From: Parasitella parasitica NRRL 2501
Lineage: Eukaryota > Fungi > Mucoromycota
Direction of reading: 5' to 3'
DNA length: 64,000 nt
Assembly (NCBI GenBank): GCA_025201805.1
Contig: MU619373.1
Location: 1 to 64,000 of the forward strand
Made by a program: the position numbers and the translations under genes. Of the stretch, positions 1 through 64,000 are shown in pieces. Each line of letters starts with the position of its first letter. The stretch's first letter is position 1. The notes below the pieces were generated by a model. That model was given only the letters and a program-made list of their open reading frames with translations. It did not search any database and was not told the origin of the DNA.

Positions 1-580
1 ATCGTTAGATCAACAACGTCAATAAACAACTCAATAATATTCACACTCACGTAAGATTAGAATAGCTACGATAGAATTATCCTATTGACCTGATGAATGA
101 CCATCTCTAATCAACCCAACAAGTAGTATGATAGTTTACTACTAAGCCAGAACGGCTGATTAGAATTCATAACACAACATATAAAGAATAATGGAACGGT
201 TAAGAAATAACGAAACAATTGTCTGCTAGTAAGACGACACTCAAATAATATAAACAGAGATATAAAATAACAGCTTATTGCACATTCAATCTACTTTCAA
301 AATAAAGAAGGATTTTAATCGTATCTTGCTTTTTTACACTTTTTACTGCATTTCGCTGCAGAGAGGTCGCCATGACTCCAAATCAACTCGTATATTCTTT
401 AAATCACCTAAGCTATCACAACCAGTGCTTATATTGCAATCTAGTTACTTTGATAAATTACGTTAAAAACCTTGATCATCTTGCTATGCACATTTGAACA
501 GCTTAATGTGCCCATATTTTTCTATTATGCCCATTTGTGCATATTATTATACCCATGGGAATACTACTTCGGCCGTAGTG
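1..580. mobile_element. Terminus of a CACTA/EnSpm-type DNA transposon (element probably extends left of the window)
   Basis: The minus strand from 580 reads CACTACGGCCGAAGTAG. Three subterminal 12-mer repeats follow (TAATGTGCCCAT 504-515, TATTATGCCCAT 523-534, TATTATACCCAT 545-556). The LINE ORF2 runs into this terminus and stops 10 codons later. Confidence 0.65.
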
Positions 581-1569
581 GAACTATCCAAAGATTGGTA
601 CAAACATTGATTCAAAGAATCGTTGAGTGCATCAATATCTGGACGAGAACCAGGAGGAGCAGACACCAAACCAGAGAGTTCAACAGCCAAAGGAGCAACA
701 GAAGACCTAAAGAGGGCTCGATATACACCCAAAGGCTTTTTCTTACCCAACTTAGATAGCTTCCACTGCCGTCTAGGAGCAACACCAGAATCACCAGAAG
801 CCATAGAATCCCCAGGAGGAGCCACATACTCGAAGGTAAGTACCAACAATCGATGATCAGAGCTAAGGGACAGATCAGATTCGACCACCAACTGAGGGTT
901 TACCATACCAGCCTCACCAATGTTTGTCAAGAAGAAGTCAATGATACTACTACACTCCCGCTGCTGACGGAAGCTAGAGTATGTTGACACACCAAAAGCC
1001 AAAGACGTATTTAAATTCCTGAAGCAATACTCATCCAGCCAAGGCTTTAGAGCAGTACCACGAGGAGTTGCCACAGTATCACCAGTAAAAGAACCCATCC
1101 GAGCATTGAAGTCACCGCAAAGAATAGTATCCCTAGTTAAAGGTAATGAACTGAGAGCCGAGAGCACCCTATCAGTTGATAGGGGTGGAGGAAAGTATAC
1201 ACAGTGTACTGTCAGGGCGCCAACCCTTAAGGACAAAGTATGCGGATTATAAGATGGAAGTTGATAGACTGAAAAAGGACAGGAAGGAGAGACAAAAGCA
1301 GTAATACCACCAGAACCACGGTTGAAAGCACCAGGTACTTTGGAGCCATAGAGATGATATTGAGACCAGTCTGTAGGAAAGGATCCAGAGGTAAGCCAGG
1401 TTTCAGTAACTATTAGAACATGAGTGCTGAGAGTGTGAGACAGAACATCATGAACTACTGATTGGCGAAGACCATTAGCATTCCAGAGAGAGAGAGAGAC
1501 AAATAAGGAGTGGACAGGGTTGTTGTTATTATTATACAGTATCGGTGAATCAGTAATGGAAGAACACAT
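547..1569 (-). pseudogene. LINE ORF2, AP-endonuclease (EEP) domain; truncated before the reverse transcriptase
   Basis: Motifs LWNANGL, IVTETW, GSGGI, ILCGDFNAR, SIIDFFL and LSSDHR are canonical for retrotransposon APE. The last ~10 codons come from the CACTA terminus. Confidence 0.88.
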
Positions 1570-2701
1570 TATTGTTCATCCATATCGGACACACTAGGAT
1601 CCTCACTTGGATCATTGAGCTTACGACGAAACAAGAAGTCGGCCTTCTTGGGTTCCTTCTTGGCAAAACGTTGAAGAGCATCCGCAACAGAAACAGAGAG
1701 ATCCTCTTGACAGATCCAGCCTTGATCAACAAAGTAGCGACCAACACCACTGACATTGAGAGGGCGAAGGAAGGTCAAAGTTTGTTGGCAACGAGCAGCA
1801 GTAAACTCAGAAATGAGAGCAGAACGTTCATCAATAGAGAGATCAGCATACTTGGGATCGGCAATGTTAGCAGGATCCAAAGGGTCAAAGTCCTGGATGA
1901 TTTGAGCATCACACTTGGTAGATAACAGATCAATAAATTCCGCAGCGTATTGAACATGAAGAAGAATACCAATTACTTCAGAAGCAGGAAAGCAGATATC
2001 CAGTACACGACCAAGATCCACACCAACACCTCTAAATGTTGAGCGAATTTCAGAACGTTGAAGCTTTCGAGAGCGCCCAATATAGACATATTGGTAGCCT
2101 TGCGGACCTTTAGCAGCAGCAGTTTTGAATATACGACCAGCAGCTAGACGTTTCTTAACTTGTCTAGTAGGATCGGGAAGGTTGGCAGCAGCAGTAGCAA
2201 TCTGACTAAAGGTAGCAGGAGTGGCAGAAGTAGCACCATTAGTAGCAGCAGTAGTTTTGGTGAGACGTTTTGAAGAACCAACTTCCCCCCTTTCGCTTTG
2301 AGCTCCTTTGATGTCACGTGATCTAAGGCTTGTAATTTCCAGATCCTTCTGTTGTAAAAGGTTTTTCAGTTCAGTATTCTCTTTTTCCAACATATCTAGA
2401 CGCGACAGTATCCCATCATGTTGATTAACTCGTTCAGTAACTGAAGTAAGTTGTTGTTGGAGTTGTTGCAGTAGCAAATGTAGTTGATTCATGTCCATAA
2501 TTTGTAGATTATCAGTCATGGTTGATAAAATATATTTTTTATAAATTTAAAATTTAAAAAAAAATATGAAGCAGTTGTTCGACAAGGCTAAAACTATAAC
2601 ACAAGATACTACTCTAATATAAGGCAAGTATATTGGTATAATTTCGAGTTGATTGCGTTGCTGACTGTCGAGAAAATACGTTTTTTGTTGAAGTGAAAGT
2701 G
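581..2701 (-). mobile_element. Non-LTR (LINE-type) retrotransposon, 5' part, interrupted at 580
   Basis: ORF1 plus an APE-endonuclease ORF2 in tandem. The 5' boundary (~2701) is inferred, not proven. Confidence 0.85.
1569..2519 (-). CDS. LINE ORF1 (coiled-coil plus putative RNA-binding domain)
   Basis: Intronless 316-aa ORF with an N-terminal coiled coil and a YQYVYIG...RVLDICFP...GILLH block. It lies directly upstream of the APE ORF, and its TAA overlaps the ORF2 ATG. Confidence 0.8.
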   Translation of the reverse strand: MTDNLQIMDMNQLHLLLQQLQQQLTSVTERVNQHDGILSRLDMLEKENTELKNLLQQKDLEITSLRSRDIKGAQSERGEVGSSKRLTKTTAATNGATSATPATFSQIATAAANLPDPTRQVKKRLAAGRIFKTAAAKGPQGYQYVYIGRSRKLQRSEIRSTFRGVGVDLGRVLDICFPASEVIGILLHVQYAAEFIDLLSTKCDAQIIQDFDPLDPANIADPKYADLSIDERSALISEFTAARCQQTLTFLRPLNVSGVGRYFVDQGWICQEDLSVSVADALQRFAKKEPKKADFLFRRKLNDPSEDPSVSDMDEQ

Positions 2702-2749
2702 TTTCTACCAGGATAGGGTGGCAAAAAGTGATGGAAAAACGAAAGAGAT

Positions 2750-2822
2750 GCGGGTATAGCTCAGCTGGGAGAGCGTTAGACTGAAGATCTAAAGGCCAAG
2801 CGTTCGATCCGCTTTACCCGCA
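2750..2822 (+). tRNA. tRNA-Phe (GAA), intronless
   Basis: Acceptor stem GCGGGTA/TACCCGC, D-arm GCTC...GAGC, anticodon arm TTAGA-CTGAAGA-TCTAA, T-arm AAGCG-TTCGATC-CGCTT; 73 nt. Confidence 0.97.
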
Positions 2823-2827
2823 ATAGC

Positions 2828-2832
2828 TTTTT
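2828..2832 (+). terminator. RNA polymerase III oligo-T terminator of tRNA-Phe
   Basis: TTTTT 5 nt downstream of the discriminator base. Confidence 0.75.
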
Positions 2833-3169
2833 AACAAGCTTCAAATCAGTGGTGTCTTTAGTGCAGTTGCAATTGTAGTTTGATAAATTTTATATCACGT
2901 ATAGATGCTTTGGTATTGTTGTAATTGATTTCATCTTTTGCTTTAACGTGGCAAATAATAAATAAGTTTTTATAGAAAATTTAGCAACGGCAGATCGATC
3001 TATAATAGTAGTGAGCACCAGCAGTTTTACAGCTGTTATCCAACTTAATTTTTGTTGTGGCAGACAGGTGGTGATTTATCAGAATGAGAAATTATTCAAA
3101 TAAAACGGTTGTGAATTAATCAAGTAAAGATCTCGTTTATTACATGGAAAAAATGATGGTTTATATACT

Positions 3170-3920
3170 AGTGAATCTAAGTGGACTGATGGGAAGATAA
3201 GATACAAGTGTGAGACATGGTGTGATTTAGAGAATGGAACGATAGATCGTATCTATTGTCCATGAACATGTCATGTTGAGTTATAAATAAGGAACATGAT
3301 TCATTGGGATATGTTCCTGAATTGTGTTCAGGATTGAGTTTACTTGAGTTTGACTTCCGGTTGGGAAATTGACACATCAGGTGGTATGAGATTAAGCAAT
3401 TATTAGATGATTGGTAATTCTTTGTATACAATGTACAGTATCACAAATGTAGTTTACTTGGAATGTAATACCAAGTTCAATGTCTGACCATGACGATAAA
3501 AAGCGTTACAATAGATATAATATAATATAGTAGTCAAGCTTCTTCTTGTGAAATTACTAGTAAAAAAATATACAGAAAAAATACTTTCTAAAACTGTTAT
3601 TTATATTTAGATGAAGCTCATCAAAATGTCATTTAAAAACTATCGCTTTATACTAGTTTTCCAAGGGTAAGATTATAAATATGAACTTAAATTATATTGG
3701 ATTATTCATCTTCTAGGACGTCTTGGCAGCAAGGATTGATAAAGAGATAACGAATGGCGGATTTGACGAGTGTTGGAGTTGTTTCTATTTGTTCTTGATA
3801 TTGGATTACGTCTTCTTAAATCCATGCTAGCCTGGTCTTGATGATTGTGATCTTTGTGGAATATGTTCTGCCAGTGTCAAAGGGCGCAGCGTAATGTTTG
3901 CAATCAAATTGGGATCAATT
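3170..3920 (-). pseudogene. Possible decayed third paralog of the Hda2/3-like genes
   Basis: Translated fragments occur in the same order as in the intact paralogs (ITLRPLTL, EDVIQYQEQI, IRYLFINP, LGKL, ELHLNIN, LGITFQV, HLIIA*, VPYL*L), with many stops and frameshifts. Confidence 0.35.
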
Positions 3921-4578
3921 TTATGTGAAAATAAAAAAAGTAAAAAAATAAAGCCAGAGAAATACAATTATAGTATTTCCACCTTTATTTTCGATTGAAA
4001 GAAAACTGAAGAAAAGATACATGCTCTTTAAGAGAGCTTGTATTTATACTACTTGTAAAATTGCCTCACTACAGTGAGAATGCTTATTTTAGAGCTTATT
4101 TGAAGAATAACTTTTGTTGACATTCTCTCACTTGTATTGTAGTTAAGATTTCGATATGTTGGTATTGAAATTGATACTATGGTTTTGGGCAGGATTGTAA
4201 TACTTGAGGATCCTGATTATTTCTAATGCGACTGAGCTTTCCTTATTGTGTAATAAACAAGCCATTTCTGGCATCTAGAATTATTGCAATTGTTATAAAA
4301 CAATTGCATTGTTTATACATGTTTGGAATTTGTTTATTTGTGATTTTATGAGCAGCGTTGTTCAACATTAGCATGTGCCAGGGTTGTAGGAGATTGTACT
4401 TTGATCAGGAGTGCAAGCTTCTACCAACACTTGTTAATGTTTACTTGTGCTTTTCATGTATTTCTTTCTTGGATGGATCAGCCATGTTCCATCTGGATTT
4501 TATTTTAATGTAATTGTGGTGCCATATAATGGGTGCCATTTTATTACAATGCTATGTAAATATGATTTGTATAAAGTA

Positions 4579-4842
4579 ATAAGGCTTTTCTGAATAAAAC
4601 CAGATACAAAACTGAAGAATTTTATTGACATAAGATATAATCTCTAGTTATACTAAAAAAATATATCCCAATCAATGTTTATCCACATAACATCTGATGT
4701 TTGACAAGAAGTGTCAAACCTTATTAAATCACAGCATTTCCAGGACAGACCCATCTTTCTATTTTACATTAAAGAAAAGATTGGGTAGAATGTCTTCCCG
4801 ACATCCCGCGATCTGATCTAGATGTATTCTTTGAATAAGCCA
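4579..4842 (+). repeat. Dispersed repeat module A, copy 1
   Basis: Aligns by eye with the reverse complement of 37618-37886 (shared blocks CTGAATAAAACCAGATACAAAAC, TTTGACAAGAAGTGTCAAA, CCCGACATCCCGCGATCTGAT). Confidence 0.85.
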
Positions 4843-5284
4843 GGAACCTTGCAAGAGGTCCAATTACAACTTGTATAGCTTATTCCTTATTTGTAAAAGA
4901 ATTACCAACAATTAATATCGTGATCCGTGCATTATGACTAGGTTAGATATGATATACTTCTAGCCTTTATATGGATACAACAAAATATTCTGGGGTAATT
5001 TGAAGTTCATATTCATACTATTTACGGAAATTCTTTTTATGTAATGATCAGTTTATACTGATCTATAACAATAAGGCATTCCGTCAGTTTTTTCCCTCGT
5101 CGTATGGCCAAAGAGAAATACCTATAGATAGCTAAAAAAATTCGCATTCAATAAAAATATATTATGCGTTTTTCAGCGAACTTCAAGGGTAATTCTGACG
5201 AAATTGAAATTGAGATTTCACGAAATAAAAATTTAATCGGCGGAATTGTCCTCAAAATACAGTAACAATTATACCAATTCCACA

Positions 5285-5548
5285 GATATCAGTGATGTAT
5301 CAATTCTAAAACCGGATGTCAATATAATATAAACTCGTACTGAAGAGTAAAACATCAGATCATAAAATAATATGACATGACATTTGGGATAGATACAATC
5401 TACCCTATCTCCCGGATCTCATCACTAAAACCTTTATCCTCACATCGCTTCCCTCAGTTCATAAAAAGTATATCAACCCTCTATTTTTGAATGTAATAAA
5501 CGGATATTTACATAATTAACTTCTATTTGAATTTTTCTGATAAATCAA
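5285..5548 (+). repeat. Dispersed repeat module B, copy 1
   Basis: Aligns with the reverse complement of 38355-38581 (shared blocks CTAAAACCGGATGTCAATA, TGGGATAGATACAAT, AACCCTCTATTTT, TTTTCTGATAAATCAA). Confidence 0.8.
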
Positions 5549-7253
5549 TCACCAATTTACATATCAGAATTGCATCTAATCCATCATACGCTTCCATAAA
5601 AAGCAAATAAAACCCTATCTTATGCGCCATAAGTACAGGCATAATCATCGCTATCTGAGCATAACTTGCTTTCCACTGGGCAATGTCTCTATCCAAAGTT
5701 ATCTTCAAAAACACCTTCGCGTTTTTGATTTCGGAGTTTAAAATAAACCACGTGGTTTGCGGAGGTTTAATTTGCTTTTGTCTTCAAATGTAGTAAATAT
5801 TTGCGCTGGGCTGACAATTTTCGAATAAGTAATATTATTTTATACTGAGATCTGATGTTGGAATAAGGGTTTAGCCATCATTGGCGAGCACCATAAATCC
5901 TTAAACAAGATATCAAATCAGTTTAAATTCATCTGAGGAGTAAAATATCTGATCATAAAATATATTTCAGCATGGTAATAAAGATAATGTGTTATGACAG
6001 TAAAAGGTACCATTTCATTGCACTTGCGTACAAAAACATTTTTGATTTTCATAATTTTAAAATCTTACAATTTTTGTCAAAGAAACTTTAGTAACGCGAT
6101 AGAACCAGAAAAACACAGCGACAACTCACAGCGCTATGGAATAAAAGTATTTCTATTCACGAAAATATCATTAGTATCAATAAAGTTACCAACAGAAATG
6201 AGAAATTAATAAAGACGACTATTAATTCACCAGATACAAACTACTAATGTCATTGATTAGTTAATAAAAGGTTATCTTTCCGTTTAGAATAAACTCTTAT
6301 GAATTAATCTATGAATACAATCAGATAATGTTTGGCATTTAACTGTCAAATAAGCTTATGATAACGCAGTATTAGTCAGAGCAAGACTTATATTTAATCA
6401 GCTAAGTAAGACGAATGTGAATCATTTATCGATAAGTTTAGCCTCGTAATTTAGAAAAAGTAGAATCCAAACAGTTGGTTTCTAATACAAGACATTCCAT
6501 GCTTATTTCTATTATCATAAAAGAACCGGTGAGATTTAATCTTAGATCTGATCAGGGACGGTTGCCATGACAGCAGTTTTGTGTCCATAGAATACAGTGG
6601 TAGTCATCTTCAACAATAATAGCGTTATTTTCTGAGCAACTAAACACTTCAAAACGAGATTTTGATGGGTAGTATTTGTATAATATTATTTTACTTACTC
6701 TTAGTTTTCACATAAGAATTGCATATAAGCATCTATGTCTTTTTATGAAGAACAAAGGAAGGCCTGGTTTAGGCTTGTTGATTAATACAGGCACGATTAG
6801 GACATTCTAATGAGTATTTAACTCCTACAGCATATAGCAAAATGTGTATCAAAAGTTAAAGAGGTCTAATACTGTAACTACCAAAATAAATCCATTACAT
6901 CTCTAGTAGTTACTCTTTTTTTCTTTCTGGTTCAAGGTTCCTTTACTTGTACATGACGTTCACTAGGCCATATTTCTCAGCCTCTTCAGACTGAAATGCG
7001 AGCTTGGATATCCACAAAACAATAATGATCGCAGACCTCTCTTCGTTTTAAAAAGAGATACAAGCCTGCTGTAACCAATTGTTTGTCTTTGTCTTTGTCT
7101 ATGTAATATTTATCGAAAAGACGAGACTCTATAAATTCACGTACCAGATAATATAACCCAATCAGGTCATACTCTTCCAGGCTCGGTCACAGATTGATAA
7201 TTTATCATGTTTTCATTTCTCGGTTCCCTTTTTTGCTTTATCCTGCAAGCACA

Positions 7254-8321
7254 ATGAAAGGCCTTCATTTTCTTGACTCGAGCACAGTGCCAACAAATTG
7301 TATTCCTATCTGCCCATCCTTTCAGCAGGTGCTCAGTATTGAAGAAACACTACATAGTATCCAGAAAAGAGGCGGTATACTGAATAATGTCAACTCTGAA
7401 ACGTTAGTTTCTGGATTAGATAAAATTGCATCTGGTGTCTTGAAGTTTTCCAGTTTTGACATGAGCCCTGAAATGGAATGCTTGAGTGGTAAGATGTATT
7501 TTGTTGTTGAGTTTTTAAGACAGCTCGAGTATCGTAAACTGGTAAGTTATACACATGAAACATAAAAAAAATAACATTAGTAGATTATTACACAATAAGA
7601 ATTTGATCAAGAATTTTTGCTGTAGTTGTCGATATGTACTGATATTATTTTGATTTAGGGCTACTGTATTGTTAGCATTATTACTAATCGTTCAGATGTT
7701 GAAGAAGCTCTGGTAAAAGTATTAACTTACTACATATCTTCTCAAATTGTTCGTATTGAAAATTTATCGGTGGAAGGATATGCTGACGGTATATTCGTCG
7801 GCGGTGTCACTGTTCATATTAAAGTAAGATATTGTCCGTGTGTAATCTGATCTAATCATGAACAGTTGATTTTCTTATAGTCAGATTCAGATCAGCAAAT
7901 CAACCAAACTGCACAAACTGACCTTCTTTTATTATACGATGCGGATTTGATGGGTGCCAATATGACTCGAATCTTTAAGAGAGTAGCTTTCGACTGCAAC
8001 CCTGCGATACTATATCTGTCAACATTTAGCTCACCAGAATCTCGCTGCCGTGATTTTTACAATGTATTTACAAAAAAAAACTATATCGATCCTCACACTC
8101 TCGACTTCGATGATTTCTTAAGTGAAAATGCGACGGATATGTTTCACGTACTTATGCATGAGAATGATATATTCACTGATCAAGAGTTCATGCTTTGGAA
8201 TGATAGTATTGCTCAACAAGTCCTCAATTGGTTTATTTCTGGTCATGATATTGATTATAAATTCGACGGTCTACTGTTTCCATGCGATGTTCCCTCAAAA
8301 TTCTTCCACCCACCTCAATAG
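7254..8321 (+). CDS. Hda2/Hda3-like (SF2 helicase C-lobe-like) domain protein, paralog A, ~297 aa
   Basis: Exons 7254-7541, 7659-7823 and 7881-8321 join in frame through phase-0 GT-AG introns. Motifs: SGKMYFVVEFL, DLLLLYDAD, NPAILYLSTFSSPESRC, FMLWNDSIAQQVLNW. The gene model is solid; the family call is an inference. Confidence 0.65.
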
Positions 8322-8535
8322 ATCAAAAAACATATACCAGTTGTAGCATAGATGTATATTATATTTCGTAGATATGTAAATAAATCACCAGAACCGGTTG
8401 TTTCTGCTTAAAACTTTCCATGCTTCATCTGCATAAACTTGAACAGTGTATATATCATTTTTATTTGGTTATAAATAAGGCCATGGCAAATGCTTGCGCT
8501 TCTTCCATTTTCCTTTCCGTTTCTGAACCAACAAA

Positions 8536-8955
8536 ATGTGCTATACCTACCAAAATTCCTGTCAACCTACCATGAGAGGCCCTTTGCAGACTAATTACTG
8601 GCGTCTCAAAACAGACGTAGAAGGCTATTCAAAAGAGGTAATGATTGCTTATAACCCTGAGATCGAAACTATGGATTTTGTCGATTATGTCCAATCAAAA
8701 ATTGAACCACTGGGCCTCTTTATTGACTCTATCGTTATCCCTTCCACTCGTATGGGTTCTTGCTTCAACTATAAAATCAAAAATCAAAACCAATATAAAG
8801 CCGCCACAGGAATGACTTCTATTCAAAGTGATCTCTGGAATTCTAGCCGTGGAGCCTCAGGCACCATCATTCTCGATGAAAAACGTATGGAAAACGAAAA
8901 GCGAGCCTCTGACAGTGGCTACTCCTCAAATGATAGCGATTCCAAGTCCAACTAA
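8536..8955 (+). CDS. Small orphan protein (139 aa), possible PB1/ubiquitin-like fold, C-terminal DSGYSS motif
   Basis: Intronless ORF with CAAAATG start context and TATAAA ~65 nt upstream. Confidence 0.6.
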   Translation: MCYTYQNSCQPTMRGPLQTNYWRLKTDVEGYSKEVMIAYNPEIETMDFVDYVQSKIEPLGLFIDSIVIPSTRMGSCFNYKIKNQNQYKAATGMTSIQSDLWNSSRGASGTIILDEKRMENEKRASDSGYSSNDSDSKSN

Positions 8956-9222
8956 TCATTTTTCCAAAAAGTCTGGTATATCTGCATAAATATTTACAAA
9001 AAATAATACGATGATAAATATTTCAAACAATCTGACAAATCTCAAAAATACAATAAAATCTTTTGCAAATTTAACTAGTAAATGATGAATTGGTATGCTC
9101 GAACTGCATTATGCGCAAAACAAAATGCAAAACATGTTTCCATGGTTACAATAATGAACAAAGAATTTAATTTTACAATATATGAGCAAACGATGATTTA
9201 CATGGGAGAAATGAATACTTTC

Positions 9223-10816
9223 TTAAATTTTTACGTTCATACTATTTAGTTGCTCCTCAAACTGTTGCATGGCTTCGTCAAGGATAGAACTAAAATCAAA
9301 TGCTGATAAGAAGCGATCGCTTGTCTTCGATTTCTTGGCTAAGCTGTTTTCCTACAAAAGGAATCAATTCACCCTAATATAAGCATGCTACGCGATATGA
9401 GAGCTTACTTCAACTTTAATAGATCGTTTTTGTCCAGGAGGGCTTAAAATGGAGAGACTTTCATCACTACAGGCCGTACTTGCCGAAGCGTCCATATGAA
9501 CTGATACATTACTTGTAACATTTGTAGTAGAGGCTTCAGAAGTATGCTTTGTAGCAAGATAAGTAGGAAAGGTGGGTGATGGGCTACCAATAGCACCAGC
9601 ATTAGAAGAAGCAGGGGCTTTAGAGGAAGAAATACAGCCTTGTTGTTTCTTTCTCTTCGACCGCTGCTTTACTTTTGTTGGTGCTGAATTTGTTTTAGCA
9701 GCCTGGGGAACAGCCGTCTTCTTGGAAGATGTAAGGCTGCCCGGGGAAGGTTTTTTGGGGGAGTGACTTAAGGGGTGGCCTCCATTCCAGAGGCGATATA
9801 CCTGCATGGGCATGCTTTTCTTTGTAGGTTGGTAAAATATGTATGGTGTGTTATCTTTCTTTGCAGCCCATTCAGCAACCTCAGAAGCAACATAGTTATT
9901 CCAAACTAAAAATGCCTCGAGAGTTGAGCGACGGTTAACCTGATGGAATATGTGCTGGGCAATATCGACATTCTTATACAGAGTGTCCCAGCTTAACTCC
10001 TCGTGCGCAGAGGAACTGTAACAACGAATATCACCAGAATCCAAAGTGCTAATATAGACAACTTGGGGATTATCATAATTAACACCAGAAAACTGGTCTA
10101 ATACTCGATTGTATACATTGATAGCAGAATCATACACCATTACAATGTCGACGCTCGTTGCCTTTTTGATCGTGGTGATCTAGTGGAAAATCGTTGGTCA
10201 TCTTTACTGCTCCATACTAATACACCTACTGGTTTCGCGGCTTTTCTGATTTTAACTATGACGCCAAAAGTATCCCTTTTCACAGGATAAGATGTCAAAT
10301 GATCACAGTTAAGGTTGATGGCCTGAAGGATAGGAAGAAGTTTATTTTGTGATTGCAAATCATTGCACAAGATGGCCACATCCAAGTTCTGATTACACAA
10401 AAAAGATCAGAGTCAAGACAAGGGATGAGGTTTCATAAACTTACAATATTTAATTCCTGAATTTTTTTGAAAAAGCTACCAAGAAAACTTATTTTGCCAA
10501 TGGGTATTTGCGTATCAGAATAAGAAAAGATCCTCAATAGATCGCCAATACTCTGAATTCCCAAATACCCATTGAGTACGTTTGTGAATTGAGATTGATA
10601 GGTTTCCATCTGCTCAACCGAAGCCATAGTAGGAACACACTGTTGAGCGGGAATAGGAGATGGTAGAACTGTGATAGTTTTTGTACGTTTGTAGGACTTT
10701 TGAGTGGATTGGAAAGCTTTCAAGGTCTCTTCTTTGTTAAGCTCGCTGAACTCAACCTTAATAAGGCTGTCTACTGTCATAGATTCCATCTTGACCAAGT
10801 TTAACGAAGCTGTCAT
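9223..10816 (-). CDS. Hda2/Hda3-like domain protein, paralog B, ~476 aa with a low-complexity basic tail
   Basis: Exons 10816-10445, 10388-10230, 10179-9409 and 9351-9223 join in frame through GT-AG introns. Motifs IGKISFLGSFF, VDIVMVYDS, NPQVVYISTLDSGDIRC and FLVWNNYVASEVAEW are collinear with paralog A. Confidence 0.65.
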
Positions 10817-11079
10817 TTTTTGAAAAGCGTTCAAGAAATCAAGAAGGGAGTAAAATGTAAGAAAACAAATTTTTGTATTCATATAGGATTTCGGAACTAA
10901 TTGTCCGGCGGCTACTTGCGATTGAATCCCGGACTAGACTGTTACATTGCAGTAGTAAGATGACGACGAGTCGTTTGTCTATGGCATAAATATTTATTAC
11001 TTTCTGAGATATGATACAGGCTTTTACTAATTTACAACAAAGAAGCCTATATGCAAGAAAAAAAAAAAAAGAGATTTCA

Positions 11080-12082
11080 TTAAATAAGCATACTCTGAAT
11101 TCCTCTAGTCGTAGTACTTACCCTTCTACTAGCTTCTTCCAATTCTTCTTCTGTGACACAATGGCTTTTATCGTTTGAAGGGATTTCATAGACACCACCT
11201 AAAATGAGGTAAGGGCCATAAGCGAATTCTTTCAAATCTCCCATTTGAGTAACACCAGACAACACAAGGACTGGATCGATTTCAGATGTGATGCCTGCAA
11301 CAATATCAGTATCCATGCGGTCACCGATAATACATGTTTCTAATCTGCTTAAGCCTAGCACACGTTGGGCATAACGCATAATCAATGCAGATGGTTTACC
11401 ACAGTAGAAAGCTTGTGTCTTGGTGACTAGTTCAATGGAAGCAGCAAAAGCACCAGTGGAGGGGATCTTGCGACCTTGAGAATCTAATGTTTCAACATCC
11501 AAGTTGGTGGCAATCAACTTTGCACCTTGTTGAACCAATTGAACGGCTTTGGTGATTTTTTCAAAATTAATAGCAGCTGTTTCACCCAAGACAACGTAAT
11601 CAGGATTGTGATCATTCATGTAGAATCCCTTTTCGTAAAGGGCATAGGCAAGCCCAGGTTCACCAATGACATAGCAAGTGCCGCCATTAGGCATTTGAGA
11701 CTCCAAAAAGAGAGCAGTAGCTTGTCCACAAGTAAAGAAATGATCAGCACCAACATCAATACCGAGACGATGCAACTTTTGCTGCAACTCTTGAGGAGTA
11801 GGAGCAGAATTATTGGTCAAAAAGAGGTACTTCTTGTTGTTGTCTTGCAAAAATTGGACCAATTCCTTGGCTCCAGGTAAGAGATTGGCTCCCTATTAAC
11901 CACTATTTAGTATCCTACGCACTTATTTGACATGCCAAATAATTGCTAACGTGATAAATGACACCATCCATATCGATAATGTAGCCCTTCTTTTGACGGA
12001 TGGCTTCAAGTCTTTCAATATGAAGAACAGGGTCCTTCAAGAGGGCCCATTCTCTAGATAAGTGTTCACCTTGTTGCTGCAT
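11080..12082 (-). CDS. HAD-superfamily subfamily IIA hydrolase (NagD/Pho13-like phosphatase)
   Basis: IIDMDGVIYH motif I, FLTNNS, CGKPS, IIGDRMDTDI, LVLSGVT; intron 11893-11950. Confidence 0.93.
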
Positions 12083-12815
12083 TTTGATTCTTCAAATAAG
12101 TATATACGTTTGAGGAAAAGAAAGACATTTTCGATACTTATTTATATTCTTTACTCGAGGTCAACATCAGAATCAATGACGTTTAGATGTGATTTTTAGT
12201 GCTTTGAGAATACAAACGCAGCACATCCATTTATTTCATTTTACCTTTGTTTCAACGCCGCCTTTTGAGTGAACCAATATGTCAACCAAAAGCACATTCC
12301 TAATAGAAGACCGACATTGATAAGGTATGGCTTTATCTAGCTGAGATTGATCTTTCAGCAGAAAATGATGTAGAAAATGTCTTTGAGGGTACTATCGTTT
12401 TTACTAAAAAGGTTTAACTTTATTCAAAATGACGTTGTGTACATTTACAATGATTTTTCTGTGTTATACAAAGTCGGGTACATTGGATACGTATGTGATA
12501 TTCTGTCAAATCATCATTTTACTAACTAATAATTGGGTCTAAACGTTGGTGCACAAATCAATATTATCTGCTTCTAGCTTAAAATATAACTCCTAATATG
12601 CTGGCTAAATTCAATTGATAAGTAAAGATTACCTAGTGCTTCAAAGTCTGTAAATATCAAGTTTGTTGCTTTTTTTATTATTTTACAAAAAACGACAGTT
12701 TACTCCACGTCTTGTGTTATTCATTTTGCGAAATACCCATGAAAAGCATGTGCACGCTTTAATATGAGACTGGAACAGATTTACTAAATCTGTATTGCAG
12801 TTATAATACTTGAAA

Positions 12816-13372
12816 TCAGTTATCCTCGAAATCAATGCGGTCTAGCTCCTCTTGTTCTTCATGTGTTAATTCTAGTGATTTCCCTCCTAACATTTGTCTC
12901 AACTTTGAGGTGTGTTTTGGCACAACGATCTTGAGCTTATCTGAAAATTCTTTAAACTGAGAGAAAGAAAAAAAAATGAGCGATCCAGTTTTCTCTTATT
13001 TTGGTGAATACTAACGTTTCTGACATCTAACCACCATCCAACAGCAGTTGCTAATAAACCTGCGCCTCCAAATGCTAATAGTGTACCATAACCCAATGTT
13101 TTGAATGCAAACAACGAAGCATCTTTCTTGGCAATAGCATACTGGGCAGGTGTCATCTTAGGCGGTATATAAGGTTGGGGCGTGCGATGAGGAGTTGGTG
13201 CAGTTGGAACTACACCTTGAGCAATTTCTTGTTGCATTCGCTGATTTTGTTTTCTTCTTGTATACCAAATAGCACCTAGGAGACCTGCTCCAAATGCACC
13301 TCCTGCTGCTGTCAACAATTCCGCTGTAGGTGGTGGAGTATTTGTGTCTTGTTTCTCGGGTTGCTTACTCAT
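12816..13372 (-). CDS. TMEM242/Aim11-like mitochondrial membrane protein
   Basis: Two Gly/Ala-rich TM segments and AFKTLGYGTLLAFGG...DVRN|FKEFSDKLK; intron 12957-13015. Confidence 0.7.
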
Positions 13373-14172
13373 AGAAAAAAAAGCAGTTTTATCGAGACCC
13401 TTTTTGATACAATTTTTGATAGAATGAACTGGTAAAAGGAAGCAGTCCACCCATACCTTGAATGTCAAGATCCCCCCTCCGTTGTCCTTGACCCTCAACC
13501 CCTTTTTGCCCGCCTCCTCTAAAAACCTCACGTCTCACAAACAATGAAGTATTTGATTGGGTCCTTGCTAGAAACAGATATTTGAATCTGTGTGTAGGTC
13601 TCCTTTCTTTGAATGTCTGGATTGAATTCGTAGGTGCTAGATGACATTGGTGTAGATATATCCTTGAAAACAAGTTTAGACGCTTTGGGAAAGAAGCACG
13701 AATCCTGTCCAAATGACTTGCTTTTCAATAGGAAATTGGCATTTATACTATGATGCGGAACCGTTGTCTCAACAGAGAGTTTATCAAAGAAAACAAGGAG
13801 CCAGATTTGTTTGGGGGCTAAAAATATGTTGAATATTCTAGAACTTCAACTGTTTTGAATCGTTTCAAGCCATGCATATACATTTATTGAAATTCGTTGA
13901 TGAAAAATAAATAAAGAAAGTGTATACCATTTGTATAAACCAAATTCAATTGAATTCACTATGTTTGCTTGAAACCAACAAATGCATAGCTGTAGTGTCA
14001 AATGTTAAAATAAGGCTCTTTTTGAGAAATGTAAAATACGTTCAAATCCGAATATTTGGGATGTATCTACGCAACCCGCCTTTGTATATAGGGTTTAAAA
14101 TAAAATATTCTTCTACTGGTTGTCTTCTCAATATGCAATGTAAGGCTTTGCTTGAATTTAAATTTACTTGCG

Positions 14173-14788
14173 TTAATATGAATAGTTGGTGTATTGAGAA
14201 GGAGAGCTATTTGTAGATGTAGTAGTTAAAGAAGACTTAGATATAGATGCGCAAGCAAATGAAGATTTTGAGTGTCTATGGATGCGGATATGTTGATTCA
14301 AGTTATCTGATCTAGAAAAGCACTTGTTGCAGCTTTGATATGGGCATTTGAAAGCTGATAATAATATTTATATATACGTTAGACCATATTACTTTGTAGC
14401 AATTGCTCTACTTACGTTTTTCCGTAGTATGAATAGATCGAATGTGTCTTTTTAAATGCTCAGATCGCTTGAATACTTTTCCACATCCATCTATTTCACA
14501 GGCGAACATCCGAATACCATGATTAGGTATATTCGAGACTCGACGCCCACGAGTTCGAGCCATTGTTTGTTGCTGGGGCTGCTGTTGTGGCAATGGAGTG
14601 TTGGGCGGAGAAAATACTGATTGAAGAGGCTGTTGTTGACGTGCTGGAGGAGGCAAGCATTGGGTGTAGATATCCGTGTGCCAATGTTGATAATCATAAT
14701 AATAATTCAATTTTTCTTGTTCATTAGTACTGCTGTTATGGATTATTGGTAATGTTAATAATTCTTGAAATGTGAACCTTGTATTCAT
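14173..14788 (-). CDS. Two-finger C2H2 transcription factor (Msn2/4-like fingers)
   Basis: [53 protein letters not shown]; intron 14355-14415. Confidence 0.9.
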
Positions 14789-15310
14789 AATCAACAAAGA
14801 GAAAAAAAAAGAATGCTGATCTGCATTGTCAGCTTTGTCTTTTATACAAGGTATAATTTCAAATGTAACTTGCGTTTCATTTCAAATGCACAAAATTACT
14901 AAACCGGGACGCCGGGATTCGAACAGAAATCTAAAATGTCCATAGAAACGCATCTTCCATTTCCTTCTACACTTGTTCTATGGCAAAATGTGCGTCATTC
15001 AAAGAAATCAGCTATTTCCTCATTGGTGAGGCCGATTAAAACAGAGGGTTTTCTTTATTTCATACAAACCCAAGCGGCTGTTGTTTTTATCTCTTTTCTC
15101 CTTTTTTCTCTTCTGTTCATTTTTCATAACTATAAAAGTCCTTATTTTATATTTACTATATAACTTTTGAATGAACTGAATCAGCAGTTTTATTAAAGAT
15201 ACCACAGCAAAATCCGTCATTTTTACAAAAAAATCCTTTTTTTTTTTTTTTTTATGAAAGAACATTTCTTTTGTTAAGATCTTTTTTTAGCATTCTGGGA
15301 TAATCTTGTT

Positions 15311-15344
<34 letters not shown>

Positions 15345-15358
15345 TTAAGACCATTATT

Positions 15359-17305
<1,947 letters not shown>

Positions 17306-17724
17306 TTTTTATTTCTTTACATTAAAAAAATTTATACACACGCAAGGGGAAAAAGAACACTTTAGAAGATTTCAGAAGATTAAGGAATCTAAAAACAAAA
17401 AAAAAGTTGGACGGAAACACTCTTTTTCAGTCGCATCGCTATACTCTAGAATGTCTCCTTTTGGTGCAAATGTACACACGAACACATACGCAGAACAACA
17501 ATATCCATGTCCCCTATTTTCTTGATCGAAAACAACATACACACTTTCTCCTTGATTGATTTATGCACCGTATTTTATTATTTTTTTTATATGTAATCCA
17601 TTCCTCCACAATTTGAAAAATATTGTAAATTTCTCTTCATTATCTAATAGCAGCAGTTTTACATAGTATATATTATTTGGCATGTAAACAATAAAATCAT
17701 TTCAATTGTATACTATTACTATTA

Positions 17725-18288
17725 CTAAAGAGAACACAAAAAATCGCCTAAACCACTGCCACTACTGCTGCTTGGCTTTTGCTGTTGTTGCTGCTTGGAC
17801 AATAACGCCTTTAGATTGTTCTTTTTACCCTTGTTTTTCTTCTTTCTCGATAAAGGGTCTGCTATGGGAGAAATGTTACTGCTAGATGTGGGGTCTATCA
17901 TGGGCTCTTGCTGCTTAACAAGCTTAGGCATCTTTTTCTTGATGGAACCATGATATAAACTTGTGCTACCGCAGGTCAAGCATGTCGATTTTATCTTATT
18001 TTTAGATTGTGATTTCTTAGCAGCCTTTTTGCTGTTGTTTTTGGGATATTGTTGGATGATTTCAACTCGATGGTTGAGACCAGATATATTGATTTGTCCG
18101 CAGCTTTTACAGCATAGTCGAGCAATCGTTTTATGTGCTGATACCTCATATTCTGCCAAAGTGTTTTGAAATTCATTCATATAGTATCGGCTAAGCGATG
18201 GACATTGGCTAAACAAGGTATGGCCAGCCTCAAATAAAAAATCTAAACGATTTGTTTGTTGGTTTGTTTGTAAGCTACTGCTTGCCAT
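17725..18288 (-). CDS. RNase P/MRP subunit Rpr2/Rpp21/Snm1 family
   Basis: RLDFLFEA...LSRYY, CCKSCG and TCLTCG zinc ribbon, basic C-terminus. Confidence 0.82.
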   Translation of the reverse strand: MASSSLQTNQQTNRLDFLFEAGHTLFSQCPSLSRYYMNEFQNTLAEYEVSAHKTIARLCCKSCGQINISGLNHRVEIIQQYPKNNSKKAAKKSQSKNKIKSTCLTCGSTSLYHGSIKKKMPKLVKQQEPMIDPTSSSNISPIADPLSRKKKNKGKKNNLKALLSKQQQQQKPSSSSGSGLGDFLCSL

Positions 18289-19799
18289 GTTGAAAACGAG
18301 AGAAAAATTATTCTGAAAAAAGAAAAAACATTTCGCTGTTATGAGCGGGAAAGAACAAAGCATATCAAATCGAAAGCCACAAGCATACGACCACCTATAT
18401 ATAGATGAAACCTGTTTAAGCTTCACAGCTCGACAGGTTTGGATCAAAACAGATTATAATATTTTCAAAATAGTGCTAAATCACTTTTGGAAATTTACAA
18501 TATGTCCAAGAAGACAAATGCATTCATTATATGCTGCAGTAAGTGGAATGGTGATGAAATTTCATAAATTGTGATTTTCAAACTAGGTTATACAGTTGAA
18601 ATGAATATCTCAGATATTTTGCTTTCCTTTATATCTTGGGTTACGCCGTGAAAACTAAGTAGGCCATCATTAAACACACAGAAGCAATATATTAACTATT
18701 ATCCAAAGGATTATAATGATGCGATATGCTAATAGATGGGAAGAAAATGTAATATTTTTCAACATCAATTCAATCCTCTCCAGGGCTTCAGTATATTAGG
18801 GACGGATATGCTGCAAATTGTTATTGTGGTAATAAACTATAAACCGGAGGAGTGAAGTAAAGAATAATAGCCAAGTGATCCTCACAATCATATATAAAAG
18901 AAGTTGGCATCAATAATTTTTCTATTTTAATTTTCAAGACTGTACTTGAGATGCCTTGTGGCTACTTCTTTCTCCCTCACGATGTATTCCTCCAAAGGTG
19001 AACGGAACAATAATTCTTCCTTGAGTTAGAATCTTTGAAAGATCTTGTAGATGTGAGAAAAAGAAGCGAGGTAAAGCATCCAGCAACGATTTGTATTTAC
19101 AAATGATCACAATAATGTTGAATAAACTTTAGGCTACACAGATGCTTATCCTACAGCTACCGCACATTAGACTTTATATAGAACCGAAGTAATAATATTT
19201 TATAATTTTCTCAAGCAATATTATAGTTAGTTATGAGTATTCCAATATATTAGAGACCGATTAACTTTCTCAAATTTGAAGATACAGTATCTTATGCTGT
19301 TCTTTTTACAATTGCCAAATATGTAAATATGGAACAATTTGATTTTATAATTTTACCGGTAAAATAAATAATACGATTCTCTAGTTCACCGAGTCAAATA
19401 TCCAGGGCAAATACTTTCAAGAGCTGAAATTCAGGGGAATTCCTTCATCGACATCACCTTTTAAATTTTAATTTAATTAATGATATTTTACATAAGTATA
19501 TGACATAAACATTCTTGTACCGAATAACAGTTTGAGAATGAAACGAAGAACATACATCATGTAAATGCAATATCTTGGTTTTATTTGACATATTCCGAAC
19601 TTCAACAGAGCCATTCATAAGAGTAACACGAATTTTTCCTCATGCTTGGTTGCAATAAAAGCAAATAGCTATACGAAGTATACGAAGGAACCATAAATCA
19701 TCAATCATAAATCATATAAAACCATAGAAGATGGTATTGATAGTTTCCTTCTTTTCATTATACAAATCATATCATCTATCAATATTACCCATTTTTTTT

Positions 19800-21013
19800 A
19801 TGCCTCCCAAGAATACTTCCTCTGCCAATAGTCCCACTGGCGAAAGAGGCCCTATTGAGGAAGCTGAAGCAAGAATCCAGGAGTAACATCAAATTTGAAG
19901 CGAAGAAATTAGCCAGCGACAATCAGTCGCTCCAGTAGCTCAATATCAGGAAACAAACATTAAACGTGGACGTCCATTGCTGGATGGTACATACACACTT
20001 GATTTCATGTTATTTTTCAAAACTTTGCTAAGCTATTGAAAATTTAGAGGTTATACGACAGTTTTGCCATTATCAATCTTATTTCCCATTTACTGTAGGA
20101 GACCCTCTTGGTTTTCTTTGGAGAGCTTGTCACTCAAATTAAGCTGACAAAACCAACTCGCGGTAGTGCTAATGTTCCTATTCAAGTTGGCCTTGAAAAT
20201 AGTAAAGATCTTCTCTCCATGCGATAATGAAAGTCCACTGAAATTTTCTATACAGTTGAACATCGATCTAATATCTTAGGTTAATTTAGTGATGGAGAAT
20301 GCCTCTTCAAACGAAGCAGGAACTCGTAGGCTTGTACAAGTCCTTATCGATAATAAGTTCGCTAACCAATACAAGAAAGTACTATCCCCCTTGCAAAAAT
20401 ACCAATCGATGAACCAAGGACGCAAATATACTTGGCCACAACCAACCAATACAAAGGAAATCCAAAGGCTGATCAAACAGCATAAGGCACACCTGACCTA
20501 TGACAAGCAAAGTATCAATAGAAATAGACTTGGGCAGTGTATGGTTCGGGATTTATATAAATCTTCGGATCTAAGTAGAATGCTGAAGACAATATGGAAG
20601 AATGGCACAATTCGAGAACAATTCACTATTTCGGCCAGACACTATTTGATCTTACAAGACCGAGACATCCGAAGCTTGAATTTATCAGATATGTTCACAA
20701 CAATTATGGATCGAGAATAACATCGTGGTACCCAGCAAGATGTTACCATTATCTTCCATATACGAACCTGCAAATCATTGGATCATGGCGTATCCAAGTT
20801 TACTTGCACTATTTGTCATAAGGACATTTACCGATGCCCTGTGATTGCATTGGCATTTTATTTATTCTCACTTTTGCAGATAATTTATAACTGAAAACCA
20901 CCCAAACTTATATCAGCTTCTTACATTTATATTATTATAGAATGGTGGTGGCCGCCTCGTTCGCGAATAGAGGTGGGATAATTACAAGGTCGTTTCAGGC
21001 ACAGTTAATCCTT
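19800..21013 (+). mobile_element. Degenerate Crypton-like (Ndc10-domain-II/tyrosine recombinase-related) transposon gene
   Basis: REQFTISARHYLILQDRDIRSLNLSDMF, an in-frame TAA at 20718-20720, then ...CHKDIYRCPVIALAFYLF; further stops upstream. Confidence 0.72.
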
Positions 21014-22337
21014 AGGTTTCATCAAATTTGGCTCAAGAATGTAATGTTGCAGCTTCACCCAGTTTTGGATCAATTGCCAATTAAATCCTTATTTTTAATA
21101 TGCTGTGTGCTTTAACTTTGGGCAATTGTGTATTAATATGAGCGGGATTGCTTGTGTAATTGCATCTGACAAAGTGTACTTGAAAAATGACAGTAGTAAT
21201 GATTTTGAAGGAGGTTTTTAAGCTCCAAAAACCGATTGACTTTAGTATTATTGAGTTTTGTAGCTTCTGACGGTTTACAATAAAGATGCTTTATTTTTGC
21301 ACCATGTAATGATGGCACCTCGCTATAAGCGGGAGCTGAATAATATTTTGATCATGATGGCAGGTCTGCTGTTGATGTTAAGCTAGTCATCCAGCATTGA
21401 TTATTGTAGATCTTCTGTCAGAATCACGCTAAAGTTGCATAAAAATGGGCAATATACCTGAAGTTGACGTCTCTAATGTAAACAATAATATTTTGAAAAA
21501 AATAAATAATTGGGGCAAAAATGATATGAAGTTGACCTGAGGAACATTGTCGCTTTGCCATAAATTCTATCACTATATAAAACGAATATATTATTTAAAT
21601 GAGTGAAGGCATGTTATCAAAATAAAGCTTCAATACATATAGATTATATGTATATACGGAACGAGAATACTTTGGTATGAAATTACATTCACATGAACAG
21701 ATTCTAATTGGAATGAAGAGCCGTATTTTATCATCTGGGTTCAATGTCTTCCATAGATACAGGCTTATCTACGCCGTATCGCAAGAATTCTGTATGAATG
21801 TTATTCACATGGGAAATGCAAAATTAAGGCGAAGTAATCACAGAGGGTTCTATGTGATAATGACAGCATTAAACCCTTTATTGAGATTGTGGACAAATTT
21901 TGCCATTGCCAGCTCTACAGGTGATTGTTGGGGTTAGATGCTACATATGTATTCATCGCCGTTTTGTCTATGTAAAAGGGCTAAGCTTGATCGCTTCACT
22001 ACACATATCTTATCTTTTTAATTAAAGTCATTATGTGAAGAGTATAGCGTCGTGTAGGTATATAACACCACGTTCGACATGTCAACATAAGTTTGGCAAG
22101 TATAGCTTGTTAAATCAAATTTGTTTTCACTGGGGTCAAAAAAGAATGTCTATGTAAGAAGCCGTTTTTGTAGTGAATGTATGATCTCAGTTGATCATTA
22201 GGACGTCCACGTGTAGTAATACAAAAGTAAATACTGCAACAATAATAAAAGATACATGGGGCAAGATAAATATATATGTACAATTTAATTGTGGAAAAGC
22301 ATCAAGAATAAATAATCAAAGAGGGGGATATATTCTG

Positions 22338-22799
22338 TTATAGTACTCTGGTGGACATAGAATATTGGTTACTGTCTAATCCAACGATGCCGTGTCGCAA
22401 TATTCGATTCACTGCAGGATCATTTGATTCGTCTTCGTCTTCTTGCGCAAAAGCAGTAGAAAACGAAGCTCCAAATTCCAATTGATGAGGTTGCATTACC
22501 CTTGATAGGCGATACTTTACGCCCAGGTAGCTTAGGTAGTTGGCTTTAGGGAACACACGCACTCGCTTAACACCTGGAAACAATCTGTCTTCAATATCCA
22601 CAAAAGTGCCACCTAAACCGAGCGTCTGTTCCAATTTGTGTTGGTTGACGCTGGCAAATGGAACCCATTTTGTATTGATAAACACAAGCCAAGTAAAGTT
22701 ATCGCCTATCTGGCGAACAGAGGCTGATCGATTGTCAACAGATTGCTGTGATGAGTGTTCATGATGGTAGGGATAATCACGAAGATTACTGATTGTCAT
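22338..22799 (-). CDS. Small WWE-like domain protein
   Basis: FTWLVFINTKWVPFASVNQHKLEQ shows the W..W..F......LE pattern; intronless, 153 aa. Confidence 0.6.
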   Translation of the reverse strand: MTISNLRDYPYHHEHSSQQSVDNRSASVRQIGDNFTWLVFINTKWVPFASVNQHKLEQTLGLGGTFVDIEDRLFPGVKRVRVFPKANYLSYLGVKYRLSRVMQPHQLEFGASFSTAFAQEDEDESNDPAVNRILRHGIVGLDSNQYSMSTRVL

Positions 22800-24243
22800 T
22801 GTATATATGTACAACAAGTGTGTGTATAAGATAATTGATTTGTGCCTTTGGGTGGTGAGTAAGGTGGTATAAAGATGGATGGGAAAAAGTGAAAGAAGAA
22901 GAAAATATTTACACTTCTCCTTCTTTTCTCTTGTTCTCATATGCTTGTGCCATCTTCATTATATGTAGTACAAGTTGGTTATCTTTTGGAGGAAACCACA
23001 GACAAATTACATATGTAGCTTCTGCTACACAATATGTACAATCAACCTATCCCCTGTGTACGTGGTAATATTAGGCGATAAATAAATGTTTTCAATTGCT
23101 CTTCTTGAACATAGAAAAATATGTAGCCATTGTTGGTTTTTTTAGTTTAGCAACGCTACACAACCTCTGCTTCTCAACTGTACCAAAGGTGTTTCGTATC
23201 AATGTGCGATTATATGACATCTTTGTAGATGCACGTATTTTAATTTTATAACTTTGAGTACTAGATTGATAAAGTTTAACGAATGATGTTTCGTAGTATT
23301 GTGAAGATCTTGATTCAAGATATTCTAGAAAACAATCATCCCTATCTAGCATCATCTGACGAATTCGGGGGGGGGGGTTTTCAGTAATGTAACATAGATA
23401 AGGTTGTCAAAATATACAATGCCTTCCTTACAAACTGCCATATGTCGCTATCTCGAGTCAATTATTTGTGATAGTCTATTATTTAACAAAGAATGGCCTT
23501 AAAGCAATGAAAAATTAAACGCGTAATTTTGACAAAAGAAGTATGATCTAACTTTATTACTTTTGTTTTTTGTATTTGTGAACATCGAAACCTAAATTGT
23601 ATTGACTCCAACTGATAAAATACATAGAACGATTTTTCAAATCATTCTATCTCAGGATGTTTATACTAGTCTTTTGTTTTAAACAATACTATTAATTTCG
23701 TAAGTTGCCATACAATGAGGAATAATCAGGCAGGCTTAAATGAGGCAATTTTTTTTAGAAAATATCAAACAGTGCGCATTGTACCTTTATGGCCTTAAAC
23801 ACTCAAATGACAAGCTTGATTGTTTTGTCTACAGATATTTTGTACATTTAATCAAAATATGCTAAATTTTTAGCATCTTACATGGATGGAGCGCGCTACA
23901 AACAGCAGCAGGAGGTTGATCTAGATAATACGTTGCTCTCAATGTGAGAATCCAGGAACCTAAATATGCGCAAATGGTAACCATGGACACAAAGAGAAAC
24001 ACTTGCACTTTGATTTGATTGGTTTCACTGGGTTATTGAATCCCAGTATAATGAAGCGGAAAAAAAAGAGTGCCATTATTGCCTTTCTCTTTACTGTAGA
24101 CAAACAAATTACAAGTATACGGCCTGACGCATAATGCCTGTCTTTCAACAGTCGCGACGGACGTTTGGGAAAAAAAGCGTATTACCAACAGCATACAGCG
24201 ACGACGCAATCAACCTAGGTAGGCTATACTCTTGATCTTTGCA

Positions 24244-25308
24244 ATGGCTCCCCTTTATTTGTGCTCATCATCTCAAAAAGCCCAACCCGTTTTGTTTGGT
24301 TTGACTAGAAAGCAGTTGTCTTTGATTGTGTTGGTTGTTCAAAATAGTACACTTGTATTAATGATGCGATACTCACGTATTGTTCAGAAGCCGGGACAAA
24401 CAATGTATATTGCCTCAACAGCGGTATTTTTGGCCGAAGTACTAAAGATCATAGCATGTCTCATCGTAATGCGCCATCAACAGGGCACTTGGAGCAGATT
24501 CAGCACAATGGTTAGGAATGAGATATTGTATAGACCAGCGGAAACGTTGAAAATGTTGATTCCCTCGGGATTGTACGCATTGCAAAATAATCTACTCTAT
24601 GTGGCATTGAGTAATCTGGAGGCAGCGACATTTCAAGTGACGTATCAGATGAAGATCATGTCGACAGCAGTGTTCAGTGTTGTGCTGTTGGGTAAAAGTC
24701 TTAGTAGAGACAAATGGCTGGCTTTATTCTTATTAATGATTGGTGTCACACTTGTTCAATCTCAAAGCATGTCTGCTTCCTCAGCATCTACAACATCTAC
24801 AGCATCAGCAAAAGACGAAATATTAATGGCGCCACAAAACCCGTTCATTGGATTCATGGCAGTAATTACTAGTTGTGTATCGTCTGGATTTGCTGGCTGT
24901 TATTTCGAGAAAATTTTGAAAACGTCAGACACATCCATGTGGGTGCGTAATATCCAATTAGGGATATCAGGGGCATTATTTTCGCTGGTGGGGATGCTCG
25001 CTTATGATATACAGCTGATCAGGGAGGGTGGTTTGCTACAAGGCTATGATTGGCTTACTTGGGTAGTGGTTGCAAACCAGGCTTTAGGAGGCCTTTTGGT
25101 TGCCATTGTGGTGAAATATGCTGATAACATTCTCAAAGGATTTGCTACTAGTTTATCTATAATTGTGTCGGGTGTCATCAGCATATATCTTTTTAGTTTC
25201 CAACCTTCTGGTGTCTTTATTGTGGGCGCGATGATTGTTATGGCCTCCTCGTATCTTTACGGTATAGATTTCTCAAAACGATTCCAAGGTCGTATTAAAC
25301 CATTATAA
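24244..25308 (+). CDS. Nucleotide-sugar (UDP-galactose) transporter, SLC35A family
   Basis: VVQNSTLVLMMRYSR, IPSGLYALQNNL, FQVTYQMKI, SGFAGCYFEKILK, VKYADNILKGFATS. Confidence 0.95.
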   Translation: MAPLYLCSSSQKAQPVLFGLTRKQLSLIVLVVQNSTLVLMMRYSRIVQKPGQTMYIASTAVFLAEVLKIIACLIVMRHQQGTWSRFSTMVRNEILYRPAETLKMLIPSGLYALQNNLLYVALSNLEAATFQVTYQMKIMSTAVFSVVLLGKSLSRDKWLALFLLMIGVTLVQSQSMSASSASTTSTASAKDEILMAPQNPFIGFMAVITSCVSSGFAGCYFEKILKTSDTSMWVRNIQLGISGALFSLVGMLAYDIQLIREGGLLQGYDWLTWVVVANQALGGLLVAIVVKYADNILKGFATSLSIIVSGVISIYLFSFQPSGVFIVGAMIVMASSYLYGIDFSKRFQGRIKPL

Positions 25309-25492
25309 TTTTTTTATTTTTTTTATTTTGTTCTTGTACATAATATTAAACAATTAGCCATGTTTTTCGGAACCGCATCCATATAAAAAATTGCTGATCA
25401 GTGTGTGAGTTTTATGCGAGTTAAGTTTTTTTCTTTTAGTTCAGAAAAAGAAAGCACAATCTAATTTCTTGTCTCTTTCCTCTGTACAAAAT

Positions 25493-26421
25493 ATGAGTCA
25501 CTGCCACGACGAACATTGTGAACACGACCATGATGACTTGCCAGAGTCTGGCGAGCAGTTCTTACTATACTCAAAGATCGATCTCGACAACGTACGCTGC
25601 TTGAATGAAAGTGAGCTTGATAGTGGAAAATCAGTAATTCGACCCTGGAACCAAAGACTAGAAGATTCCAAGGTATAAAGCGAAAAAAACCAAAAATACA
25701 TTGTAAAAAGTGCTAATGTGTTGTCCAGTTTGTAGAAAGCGATGTCGACGAACAGTTGATTTTTTTCATCCCGTAAACATATCTTTAGTATAACGTGTCT
25801 GTCTTCCATTCATATATATCCAAACCTTTTATAGATTTACAGGAAGTGTCAAGTTGCGCTCTATATGTCTTCGAACGGACCCCTCCGACTCTGCACCGTC
25901 CAAGATGAAAGTGTAAGCAACTTTCCCTCACGTTTCCTTTCATATAAAGACTGACATATTAATGCAACAAACAGATTTATCAATCGGAATGATGTGGATT
26001 TCGACGTTGCTGACAGCTATACACCCATACAAGAATTTGAGCTTGTAGAAGGCTCAAATGAAGTTGTTGAATATGGCACCAAAATCACTAAATTTTCAAG
26101 TGTAACAAGCATTACATTGTTTTTTCCTGAAAATTTTGGCCAAGATGATACTAGCATTGTGCGTTTTATTGGATTCAAGGGAGAATGGACCGAGGTAGGC
26201 TTACTTTCCTTGATGAGCATTTACGCTTTTATTCACATTTGTTATATAAAAACTGTTTGTAGCTTAAACGGGATCCTATTATTACAGGTAAGCTCCAAAT
26301 AAATACATTAACAAAAGTCTAATCGTAATCTCCCATGCGCATAGTTTATGAAGCAAATGCCAATCCTGCAGATCATAAAATTCCAGGCGCTGAAAACAAA
26401 ATGAACCATTCAATTCAATAA
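25493..26421 (+). CDS. PITH-domain protein (PITHD1-like)
   Basis: LYSKIDLDNVRCLNE, ESDVDEQLIFFIPFTGSVKL, LFFPENFG...FIGFKGEW, YEANANPADHK; six exons. Confidence 0.92.
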
Positions 26422-27149
26422 ATATGTACATGCATTTACCATAATTACTTCTATTGCAATGATCATTGCTGTCGATCCAACAACGACTCGCTTTGATAGT
26501 ATCCTTAAAAATATTAATATTTAACAAACGCTTAATGCTTGTGTGTGTGTATCTGGTAGCCATAATTTTGGTGTATTAGAAAATATATTAAATCCCTTGC
26601 TTCATACGAAAAGAAAAGTACGTTAATACAGAGTTTATTGTATGCATTAGGTGTTCTTGTATCAAGGCTATCATATTCATGTCTGATCTTGATCGCGCTA
26701 TCCTTTCATTGTTGACTACTACAGATGATAACAGTGCGTGTTATCGATTTTGGCACAACATGGCATTTACAAAAATGAGCTTATTTGTGCTTGTTGACAA
26801 ACTTGAGTAATCGTCTTTTGAATAGTCATTTCCGGAACAATATTTTGAGTTTCTGTAAGATTTCCCTGAGCTTTAGAATTACCGAGTTGTGTTCCTCGGT
26901 ATTGTTGATTTGCCACCGTATATCGTATAGAATTGGAGTAAAGCTCCCACTGTCTTTGATGGTAATCGTCTGATTTGGTGTCTCCTTGATTTCTTCGGCT
27001 ACTTCAAGTTTTTTTTTCTTAAATAGATGGCTAGCCACGATTCTTTTACTTGTGTGTAGAAGCGAGTTGTAGCAAAGAAAAAGTTATTTTCTTCAGCAAA
27101 CTCGCATACTTCGAGCTATGTGGGGATGAATCGGTTTGCGATCAAAGTC

Positions 27150-27780
27150 GCTCCACACCTAGATCAGATTTTGTTATGCACTTGCGTATTCTTCAAATGC
27201 AGGTATTTACCATCATCATCAATCATTCCAAAATTGGGTACAAATTTTGAGCTGTACACAACCTGGCATACCCAAATATGTGTATGTAAAAGCATTGACA
27301 GTATATATGGTTGTTCCAGAACATATGGGGCTCCAAAGATCAAAGAATTGTTCAAGAACAAGTTAGAAATTGTGTTTAATGAAGCTAGAAGCCAAGGCAA
27401 TCATTTTCATCTCTTTAAAGAGGCCAAAAGGGTGTTGAGCACTTCATTGAACTGAATTGACTTTGTAACATTACATTTAACTGAGATGATAGGTGCTGCA
27501 AATCTCACACAAAAGTTGTGCCAACTGCTGCGCGACACAAAAAGCAAGCTTATCCCTGATTATAGAGAATATTCCTCTAGCACCGGGCCAAATGGTCAAA
27601 GTGCCAAGTCCAATAAGGCCGTTAAGGCATCAGTGAGAATCCATGCGGATAGAAAGTCTTTGCTTATCAAGATAAAGGTCAGCAATGCCAAACTTGTTCC
27701 AATAACGACACTCCTGACGAAATCCCTGTTGCCAAGATTATACAATGGGTGAAGTTTGCTGCTAGTGTTTTCAGCCATAA
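27150..27780 (-). pseudogene. Highly degraded fragment, possibly the LINE ORF2 C-terminus (zf-RVT region)
   Basis: Fragments LTIWPGARGIFSIIRDKL...LCEIC and LHTHIW resemble the LINE C-terminal zinc-binding region; many stops. Confidence 0.3.
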
Positions 27781-29866
27781 TTGGTTGTTTTGAGAGGAAT
27801 TAGCATTTCCTATTTTGTTCTGCAGGTCTAATTATCAAGGCGCTATAAAAGTTGATAGTCTGATAAGCATAAATATCATATCCATTTCACCCTGATGAAG
27901 GTTACAACAGATATCATACATGAAACCACTTGCTCCGATCTTGTCTTCTCCAAGACAGATGCTACATTGCACCACAGTTACTCATTAATATCGTGGTCCT
28001 AATAAATCTGCGCTGCATACAATACCTTGTATTCCTGCACGATTCCTTCTTCATTTTTATATTTTTTAAGGATATTCTCATTAGGCCAAATCCGTTCCAA
28101 TCCTTGAAGTGGAAAAGTTTCTACGGCGTCTTGTGTACTGAAAGTTGCTATAGTTACCGATTCTGACCCTCTTGCAACCTTAATTTTTCAAGACATTAGC
28201 AACTGGGATATTAACGTAAGGATTACATACGGTACAGGTACACCGTCTTGGTGCAAATCTTATTGCTAGGTACCTCACGGTACTCTTTAACCTAGAGAGC
28301 GTGTCTAATGATGAAGACTTTCTCTTGAGCTGACTTGCTGGTAATCACTCATTAGATCAAAGCTGTATGAATATCGTAGCAAGGGCATCAAGAATTAATT
28401 TGAATTTTTTGCGTGCTTGGTGCTGTATTCATGCAAATGTCTCTGGTTCTCAGGACTTTTGTTGCTGTATTATCCGGGTAAAGGATATTTCTGGTGTTGA
28501 AGAGATACTTACGACTATCGAGTAATCTACTGAGCCTCTTGTACGTCTTCTTTTAGCTTGTATCTCCAGATAAACCCATCTTCAGAAAAAGCAGTTTTTT
28601 TAAACTCGGTCTTACCACATAAACGTGAGGAGCCAAGTAAGACATTTTGTGAATGAATGTAGCACTTTGCAAGTTGTTGAAACACGATTTACACGGTTTT
28701 AGCTGTACTAGTAAAGCTTCGAATCGAAGAAAATAAAAGAAATGGAGAAAATTAACGCGCGCTCGATAAGTCCATCTATCCGGTGCTGCCTTATTGAATG
28801 CCCTAACTTTTCGAGTGGCGGGTAGGGTCCAATGCAAACAGTTTAAAGGCACTGTCAGTAACTACGCCCTCTTTGTTATCTTTATTCAACATCCACTACT
28901 TGATTGAAAAGTAATTATTATTTTTTCAAAATTAGATCAAAAATACATACATATACCTACGAAAACTAAAACTGAATATAATTGTACATTATGTATAGAT
29001 GTTTGGGAACAACTTGTCTGAAAATGTCATAGAAAAAAAGATCTCTCATATTTCTAACTCTTCACATCCATATAATAACTGCACATTGCACTTGGCCCGT
29101 GATATGAAAAGTGTGCACAGCTAAGGATGCATTCCAGCAACACCCGGATAGATAGTTTTCATGAAATCTTTTTGAGGTGTGGACAGTCCACCAATCTATC
29201 TTTGTTTCAGGACTCAATGCATTTGATAAAAAGAGCAGCAGCTTTAGTTAACAGTTTTGTCCACTTTTTATACGAAAGATCGTACAATCATGGTATGACA
29301 GAAGTATCGGGCACAGTATTTGTTGACGAGAATTGTATGTTACATATGGACATATGATAGTATAAAGCGAATTAAGATGTGTTAAAAGTTAAAAATGGCC
29401 AATTGAATGTTACGGGCCGCGTAAAAAGACGTAAAGTTGTGTCAATAATATTTGTAAAGTTGGTTATTTAAGCACCTCTACCATTAACTCAGAGACAACA
29501 TTTTTATAGTCCAATGATAAACCAGAGCAAAATTTGAATAGATTGGGTTACACTTTGTACAATCTATTGAAATGTTCACTTTAATGATTAAATGTAAAGA
29601 ACTTCTGAACGTTTTATAGTCAAGAAATAGGTGAACTATATTTAATAGAGACAATGCAAATAAGAGTACAGAAATGAGTTTATCAAGGGATCACTGTATA
29701 ATAAGGGGAATACGGATACTGAGACAGATGTCGGGCGGATGTGCAGCCAGATTGCTAAATGAAGGTAATTTCCAACTCTAAATAAATTTTCAAAACGAGC
29801 TAATCAAGGATTTGTCTTTCTTTTCCCTCTCAACTCTTTTCAACAAGGTTAACAAACTAATTAAAA

Positions 29867-31122
29867 ATGACTACTGGGACCGTTTCAGCTCAAAATTCTG
29901 AGGACATTGCCTTTGCTCGTGCTCTTCATGGCGAAAAAATTAAGAGTGGTCTTTTAGCTAACTTGTCCTCCAAGAATGCTGATGTTCACAATGTCGCCAC
30001 GGACACTTATCTCAAGATGTGGAAGGCGCCCAAGGAAGAAACCAAGGAAGACGAAACTAAGAGGTTGGACGGCTATACTTCCCTTGTCAACTCTTATTAT
30101 AACTTGGCTACTGATTTCTATGAATATGGTAAGTTATAACTCATCCAGACGCGCTTCTCTTTTTTGGTGTTAAGTTTTCAATGCAGGATGGGGCTCCAGT
30201 TTCCATTTCTGCCGCTACTATGTTGGCGAAGAGTTCAACCGTGCCATTGCTCGTCATGAGCATTATTTAGCAGCCAACATTGGCATTAAGGAGAATATGC
30301 GTGTTCTTGATGTCGGTTGTGGCGTCGGTGGCCCCGCTCGTGAAATTGCTCATTTCACTGGTGCTCATGTTACAGGTTTGAATAACAATGCCTACCAACT
30401 TCAAAGAGCTAGACACTATGCCGCCAAGGAATTATTGCAAGATCAGACTGAATTCATCAAGGTACAGTAAGGAGGGAAATGATAGGGAGTTTATAGTGCC
30501 TACTTTACAGAGTACTGATTTTTCGATTGTCAATTAGGGCAACTTTATGGAAATGCCTTTCGAAGCAAACACTTTTGATGCTGTCTACGCTATTGAAGCT
30601 ACATGCCACGCTCCCATCTTTGAGGGTGTCTATGGCGAGATTTATCGTGTCTTGAAACCCGGAGGAAACTTTGGCTGCTATGAATGGTGCATGACTGATG
30701 ATTTCGATGAAACAAACCCTAAACACAAGGAAATTGCTCACAGCATCGAAATCGGCAACGGTATCCCCAAAATGCGCAAGACAGCCGAGTGTATCCAAGC
30801 TTTAAAGAACGTTGGCTTTGATGTATTGATGAACCAAGACCTTGCTAATGTTGGTGATTCCATTAATTGGTATTATCCTCTCGAAGGTGACATTAGAAAG
30901 TGCCAGACTACCAAGGATGTGCTTACTACCTTGGCTATGACCAAGTTGGGCCGTTTCACCACTACCAACTTTGTGCGTGTCTTGGAAAAGTTCGGTTTAG
31001 CTCCCAAGGGCACTGTCGAGACTCAAAAGTTTTTGGAGACTGCTGCTGACGCTTTAGTCGCTGGTGCACAACAGAACTTGTTTACTCCCATGTTCTTCTT
31101 TGTTGCAAAGAAGCCCGAGTAA
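29867..31122 (+). CDS. ERG6: Sterol 24-C-methyltransferase
   Basis: [64 protein letters not shown]; two introns (30129-30186, 30462-30537). Confidence 0.97.
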
Positions 31123-31526
31123 AATTATACAAATATACACATCGAGCGAATATGGGAGATTTCACAGCACTTGGCACCAGAAAATTAATATTTATTCCCC
31201 CCCCCCAATTAAGATCACTTTTTCTCACTTATTTTGTTCTGCATATTACTTCTACACTTTCTCTATTTTTATATAAATATAATATTTGCTTGCTTATCCG
31301 ACTTTATTATTACTAGGCACCATATATTTAAGTAAAAGACATAATATCGAAAAGGAGAAATTGGGCATATACAAATGGAAAGAAGGGGGGTGGGGGAAAG
31401 AAAGTAAATAGGTAGTTAAATACTGGCAGTAGGGTTAATTTGGAAGACATAAGGTTTTGGGAGCATAATTGTACATATGTAGAATGAGATGACGAATTGG
31501 ATTACAGTGTTTGTTCAAGAGTGCCA

Positions 31527-33546
31527 TTAGCAGGTCGGGTATTGCTGTTGTTCATAGGGAAAGATAGGTGAAGACGATGCAGGGTACTTGTCGATAGGTA
31601 AATACCAAGATAGAGATTGATCTGTTCGCGTATAAAGGCTTGAGATAGGGGAAGTAGAGCTGTTTTGCCACATGTCATATGATGGTGCAGACACTCTGTC
31701 ATATTCTGCTCCTGGCATGCACAAGTTATCGACTGAGTAAGTGTCGTATAAGATGATATCATCATCTTGTTGGTATTGAAGGACTGGCGCAGCCGTATCA
31801 CTCTCTTTCATTATATCGTTGTCGTCAAAAAGATTGATCGATTCATTTGTAGTCAAAACATACAGTTTATCTACAATAGAAGCATTTGGTTTAACTGTTT
31901 GCTGATCTTTGCATTTCTCCTTCTTGACATTGCCAGCACTGTTTGATCGGCCAAGAGAAGAGGGGGTTGTGGTACCGTTGCGACTCTTTTTGTGCGTCTT
32001 TTTGTGCTGTGCCAAGTTGTCAGACCTTGAGAAAGCTTTACCGCACATGTCGCATGAATATGGGCGCTCCAAGGTATGTGTCCTGAAGTGTCTTTTCAAG
32101 TGCTCCAATCGTTTAAACTGACGACCACACTGCGGCAAAACGCACGAATAAGTCTTTTCAGCTTGATGTTGCTCACAGTATTGCTCTAACTGCTTTTGCT
32201 GATGCTTACGTAGAACTTGAAAGAGATTATGGGGGTTGATTGCAAAATCTGCATTGATAGAGGCCAATTCCACACAATCATCCATAAACAAGGCATTCAT
32301 TGTCGAAAAGCCTCGTCTACGCTGACGCTGTTTGTAGGAAGGCGAGCCTTCGAAGAGGGAGAATTGACCGAATATTTTTTGCTGCTGCTCTGCGTTACTG
32401 TCATCTGTCAGTCGAGATGGAAGTAATTTAGGAGAAGTGCCTACAGAATAGCTCGTTTGCTGGTATGTAGCTAAAGGTGGATCATTCCCAGCGGTAGTAA
32501 TAGGCGAACTATTAGCAGTGCTCGGAGGAGAGCTGGGAACTGGAATGATGCAGGAAAGTGACCGAGTCGATCGATGTCCTATTTCTCTACCAATAAAGAA
32601 CTGATCATCTAGAAAATATACAAAATAATTAACATAAATGTGCATAGAATTTGACATTATTTGGTAAATTAACACATATTGTTGATTTTTTGCCTTTATT
32701 ATCTTGACTAGAAAAAGAAATGTTTTAATTACCTGCTGCTGTTGCTGCAGTAGTCAATGGAGTGGTAGAAATAGAAGATGAAGTGGTAGCAGCATGAAAG
32801 TTATGAGTAGTGGTAGTGGGTGAAGGTGGATTTGAAGTAAATAATTGCTGGTTATATTCATCGTCCATTGCATGAGCAACGGCAACGGCTGACAAGGACA
32901 TTGATTTTCTTAGTTGATCAAATAGCTCCAATGTTGTATCTAAAGAAAGGGATCTGGCTGGTTCAGCAATAGCAACACTTGTAGGCTCCAGTTCCATTTT
33001 TTCCTTCTTCAGATCCCTTTCCAAAGCATCAAGAAATAGGCGGTCATGAGGTACAGAAAACCAAAAAAATACTTTTTGCTTCTTTTGGGTTCTAATGCAA
33101 TTGTTCTTGTACAGCATCTCGAGAAATTCAGATTTTGGCTCTTCCAGAGTCGCATCCATGCCAGGCTTGAGGTTTCTTAAATCAGAAAAAATGCCCTCTT
33201 CAAACTTCTTGAGATTGGTGACAGGTCTGCCGAATAGATGAAATCGATACAATAAACATCGTACAATGTCAGTACCTGTCACATGAAATAAGTCATTCCA
33301 GAATACGCATGAAATGCTTTCACCTGTTTGTAAACCAAAGGAACGGACCTGATGAGTATGATCCCAGTCATTTGTGGCTGTCCCAAGGAAGTACTTGAGC
33401 TGGTCAATTTGCTTTAACCTTTGCTCAATGTTTGCATTAGTGGGTGGCTGAAGTCGGATTGCTGGGTTGTATGACACATGGCTGTTGCTGTGGGAAGAGC
33501 TTTCTTCTTCAGGTAATTGTTGTGCTTGCTGGATAGAACTGGTCAT
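31527..33546 (-). CDS. STE12: Ste12-like transcription factor (STE domain plus two C2H2 fingers)
   Basis: [88 protein letters not shown]; one intron ~32610-32731. Confidence 0.95.
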
Positions 33547-35286
33547 TGACTTACTATGCTTGAAGTTTTTAATGTTGTTGATTTTATTCACCAAGGCGCG
33601 TTTATATTTTTTATAAAGCAAAAGAGAGAGAAAGAGAAAAGAAAGAAAAAAAACCTTTAATTAAATAGATTTTGGGTAGCATGATAAAATAAGGGGTAGT
33701 TGGGGGGAGGGAAAGTAATCCAAAAAGGGACGCAAGTGTGAGTGATGAGTGTGTCTGTATCAATATGTGAGCAAAAAAAAAAAGGATCCTAGCTTGTCAT
33801 TTTGAATGATGTTAAAGTGCATATACCTTGCCTAATTAGGATATCTATTTAGGGGTGAGTCCAGAGCCTAGAATTACACTCATCAATAAAAGCAACAAGT
33901 GTTGTGAGGTAGGGAAGGGGTGGATGGGGGGGGGGGATTCAGCAACATGTTGAATTAATGGCATTATGGCATTACCGAATGACGTCAAGTTAAAGTGAAA
34001 GGACCAAGATGCACATGTTGGGCTATGTAATATATTTACTCTGGAATACAACGATAATTCTCCTATACATTTGATATTCCTTATTTTCAGAATATACATA
34101 GTTCTTATTCTTCATCTCTTTTTCTGTGAGGCAGTTATGTCTCTATACTTCGTTTAATTTGAAGGAGGGGCAAAATAGAGGTATTTTTATATTATAGAAA
34201 CCCTGCAATCTGGGTAAAGCAAAGGATATAGCAAATAAGAGATTCAGGTACATATTTCGTAAACACATCAACAAAAAGCATGTGCATACGTCATTTACAG
34301 CTTTCTTCACATTGCCCTTTCTTCTTTTGCATTGCTATACCCATTTGTATACATTCGTAGGAATGAGTGGACTCTGTGGACAAAAGTTCCAAAAGTCAAA
34401 TCAAGGCACTTTCCTTTTTCAGAGAAATCTGTTAACTAAATATGATGCATGACAACCAGGAACCAATTCATTTTTCATAGCAACCAGGGACCGGAAGTCA
34501 AAGCTCGCTTAAAACTATATCAATGCTTAAAGCAAATCAAGTGAATATTGGCTCATAAATATTAATAACAAGGGATAAACACTGGAAATAATTTAAACCA
34601 TTTGATTATTCTTAGCACATATATTTTCAATCTTTGAGAAGGGGCAAATTGTATAAAAATATATTTATCGGTTTTAGAAATATTGACGATCCCAACCGAT
34701 CCATACAACACAGGAAGAATATCGAGGGAACTCCGGATGTTTATTCGATGGTTGGAATCGAGAAACTTTTGTGATTTACATGTTTCCGAAAAAAAAAAAA
34801 AGAAAAAAGAAAAGGATAGCTTGTATTGGTGGACAACAGCTATCATATTCTGTTAATCTGCAATTATATGAGGCATATATACTTGAGGTACCACTATATA
34901 ATTCAGCAGGCTGGCTTCTTAATGCATGATCTATTCACAGCATGTTTTCCTTTTATAGTGTAGTACTTCAGAGACACGAGTTTATTTTTTGTCATTTATG
35001 TTGTTCATTATTCGTCTACAAGATGAATATAGAGGATTTGAACTCAATATGTAATTTTATCCTTCACAGGATATATTTTTAATAGACAATTGAATTCACA
35101 TGTGTGTTTATAAGCATTGAAATAAACGCTGTAAAGGAGACATTTGGTTATGGAGAGTCTTCCTGTCAATTCAAACCATGGGATAAGTGCCCATAGCTAG
35201 GAAATTTCTAGTTGCGCATAGGTAAAACTCACCTTTAACTGTTTTCAAATTATTCTATGTAATCGTATAATAGAGAATGCTCAATT

Positions 35287-35296
35287 NNNNNNNNNN
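35287..35296. other. Assembly gap (10 N)
   Basis: Run of n. Confidence 0.99.
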
Positions 35297-37617
35297 AAAA
35301 ATCATACAAGTACATCCATATTATATGAAGAGACGGATTTCCACCGTGACCAAAGTAAGAAATAAGCATGTAGGAATCTAAAATATCATTTTTACCACTG
35401 ACTAGCTGATTAGCCATGATTGTACATACAACGTTTTTTTTCTTAAATTACAAGCAGGTCAAGTGTTCCTTCTTAATATATCAACACTCACAAGGGAGCC
35501 AATCTGACTCTCCTCTCTTCTCGTCTGCTCTTTTCATCTCTCCTCACTTGGTCTGGAACCAATTTCAAGGATGTATACGTATTCCTCATCACTTTTCCAA
35601 GCAATCGCTATTCATAAGACTAATGCTATTTAACAAGTATTAATAAATATATTATGGCCTAATATTCAAATCGCATATCGTGACAAAGGATGGTACGTCG
35701 CGATTGCTTTACGATTTATGGACATAAATAGTAGGTACCATTCCATCAGTTTATTTAAAAATCACATTTACAAAATGCTAGTCGGAATCGAATCAACTGT
35801 TCGGCTTGGCAATAATTGGAACGAACAATTACGTCTGTTCGATATTATGATCCAGTTGAACAGCTGATATGTATTACATGTATCGACTACTAAAGATCCG
35901 AACCGCATAACATTTTACTATTACTATTAAATACTATTGATTCTCCTTGAATTCAACATCTGTATGATCACATGAGAAAGAGGGGTGATGTGCAATCATA
36001 TGTCGATCCTTGATACAAATCAACCAGGCAATTGGTTTTATTAAAGTCTGTACCTAGAATACCATCATACCAATGGTGTAGCACCCAGGAATGTCATTTT
36101 TTTGTCATTTTGCAAATGAAATATGGATTTGAGAATGTGTATGATAAAATTTATAGGAAGAGCTGAATAACTAGATATATATATATCAATCCATAATCAA
36201 CGTATTGCAAAGATGCAAACGATAATTATTTTGCCAATTTTCTTGACAATTACGTAAAACATTATTTCATATGAGCCTTGAGGAATATATACCTCATACT
36301 GACTTTGTTTTTTTTAGTTATCAATGTTGAAATTCATATGTTTGCACAAATCGCAACAAACACATATTATACAGCATATTATTTTAGCAATGAGATCTGT
36401 ATTTTCAAAATCATTTAGTATGAAAGCCTGCATATTACCAGAGCAACTTTTTTTATGACATTCGATATATACATGGCTCCATTCATACAATGTACAAATG
36501 TATGGCAGTATATATCTGATTCCAATGTTAAATTTCAAACGAAAAACAAATAGTCAAACTTCTACCTGGTGTATATGGTTTGCAAATTATTACTAAATTC
36601 GCAGCAATGTTATACTTGAAAGCCTCTGTTGGAGAATGATTCTCTCTTCTTGGAAATAGATCGTCTATACATGTCAAAGAATAAACATTTATGATAATGC
36701 AGTAAAGCTAGAACAAGCCACTTAGAGTAAGTAGATGCAATAATTATTCATTCAAAAGCTTCAAATGTTGAAATTTAGTAACAATTAATTGACAATGTGC
36801 TTAATATGATTAGGAAGAAAAAAACTTTTAAGGCTTTGATCATGACTAGAATAAAAAAACAATCTAGCAAAGGTTTGAAAATGTATGATGTTTTATCAAT
36901 TTTTCAGGCAATCATTATTTCAGAGAACCAATAATATAATATGCACCATAATTTATAATTCACATGAAAATGTCCTTTATAACGCGAGCATAATCCACAT
37001 TTTCTTGTGGTGACGAAGACTATAAATTTAGGGATATTCCTGCTACATCAAAAAGACTATTATCCCATAGGTCTCTTATTATTGCTGTAAAGCCTCTCTG
37101 ACGGGATATAATTACAAGCACTTTTAAAATAGAAATGTTCTGCCCAAAACCAGTATAACATAAAAATACAATTTATTATTACAGATACATCCATAGAAAG
37201 TATTTATGCTAATGTAAGTAGCTTTTATATGAGCCCTAACAAAGGGTCTTGAAATCTAAGGCTGTCTGCAAAATGTGTAGAAATGCTTTTGATCTAATCT
37301 TCTCCCAAAGATTGCAGGCAACCTTGCATTCATATAACTGTTTATTATGGTAATATCTGATCCTAGGTCTATACCACTTAGTAGCGCCAAGCACTTGCTT
37401 CCGCAGACCTACATCGCTTCGAGAAGTTTCGGTTCACTGATCGCTTCTAATATTCAAGCAGTTCTATATTAAAAACTGCGCTAAATTTGATTGTCGTACC
37501 CATATAAAAGCTATATATGTCATATCTAACATAGTTATAGTGTACTGATAATGAATGATAATGATATTCATTGTTGGTATTGCTTTTTCAAATAAGAAAT
37601 AGGCTACAGATTGCAAA

Positions 37618-37886
37618 TGGCTTATCCAAAGATTACATCAAAATCAGATCGCGGGATGTCGGGGAGACATCTTGCCCACATCTTCTCTCTAATGTAAAAT
37701 AAAAGAAGAGGTCTCTGTTCCTGGAAATGCTGTGATTCAATAATGTTTGACACTTCTTGTCAAATAGTAGATGTTGATGTGGATAAACATTGACTAGGAT
37801 ATTTATAGTATAAATAGAGATCTTATCTTATGTCAATAAAAGTCTTCTGTTTTGTATCTGGTTTTATTCAGAAAAAGTCTTTATTC
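37618..37886 (-). repeat. Dispersed repeat module A, copy 2 (inverted)
   Basis: Reverse-complement match to 4579-4842. Confidence 0.85.
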
Positions 37887-38354
37887 AACATTCCCCGATA
37901 ATAAGCATTCAGCCACTCTTTCCCGAATGGCTATCTTGTTATGACCTGTAGCACAACAAACATATATAATGTTCGACTCTAAACCACACCAATTCTTATC
38001 ATATCTGTAAATGAACATTGAATCATTCATAAAGTATAAAGAGCGGAGCATATCTTCTTGTCCTAACATCTTGACCCTAAAATTTATGTTTAATAAAGTT
38101 ATCAAGTCTCAACTACTCATAACTTCTCCAAATAAAACATGCCCCTAACTTAACGATGTAAAAGAGATCCAAAGGTACATACAAAGTACTAACTTGCCGA
38201 CTCTGAAAAAGTAGCTAGCAACTATCTTTTCCATATAGTAACATATAAGGTTGACAATTCAATTTAGTGTCATCTACCAACAAACACAATGATGAATTTT
38301 AGTCCAATAATTGCAAAAAGCTTTTTATTTGGTGGAATAAGGATATGATGCATG

Positions 38355-38581
38355 TTGATTTATCAGAAAACTTAGATAGAAATTAATCAGGCAAAAATCC
38401 GCTAATTATATTTAAAATAGAGGGTTAATACACTTTTTGCGAACTGGGGAAAGCGATATGAGGTAAATTTTTGGTGTGAGATCCAGGAGATAGAGTATAT
38501 TGTATCTATCCCACATGTACTTTATGATCTGTATTGACATCCGGTTTTAGAGTTGATATGTTTGATCTATATTGTGATATC
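38355..38581 (-). repeat. Dispersed repeat module B, copy 2 (inverted)
   Basis: Reverse-complement match to 5285-5548 with an internal deletion. Confidence 0.8.
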
Positions 38582-40525
38582 CGCAGCAAAATCACTGCTA
38601 AATCATTTTTTCTTGTTGATTACTCTGTAAAATAAATACAATGAATCTAAAGCATCAACTTTTTCACTTTTTGGATAAAGGCACAATCTATCATCGACAT
38701 CAAAATCTAGTTATAGAAGCGTAGAGAAGACAGACCTAATTCTATACTAACCCAAATCGCCAGATCTATAGCAATCTATGATATCAACCAAAACTTATAG
38801 TAGCCATACGTAGATTGATAGTAGTCTATATATATCAAACTTTATTCGTCAGACAATGATACCTCAAATATTAATGGAGTAAAAAATCTCAAATAAAATT
38901 TACCATAATGAAATGTGAGATGTTAAAAAACCCTTTATTCGTGTCTTATTTACAGGATTTGTAGCCATACCACCTGGTATTTGTTGCTGATTGCAATATA
39001 CAGATTCAAAAATGCAAGTAGTTCACATTTAGGTATTTAAAGTTACGGTAGATAGACTCAAAAAAAATGCAGAGAAAAATAACAATATTTTCAACACAAT
39101 AGTGGGATATTATTGTAAAGGGATATATTGTACCCCAATATGGAGTTTTTCTGCTCATTATGAACTCTATGTATTTTCTATTTAGTCTTCCATTTTCTCT
39201 AGGGCACCAGAATAAGTTTCATTATCTAAAAAGTCTAAGCTTTCCCGATTTTTCCATTTTCCGTTGGAGCGCTTCAAGTTTTTACTTGTTTGTATTCTAC
39301 ATCTGCTTTATAGAATAACATGACATATGCTTTAGTAGATTTGCATATCAAATGCATTAAGCTATCTTGTTATATACAATGACAATAATCCCATGGCTGT
39401 ATCAGGCATTGTAGCTACCAATTTGATTCTATATATAAAACTGGAGTGGAGAATTATATTATTGACATGTTATAAACATACACTGCATGACTGATCTTCG
39501 GCATTAAATGTGCTATCATGTCCCCTCTCTTGGTGAAATTTTGACACATAAGCTTGCCGCAAGATCATAATTATGTAGCACCTAACCGCAAATCTTAAAA
39601 AATAAGTGCAGAGTGCATACGATATTGTCTTTCTTGAACCGACAATCAGAACACCTATTCAGAAGCATAATTATATTTATCAAGTGCTCAATTTGCATGT
39701 ACATATAATATAATTTGGGCTATAGAATCCGGATTTTTGTTTGTTCCGTTTACTCAACATGTCCTTGATATCTAAACAAGATAGACTCTATTCAGCAAGT
39801 TTTTTGAATGATATACAAAGTCAAACAAGTCGATTGAACCGGTCATTAGTATATAGATGCCATGTGATACATTGATTGTAACACTCATCTGAAGCCTCGC
39901 CGGTCGGTTCGGATGACATTTATGTGTTTATTATGTTTTCGTTCATCTTTTTTTGGCATTTAATTATCCATCAAAATAGAAGAGCTCTACCCCTGAATCC
40001 ACAGGAATACAATATAAACGAAACATCTCGAAAAAAAAAAAAAATCAGGCCGATTAAGAGACCACGTTTTCGCCTAGTGATTTTATCCGTTTGACCTTTG
40101 TGGAACTCTACTGTTCCCCGAAAATCCGAAAGCAAAAGAGGTGGCATAGAGAAAAAAAACAGTGTTAAATAAGGGCCAAAGCGCCAATGATGTATACAAT
40201 GTGATTTACAGCATGTGTTCTTAAGGATATTTCTGTCTATTCCTTGATATTCTACAACATTTTTACCAGGTAAACATATATACATGAGAAATACTAAATG
40301 AACAAAAATAACAGAGCCTACTGTGATCTCATCAACAGAAGGGGTGAAGGTTATTTTTCTTGTTGGCACAATAAACAAATATTATGTTTAAACACACTGA
40401 GGCCCTACGGTTATTGTTATTTTTTTATATACAGGTTTTTTCTTTGCCTTTAAGTTCTTTTTCTTTCCATTTTTTTTTCTTTTTCTCTCTTTCTTTTTCT
40501 CTCTCTTTCTCTCTACTTGTTCATC

Positions 40526-43003
40526 ATGGCTGGTACTTTACGTTGGCACTCCTGTTCAACAAACGATTTTCCACTTAAAAGGCATAAAGTATCAAAAGCA
40601 TGTGAGGCATGTCGAGGCAAAAAAATGAGATGTGACGGCAGTAGGTATTGTGAATGAGCTATGGTGGGTATGATGCTGACCGTTTTTACTAGATAATCCT
40701 TGCCAACGATGTGAGAATAATAAGATTAAATGTAAATACAATGATAAACCGAGTCGATCGCGTAGCCAAAAGCCATCACCAACAGCAACATCTGCGACAA
40801 AAGAGGAAATCGCCGGCACCACAATAGAAGACTTAGAATCAGGGACACTATCGATCTCAAACAGAAAACTCCATAAAATAACGTTCAAGAACCACTTATA
40901 TGAAACACTTAAATTTAAATCGCTCAAAATACGCCGCTATGGGCTCTCGTTACCCCCATTGCTGGTGGGATTCTTCGATACAACATCGCAGTCGACTAGC
41001 GTATGGACTCGGTTAGTGGATTTACTAAACCACATCGACAACATTGAAAACATCGAAAACACCGAACACTTGGAGTCGATCAAAAACAATTTGGTAAAGG
41101 AAGCCTTCAGACTGTTCGTCACACACAACCTGGTGTATGGCTCTTTCATTCACTCACAGTTGTTATCGTTTGTGCTCAATTCCAATGCCTTGCACCAGTT
41201 CATGCGCCCTACTGAACCGCAGAAACAACATACACAACCCTACTCACCTAGACCATCATTATCAGCATTAAATCATCGTTATTTGCCTTATTTTTCAATC
41301 ATCATATATAGCATACTTGCAATTACATTTCTTTCTGCTTATCTTGTTTTACCCAACAATAATAGTTCCATTCCAACCGAAAATTTGTATTTATATTCTC
41401 ATGTCTTTTACCGTGAGGCTCATAAACAATTTCTTGAAACATGCTTTCCAACAGCATCAACAACAGCAACCATATCAGTCTCGGAACCTATGCAAATGAT
41501 GCTTCTGGTGCAAGCCTCGGTTCTTTTGGCTCATTTCCAATGTCAAGCAATCAGCGAAGAACAGGCCTACATGACGATCCGAATAGGGCTAGATTTTGCG
41601 CAAAGATGTTCTCTTTCAGCTGATGTCGTATTGCAAGATGATAACAGCGACTCTATGAGAGATGCGCTATCGATATCGCTGGATTCTTGGTATGCTTGGT
41701 TGTCGTTCTATCTTGGAAAGCCTTATTCTGAAAGGGAATCCAGTGGCAGTGAGGATCAAGATCCAAAGGAGTTTACCCTATCCCCAAAAAAGACAGATGA
41801 ACAGAAATGGGCTTTGCAGATAACTGACACATACACACGCTTCTTGAAGGTTATTTTGTTGAAAAATAAACACCAAAAAACAAGCATCAAGTCGATCAAG
41901 GTGAATACACTGAAAATGCAACCTGAAAAAAAAAATCAATCATCTAACGAACTATATTTGCACCTAAACAGGATTCTCTGAAATCACTACAAAATGCATT
42001 GTTACCGGAGCAGCGCATTCTTGAAACAAACCAGCCCTATAAAGCCATCTGTTTATACAATGATGTTTTAGCCATTCAACTCTCTAGCTGTTATTTTGAT
42101 TTTATAGATTCTACGCTGGCTGATCCCACATTGCTAGATTCCTCCACATTATCAGTATCGAGCCAATCGACCGAGAATACAACTTCACCAACGGCAACGA
42201 CACCGCCAGACGAGTATCGCCTATTTTCTTCAAAGCACGATATGCCTGTTCTTGATATTTGTATTCAATCATCCAAGAATATTCTGACTGTAGTGTATGA
42301 AATGGTGCAAAAAGACATTGACGGTAGCCATCCGGTCCCCAGCACAGCTATTTACGCTACTTGCCTAGTATCTCAATTGCTTTTCTTTTTCCAACGCTGT
42401 AAAAAGCCGCTCACCATGGAAAAGAAACAACAAGACGCAATCAATTCTATGAATTTGCTCTATACACATTTATTCAAACTACTAAAGTATGCCTCGAGCC
42501 ATGTAGAGACATTGGCCATGCTATTGGTGCAGCTAAACGACAATATTGGAGACACTAAAATACCCTCGTTATCGTCCTCGCCACATACTGACAAACATCT
42601 TAGAAAAAGCCAGGTCCCTCCATCCCCATCTCCCTCCTCCTCCTCAGATGTAGCAGTTGCGGCCCACGTGGCAGCAACAGCATCATCTACAGCAGCTATG
42701 ACAAACAGTATTGCAGCACACGAAATTCTGTCACAATCAAATGCTAGCGAGCTCTTGATGGTTGCAGACCCCGGCTTTAGCGTCAATTCCAACACTGCCA
42801 AATCCACACTGGACCATTTGTCATCAGTTCCAACGCCTAGCGTGATATCAAGACTGGATATTGATAGAGAACAACTAGAGAAGCTGTCTCGTAAACCACC
42901 TACTTCTTCACGCCAGCAACAAATCAATCACAATCAAATGCAGCAGCAAATGCAACAGCGTCAACAGTATCAGCAATATCAGCAATATCAACAATATCAG
43001 CAA

Positions 43004-43098
<95 letters not shown>

Positions 43099-43108
43099 NN
43101 NNNNNNNN

Positions 43109-43203
<95 letters not shown>

Positions 43204-44692
43204 ATATCAGCAACAACAGCAACAGCAACAGCAGTTTCTATTGCAACAACAACAACGGCAGCAACAACGGCAGCAACAGCAGCAGCAACAGCAGCAGCAA
43301 CAGCAGCAGCAACAGCAGCATAATGTCCACCAATTTGATTTGCATCATCCTCAATCTGGCTCCAATTATCTATTCTCCAAATATGTCTCTGCAACAGGTG
43401 TTCCCGTCATTACCACCAACAGCTCTCAGAAAAGGGAGAGTTATTCTGGAGGCTTTTCTCAACCTGGCGATACAATTCCCGTTGGCTCTTCAGCGGCGGC
43501 AGTGGCAGCAGCGGCTGCTATGAACAATCAATATTACTATTACGGTTCGTCTTCTACAAACCCCATCCATCACGGTAAAAGGCAGATGCAACAATACAAC
43601 AGCGCTTACCATGACTATTCCATGCAACAGCACCCATCTAAAAGGTTACGCTCAGACACGATGACATCGTACGAAGACGCTGGTGGCGGTGGTGTTGGTG
43701 GCGATACGTCTACCATCCATTCATTTGAGGATTCAGGGATTCTTCGATCTCGCAATAATAGCCTAGAAACGCCGACCACGACAGCAGCGACTAGCTTTAT
43801 CGATGTGGATGAACTAACAACTGCTACCGATTCACACCCATCCGCAGTACAGGTCGCAGACGCAGATTTGATGTATTGGATGCTGGATGATCCAGGGAAC
43901 CAATTTTATCATGACCAGCCTCAGCAGCACCAACAGCATGCATTTTCAAGGCAGAATAGAGCGCATGCAAGTAACAGCGGCGGCAACAGTAGTAGTGCGC
44001 CTTCCAACAGCATGCTTCTACTCCAGCAGCAGCAGCAGCAGCAGGCCATGGAGCAGGAATCAAGCAGTCATATGAACGCCAACCTAACAAAACTGCCTCT
44101 TCCCCATCCATCTAAACCAACTTCTATGCCTTTAAAAAACTGGTCTCCAGCTCCTGCTCAATATTCCAACAAGTTTTTCTTTGCATCCGAGGTTCAAACA
44201 TTGCATTACCAAACACCATCATTAATCAATTTTGAAAATTCGTCGTTCCCAATTGGATTGAATGTCATACACGAGGAGGAAGGCGCCGAGCAGCACCCCT
44301 CAACATCATCGTCCTCTTCATCACCGTCGCAGCTGCTATGTCCACCTACCCATTTACATCATCGGGCAAGCATTACTTCGGATAAAAGTGGCAGCAGCAC
44401 GAGTGGGAGTAGTTTTGGTGGCGCCGGTGGTAACAGCAAACGCACAGATACGATAACAACGGTGGAGGCTGCTGAAGCTGCTGCTGCTGCTGCTGCTGCG
44501 ATTTGGGCATCCACTGCTGCTGCTGTTAACTATACAGGCGATTCTGCAACGCGAATATCTTCTCCATCTCACTCAAGACGCTCGTCTGCTTCTTCTCAAT
44601 ATCGTCATCGTAATAACTACCAACAATCAAATAGTAAATCTACTCTTGTTCATTACATAAATAATGAAAAGGTAGGCAATGACGAATACTAA
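40526..44692 (+). CDS. Zn(II)2Cys6 transcription factor with a long polyQ tract
   Basis: KACEACRGKKMRCDGN-NPCQRCENNKIKC across intron 40641-40692, a helical middle region, and a second intron ~41901-41971. Spans an N gap. Confidence 0.88.
43001..43318 (+). repeat. (CAACAG)n hexamer/polyQ tract containing an assembly gap (43099-43108)
   Basis: Near-perfect CAACAG units on both sides of 10 N; true length unknown. Confidence 0.95.
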
Positions 44693-46866
44693 GGTCATGG
44701 ACGTCCTGCACTCCTCCTCTTCCTCTCTTGCTCCTTTTTTTTTCTTTCTTTTTTGTTCATTTCACATCTAAAACAATTCCATCATATAATAATTTCATTA
44801 TTTAGCCTGTACTAATATTATATATCACATTCATATACATACATATACGCATATACTATACACATCTTTATTTTTTTTTTTTTATAAAAAAAAAGCCTGA
44901 ATTTGCTGTCAACTTCCATTTATATTGAAAAAAGTAATACAGTGGTCCTACTTGCAAAAGCCATCTTGCGGGTTTCAAATTATATGCGCATCAACCACTG
45001 CCACTGCACCTCAGAGAACTAAACTTTGGATTTCGTATAGTAGTAAACGCAGCTTGTAACATAAACATACTTGGTGAGCAATTCGATGAAAGTGTTTGTT
45101 TCAAAATTTTGCATACAAACTACTTGGAAATTTTGCAAAAAATGCAAAATTCATATATTAGACGACGAGTCAAAAAAGCTATGCATGCATCACTAAATTT
45201 GATTTATTTAAAACAAGGAGAAAGGCTTGGCGGTCATTTCATATCAGGCTATACGTTAGGAAAAAAAAAAAAAACTCATCTTCTACACCGAAAATGGCAA
45301 AATCAATGCTTTTAACGAGCTTTCATAAGATAAAACAACTGATGAGATCAATCGCTTTTTTAAAGAAGAGCGCAGAAAACTGATAATAGGCTATATTTCT
45401 TGTACGAGGGTACTGGCGTGGTATATTTCAGCTGTCTGCAAACAATGAAAACTCGAGATATGCACAGTTCAAAGTGGGCTGCTTATGCATTGTCGCACAA
45501 ACATCGCTTAAATTGAATCTACAGGTATGGGCTTTGTTATATAACCTGGTCTCTATGCTTTGTAATAATAAACCATATACCTCTGTCAATGTCTAAATAT
45601 ACACTTTATGTACGATACATATATGATGTTGAAGCTTGGCTAATCTGTATTATTTCTAGTTTTTTCCTATTACAATAAGGCCAAAAATACATTTACTTGC
45701 AGGAAAACAAAAATGCAAGCGCCTTTTTTTTTATCAATATATTAATTCAGACATGATATGCATTACATGTTTCAAGACAAATTTTTTTATGGATGCTGTC
45801 AAAATCATTTAGACTGTAGCTGGATGATGCCAGAACTCGTGGTGGAGTATAAATTCAAAAAACTGCCACTATCAGATGCCAAAACTCACCTTTTTTTATT
45901 AATTGAAAAATTGGCTATGTTCTGCATTGGGCATACACCAACCTGTAACAAGACGTTTGACTGAAAACATGACATAATTTAAGGCAATTACTATGCTGCC
46001 CTGAAGAAAACTGATCACAGCGGAGATTCTACATCTGGTATCCTCCCTTTCTGATCAAAGAAATGTCTTGCAATATAAGCGTATATTCGTCCACTCCGGA
46101 GATGGGCATTGGGACAGAAGTACGGCATCTAGAAGAGAAAGGAAACGCAAAGAGTTGGGCACATGCATATATGTTTTACGTAAAAAGAAATGAGAAGCTA
46201 CTTTTGTTCTTTTTTTTTCTGTAAATCTGATCTGCCAAAACAAAAAAAAAAAATGTCTCTGTGTGTGTATTACATTCATATGTGACCTAATTAAAGTATT
46301 CATCGATTTTAGTTTCAATCCTTTATTATTAAATGTTTCAAAACAGCATATGGGTTACGTTGTACAGTAATTATGTGGAATCTGGAAGGGCAAAAAAAGA
46401 AAAAGAAATAAAAATAAAAAAAAAAGACGGGCGATGTAAATGATAAAGGCTTCCTGTTTGTGAAACTGCTCAAAGGATAGATTGATTTGGGAAATGCCTT
46501 TCAGGGGCATATAACAGAAAGTTCCCTTTTTTTTGCAGTAGAAGAGCTAGAAAAAAAGGAGGAAATCGTATCCCACTCCACATCGCTTTGTTTTATATGA
46601 AAAAGGGGATGAAGGATGGGAAATGATGTGAGGAGGGGAAATAAAAATTGATTGTAATACCCATCTACATTTGCTCCCTTTGGGAAAAGGATAATGCAAT
46701 GTATATAGTATTCAACAAGGTGACACGTTTTGTATAGGTTGATTGTGCGTATTTTTGCGTTACATGGCCTTCTTGGAAGAGAAAAAGCTTTTTTTCTTTT
46801 TCTTTTCTCTTTTCCCCACACGTTTTTTTACTTTGCTGTACATATAATACCTATACTCTGATTTAA

Positions 46867-48902
46867 ATGTCAAGAGCATCATCGTTCCTATCATTCAAAT
46901 CAAAACAAAAGCTCACAATGGAAGATTTAAGTCGAGACATGAACCAAAAGGCAAATGTTGCTGCATCAACAGCAACTACCAGCACTACCAACAGCACCAC
47001 CAGCACCTGCACCGTCATGCCCACGCCTATAGTGTTTGATGAAAAATTAAATTCTAAACAACGACTGGAAATACTGATCAGCCAGGTGGATGATGAGCCG
47101 CTCCATAATTTAATGCAAACTGAATTCCAACACATGCTGATCGATCAGCAGCGTCTAGTGACAATGCTGGAGCAGAAATCTGAGCTGGCCCAGGCTGAAA
47201 ATGAAGAGCTGAAGCTGATCATCGGTGACAGCCAGAAAAGATACGAGAAGGCTGTCCGAGAGATGCAATTTTTCAAAAAGAAGTTTGACCGACTGGTTGA
47301 ATCAACTCGCACAGCAGAGCCATTCCATCAACTGCAAAATTACCTAACTACTAGCCCTCCGCAGCAGCCGCCGACCGTAGTCCAGCCAACTGTCTCCACA
47401 GAAGTCGCTTCATCCATTTACTCGTTCAACTCTAATAACAGCGGATCAGAGAAACTCAATTGGCCGACATCTCCCACTCTCTACTCTGAACCCATCAGCA
47501 ACGATGGGGGAAGAAATAATTCTAATACAGCACCTAGCTTATACAGTAATTTCTCAAGCAGTACTGAATCCACTGTCTTTTCACACTTCCAGCAGCAGCA
47601 GCAGCAAAAGATCCTGGAAGAAACCACTAAAAAATCACCGACTGCATACCAGTTCTCCCGCAACCCGTCCCTGGTCTCATCCTACTCAATACCAAGCACT
47701 GCGCCCTCCATAGTATCCTCGTCAGGAGCCTCAACTACCAGCACAGCAGCAGCGCCAATGACGCCAGTACGCTCCAGCGTCTCTATGCCTGCTGCATATA
47801 CAGAAAACTCGATGATCCTGCAAAAAAAGACAGACCCACTGTGTTTTGGAGGCTCAGAGACGTTCTGGACGACGCTCAGCACCGGCAGAAGGAGTGATGG
47901 CACTGTGGAGAAGATAGTAAAGTAAGGGCAAAACCCCAAAACAAGATTCCTTCTTGTTTCTTGTTTTTTTTTCTCACACTATCATCTTGATAGGAACTTT
48001 CTCCAGCGAGGAGGATCGCCTAATACTGCCAATCAGTCATTTACAGTGCCTGATCACGCTGTCAAGTACGGATATGGTATGATTCATGCTTTGATTGTCA
48101 CTAAATCTTCTAGTGCTTTAAAGCTTCTCCTTGAGCACGGAGCCAATCCCAATGCCGTGAGCATAAGTCAAGTAGACGAGGATAAGGTACGTTATAAAAC
48201 TGGGAGTAAAAATTGAGGAGGCAATTCTAAGGAAGGAACTATAGTCATCGCCCTGCTATCTGGCCGCTCAGGTTGGCTGGTTTAATGCATTGTACCGAAT
48301 CGTCGAGAGCGGTGGCGATCTGATATCAGCTCGAGGAGGAGGCAGCAAGCAGCGAACAGCACTCCATACCGCTGCGGAGAATGGCTATATGCACATTGCC
48401 GAGTACATTGTCCACATGACTCAAGGCACATTGAACCTGGAAAAAGACTCGTCAGGTAACTACTGCCAGCAGTGAGAAAGAATATGTATGTAGCGGACAT
48501 CTGACTCGGCCTAATGTAGGTGCCCTTCCTTTGCACTATGCCTGCACATCAGGCAATACAGACCTCGTTTCTTTTCTGATCAAGGTGTGCCATAACCCAA
48601 TAGACGATCATGACAACAAGAGCGAATCGCCGATACACTGGGCCGCGCGTAGCGGGAAACTCGAGGTCGTAACGCTCCTGACCGAGACGTTTGGGTGCGA
48701 CGTCAATGCATACGTATCCAAGAAGGTCCCCACGCCCTTTGACATAGCAAAGTCATCTGGTCACAAGCGAGTTGCTGAATATCTGAAAAGCAAAGGGGGG
48801 ATCACAGCAAAAAAAATGGATAAACGAAAAGAAGACGACGATACTCCTCCACATCTAAAGTCTGCCCTGTCGAAAAATGGGTTTTTCTTGAGTGGGTTTT
48901 AG
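46867..48902 (+). CDS. Coiled-coil plus ankyrin-repeat protein
   Basis: LLLEHGANPNA, TALHTAAENG, PLHYACTSG, SPIHWAARSG, TPFDIA; three introns. Confidence 0.88.
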
Positions 48903-49920
48903 AAATACAATTTAAAAATTCAAATAAAATACTTGGTTTTGGATCATGACATATAACAAGCTGCTGCTACTTGATAGCTGTTTGCTGGGTGAAAAAGCAT
49001 TCGTTGTTGCAATAGCAAAACAGGAGGTCTGTATACATCAGGATGAACGTTGCAGCTTTCCTATTTCTCTCTCGATGCATTTTTGTAAACAATACTTGGT
49101 AGGAGATTCAACAGTAGCTGATGAGCCACGAGCAGGCCTGCCTCTATTACTGTGATGTGTCCCATAGGAAGTATAAAGGAGAGCTTGTGTGTTACATTTA
49201 AGGCTTTTCACAGACTCTTGAAACAAGGCATTTATGTCTTTTCCAATCGATAAAAGCAAATGGTTGCTACGTTACGAATAGACCCGCTCTACATCGTACT
49301 ACTGCGATAGTGATTGATGACATCCTGGTCCTCCGTTTATTTCTATCTTGTACATGCTAATAATATACCAGATCCAACCATCGGAGAGGATCAGGTTTTG
49401 TATTTCATTCTTCTATTTTTGTCTTGTTTTGTCGTATACAGCACAATCAAATTGCCATCCAAATTGCACCCTTTACTTTGGTACGGCCACCCGCTCTTAT
49501 TGTATGCAGCTTTGCTCTTGGCGTGTACCCGTCGACAACATGTAGTATAAATACAAACTGTAGATCATTTTTTGTGCCAGCAGGCCCTCTCACTACATCC
49601 ACATCTTTTTAATACTCGTTTTTTTTAAAAATCAGCTCAATCAACAGAGGTTGTCAATGTCAAGAAAAAACTACGTGTTGAACTGTATCTACAAAAAAAT
49701 AAAAAAAAAAAAAAAATTCGTTGTTTCTTTGGATCAATGGCAAAAGAGATTGTTCCACCAACAAGAAATGGAATCACAATTACAAAAGGTTTTCTTAATA
49801 ATGGGCTAAAAAAAGAAATTTGTGTGTTTTTTTTTTTGTGTAAGTTTTTAAAGCATGTTTATTTTTCTCTTCATCCTTTCTTTTCCTTACATACTTTTCT
49901 TTTTTCATTCGAAAAAAAAG

Positions 49921-52008
49921 ATGGGATTCAATGCTGTTGCTGACCATATCAAAAAGTGGAAAAAAACTTCCAACCAACTAGTTACACATGACATTGTGGC
50001 AACCACCACCACAGCACCTGGCTCAACCAATGCATCAACAGTTGCTGCCACAAACCTCAACAACAAAAAACTCCGAAAGCCACCCTCGCCACCAACAAAA
50101 CAATATCCACCTAGCCCAGATAGCTATTTGCAAGGCATTGGCGATTACACATTCGTCAAGCAGATCGGCCAAGGCAAGTTTAGTAGAGTAATGCTATCCA
50201 CACATTGCTTGACACAGAAGCAAGTGGCTGTGAAGGTAACGTTTTTGTTTGTGTAAAATAAAGGGGTAAATCACTAAAAAATCAAGGCTTCAGATTATCG
50301 ACAAAAGAGTCCATGACTACCGAGTCATATCAAGACTAGTGCGAGAAATCTCGCTGATGGAGGCGCTGGATCACCCTAACATTGTTCGGCTGTACGAGAC
50401 ATACGAAACAACCGACTCAATGTATCTTGTCATGGAATACGTCGAGGGCTACAACTTGGATGAATATTTACAGCAGCGAGGTGGCAAATTGCCCGAAACA
50501 GAAGCACGAGATGTGTTTCGACAAATGGCTGCAGCAATGGATTATTGTCATTCTCGGTGGGTTGTCCACCGAGATTTAAAGGTAGAAAATAGATTGATTG
50601 TTGTAAAACATTGTGGTAACCTTATTCCATAAAAAGGCACCGAATATATTGCTGACCAAGGATTTTCAAGTAAAGATTGCTGATTTTGGACTTGGAAACA
50701 GATATGGCAGAAGACGATTAAAGACAATCTGCGGTAAATTAAGCACACTATTTTTGATTTTCATTGTCGAGAGATGCTGACTCGATTGCTGCAAGGTTCA
50801 ATGCTTTATTACAGCCCAGAAATCATCAACGGACAAGGATACACAGGCCCAGAGGTGGACTGCTGGTGTTTGGGCGTCTCGCTATACCGCATGACTGTAG
50901 GCGAGGAACCTTTCAACAAGGCAAACAGTATGTACATATGTCTTTCTATGTCTGTCCATTCGCTAACACAACTCTTGCTATTGTGCAGCTGTCGGTGATC
51001 TCAGAAAGGACGTTACAGGAGGCAATTTCATTATACCTGCTCACCTGAGCGCAGAATTGAAGAGCACAATCTTGAAATGTATGTCCGTGGATAGAAGTAA
51101 GAGAAGTCGAGTTCACTTGGCCCTGAGAAACGATCCTTGGCTTTTCGACAATGGCAAACTACCCAACATCTTTACATTTGGCGTCACAGCGCAAACTACG
51201 ACCAACAACACCACTGCCTCCAGAGAAGACGAGCTTGCCCGCCTTAAAATGGAAAAAGAGCAATTAAAGAACCAGCATCTTCGAGATATGGAGCAAGAAA
51301 AGATGTCCAAGAAATTCATCAAGCGAACCATTGTATGCCACCCTAAAAACCCATCCATCTACTTTACAAGTGTTATACCACATTCATCAAAACCAGAGGA
51401 CACCTATACAAACAGCGAAAAACAAAGACATTTGCTATTCCAAAAAGTCAACGAACTATCACATCAAATCCAGCTCTCGCCAGCCCAAAATGCAGGCAAC
51501 AAATCACCCATTCGACATCTACTGAGAAAACTCAAGCAGCCGGACAATCATGTACCGCACAGTAGCCTGGGGATGTCACTCTCAGCCGCAAATGGCTCTC
51601 AACATGACTTGAGTGCAGTTCCTATCTCAAGCTGCAGCACTCTGACACAACAGAGAAATCCCATCAGAAAGACATCCTCCAACATGAGTCTATCTCAGAT
51701 ATACCAGCGAGTGGCCAAAGACCAGGTCCATTACTACACCTTTCAATGGACACCTCAGGCGGCTTTGCACATCACGGGTACTAGCAAACCAGCGTCCGTC
51801 CCAATGCAGTTTAGCCATCAAGATGAAGCCACTATGATGCTCATCATTCGAGGAATCTGTGACATTATGGGAATCACATATCATCGTGATAAAAACGACC
51901 GCTTGATTTGCGTAATGGCATTAAGCGACTACATCAATGAGAAACCACGGTCGTTCTACAAGCTGAAGCGTAGAGACAGCAAACTGATATCGTCGAGCCA
52001 GTCTATTT

Positions 52009-52048
<40 letters not shown>

Positions 52049-52739
52049 CGATACTCATTCGACAGCAAACGACGGAAGTCAAGCTTCATTCAGCCGCAGC
52101 AGCGCAGGATTATCAGACATGAACCGGTCTTCGCAATTTGTTGTAGGGGGCAGTCGATTCAGCAAGTTCAAGAGAATGACCAGCCATGTTTTATCCAGCA
52201 TATTTCCTTATCATTCATCTACTTTGGTGGTGCAAGACAGCCGATCTGTGCGCTACCCCCCGTTTCCATACATCAATGCTGCTGCCAGCAACGCAAGCCG
52301 TCTCAACACGGTTAATAGAACGCATGCCGGCTCACAGTCATCTCAGCAATCTTCGCAGCACACAAGCGAGGAGGACGGCCAAGACAAGAAATCGGGCGTA
52401 GCGGTTTTTGCCATCGACATCATCTCTCTTTCAAAAGATTTGCAGAATAGAGTAACGGCCATCAAATTATCCAAATTAGAGGGATCCTCCAAGGTGTTCC
52501 GCATAGCTTGTGGCTGGATCACTGGTGTGATTGGGCAGAATATCAGCCCTTCACAACTGACTGATCAATTCAACAACACTCTCATGAATTGCAACCTGAA
52601 TACCAGCAGTGCAGATATACCCGCAGCAATGACGGTGAAGAAATCGCCTTCACAACCAAGATTAAATAGACCCAAATCTGTAGTTACATCAACACCTGCA
52701 GTTTTCAATACCAGTAGCGTCCCTAACTCACCCAACTAG
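49921..52739 (+). CDS. CAMK-group Ser/Thr kinase (AMPK-related, Kin1/MARK-like)
   Basis: [37 protein letters not shown]...[11 protein letters not shown]; possible split KA1-like C-terminus; four introns. Confidence 0.9.
52008..52049 (+). repeat. (AAC)14 microsatellite encoding poly-Asn
   Basis: Perfect AAC repeat within the kinase CDS. Confidence 0.92.
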
Positions 52740-52782
52740 TAGTATATCGTACATATGTATACCTGTATAGCAAAATAAAATT

Positions 52783-52874
52783 TTATTGTATTTTTGAACC
52801 GTCATCTACTACGACCGAGTGCATGCTTGTTGTTACGTTGTTGTCTTGTAGCAGTTGATTACTACTATTACTAC

Positions 52875-52905
<31 letters not shown>

Positions 52906-53223
52906 ATCATCAAGAGAGTCGTCATTGAACAATGAGCCATCTTGTTCCGAGGAAATTGGTCCACTAAAAAGCGTCTCTTGTTGTTGTTGTTTTAATTGAT
53001 CGTTTTCGTAGATGATTCGTAACAAGCGAGATCCTTTTGGGAGTGATTCTCGAAGCTTATGCATTCCCTTGTCCATACCAAGTACTCCACCACATGTTAG
53101 GCCTGCAAATGTTCCCACTTGACATATATTTAGTTTAGGTGATTTCATTGTTCAATGGATATCACTTACGGATAGTTGGGATGGCTGTTGCTGGCTTTTG
53201 TGCAGTTGCTCTGGACCTGGCTA

Positions 53224-53264
<41 letters not shown>

Positions 53265-53513
53265 CACTTGTGTAAATGTTGTATTTTATTTGCTGGCTTA
53301 CCCCAAAGACGCGCAGACATGCCAAGTGATGCAGCACCAATTGTCGCTATGTTAAACATGGTATGGTGGCATAAGAAAACGGAAACATAAATAGAATATC
53401 ATGAAAATACCTAGTGTGATAAAATTAAACACTGCAGATCTGATAACCAACAATTCGTCTTGGGTTGGCTTATAATCGATCAATTCAAGCTTGATATCGT
53501 CTTTGCTAGGCAT
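52783..53513 (-). CDS. Small membrane protein of unknown function (Gly-rich TM segments)
   Basis: Spliced model MPSKDDIKLE...GAASLGMSARLWARSR...AIPTILGTFAGLTCGGVLGMDKGM; at least three short introns, exon limits uncertain. Confidence 0.6.
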
Positions 53514-54201
53514 GTTTCGATCTTTTGTGTGTGTGTGTATGTTTATGAGAGAAATATAAAATTCCCCCTGTCAATTTGCTGAAATTTGTAGTTACAGCTG
53601 TCATTTAATAAATTCAGTAGACATGTCTCTTGCTTGAACCACCACACTTGATATCAGAGCAAACATCATTTGGCATAGCAAACACAAAATCCCGATAATC
53701 CCATGGATATTGCAAACATAAGATTTAAGACTTTTATATGCAAAACATTTATATTTTTTAAATTAGCTGCAGAAGATAAGCATACCCACATGGCATTTTT
53801 GATAGCCTGTCGGCAAAGTTGAGAGCATGCATCTTGGTAGCTATATATCTATAATTAATTTCTATTTTCTATCCATCTGCCACTATCATTCGAGACGAAA
53901 ATAATAGTAGATTTTAGATTTTGCGGGTGGCGAATATTGACCCAACAACGAAAACAGGAGTAAATCACATACTGTATTTGGCAGGTTATCTTGGATATAT
54001 ATATATATGTATTTAAGCTCATAACAATGAATTGATTGTCTTGCAATTGAGTAAACGTTTATACAATGTTTTCAGAAGCATCTTTATATAGTATTGTGTT
54101 TATGTTGATTATTGTATAAATATCATGGTGGAATGCGAATCGTTACTTTCTTGTCTCATCAATATTTCTCTCTACACAATACCCGCCAAAAAGAACTGAA
54201 A

Positions 54202-55238
54202 ATGCGCCCCTTGTATATTATTTTACTACTGATTGTTGCATGTATAAGCAGTGGATATGCCTATGAAAATAAAACCAGTAATTCTCTACTACAAGAACGC
54301 AACAACGTAGGGACATCTGTGAAAGACGACTGCGCGGATGATCCAAAGCCTACTCCAAGCTCAGATAAAAGCCCATCTACCGAGGATGATGGGGATTGCT
54401 GCGAAGAACTGCGTGAAAAGTACAAACTAAAGTTCCAGCCACAAGTAATCGGAGCAAGTATTCTGCTGTTGTCCACAGGCATTTATCTGCTCGTTTATGG
54501 GTTTGCAATGTTCCGAATTACAATTGGGATAATAGGCTTCATATTTGGAGGTAAGACAAAAAGTATATGTTATATATCACATGTGTAGCTGACTTGTTAC
54601 GTACTATAGGTGCTATTACTTGGATAGGTCTCCAAGCAAATGAACCAACACAAAGCTACCCAAATGCGTCCAATCTTTACATTGGTATCTGTGTTGCGGT
54701 GGCGGTAGTGGCTGCTCTCATCTGTGTTGTATTGTACAAAATGGGTCTGTATCTCTTTTGTGGTATGGCAGCTACGTTGCTGGCCCTCTACTTTTGTTGC
54801 TGGAGCGAGAACTTTTTCTTTCCCAACATATTCCATCGCACCTTATTCACTTTTGGCGTAATATTCTTATTCATTCTTGGTTTAGTCTTTCTGGAATATG
54901 CGACGGTCATCGTGTCCCTGGCCTTGGTGGGTGTCCACATGCTCGCTGTGGGCATTGATTTGTACGTAAAAACCGGTTTTCTCAAAGGCATTGAAGTGCT
55001 ATTGGATTTCAATCAAGAGCGTAATCTCCACAGTAAGCTTCAACTCAACACGCTGAAATTCGGAAAGAGAAGCGCGCCTGGTGTGTACCATCCTGACTGG
55101 AAGACTCACACTATGATGGGCATTATGATTGCTGTGTTCTTTCTGTCCGTGGTGCTCCAAGCATGGATGAACAAGGGAAATAGATTCGGCCTTCGTATAA
55201 TTAGAAATTCCAATGATACTTTACATAAATTAAAATAA
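54202..55238 (+). CDS. TMEM198/TM7SF3-like (DUF4203) membrane protein with signal peptide
   Basis: Signal peptide, GIYLLVYGFAMFRITIGIIGFIFG, ALVGVHMLAVGIDLYVKTGF; intron 54551-54609. Confidence 0.85.
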
Positions 55239-55342
55239 ATTATTGCTTATATATATTTATATTTACATACTTGTGTGATTTTCGCGCTTGAAAGAAATAT
55301 CAATGTTCTAATAGCATAAAACTCATTGATTAAATTTTAATA

Positions 55343-55381
<39 letters not shown>

Positions 55382-55426
55382 GTTTAGCTCTTTATGTTAA
55401 TGAATTGCTGTACAGATTGAAGATTA

Positions 55427-58400
55427 TTAAATAAATTTGCGAGAAGATCCCCTTCGTTGGGGATTCTGTTTGAGATAAAAGATGTCCTGAATATCTGGTT
55501 TTTGAGAATGGGTCATGCAGCCTTGAATAATGGTCGTATTCGCAGTTGTATGAAAGTGTGTTAATCTGATTTGATCACCTGGTATAATCTGTACAAGGTC
55601 GCCCTGGAAACAAACATGAGTGTATATGACGACAAAGATTAGAATGGCACATACCGTATCAACATGGCGCACTTCGATAAATTGAGGATCGAACGCGATA
55701 ATATAAGGATGCTGAAACACAATATTGTCAGGGTTTCCTTCCCATTCGCACAGCAAAGGTAACCTACGACAAGTGAGTACATGCTGTAATTGATAAGCGG
55801 AATAGTGCAACTTACTTTTGAGGTCCTCTCTGCACCAAAGATCCATTTCTGTTATTCACATAATAAGCAAACTTGTTGTAGCACAACATGAATTTATCAT
55901 GCACACGATACATCGCAAGTGGTTTAAGAGAGTCGGACTGACGATGCACAAAATTAAACTGTGGATCGCCTTTATCTGGAATATCTCGGCCTCCTACACT
56001 CAGGTTTTCAGGGTCAATGATTTCAAATCCACGATCGCACACAATAAGCAGCTTGGATTTCAAAAAGTGAACATTTGTAGACTCTGCACCAATATAGAAC
56101 TCCTATAAACAAATGTCAGCTGCGTTATCTTCATTTCAAAGTATGCAAACCTTGTACTTCTTAAACCACGAGTGGCTCGATCGATTGCCAATCATGAAAC
56201 CAGTCTTTTGGACAAGGTACTTATGATTTTTAGGATCTCTTAAATCCAAATGAGGCTCCAGTGATGTAAATACGCTGGATGTGTTTTTCTTTTTTTTGAA
56301 TACCACCAGCTCCTTGTTGTTGCAGACACCAACCTGAAAAAAATGCACATGTTGGCCCAATTCTTGACCGAGTTTTTTTGGTGATTTCGCATTGAAAGCT
56401 GTGGACGTATTCAGCAGATCCAGAGGATACGCTTTTAAAGTTTTATCTATGGTGGAGCGGGAGTGGAACATTTAGATTTATGTGCAAACTATTCAGTACT
56501 TGCGGATGTACCTGCAAGGACCAGAAGAATGTTGAATCGTTCCAAAACTGCCAGTTGCGTTACGTTGTCACTTGATAATACCTTTCGGTTGCCATGCCCA
56601 TTGAGATCTTTGAAAAAAATGCCTGTATCTGTGCCTACAGCTAGTTTTCTCTTGTTGTTTGTGGAAACTGCCAACATTAACATGTTAAAACTATTTCAAC
56701 ATGTACCGGTGTGGAATACATACCAAAAGGCACCGTGCAATTCACTCTTCCGTTTTTAGCGGATCCACTTCCGGCTGCAGACGTGTACCTGAAAGAAGAA
56801 TTATCCAAGGAAATCACATTGAAGACATCTTCTCCTAAGCGTTTCTTTAACAAAGATCTTGCCTCTTCAATCGCAGCAACCAATTTTTGCTTTTCATCTG
56901 GAGTACATGAAAAAGTGTAATCCCCGCCTCGCTGACCCAAATGATGAAATGTCAAAGGGATATAGCTAGCCGATGCGTAAGAAGATGGGCTATGAAGGTA
57001 GCTATTTGTTGTACTAGATAACAGATATCGCGTCGAAGAAGAAGACGCTAATATATTATGACTAGAACTAGATTCGCTTGCACAGCTGACATGAAGCATT
57101 TGCAGAGGAATAGGTCTTCTCCAAACTCTATATTCATCCATAGGCTGTGTGGCTGTCGCTGTTTTTCTCACTTTGGCCATTAAAATCATATGGTCGAATA
57201 CAAAGAGGTGAATGTCTGACTTCTCCGTTACTTCGATTCCATTGCTTCGTCGTTTGACATCACATTGATAGTATAATCGACGCTGAGGGTCTGTCAATTG
57301 TAGATCCTGGAATTCACCTTGCTTAAAGGTGACCGCGTCATTAATCTCCAGTATCTCGACTCTTTTCTTGAATATTTCGGCCATGCTATCTGATTGTGCT
57401 GCTACTTTTTTCACCATATCGAGACACTTGCTAAGATAAGTGTGGTCCGGATGATCTTGATCTGTCTTTTTAAGTATAGCCTCAAGTAAGAGTGGGTAGC
57501 GCTGCATCCGGGTAACTGGATTGAGCAAAAAATGACGGAACGCGAGTCTGCGCATGCGTTTACTTTTCTCGACTTGCACTATAAACCTTTCAAAATCAGG
57601 ATTGTTTCGTTCCTCCTCTTTAACAAGGTATTCAGCAAGGGATACTCTGGGACAGTATTGACTGAAAGGGTCTTCGAAATACGCAAAATGCTTGATCAAT
57701 ATGTCACCAATCATCGGAACACATTCATGCTCATATTGATGTTGCAATTCCAAGAGATCGTCCAATAGAGCTGTGCTGACTTCAATAAGCTCCTTGAAGT
57801 TTCCAAATACTTCATGCACAAATTTTTCTCGCTTTTGCGCGGAAGCAATGATGGATTTCTTGAGTAAAGGTGCTACGATGACTTCCGACAAGGTATTCAG
57901 ATCTCGTTTGTAAGCTTCCTCAGAATAAATCATTTCGTTGATAGCTTCTTGTCTCGCGATTTCTTTCTTTGACAGATTCTCCAGTAATTTTTTTGGCACC
58001 TTCTGAGCCCATGCCATTTGCGGCTGTGTACCGTAAGCAGTACTGCTGTTCATTTGATCTGAGTGAGGACGAGATCTAGTGGCTGCTGCCGGCGCTGTTG
58101 GACCTTGGATGTCAAATTCCATGGCAAACACCTCTGGTTTATTTGGGCACCGTGGGGAGTAGCAGCCGCCTTTACCAGGAATACATTCGTATGAATAGCA
58201 TTCCAACAATCCGGTTAAAATACCTGTAGGGACGTCCTCAAGCATCATGTCCTCTGGCAATGTATAATACTCGTCCGATGAATTGAATACAGTGCCTTGA
58301 ATAATCGATTTTTGAGAGTAATGAATAGGCTCGAACAGTGGAGGTTTTGACTTCATCAACGTATTGGCAACCTGTATACAATAAGCTTCTGGAATACCAT

Positions 58401-59513
58401 CTAGTAAACTGTACAGCATTTTCTACAACAGAGACATATTAGCGGCGATAATCAAATGAAGGATTCTAGTGAACATTACGATTGCTTCTTGTCCGGTAAA
58501 TGATTCAGGATACTCGTTTGCACAGAACAATTCACGCACGTTTTCCAAGCCTCTCACACGTTTCATGAATGCTTTGCTGAGCACAGATAAAAAAGCAAAA
58601 GCTGGTGGTTTACTGTTAGTAGCAGTAGTAGTAGTAGTAGTAGTAGTGGTCATTGGCGTACTGCTACCATTAGTCACAGCAGGGGATGTACAAGACGGAG
58701 TGGCCAAAGAGGTACTGAGAGAATGGTACAGTTTGGTATCGCTTCCTACCTTGCTACTGTCTGATTGACTATGCTTCAGCGAGTCATCAAGTCCCGTAGA
58801 CATATTATTTGCGGAATCAGTAGTAAATGTAGATGAACTACTATCACGGCAACTACTGTTGTCAGCATAGGCAGCTGTTTTTTCTCCCAACAGCTGTTGT
58901 CTCTTTTGACTCGAAGCCAAGTAAGTGCTTACATAGTCTGAATTCGTATTGTATCCAGAATTTGAATAAAAGGATGGCTCGTGATGCGAAACAATATAAG
59001 GTGAATATGAAAATGGGTGTGTTGGTGGTACAGCGTATGGATGAGGTGTAGGCATTGACATGCTTGGTTCCACAAGAGTTGCAGATGTGGGTACTGCTGG
59101 TCGAGGAGGAGGTCTTGGTTGTTGTTGTTGCTGTTCTTGATTTTGTATGTAATAAGAAGTTTGTGGTGATGGCGATGCGATATAATTATTGTACCTACTA
59201 TCATTCTCCTAATGTAACATGGCAATAAGCATGTGATCTTTCACGATTGTCCCTCAAAATTTAGACAACTTACATAAATAGGTCGGTAAGTGGTATTTGC
59301 TCTACTAACCATTGTAGGCGATTGCTGCCTTTGTGGTGATTGTAATGAATAGGCTCGAGCGGTTGTCGGCATGGAGTATAAAGGTTGCTGTTCAGAATTC
59401 AGTTCAGAAATAAAGGAATCTACATCACGCATTAGGCCATTTAAGCTAGAATCCAATGTATCTCCCTCATTTGCTGTTCCAGCATGTTTGGGTAATTCTG
59501 GTTGATTCCACAT
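55427..59513 (-). CDS. Rho1 guanine-nucleotide exchange factor, Rom1/Rom2 type (DEP-DH-PH-CNH)
   Basis: EYPESFTGQEA (DEP), RQEAINEMIYSEEAY and LLNPVTRMQRYPLLL (DH), LFVFDH...RRPIPL (PH), WEGNP...HPYIIAFDPQFIEVRH (CNH); multi-exon. Confidence 0.92.
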
Positions 59514-62310
59514 TATATTTGAAATGAAGCAAGACCGAAATTTGACAGACAAGCAAGAAAAAGAAGAGGAAGAAAAGAGGTCGGGATGGTCACGAATGGC
59601 TAAATACGGTACCTAGAAACCAACATCCAAACAACCAAAACCCAAATGTTAAAAAACCCAACCAATAATTTACATTGAACCGTTTGAATCCTTTAAAATG
59701 CCATCTGTAGTAATTATAATGGGACAATGCAATTTCAAGCATGTCTTATTTAGCAGCATGCAGAGGCAACGATGTGTCCTTCTTCTCAAGTGGCTCCCAG
59801 CTTGCGTGCTGGGACCGCCATTGGTTTTCTGTGCATACAGCCAAGAATGTCTCAGTTTTAGAAAACCAGATACACGCATGATAATTCGCTTTGATTCAGT
59901 GGGCAGAAAAGGTACGCAAAATATGCTCAAGTGATCGGTCAATCATTGATTGAATCTGATGATTGCATAATCTTGAACTTGTAGATATTATGAGAGAACC
60001 ATGCGTTTTTATTAATTTTCTGAAAGAAATATTATTTACCTTTACAAATATAGCATCATCAGATTTCTTAATATAGAGTGATTCATATACCTTTTAGGCT
60101 TTTCAGAATGTACACGTTTCACGGTGAAATCCTCAATTGTAAAGGCACTATAACAGCATGCCCCAAGTGAAAATCACACCTTTTAGCCTGTTAATGTGGC
60201 ATTTTTCTCACTATTTCAGAAGAACATATACTCCTTTTAGCCTGTTGAAGTGCTTAAGACTTTACTAAATGATTCCCCAAAGTTCATTGTGATAATCTGA
60301 CGACTTATCACCAAAAAAATAGATGATAATAAAACCATCGATTTTCAACGATAGGCAAAATGAATAGAAATTACAAAATCTCAAGTTTGACCACAATAAC
60401 GCACCGTTCGTATTATTTGAAACATTATATTTTATATTGATTTTGATACCTGATTGCCATTTTAGGTATGAATTATGAAGTTTCAGTCGAAAAATGCATT
60501 TTTCTTTAATCGTAGATTACTCAAGTTTTTTGTTAGACACTTTTTTTATTATGTATACTATTCGATGCAAATTTTAAGGCTTTACATAATTACTTATCAT
60601 TGTAACATATGTTGTATTATTATATTTTAGAGATATTGATTAATTTGTGTCAACGAATCCAAATTGTCATCCGTGAAACACATCTGGCAAAAAAAATCGA
60701 TATCGGAGATTGCGCCCAACAGTAGCAGCAGCAGGTTTTAGCTGGTGCCAAGCATAAAACGCCTCATTAAGAGGATTGAGCGAGATAAAAAAACAATTTG
60801 AAGAAGATTATAGCAAAATTATTAACAAAGTCGTAAATTTCAGCACCAGTAAGCTTTGTTCTAAAAAATACTAGTATCACCAGCTTCCAATGAGTTCAAA
60901 TGTAAAAGACCATTTTTCTAACTGTGGCAAATTAAGAATTCACTATTGCGAACACATCATAGAACAATATTATGTTGCATACATACTGATTGGTTTCAAT
61001 GAATAAAAATAAATAAATACATTCATTATGTGAAAACTATACCTTGTCTAATTTTAAGATTCTCATCACCAAAAAGAATCATTCAATACTATAAGAGGCT
61101 GTGATAAACATAGGATTATAAGCAACTGATCTCCTTGTATATTAGACTAATCAGATCAATTATCTCATAGCTTCCATTTTATACGTGCGAGTAACGAAAA
61201 GGAAAACCCAAGAATCGTTTTATCAATTTTTTCTTGGCCTACCATATCTCTAACTGCGTCTATTATTAATTCAATAGTTGTACGTATACAGAGTATCTTT
61301 GGATATATATGTCCTTAATTTTGATTTCCATGTTATGGGGAAATACAAGTTACCTTACCCAATTGTAGCTCTAACCTCCTGTCTTATTATTGTCCGTCAA
61401 GGTTTAATGTCATCCTCTTTAGATTTTACACTGCCTGAAGAATTTTCTCTACTAATTGTTCTCTGCTAGATGATTGACTTTAAATGCGGTGTATGCCGTT
61501 ATAGTAGATGAAGTTAATAAGAAATGTACACGACAATGATAGAGTCGCAGATGCGGCTATAAAAACAATGTAAATATATGTACTGCAGATAATTTACTTT
61601 TGGAGAAAATAGATAAAAATAAAATGAGCTAGTCTATATGATCAAGGGTCTTTGCAGTTGTAGCCGTTGGTATGACAGAGCCATTTTGAGCTTATCGCAT
61701 TTAAATCCATATGGCTCCCAAGTTGAGACTCTTGTTTCAGGAAAATTATCATGAACAAAAGTCTTGAGATCAATGATTAAAAATCTGAATAATGCGTTAT
61801 TTTAGACAGTGGGGTTATTTCATAATTTCAGGCTACTGAAATGAATCAATGGATTGCAAAAAACGAGAGAACTTCATTATGACCTAAAATTATACCTGTG
61901 TCCATGAGTTCCTCCACAAAAATCAAAACACAGGTATAAATTTGGATAAATATTTTATGCAGTATGTATGTGCTGTGGTTTAAGCATGATATTATATTTG
62001 AACTACCCTTTTAAGGATGTAGGCGTGATTCCGGAAGATGATATATACATTATGTGAGTACTATATCTTGGGAAGTAGATTTTTGATCTGAAGATTGGTA
62101 TGTTATCGATAAAATGATCAATTAAAGCAAGTTGCGATTACCAAACAAACCAAAAACACCTCATTTGTGTACCCAAATAACACAGCTTGGGTGCTGTGGT
62201 TTTTGTTGTTATCACACGACCGTATTAAGCATTGTAACCAATTGATTAAAAAAAAAAACCAGACGATATTACTTCACTTCTTTTTCTCACTTTCTTTCTA
62301 ATCCATTTGA

Positions 62311-64000
62311 ATGAACTATTACAACAACAATAGAAAACGTGAACACCATCACTACCAACAGCACCAGCAACAGCAGCAACCAACACCAAAATTGTACATG
62401 GACATTTTCGAGCCACCACCACAATGGGTACCTTCTGTCAGCAACAGCAACATCAACAATGCCAATTCACAGTCAGGTTTCCACGCCCATTCACCTACTC
62501 ACAGATCACCTATACAGCATCATCCATCATTATCCGAGATAGTGTTTCAAGAATACAATAGTCCCTCTGATAGACAAGAAGGCAAGTACAATGTAACCCA
62601 TTTACACAAATGGCGCATTTTGCTAACATAAAGATAAAATAGGTCCTGGAGTATTTCAACAAAACCGTCGAAGCTATCCATTTGCATTACAACAGCAAAG
62701 AGTCCAGCAACAATTGCAGAAAAAACGCCTTCAGGAGCATTTGCAATTCAAGAAGCAGCAGCAGCAAATACAGGAACAAGATGGCCATCACCATACAAAA
62801 GCTAATTCCATAGGATCAGCACATGATTTTGAATCTGCGGCTTCTTCACCATACACAGTTTCTACCAGTCCCAAGTATTTGCAATATGATGACATTGACG
62901 AAGATATCGAAAGCATCAATAGATCAATGTTCCGCAATCAACATAACCACCGCCATCAGGCAGATAATATTAGCATTGCTACGTCCCTATTTACAGCAGT
63001 AGAGCATCTAGGAAATGACTCGGAAGAAGAAGACAGTAGCTCGACAGAAAACCAACGACATGGATTTGTAACCACCACAGTCACAAACCAGGAATCACAG
63101 GATTCAGTCAACGAAGTTATGAAAAAGCTCGATATTCAAACCTCCATTCAGTGGGACGGTATATATTCATACATGATTCATTTCATTTGACTGTAAAATT
63201 CAACATCTCTATAGATTACAAACCACAATATCGATTATTGAATGAATCTTATGACAGCGTCAAACAAGGTACGCACATGCATTAACTGTTTTTTTTTACT
63301 CCTCCATACTAATTCAGGGCTTCTTTTTGTAAGACATCTACAAAGAAATATTTGGTACAATGCAGAAGATGCAAGAATTAGACTACAAATTTAATACTGC
63401 CAAAGCAACATTTCATTCATCAATGGAGGAAAACTATGAGCAAATGTCAAGTCAGCTGATATCTCAATGCTACACATTGAAAAAAGAGAAGCTCGAGTTT
63501 GAGACTAAGACGAAAACAGGTATTATATTCGCAAGGTTTGAATGATGTAGAATTCTAATTTCTATACATATTATGCAGATGAATCAACCCAACATTGTCT
63601 ACCTAAAAGTGGAAAGATTCGACTAAATGTTGGAGGCGGCATATTTGAGGTGAATACTCTATCTATTTGGTATACATGTATCTTATATATCCATGATGTA
63701 TAGACATCCTTGAGCACTTTAAGACGTGATACAAATTGTCTATTGGCTACCATGTTTTCCGGAAGACATCTCATCTCAGCAGAACCAGATGGATCCTATT
63801 TTATTGATCGTGATCCATTGCATTTCAGGCTTGTATTGAATTATCTTCGAGATTTGAGGGTTTGTTATCATATATGTAATCGATTTGATTTTGCTCAGTA
63901 GTTCTGATCTGCTTTTTTTTTTTTTTATTGTGTCCATGTTAGATACCACCAACTATTCTTGAAGATACCAAAATGTAAGTGTTCCTATTGTGTTACCTAA
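62311..64000 (+). CDS. BTB/POZ (KCTD/T1-type) domain protein, 3'-partial
   Basis: KIRLNVGGGIFE|TSLSTLRRD...LATMFSGR...DGSYFIDRDPLHFRLVLNYLRD; runs off the window. Confidence 0.85.

What the first reader, a model, noticed from the sequence alone, without database searches (positions are those of the whole stretch)
581..2822. LINE retrotransposon head-to-head with a tRNA gene: candidate tRNA-gene-targeted non-LTR element
Seen in sequence: the ORF1 start (2519, minus strand) is only 230 bp from tRNA-Phe +1 (2750, plus strand), with the element's 5' end facing the tRNA. A pyrimidine-rich initiator-like CACTTTCACTTC begins at 2701 on the minus strand, leaving 48 bp to the tRNA. Established: Dictyostelium TRE5-A inserts ~50 bp upstream of tRNA genes in this orientation through ORF1-TFIIIB contact, and yeast Ty1/Ty3 also target Pol III genes. 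Inference: a fungal LINE family may use the same safe-haven strategy. A single locus cannot prove targeting, and the 5' boundary is a guess.
Basis: partly seen in the sequence, partly recalled or inferred. Interest (0 to 1): 0.75.

Follow-up and report, generated by a model that had tools for sequence, protein, structure and literature searches.

The report
Mould LINE stacking beside tRNA genes
A broken copy of a multi-copy jumping gene (a LINE) in a Mucor-type mould starts within about 50 bases of a tRNA gene and points away from it, and its relatives pile up in same-direction stacks at scattered sites, so the family likely homes in on tRNA genes, a habit that the papers I could search describe for LINEs only in social amoebae.

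Summary
Observation confirmed. A two-ORF LINE (ORF1 316 aa; ORF2 endonuclease domain, cut at 581 by another repeat) lies head-to-head with an intact tRNA-Phe. They are the only LINE of this family and the only tRNA in 64 kb. Likeness to another copy reaches 2698, so the gap is at most 51 bp; the exact 48 bp is unproven. The family is multicopy and its named relatives are Mucoromycota; it is not the centromeric Grem-LINE1. No DNA flank of any other copy could be fetched, so targeting was tested indirectly from Mucor velutinosus record numbers. There, 65 of 83 ORF1-bearing models lie in runs (6.9 expected by chance), and 16 of 42 clusters mix ORF1 subfamilies 50-64% alike, as TRE5-A tandems do. 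Of 27 short intervals inside clusters, the only one that skips locus tags (two, possibly tRNAs) spans the one junction where two stacks point apart. Dropped gene models could mimic this. tRNA-gene targeting is likely (about 0.68); ORF1-TFIIIB contact is untested. This scan noted similar LINEs before in other fungi (anther smuts, yeasts; unchecked). Ten paper searches found no such LINE described in fungi.

The parts
2750..2822 (+). tRNA-Phe(GAA) gene, intact, no intron; candidate target gene
   Evidence: Rfam RF00005 69 bits, full model 1-71; ARAGORN; B box at 2802
2828..2832 (+). T5 run, likely RNA polymerase III terminator
   Evidence: sequence; function from general knowledge
2699..2749 (.). 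Spacer of at most 51 bp between the LINE head and tRNA +1; the true 5' end lies at 2698 or further right
   Evidence: X1 record 8 aligns 2543-2698 and then runs on unlike; an X4 contig joins 2715-2740 to ORF1 position 2437
2520..2698 (-). LINE 5' untranslated region, with blocks conserved between subfamilies
   Evidence: aligns with L001 and L002 up to 2655
1569..2519 (-). ORF1, 316 aa: predicted coiled coil (10-72), linker, RRM-like fold (about 140-211), helical tail; no zinc knuckle
   Evidence: 84 homologues among 2504 candidates; AlphaFold2 mean pLDDT 80; VIA-align Z 6.5-8.3 to RRM and other ferredoxin-like folds
1567..1571 (-). TAATG overlap of the ORF1 stop and ORF2 start, likely stop-restart translation
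   Evidence: present in the window and in L001, L002 and L003; absent in L004 (4 of 5)
581..1569 (-). ORF2, N-terminal 329 aa only (APE endonuclease); RT and C-terminus are missing from the window
   Evidence: Pfam; 75-81% identical to full 1118-1120 aa APE-RT proteins
361..580 (-). Multicopy repeat that interrupts ORF2; begins CACTAC and has short subterminal repeats, CACTA-transposon-like (label recalled, not tested)
   Evidence: junction at 581/580; loose ends before 361 and 583 and raised depth
1..344 (.). End of a further dispersed repeat of unknown class
   Evidence: single-copy contigs of X1, X2 and X4 carry 87-88% alike copies over 6-344 and 184-335

Best explanation
This is an interrupted copy of a multicopy APE-type LINE of Mucoraceae moulds that lies head-to-head with a tRNA-Phe gene at most 51 bases away, and its family likely inserts by position just upstream of tRNA genes. 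Shown: the two-ORF anatomy, the layout at this locus, the multicopy state, and same-direction runs of different subfamilies at many sites in a related genome. Inferred: the ORF1/ORF2 particle would be drawn to the RNA polymerase III machinery (TFIIIB) in front of a tRNA gene, nick about 35-50 bp upstream and insert pointing away from the gene. Each new copy would land between the tRNA and the older copy and push it outward, building head-to-tail stacks of mixed subfamilies. The protein contact is borrowed by analogy from TRE5-A and is untested. This copy was later broken by a likely DNA transposon at 581/580.
For: (1) The only LINE of this family and the only tRNA in 64 kb are head-to-head, gap 51 bp or less; TRE5-A lies 37-90 bp upstream in the same orientation (PMC5006619 table; PMC5911963). 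(2) Multicopy: own subfamily depth 217-248 against 28-31 for single-copy contigs in X2 and X4, and about 1200 against 151-154 in X1; a sister subfamily at 610-750. (3) Mucor velutinosus: 65 of 83 ORF1 or fused models have another within 7 accession numbers (null mean 6.9, maximum 22 in 5000 draws); 21 of 42 clusters hold two or more heads and 16 mix ORF1 subfamilies that are 50-64% identical. This points to repeated arrival at the same sites, not local duplication. TREs form such tandems at tRNA genes (PMC5391098). (4) At least five sites lie on one 3.5-Mb contig, which does not fit centromeres or telomeres. (5) Locus tags without a protein run at 1 per 54 (53 in 2869 tags), about 244 per genome, close to the 239 tRNA genes of Rhizopus oryzae. 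Of 27 short intervals inside clusters, only ATC70_002387-002392 skips tags, exactly two, and it spans the junction between a leftward and a rightward stack (chance of one or more 0.09, of two or more 0.004). (6) Two ORF2 proteins 73% and 76% alike share contig lengths of 11,920 and 11,418 bp in other data sets, suggesting mixed tandems there too (same contig inferred from length only).
Against: No second tRNA-element junction was seen as DNA: 0 of the 4 metagenome loci with ORF1 holds a tRNA, but they keep only about 125-250 bases before the ORF1 start and so cannot test it. The skipped tags are not shown to be tRNAs. They could be two dropped gene models, because the flanking ORF2 model KAK4514784 lacks its front half; two accessions inside that cluster (4514786, 4514788) were never listed, so their roles are inferred. 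Long intervals are uninformative: 6 of 6 holding a stack head skip at least one tag, but chance is 0.48. Cluster lists were cut at 15 members and 4 accessions, some clusters are duplicated at contig overlaps, and some merge across contig ends, so the clustering counts are rough. The locus was chosen for this layout. A 2023 study calls the non-Grem LINEs of Mucor lusitanicus cosmopolitan (PMC9963178; whether it covers this family was not checked, and tRNA proximity is not mentioned in the passages seen).
Confidence: 0.68

Rival explanations
1. The family is site-preferring but aims at something else, such as its own ends (self-stacking) or a short sequence or open-chromatin feature, and this copy sits by a tRNA gene by chance or because tRNA flanks are accessible.
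For: Stacks alone do not name the target; only one tRNA junction was seen; skipped tags may be dropped models.
Against: Self-stacking does not predict two stacks pointing apart with two non-protein tags between them. It also leaves the present layout at about 1-2% for any of 30 copies per genome (genome size and tRNA count assumed).
Confidence: 0.17
2. Insertion is close to random; copies survive in gene-free pockets that collect mobile DNA, and the tRNA flank is such a pocket.
For: Two other repeats are piled at 1-580; Ty3-like elements of Rhizopus oryzae also co-localise with tRNA genes (PMC2699053).
Against: Survival in pockets does not explain one orientation within runs or ORF2-ORF1 periodicity without nesting (listing), nor a gap of 51 bp or less.
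Confidence: 0.08
3. The tRNA gene, or the 50 bases before it, is part of the repeated unit (an element head or a segmental duplication).
For: Summed depth stays high up to 2740, and one X4 contig joins 2715-2740 to ORF1.
Against: 26 of 27 short intervals inside stacks skip no tag. A single-copy X1 contig leaves the window sequence at 2698. The tRNA has intact stems and a T run. Summed depth is inflated by overlapping contigs and is no copy number.
Confidence: 0.05
4. It is a centromere-associated element like Grem-LINE1, whose copies also point away from a central site.
For: [quoted passage not shown]
Against: ORF1 has no zinc finger and ORF2 no zf-RVT hit; several sites lie on one contig; a host hydrolase gene lies 8 kb away in the window.
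Confidence: 0.02

Closest known systems
TRE5-A/B/C of Dictyostelium discoideum and NLTR-B of Polysphondylium pallidum (PMC5006619, PMC5911963, PMC5391098, PMC3159450; passages read)
   Same: Two-ORF APE-RT non-LTR element; 5' end about 50 bp or less upstream of a tRNA gene, opposite orientation; tandem stacks of related elements.
   Different: Fungal host; TAATG stop-start overlap instead of the -1 frameshift; no modular UTR repeats seen; shared descent not tested; targeting here is inferred, not shown.
Grem-LINE1 of Mucor lusitanicus/circinelloides (bioRxiv 10.1101/706580; PMC9963178; passages read)
   Same: Mucorales LINE with two ORFs that overlap by a codon, APE and RT; clustered, oriented copies.
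   Different: Grem ORF1 has several zinc fingers, ORF2 has zf-RVT, and copies are pericentromeric; this family has neither domain and occupies several sites per contig. It may be among the 'other LINE' class (n=79) of PMC9963178, which I could not check.
Ty3/gypsy LTR elements of Rhizopus oryzae (PMC2699053; passages read)
   Same: A Mucorales retrotransposon class reported to co-localise often with tRNA genes.
   Different: LTR elements with integrase; a different enzyme and insertion mechanism.
Human LINE-1
   Same: Best solved-structure match of the ORF2 profile (131 bits over APE and RT, against 96 bits for R2 RT only); ORF1 has a predicted coiled coil, RRM-like and helical layout (L1 ORF1p layout recalled).
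   Different: L1 has no tRNA-gene targeting (recalled); clade placement not resolved here.

Membership tests
APE-type LINE (non-LTR retrotransposon) | ORF1 followed by ORF2 with APE endonuclease and reverse transcriptase | tested here: met
   APE in the window; relatives 75-81% identical carry APE plus RVT_1
APE-type LINE (non-LTR retrotransposon) | 3' tail and target-site duplication | not testable with these tools
   the 3' part is absent from the window (break at 581); no fetched locus reaches a 3' end
TRE5 (works-like test) | 5' end about 40-55 bp upstream of a tRNA gene, opposite orientation, at this locus | tested here: met
   gap 51 bp or less, head-to-head; lower bound unknown
TRE5 (works-like test) | Most copies or stack heads at that distance from various tRNA genes | tested here: inconclusive
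   no flanks obtained; indirect tag test positive at 1 junction, uninformative in long intervals
TRE5 (works-like test) | Tandems of elements at a reused target | tested here: met
   accession-order runs in Mucor velutinosus, 16 of 42 clusters mixed; read from record numbers, not from DNA
TRE5 (works-like test) | ORF1 binds TFIIIB; targeting needs the B box | not tested
   no host TBP, Brf1 or Bdp1 sequence was in hand; needs an experiment
TRE5-A (membership) | Modular A/B/C UTRs and -1 frameshift between ORF1 and ORF2 | tested here: not met
   no repeat modules among the 20 largest direct-repeat families shown; TAATG stop-start overlap
TRE5-A (membership) | RT groups with dictyostelid TRE5 | not tested
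   no TRE5 sequence was fetched
Grem-LINE1 | ORF1 with zinc fingers (PF00098, PF16588) | tested here: not met
   no Pfam hit at E 0.1; no CCHC pattern in alignment A1
Grem-LINE1 | ORF2 with zf-RVT (PF13966) | tested here: not met
   no such hit in the 1354-aa relative P0108, the only one of 5 scanned that reaches the C-terminus
Grem-LINE1 | Copies confined to pericentromeres | tested here: not met
   at least 5 separate sites on one 3.5-Mb contig of Mucor velutinosus
L1 clade | RT phylogeny within L1 | tested here: inconclusive
   only a profile search against solved structures; no clade tree

The most novel reading that the evidence does not exclude
Mucoralean fungi carry an old LINE lineage, with at least four co-existing subfamilies in one genome, that invented tRNA-gene targeting independently of social amoebae. 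All subfamilies dock at the RNA polymerase III start complex through a zinc-free ORF1 and build stacks of up to six or more elements in front of tRNA genes, in a fungus where retrotransposition can be studied genetically.
Probability: 0.55. Interest if true: 0.72.

Novelty: new variant of a known kind. Interest (0 to 1): 0.55.

Why it matters
In the reviews read (PMC5911963 table; PMC5006619), position-specific insertion upstream of tRNA genes by non-LTR elements is listed only for social amoebae; the fungal examples are LTR elements. A Mucorales case would be a further, likely independent, origin of the same safe-landing strategy with a target-primed mechanism. It would make the open question of how a LINE particle reads the RNA polymerase III machinery testable in Mucor lusitanicus, which has RNAi mutants that release LINEs. 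It would also explain long repeat stacks that appear to break Mucor assemblies.

Tried and rejected
No whole genome is held and the metagenome loci have no searchable parent record. ORF1-profile scans: metagenome contigs gave 4 loci from 63 pattern matches, none with a tRNA; viral contigs 0 of 27; prokaryote genome contigs 0 of 9. ORF2-profile scans: viral contigs 0 of 7; genome contigs 80 loci kept, only L005 close (54%) and internal to ORF2; plasmids none. A 5' UTR pattern in viral contigs: 0. A stop-free frame over the 5' UTR was used to look for spurious proteins that would carry other copies' flanks: none. No RNA holder was listed. Nine listed runs of the same species labels hold next to none of the words and X15 shows only distant pieces; this is no proof of absence. 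Foldseek found no match at E 0.001 for ORF1. Relaxed ARAGORN gave 45 calls that look like noise. Supplements of PMC9963178 that could be read hold no LINE or tRNA table; dataset S3 is a picture PDF and the SI appendix was too large, and these may bear on whether the family is described there. Corrections made on the way: one search counted KAK4514790 as ORF1, but it is an ORF2 piece, redone; one search treated the 006917 stack as pointing the other way. One search also used tag-accession pairs that I matched by equal offset in rows with several accessions, which biases toward no skips (49 short intervals, 1 with skips); one search drops those rows and is the count cited. No complex prediction was run.

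Full report
What is in the window. The minus strand carries ORF1 (2519-1569, 316 aa) and, overlapping its stop codon as TAATG, ORF2. ORF2 matches the APE endonuclease families. It is 75-81% identical to full proteins of about 1120 aa that also carry a reverse transcriptase. The overlap is shared by 3 of the 4 related loci fetched. ORF1 has no Pfam match. It has 84 homologues among 2504 candidates, and all named ones are from Mucor, Parasitella, Pilaira, Umbelopsis, Benjaminiella or Choanephora. Its nearest tree neighbour is a Parasitella parasitica protein, 88% identical over 197 columns. The model (mean pLDDT 80) shows a long N-terminal helix, a linker, an RRM-like fold and a helical tail; the fold scores (Z 6.5-8.3) are in the range of common arrangements.

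The tRNA and the gap. An intact tRNA-Phe(GAA) lies at 2750-2822 on the plus strand. It is the only tRNA, and the LINE is the only member of its family, in the 64 kb. The 5' UTR aligns with two other subfamilies up to 2655. A diverged single-copy contig of run X1 aligns up to 2698 and then continues for 78 unlike letters. The gap is therefore 51 bp or less. One contig of run X4 joins 2715-2740 directly to ORF1 position 2437. This may be an independent 5'-truncated insertion 35 bp from the tRNA, like the shortened TRE5-A junctions of PMC3159450, or a deletion, or a sign that the element's head is longer. I cannot tell which.

The left end. ORF2 is interrupted, not ended: likeness to L001 and L002 stops at 581, where a repeat beginning CACTAC starts, and other copies in X1, X2 and X4 continue ORF2 there. 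A further repeat occupies 1-344. The tail and target-site duplication cannot be examined.

Copy number. In X2 and X4 the window's own subfamily has depth 217-248 against 28-31 for single-copy contigs, and a sister subfamily 610-750; X1 agrees in ratio. This suggests roughly 7-8 and 20-25 copies, though the tool warns that depth is a poor measure of copy number.

Testing the family. No genome is held and no flank of another copy could be fetched. I therefore used record numbers of the annotated Mucor velutinosus assembly, from three cluster look-ups that list at most 15 members and 4 accessions each. Of 83 ORF1 or fused models, 65 have another within 7 accession numbers, against a null mean of 6.9 and a maximum of 22 in 5000 draws. 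Of 42 clusters, 21 hold two or more heads, and 16 mix ORF1 subfamilies that are only 50-64% identical. Where ORF1-ORF2 pairs can be read, they repeat in one direction within a run; one cluster (013087-013092) could not be oriented. At least five sites lie on one 3.5-Mb contig. Some clusters are duplicates at contig overlaps, so the counts are rough, but the excess is far beyond that. Mixed stacks mean that different subfamilies arrived at the same sites in turn. This is how TREs behave at tRNA genes (PMC5391098).

The locus-tag test. Locus tags advance faster than protein accessions by 1 per 54 tags (53 in 2869, 11 long intervals), about 244 per genome. Rhizopus oryzae has 239 tRNA genes, so the skipped tags are likely mostly tRNA genes; that tRNAs share the numbering in such annotations is recalled, not checked for this assembly. 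The idea was noted, before the deciding rows arrived. With single-accession rows only, 26 of 27 short intervals inside clusters skip nothing, so a tRNA is unlikely to be part of each element (1.3 skips were expected at the background rate, so this alone is weak against background). The exception, ATC70_002387 to 002392, skips two. It spans a point where a stack pointing to lower numbers (KAK4514782-786) meets one pointing to higher numbers (KAK4514787-790). Two tRNA genes lying tail-to-tail, each with its own stack, would give this. The chance at the background rate is 0.004 for two skips, or 0.09 for one if tRNAs come in pairs. Against it: the skips are located only to within five tags, two accessions in the cluster were never listed, and the neighbouring ORF2 model lacks its front half, so two dropped models are a real alternative. 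The long intervals add nothing: 6 of 6 holding a head skip at least one tag (chance 0.48), and the only one with no skip lies between two tails.

How it most likely works. Shown: anatomy, layout at one locus, multicopy state, reuse of sites by several subfamilies. Inferred: the reused sites are the upstream flanks of tRNA genes, chosen by position. By analogy only: the particle is tethered to TFIIIB through ORF1, as reported for TRE5-A (as cited in PMC5911963 and PMC3159450; the original paper was not read), and inserts by target-primed reverse transcription pointing away from the gene. I put tRNA-gene targeting at 0.68, another target or self-stacking at 0.17, random insertion with survival at 0.08, tRNA as part of the unit at 0.05 and a centromeric role at 0.02.

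Comparison with what is known. It works like TRE5 but is not filed as a member: the junction between the ORFs differs, no UTR modules were seen and descent was not tested. It is not Grem-LINE1, whose ORF1 has zinc fingers and whose copies are pericentromeric. Ty3-like LTR elements of Rhizopus oryzae were reported near tRNA genes, so the niche is known in this order for another class of element. Ten full-text searches returned no paper describing a tRNA-targeted LINE in fungi. The library lacks most subscription papers and Repbase, so this is not proof.

Papers seen. Passages: PMC5006619 (with part of the abstract and Table 1), PMC5911963, PMC3159450, PMC5391098, PMC2699053, PMC7175516, PMC7011435, PMC12863538, bioRxiv 10.1101/706580, and bioRxiv 10.1101/2022.12.01.518749 with its journal form PMC9963178 (also the supplement list, part 1 of file 3, and a term search of the readable files). 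Passages and section 11: bioRxiv 10.64898/2026.10.23.761428. All others only as search listings. None was read whole.

Earlier notes of this scan describe the same layout in anther-smut fungi, budding yeasts and other fungi, and none by sequence or in look-alike stretches for this family. They are unchecked and were not counted as support.

Verdict. A real feature and a probable new fungal case of a known strategy. The strongest support is indirect, and one annotation look-up or one genome-wide distance plot would settle it.

Noticed in passing
window 1948-2650: The window's subfamily looks like a recombinant: it is about 97% like the high-copy sister subfamily over 2253-2650 (9 differences, 3 gaps) but about 87% over 1948-2282 (43 differences in 335), so the 5' UTR and ORF1 coiled coil appear shared while the rest diverged.
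   Followed up: no
window 2437 and 2715: Run X4 has a contig (depth 159.5) that joins ORF1 position 2437 to 2715-2740; not seen in X1, X2 or X15. Truncated new insertion or deletion.
   Followed up: partly
window 361-580: Multicopy repeat starting CACTAC with a small terminal hairpin and short repeated TGGGCA words; CACTA-like by recall; no second end in the window.
   Followed up: partly
window 1-344: End of another dispersed repeat, found 87-88% alike in single-copy contigs of three runs; no long ORF.
   Followed up: no
window 4586-4983 with 37491-37875; 5380-5548 with 38355-38518; 3116-3169 with 5467-5519: Short non-coding repeats in inverted orientation, 78-83% alike, possibly MITE-like.
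   Followed up: no
proteins P0011, P0028, P0049, P0085-P0125 and others: Many Mucor velutinosus LINE ORF1 and ORF2 records carry unrelated host-gene names in NCBI and UniRef (Actin-2, FACT subunit, Tim9 and so on), which looks like a naming error in that annotation.
   Followed up: no
window 1572-2519 (ORF1): The ESM Atlas lists an unnamed 146-member cluster, mostly Chytridiomycota, at feature score 0.92, a lead that the ORF1 type reaches chytrids.
   Followed up: no
window 16025-16279 and 42940-43320: Long CAG-type and hexanucleotide microsatellites inside open frames; the second contains assembly Ns.
   Followed up: no

What the first reader, a model, noticed from the sequence alone, without database searches (positions are those of the whole stretch)
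7254..10816. Tail-to-tail pair of divergent Hda2/Hda3-like genes flanking a small orphan gene in a transposon island
Seen in sequence: five apparently unrelated ORFs splice into two intact genes that are clearly paralogous but very divergent. Collinear blocks are SGKMYFVVEFL/IGKISFLGSFF, GVTVHIK/GVIVKIR, TDLLLLYDA/VDIVMVYDS, NPAILYLSTFSSPESRC/NPQVVYISTLDSGDIRC and FMLWNDSIAQQVLNW..YKF/FLVWNNYVASEVAEW..YIF. Intron 1 sits at the same position in both, 17 codons after the G of GK. Established: yeast Hda2 and Hda3 heterodimerise. Their N-terminal domains resemble the second lobe of SF2 helicases and bind DNA, and their long C-terminal coiled coils scaffold the Hda1 deacetylase complex. Inference: these proteins carry that domain but lack the long coiled coil. 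A physically linked pair beside TE debris could be a heterodimeric chromatin module, such as a decoy or anti-silencing cassette carried by mobile DNA, or a fast-evolving host defence locus.
Basis: partly seen in the sequence, partly recalled or inferred. Interest (0 to 1): 0.8.

Follow-up and report, generated by a model that had tools for sequence, protein, structure and literature searches.

The report
Ccq1/Hda3-like gene pair in pin moulds
Two neighbouring pin-mould genes encode motor-less halves of a chromatin-remodelling enzyme, of a kind described in the papers I found only from budding and fission yeast gene-silencing and telomere complexes; they are ordinary inherited host genes, not transposon cargo, and they reveal an undescribed Mucorales-wide family.

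Summary
The two spliced paralogues are real (Parasitella parasitica). The fold guess is right: an SNF2 lobe-2-only domain with no lobe 1 and no motifs V/VI. The best structural match is fission-yeast Ccq1 (Z 14.3), then Hda3 (11.9). The mobile-cassette idea is refuted. Genes A, C and B are single-copy, under purifying selection, and sit next to the same housekeeping HAD gene in five Mucor species and a second Parasitella; A and B occupy the same locus in Pilobolus. The repeats upstream are not found at this locus elsewhere. B→A→C tandem order in M. hiemalis (B→A in Pilobolus) points to tandem duplication and a later inversion. C is conserved and transcribed, not an orphan. B has a fourth exon encoding a conserved amphipathic helix. 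A third, longer paralogue lies on contig C50; the family is Mucorales-wide. The genome showed no canonical Hda2/3, and its Hda1-like deacetylase lacks ARB2. Caveat: the only RNA run shows A spliced to a cryptic acceptor that gives a premature stop. Most likely these are non-catalytic adaptors of a chromatin-repression or telomere complex; no partner is shown.

The parts
7254..7541 (+). Gene A exon 1 (96 codons; ends with the SGK helix of SNF2 lobe 2)
7542..7658 (+). Gene A intron 1, phase 0, same position as B intron 1; bin depths suggest it is partly retained
   Evidence: joint skips 117, GT..AG
7659..7823 (+). Gene A exon 2 (55 codons)
7824..7880 (+). Gene A intron 2. The conserved acceptor is 7880; the RNA contig uses a cryptic AG at 7865, absent from the second Parasitella, giving L-I-F-L-stop
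7881..8321 (+). Gene A exon 3 (146 codons plus stop); the domain-only protein ends here, 297 aa
   Evidence: dN/dS 0.22
8536..8955 (+). Gene C, single exon, 139 aa, no known family; conserved in Mucor and Parasitella, weakly in M. hiemalis; ends in a conserved DSGYSS motif
10445..10816 (-). Gene B exon 1 (124 codons)
10230..10388 (-). Gene B exon 2 (53 codons)
9409..10179 (-). Gene B exon 3: rest of the domain plus a basic S/T/P/A-rich linker (dN/dS 0.78)
9223..9351 (-).
11080..11862 (-). HAD-type hydrolase gene (main exon), the constant neighbour of gene B
2830..7180 (.). Mosaic of dispersed repeats upstream of gene A (3899-4550 has more than 30 copies); not part of the conserved locus
547..2745 (-). 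LINE 5' part (ORF1 plus endonuclease) cut by the contig end, 3 nt from tRNA-Phe 2749-2823; unrelated to the gene trio

Best explanation
A and B are vertically inherited host genes made by tandem duplication of a Mucorales gene that encodes an ATPase-dead SNF2 lobe-2 domain of the Ccq1/Hda2/Hda3 type. SHOWN: the fold; the loss of lobe 1 and of motifs V/VI; shared introns; single copy; synteny; purifying selection; a third paralogue on contig C50. The order B→A→C in M. hiemalis (B→A in Pilobolus) against B→ ←C ←A here indicates a later inversion of A-C. INFERRED: they are non-catalytic nuclear adaptors of a chromatin-repression complex. The domain would bind DNA or nucleosomes (as Hda3's does) and/or an amphipathic partner helix in a groove (as Ccq1's binds Tpz1). 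B's basic linker and C-terminal amphipathic helix would stand in for the long coiled coil as the dimerising or enzyme-recruiting element. Domain-only A would pair with B or compete with it. The likely enzyme partner is a class II histone deacetylase, but not through the yeast ARB2 clamp, because none of the three class II HDAC genes found here shows ARB2.
For: Fold: B core model pLDDT 93.5; VIA-align ranks Ccq1 7cuj Z 14.3 (rmsd 3.6, 201 aligned), Hda3 11.9, ALC1 11.3, most other SNF2s 10.8 or lower. An A-orthologue model also ranks Ccq1 first, Z 9.9, from a low-confidence model. The family profile hits Hda3 first. 17 of 48 members hit PF11496 below its cut-off, and none hits Helicase_C or SNF2-rel. 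No GKT, DEAH or motif V, and no SNF2-type motif VI. Synteny. dN/dS 0.15-0.20. Tree: A+B versus the long group, SH-aLRT 100. B's C-terminal helix is conserved and amphipathic. All three characterised members of this domain type serve class II HDAC complexes (PMC7793584, PMC5778466, PMC9333443).
Against: No interaction, localisation or DNA-binding data. The long coiled coil that binds the HDAC in Hda2/3 and Ccq1 is absent. B's helix shows no profile similarity to the long group's coiled coil. Sequence scores for Hda3 and Snf2 are nearly tied, and the long group scores Snf2 first. Foldseek gave no match at E 0.001 or better. In this strain no RNA contig encodes full-length A. A is absent at the locus in Gilbertella, so B does not always need a linked A.
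Confidence: 0.45

Rival explanations
1. Ccq1-like telomere adaptor: the domain binds the C-terminal helix of a Tpz1/TPP1-like shelterin protein and recruits telomerase or silencing enzymes to chromosome ends.
For: Ccq1 is the top structural hit for both models. The genome encodes POT1 OB folds. The long paralogues have Ccq1's layout: N-terminal extension, domain, C-terminal coiled coil.
Against: 12% sequence identity to Ccq1; Hda3 scores higher by sequence. No Tpz1-like partner was looked for or found. The long paralogue, not A or B, fits Ccq1's layout best.
Confidence: 0.2
2. Independent half-remodeller: the family arose in Mucorales from a truncated SNF2/CHD gene (as plant MOM1 did; from memory) and works without an HDAC, for example as a regulator of full remodellers.
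For: The long-group profile scores Snf2 (E 9e-6) above Hda3 (5e-4). All 27 or so named hits of the whole-library search that I looked up are Mucorales. No ARB2 in the class II HDACs.
Against: Ccq1 and Hda3 align to model residue 271, while most SNF2 chains stop at 198-219. Pfam hits are to HDA2-3, never Helicase_C.
Confidence: 0.2
3. A and B are the direct Hda2 and Hda3 counterparts and clamp an Hda1 dimer as in budding yeast.
For: Two paralogues with the right domain; no other Hda2/3 candidate, since the six PF11496 loci I read are full SNF2 ATPases.
Against: No antiparallel coiled coils. The Hda1-like gene on C60 stops right after its catalytic domain with no room for ARB2. The A/B duplication appears limited to part of the Mucorales, so it is separate from the yeast one.
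Confidence: 0.08
4. One reading: a decoy or anti-silencing cassette carried by mobile DNA.
For: A LINE and many repeats lie within 7 kb upstream; the proteins evolve faster than their neighbours.
Against: Single copy. Same housekeeping neighbours in seven other genomes. The window is collinear with the second Parasitella genome from 7184 on. The usual left neighbours sit at the end of contig C53, consistent with an assembly break. No hit in viral contigs.
Confidence: 0.02
5. Separate question: gene A is losing function in this strain, because a new cryptic splice acceptor yields mostly truncated 155-aa product.
For: The RNA contig uses acceptor 7865 and intron 1 seems partly retained. That AG is absent in the second Parasitella. 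No full-length A protein of this strain turned up in the protein searches, whereas B did.
Against: Exon 3 is open and under purifying selection (dN/dS 0.22). Assembled contigs keep only one of two near-identical isoforms. One run only, and its RNA status is a guess (though it shows spliced joints).
Confidence: 0.35

Closest known systems
Schizosaccharomyces pombe Ccq1 (TAD domain, PDB 7CUJ)
   Same: Best structural match for both proteins (Z 14.3 and 9.9); stand-alone ATPase-dead SNF2 lobe 2 with the extra C-terminal helices. The third paralogue shares the extension-domain-coiled-coil layout.
   Different: 12% identity. A and B lack the 235-residue coiled-coil region that dimerises Ccq1 and binds Clr3 (PMC5778466), and the N-terminal Est1-binding part. 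Three paralogues here against one Ccq1. No Tpz1 partner shown.
Saccharomyces cerevisiae Hda2 and Hda3 (Pfam PF11496; PDB 3HGQ, 6Z6F)
   Same: Same domain (profile E 3e-7 and 2e-5; Z 11.9 for 3HGQ, 8.9-10.9 for the complex chains); a pair of paralogues.
   Different: No 147-173 angstrom antiparallel coiled coils (PMC7793584). A and B themselves do not hit PF11496. The Hda1-like partner lacks ARB2. The duplication looks independent, and the genes are physically linked.
SNF2-family remodeller lobe 2 (Snf2, CHD4, ALC1, LSH)
   Same: RecA-like lobe 2 with the SGK helix and the strands around motifs IV-VI (Z about 8-11; profile E 1e-6).
   Different: No lobe 1, no Walker A/B, no motif V glycine loop, no motif VI arginine fingers, so it cannot be a motor.
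Plant MOM1 (from memory, not tested)
   Same: A silencing protein that kept only half of a SNF2/CHD ATPase.
   Different: Very different size and architecture; no comparison was run.

Membership tests
Hda2/Hda3 (HDA1 complex subunits) | N-terminal domain resembling SF2/SNF2 lobe 2 without ATP-binding motifs | tested here: met
Hda2/Hda3 (HDA1 complex subunits) | Pfam PF11496 above the gathering score | tested here: not met
   No hit for A orthologue or B even at E 10; 17 of 48 relatives hit below cut-off, best E 4e-5
Hda2/Hda3 (HDA1 complex subunits) | Long C-terminal antiparallel coiled coil | tested here: not met
   A ends with the domain; B has a low-complexity linker and one helix of about 20 residues
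Hda2/Hda3 (HDA1 complex subunits) | Partner Hda1 with ARB2 domain in the genome | tested here: not met
   Class II HDAC on C60 ends after the catalytic domain; those on C7 and C105 have a Tudor/MBT-like N-terminus and no ARB2 seen; the PF09757 search was blank but is weak evidence alone
Hda2/Hda3 (HDA1 complex subunits) | Heterodimer that activates a deacetylase and binds DNA | not testable with these tools
   No multimer prediction or assay available
Ccq1 (fission-yeast shelterin/SHREC adaptor) | HDAC2/3-like TAD domain | tested here: met
   Top VIA-align hit for both models
Ccq1 (fission-yeast shelterin/SHREC adaptor) | C-terminal coiled coil for dimerisation and Clr3 binding | tested here: not met
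   Absent in A and B; a coiled coil of about 45 residues is present in the long group
Ccq1 (fission-yeast shelterin/SHREC adaptor) | Binds Tpz1 and localises to telomeres | not testable with these tools
   POT1 domains exist in the genome; Tpz1/TPP1 not searched
SNF2 ATPase | Lobe 1 with Walker A/B, and motifs V and VI in lobe 2 | tested here: not met
   None in 48 family members; two loose regex matches are not the SNF2 motif
Transposon-borne cargo cassette | Several copies or changing neighbours, bounded by element ends | tested here: not met
   Single copy, conserved neighbours

The most novel reading that the evidence does not exclude
Mucorales carry an unrecognised three-member Ccq1/Hda2/3 family that shares ancestry with the yeast proteins, which would date this HDAC/telomere adaptor to before the Mucoromycota-Dikarya split. 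The linked A-B(-C) genes form their own complex, in which B's terminal amphipathic helix docks in the groove of A's domain as Tpz1's helix docks on Ccq1, and which works with ARB2-less class II deacetylases: a silencing architecture unlike HDA1 or SHREC.
Probability: 0.25. Interest if true: 0.7.

Novelty: new variant of a known kind. Interest (0 to 1): 0.5.

Why it matters
A 2021 review states that no Hda2 or Hda3 orthologue could be found outside Saccharomycotina by sequence (PMC8535771), and Ccq1 is called a fission-yeast-specific shelterin part (PMC9333443). I found no paper linking either protein to Mucorales; the library misses most subscription journals, and from memory Pfam PF11496 also has members in filamentous Dikarya. 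A Mucorales-wide family with this fold gives named candidate subunits for class II HDAC or telomere complexes in a group whose complexes are largely unmapped. The orthologues are present in the genetically tractable Mucor lusitanicus, so the question can be tested directly. It is not a new kind of system and not mobile DNA.

Tried and rejected
Pfam on single exons and on full-length B and an A orthologue: nothing. ESM Atlas features for A exon 3 gave terminase ATPase clusters; rejected as a generic RecA-like strand signal, since the fold is lobe 2. My early Walker A/B reading of the GK and hhhhD motifs was dropped for the same reason. The first fold, from a 9-sequence alignment, was poor (pLDDT 55); the 48-sequence alignment fixed this for B only. 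Foldseek gave no match at E 0.001 or better for either model. Viral and metagenome pattern scans: no relatives. Gene C: no Pfam, Atlas or PDB match; a weak p53 hit (E 0.14) is rejected as chance, and a PB1-like fold is only my impression. B's terminal helix versus the long group's coiled coil: no profile match. The careful tree did not finish; only quick trees are used. Window exons were searched by reference, and full-length work used proteins returned by the tools (P0006 for B; orthologues P0008, P0013, P0019 for A). The window's own full-length A was therefore never folded or searched whole.

Full report
Observation. The gene models hold. Gene A (+) has three exons, 7254-7541, 7659-7823 and 7881-8321, giving 297 aa. 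Gene B (-) has four, 10816-10445, 10388-10230, 10179-9409 and 9351-9223, giving 476 aa. All introns are GT-AG and phase 0. B's four exons reproduce the annotated Parasitella parasitica protein P0006, which identifies the organism. The paralogy is real: the third exons match at E 2e-9, full-length orthologues align end to end at 20-27%, and intron 1 lies 17 codons after the G of GK in both.

RNA. The one run available (contigs only) confirms all three B introns and A intron 1, and shows C transcribed at low depth. For A intron 2 the contig uses a cryptic acceptor at 7865, which adds four codons and a stop. That AG is absent in the second Parasitella genome, and exon 3 of the orthologues starts at the position of 7881. 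Exon 3 is still under purifying selection (dN/dS 0.22). Either both isoforms exist and the assembler kept one, or A has recently been weakened in this strain. I could not decide this.

Context. The claim of a transposon island fails. With exon-3 queries and the A+B profile, A and B hit only each other, and C is single-copy. From 7184 the window is collinear for 11 kb with a second Parasitella genome. The order A, C, B, HAD hydrolase recurs in Mucor lusitanicus, M. fragilis, M. ambiguus and M. plumbeus, in the first two followed by DUF1358 and the SAM-HMG gene as here. Upstream of A, 2830-7180 is a mosaic of dispersed repeats, preceded by a LINE and a tRNA-Phe gene; the other species have no tRNA here. 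The usual left neighbours (VTC genes and a 395-aa gene) lie at the very end of contig C53, so the assembly probably broke in the repeats; that join is not proven.

History of the locus. In Mucor hiemalis the order is HAD, B, A, C, all on one strand; Pilobolus has B then A head to tail at the same locus; Gilbertella has B alone. The simplest reading is tandem duplication followed by inversion of A-C in the lineage of Parasitella and the M. circinelloides group, which put C between the two tails. C is therefore an old neighbour, not an inserted orphan (66-84% identity in close species, E 9e-9 in M. hiemalis, dN/dS 0.09). A and B change faster than HAD (dN 0.10 and 0.13 against 0.007) but with dN/dS 0.20 and 0.15.

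The family. The whole-library profile search gave 81 proteins; every named one I looked up is from Mucorales, including Absidia, Apophysomyces, Fennellomyces, Syncephalastrum, Rhizopus, Backusella and Pilobolus. About two thirds of the hits were not identified. [quoted passage not shown] A and B together are split from the long group at 100. This genome has one long member on C50, whose domain is a single exon, unlike the shared three-exon split of A and B.

What the domain is. A and B have no Pfam hit, but 17 of 48 relatives hit HDA2-3 below its cut-off and none hits Helicase_C. The family profile finds Hda3 (E 3e-7), Snf2 (1e-6), Hda2 (2e-5) and Ccq1 (3e-4) among solved structures. A model of B's core has pLDDT 93.5; against 48,161 chains it matches Ccq1's Tpz1-binding domain best (Z 14.3, rmsd 3.6 over 201), then Hda3 (11.9), ALC1 (11.3) and other SNF2 lobes. 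Ccq1 and Hda3 align to the end of the model, while most SNF2 chains stop some 50-70 residues earlier. A low-confidence model of the M. plumbeus A orthologue also ranks Ccq1 first (Z 9.9). No member has lobe 1 motifs, motif V or the motif VI arginines, so these proteins cannot be motors.

How it most likely works. Hda2/3 and Ccq1 both serve class II deacetylase complexes. Hda3's domain touches nucleosomal DNA and the coiled coils clamp the ARB2-bearing Hda1 dimer (PMC7793584). Ccq1's domain holds an amphipathic Tpz1 helix in a groove (PMC9333443) and its coiled coil binds Clr3 (PMC5778466). I infer that A and B are non-catalytic adaptors of a chromatin-repression complex (0.45), with B's basic linker and conserved terminal helix replacing the coiled coil and A acting as partner or competitor. 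The yeast clamp cannot apply as such: the six PF11496 loci of this genome that I read are full SNF2 ATPases, and the Hda1-like gene on C60 ends right after its catalytic domain, while two other class II genes carry a Tudor/MBT-like N-terminus and show no ARB2. Rivals are a telomere-specific Ccq1-like role (0.2; POT1 is present), an independent half-remodeller (0.2; the long group scores Snf2 first), true Hda2/3 counterparts (0.08) and mobile cargo (0.02). No partner, location or activity is shown.

Membership and novelty. The proteins share the defining domain of Hda2/3 and Ccq1 but fail the coiled-coil and partner tests, so I do not file them as either. I found no paper on such proteins in Mucorales, and a review says Hda2/3 orthologues were not found outside Saccharomycotina (PMC8535771). 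The scan's index held no note with these names.

Limits. As the operators required, I searched the window's genes exon by exon by reference and left out any search or fold of a joined model of my own; full-length work used proteins returned by the tools. No multimer prediction was available, gene C was not folded, and read laying could be used once.

Noticed in passing
window 547-2745 (-) and tRNA-Phe 2749-2823 (+): The LINE 5' region lies 3 nt from a tRNA gene, head to head. Of 13 other copies read, four lie 3-4 nt from a tRNA gene (Met, Lys, Lys, Phe; L055, L057, L060, L063), one about 96 nt (L062) and one about 610 nt (L054) away. This points to a tRNA-gene-targeted LINE family.
   Followed up: partly
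G000:C50:141184-141945 (L032): Third paralogue of the family (long group, identical in the domain to P0097); it has the Ccq1-like overall layout and may be the ancestral member.
   Followed up: partly
G000:C60 about 158500-159750; C7 about 267000-269000; C105 about 91600-93500: Three class II histone deacetylase genes. C60 has a long acidic N-terminal region and no ARB2; C7 and C105 have a Tudor/MBT-like domain fused in front of the deacetylase.
   Followed up: partly
window about 8915-8935 (gene C): A DSGYSS motif, the form of a beta-TrCP/FWD1 phosphodegron (from memory), is conserved in all close orthologues but not seen in M. hiemalis.
   Followed up: no
window 3899-4550 and 4548-4983: Young non-coding repeats of about 650 and 435 bp with many 90-96% copies in the genome; part recurs inverted at 37618-38518 of the window.
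   Followed up: no
L019 10715-15485; L020 upstream of 10001: M. ambiguus has a 4.8-kb gap between C and B, and M. plumbeus has different genes upstream of A; the region beside A seems prone to insertions or rearrangement.
   Followed up: no
L012 6109-7353 and G000:C53 819-2419: A conserved 386-395-aa helical protein with no Pfam family on record is the usual left neighbour of gene A in Mucor and Parasitella.
   Followed up: no
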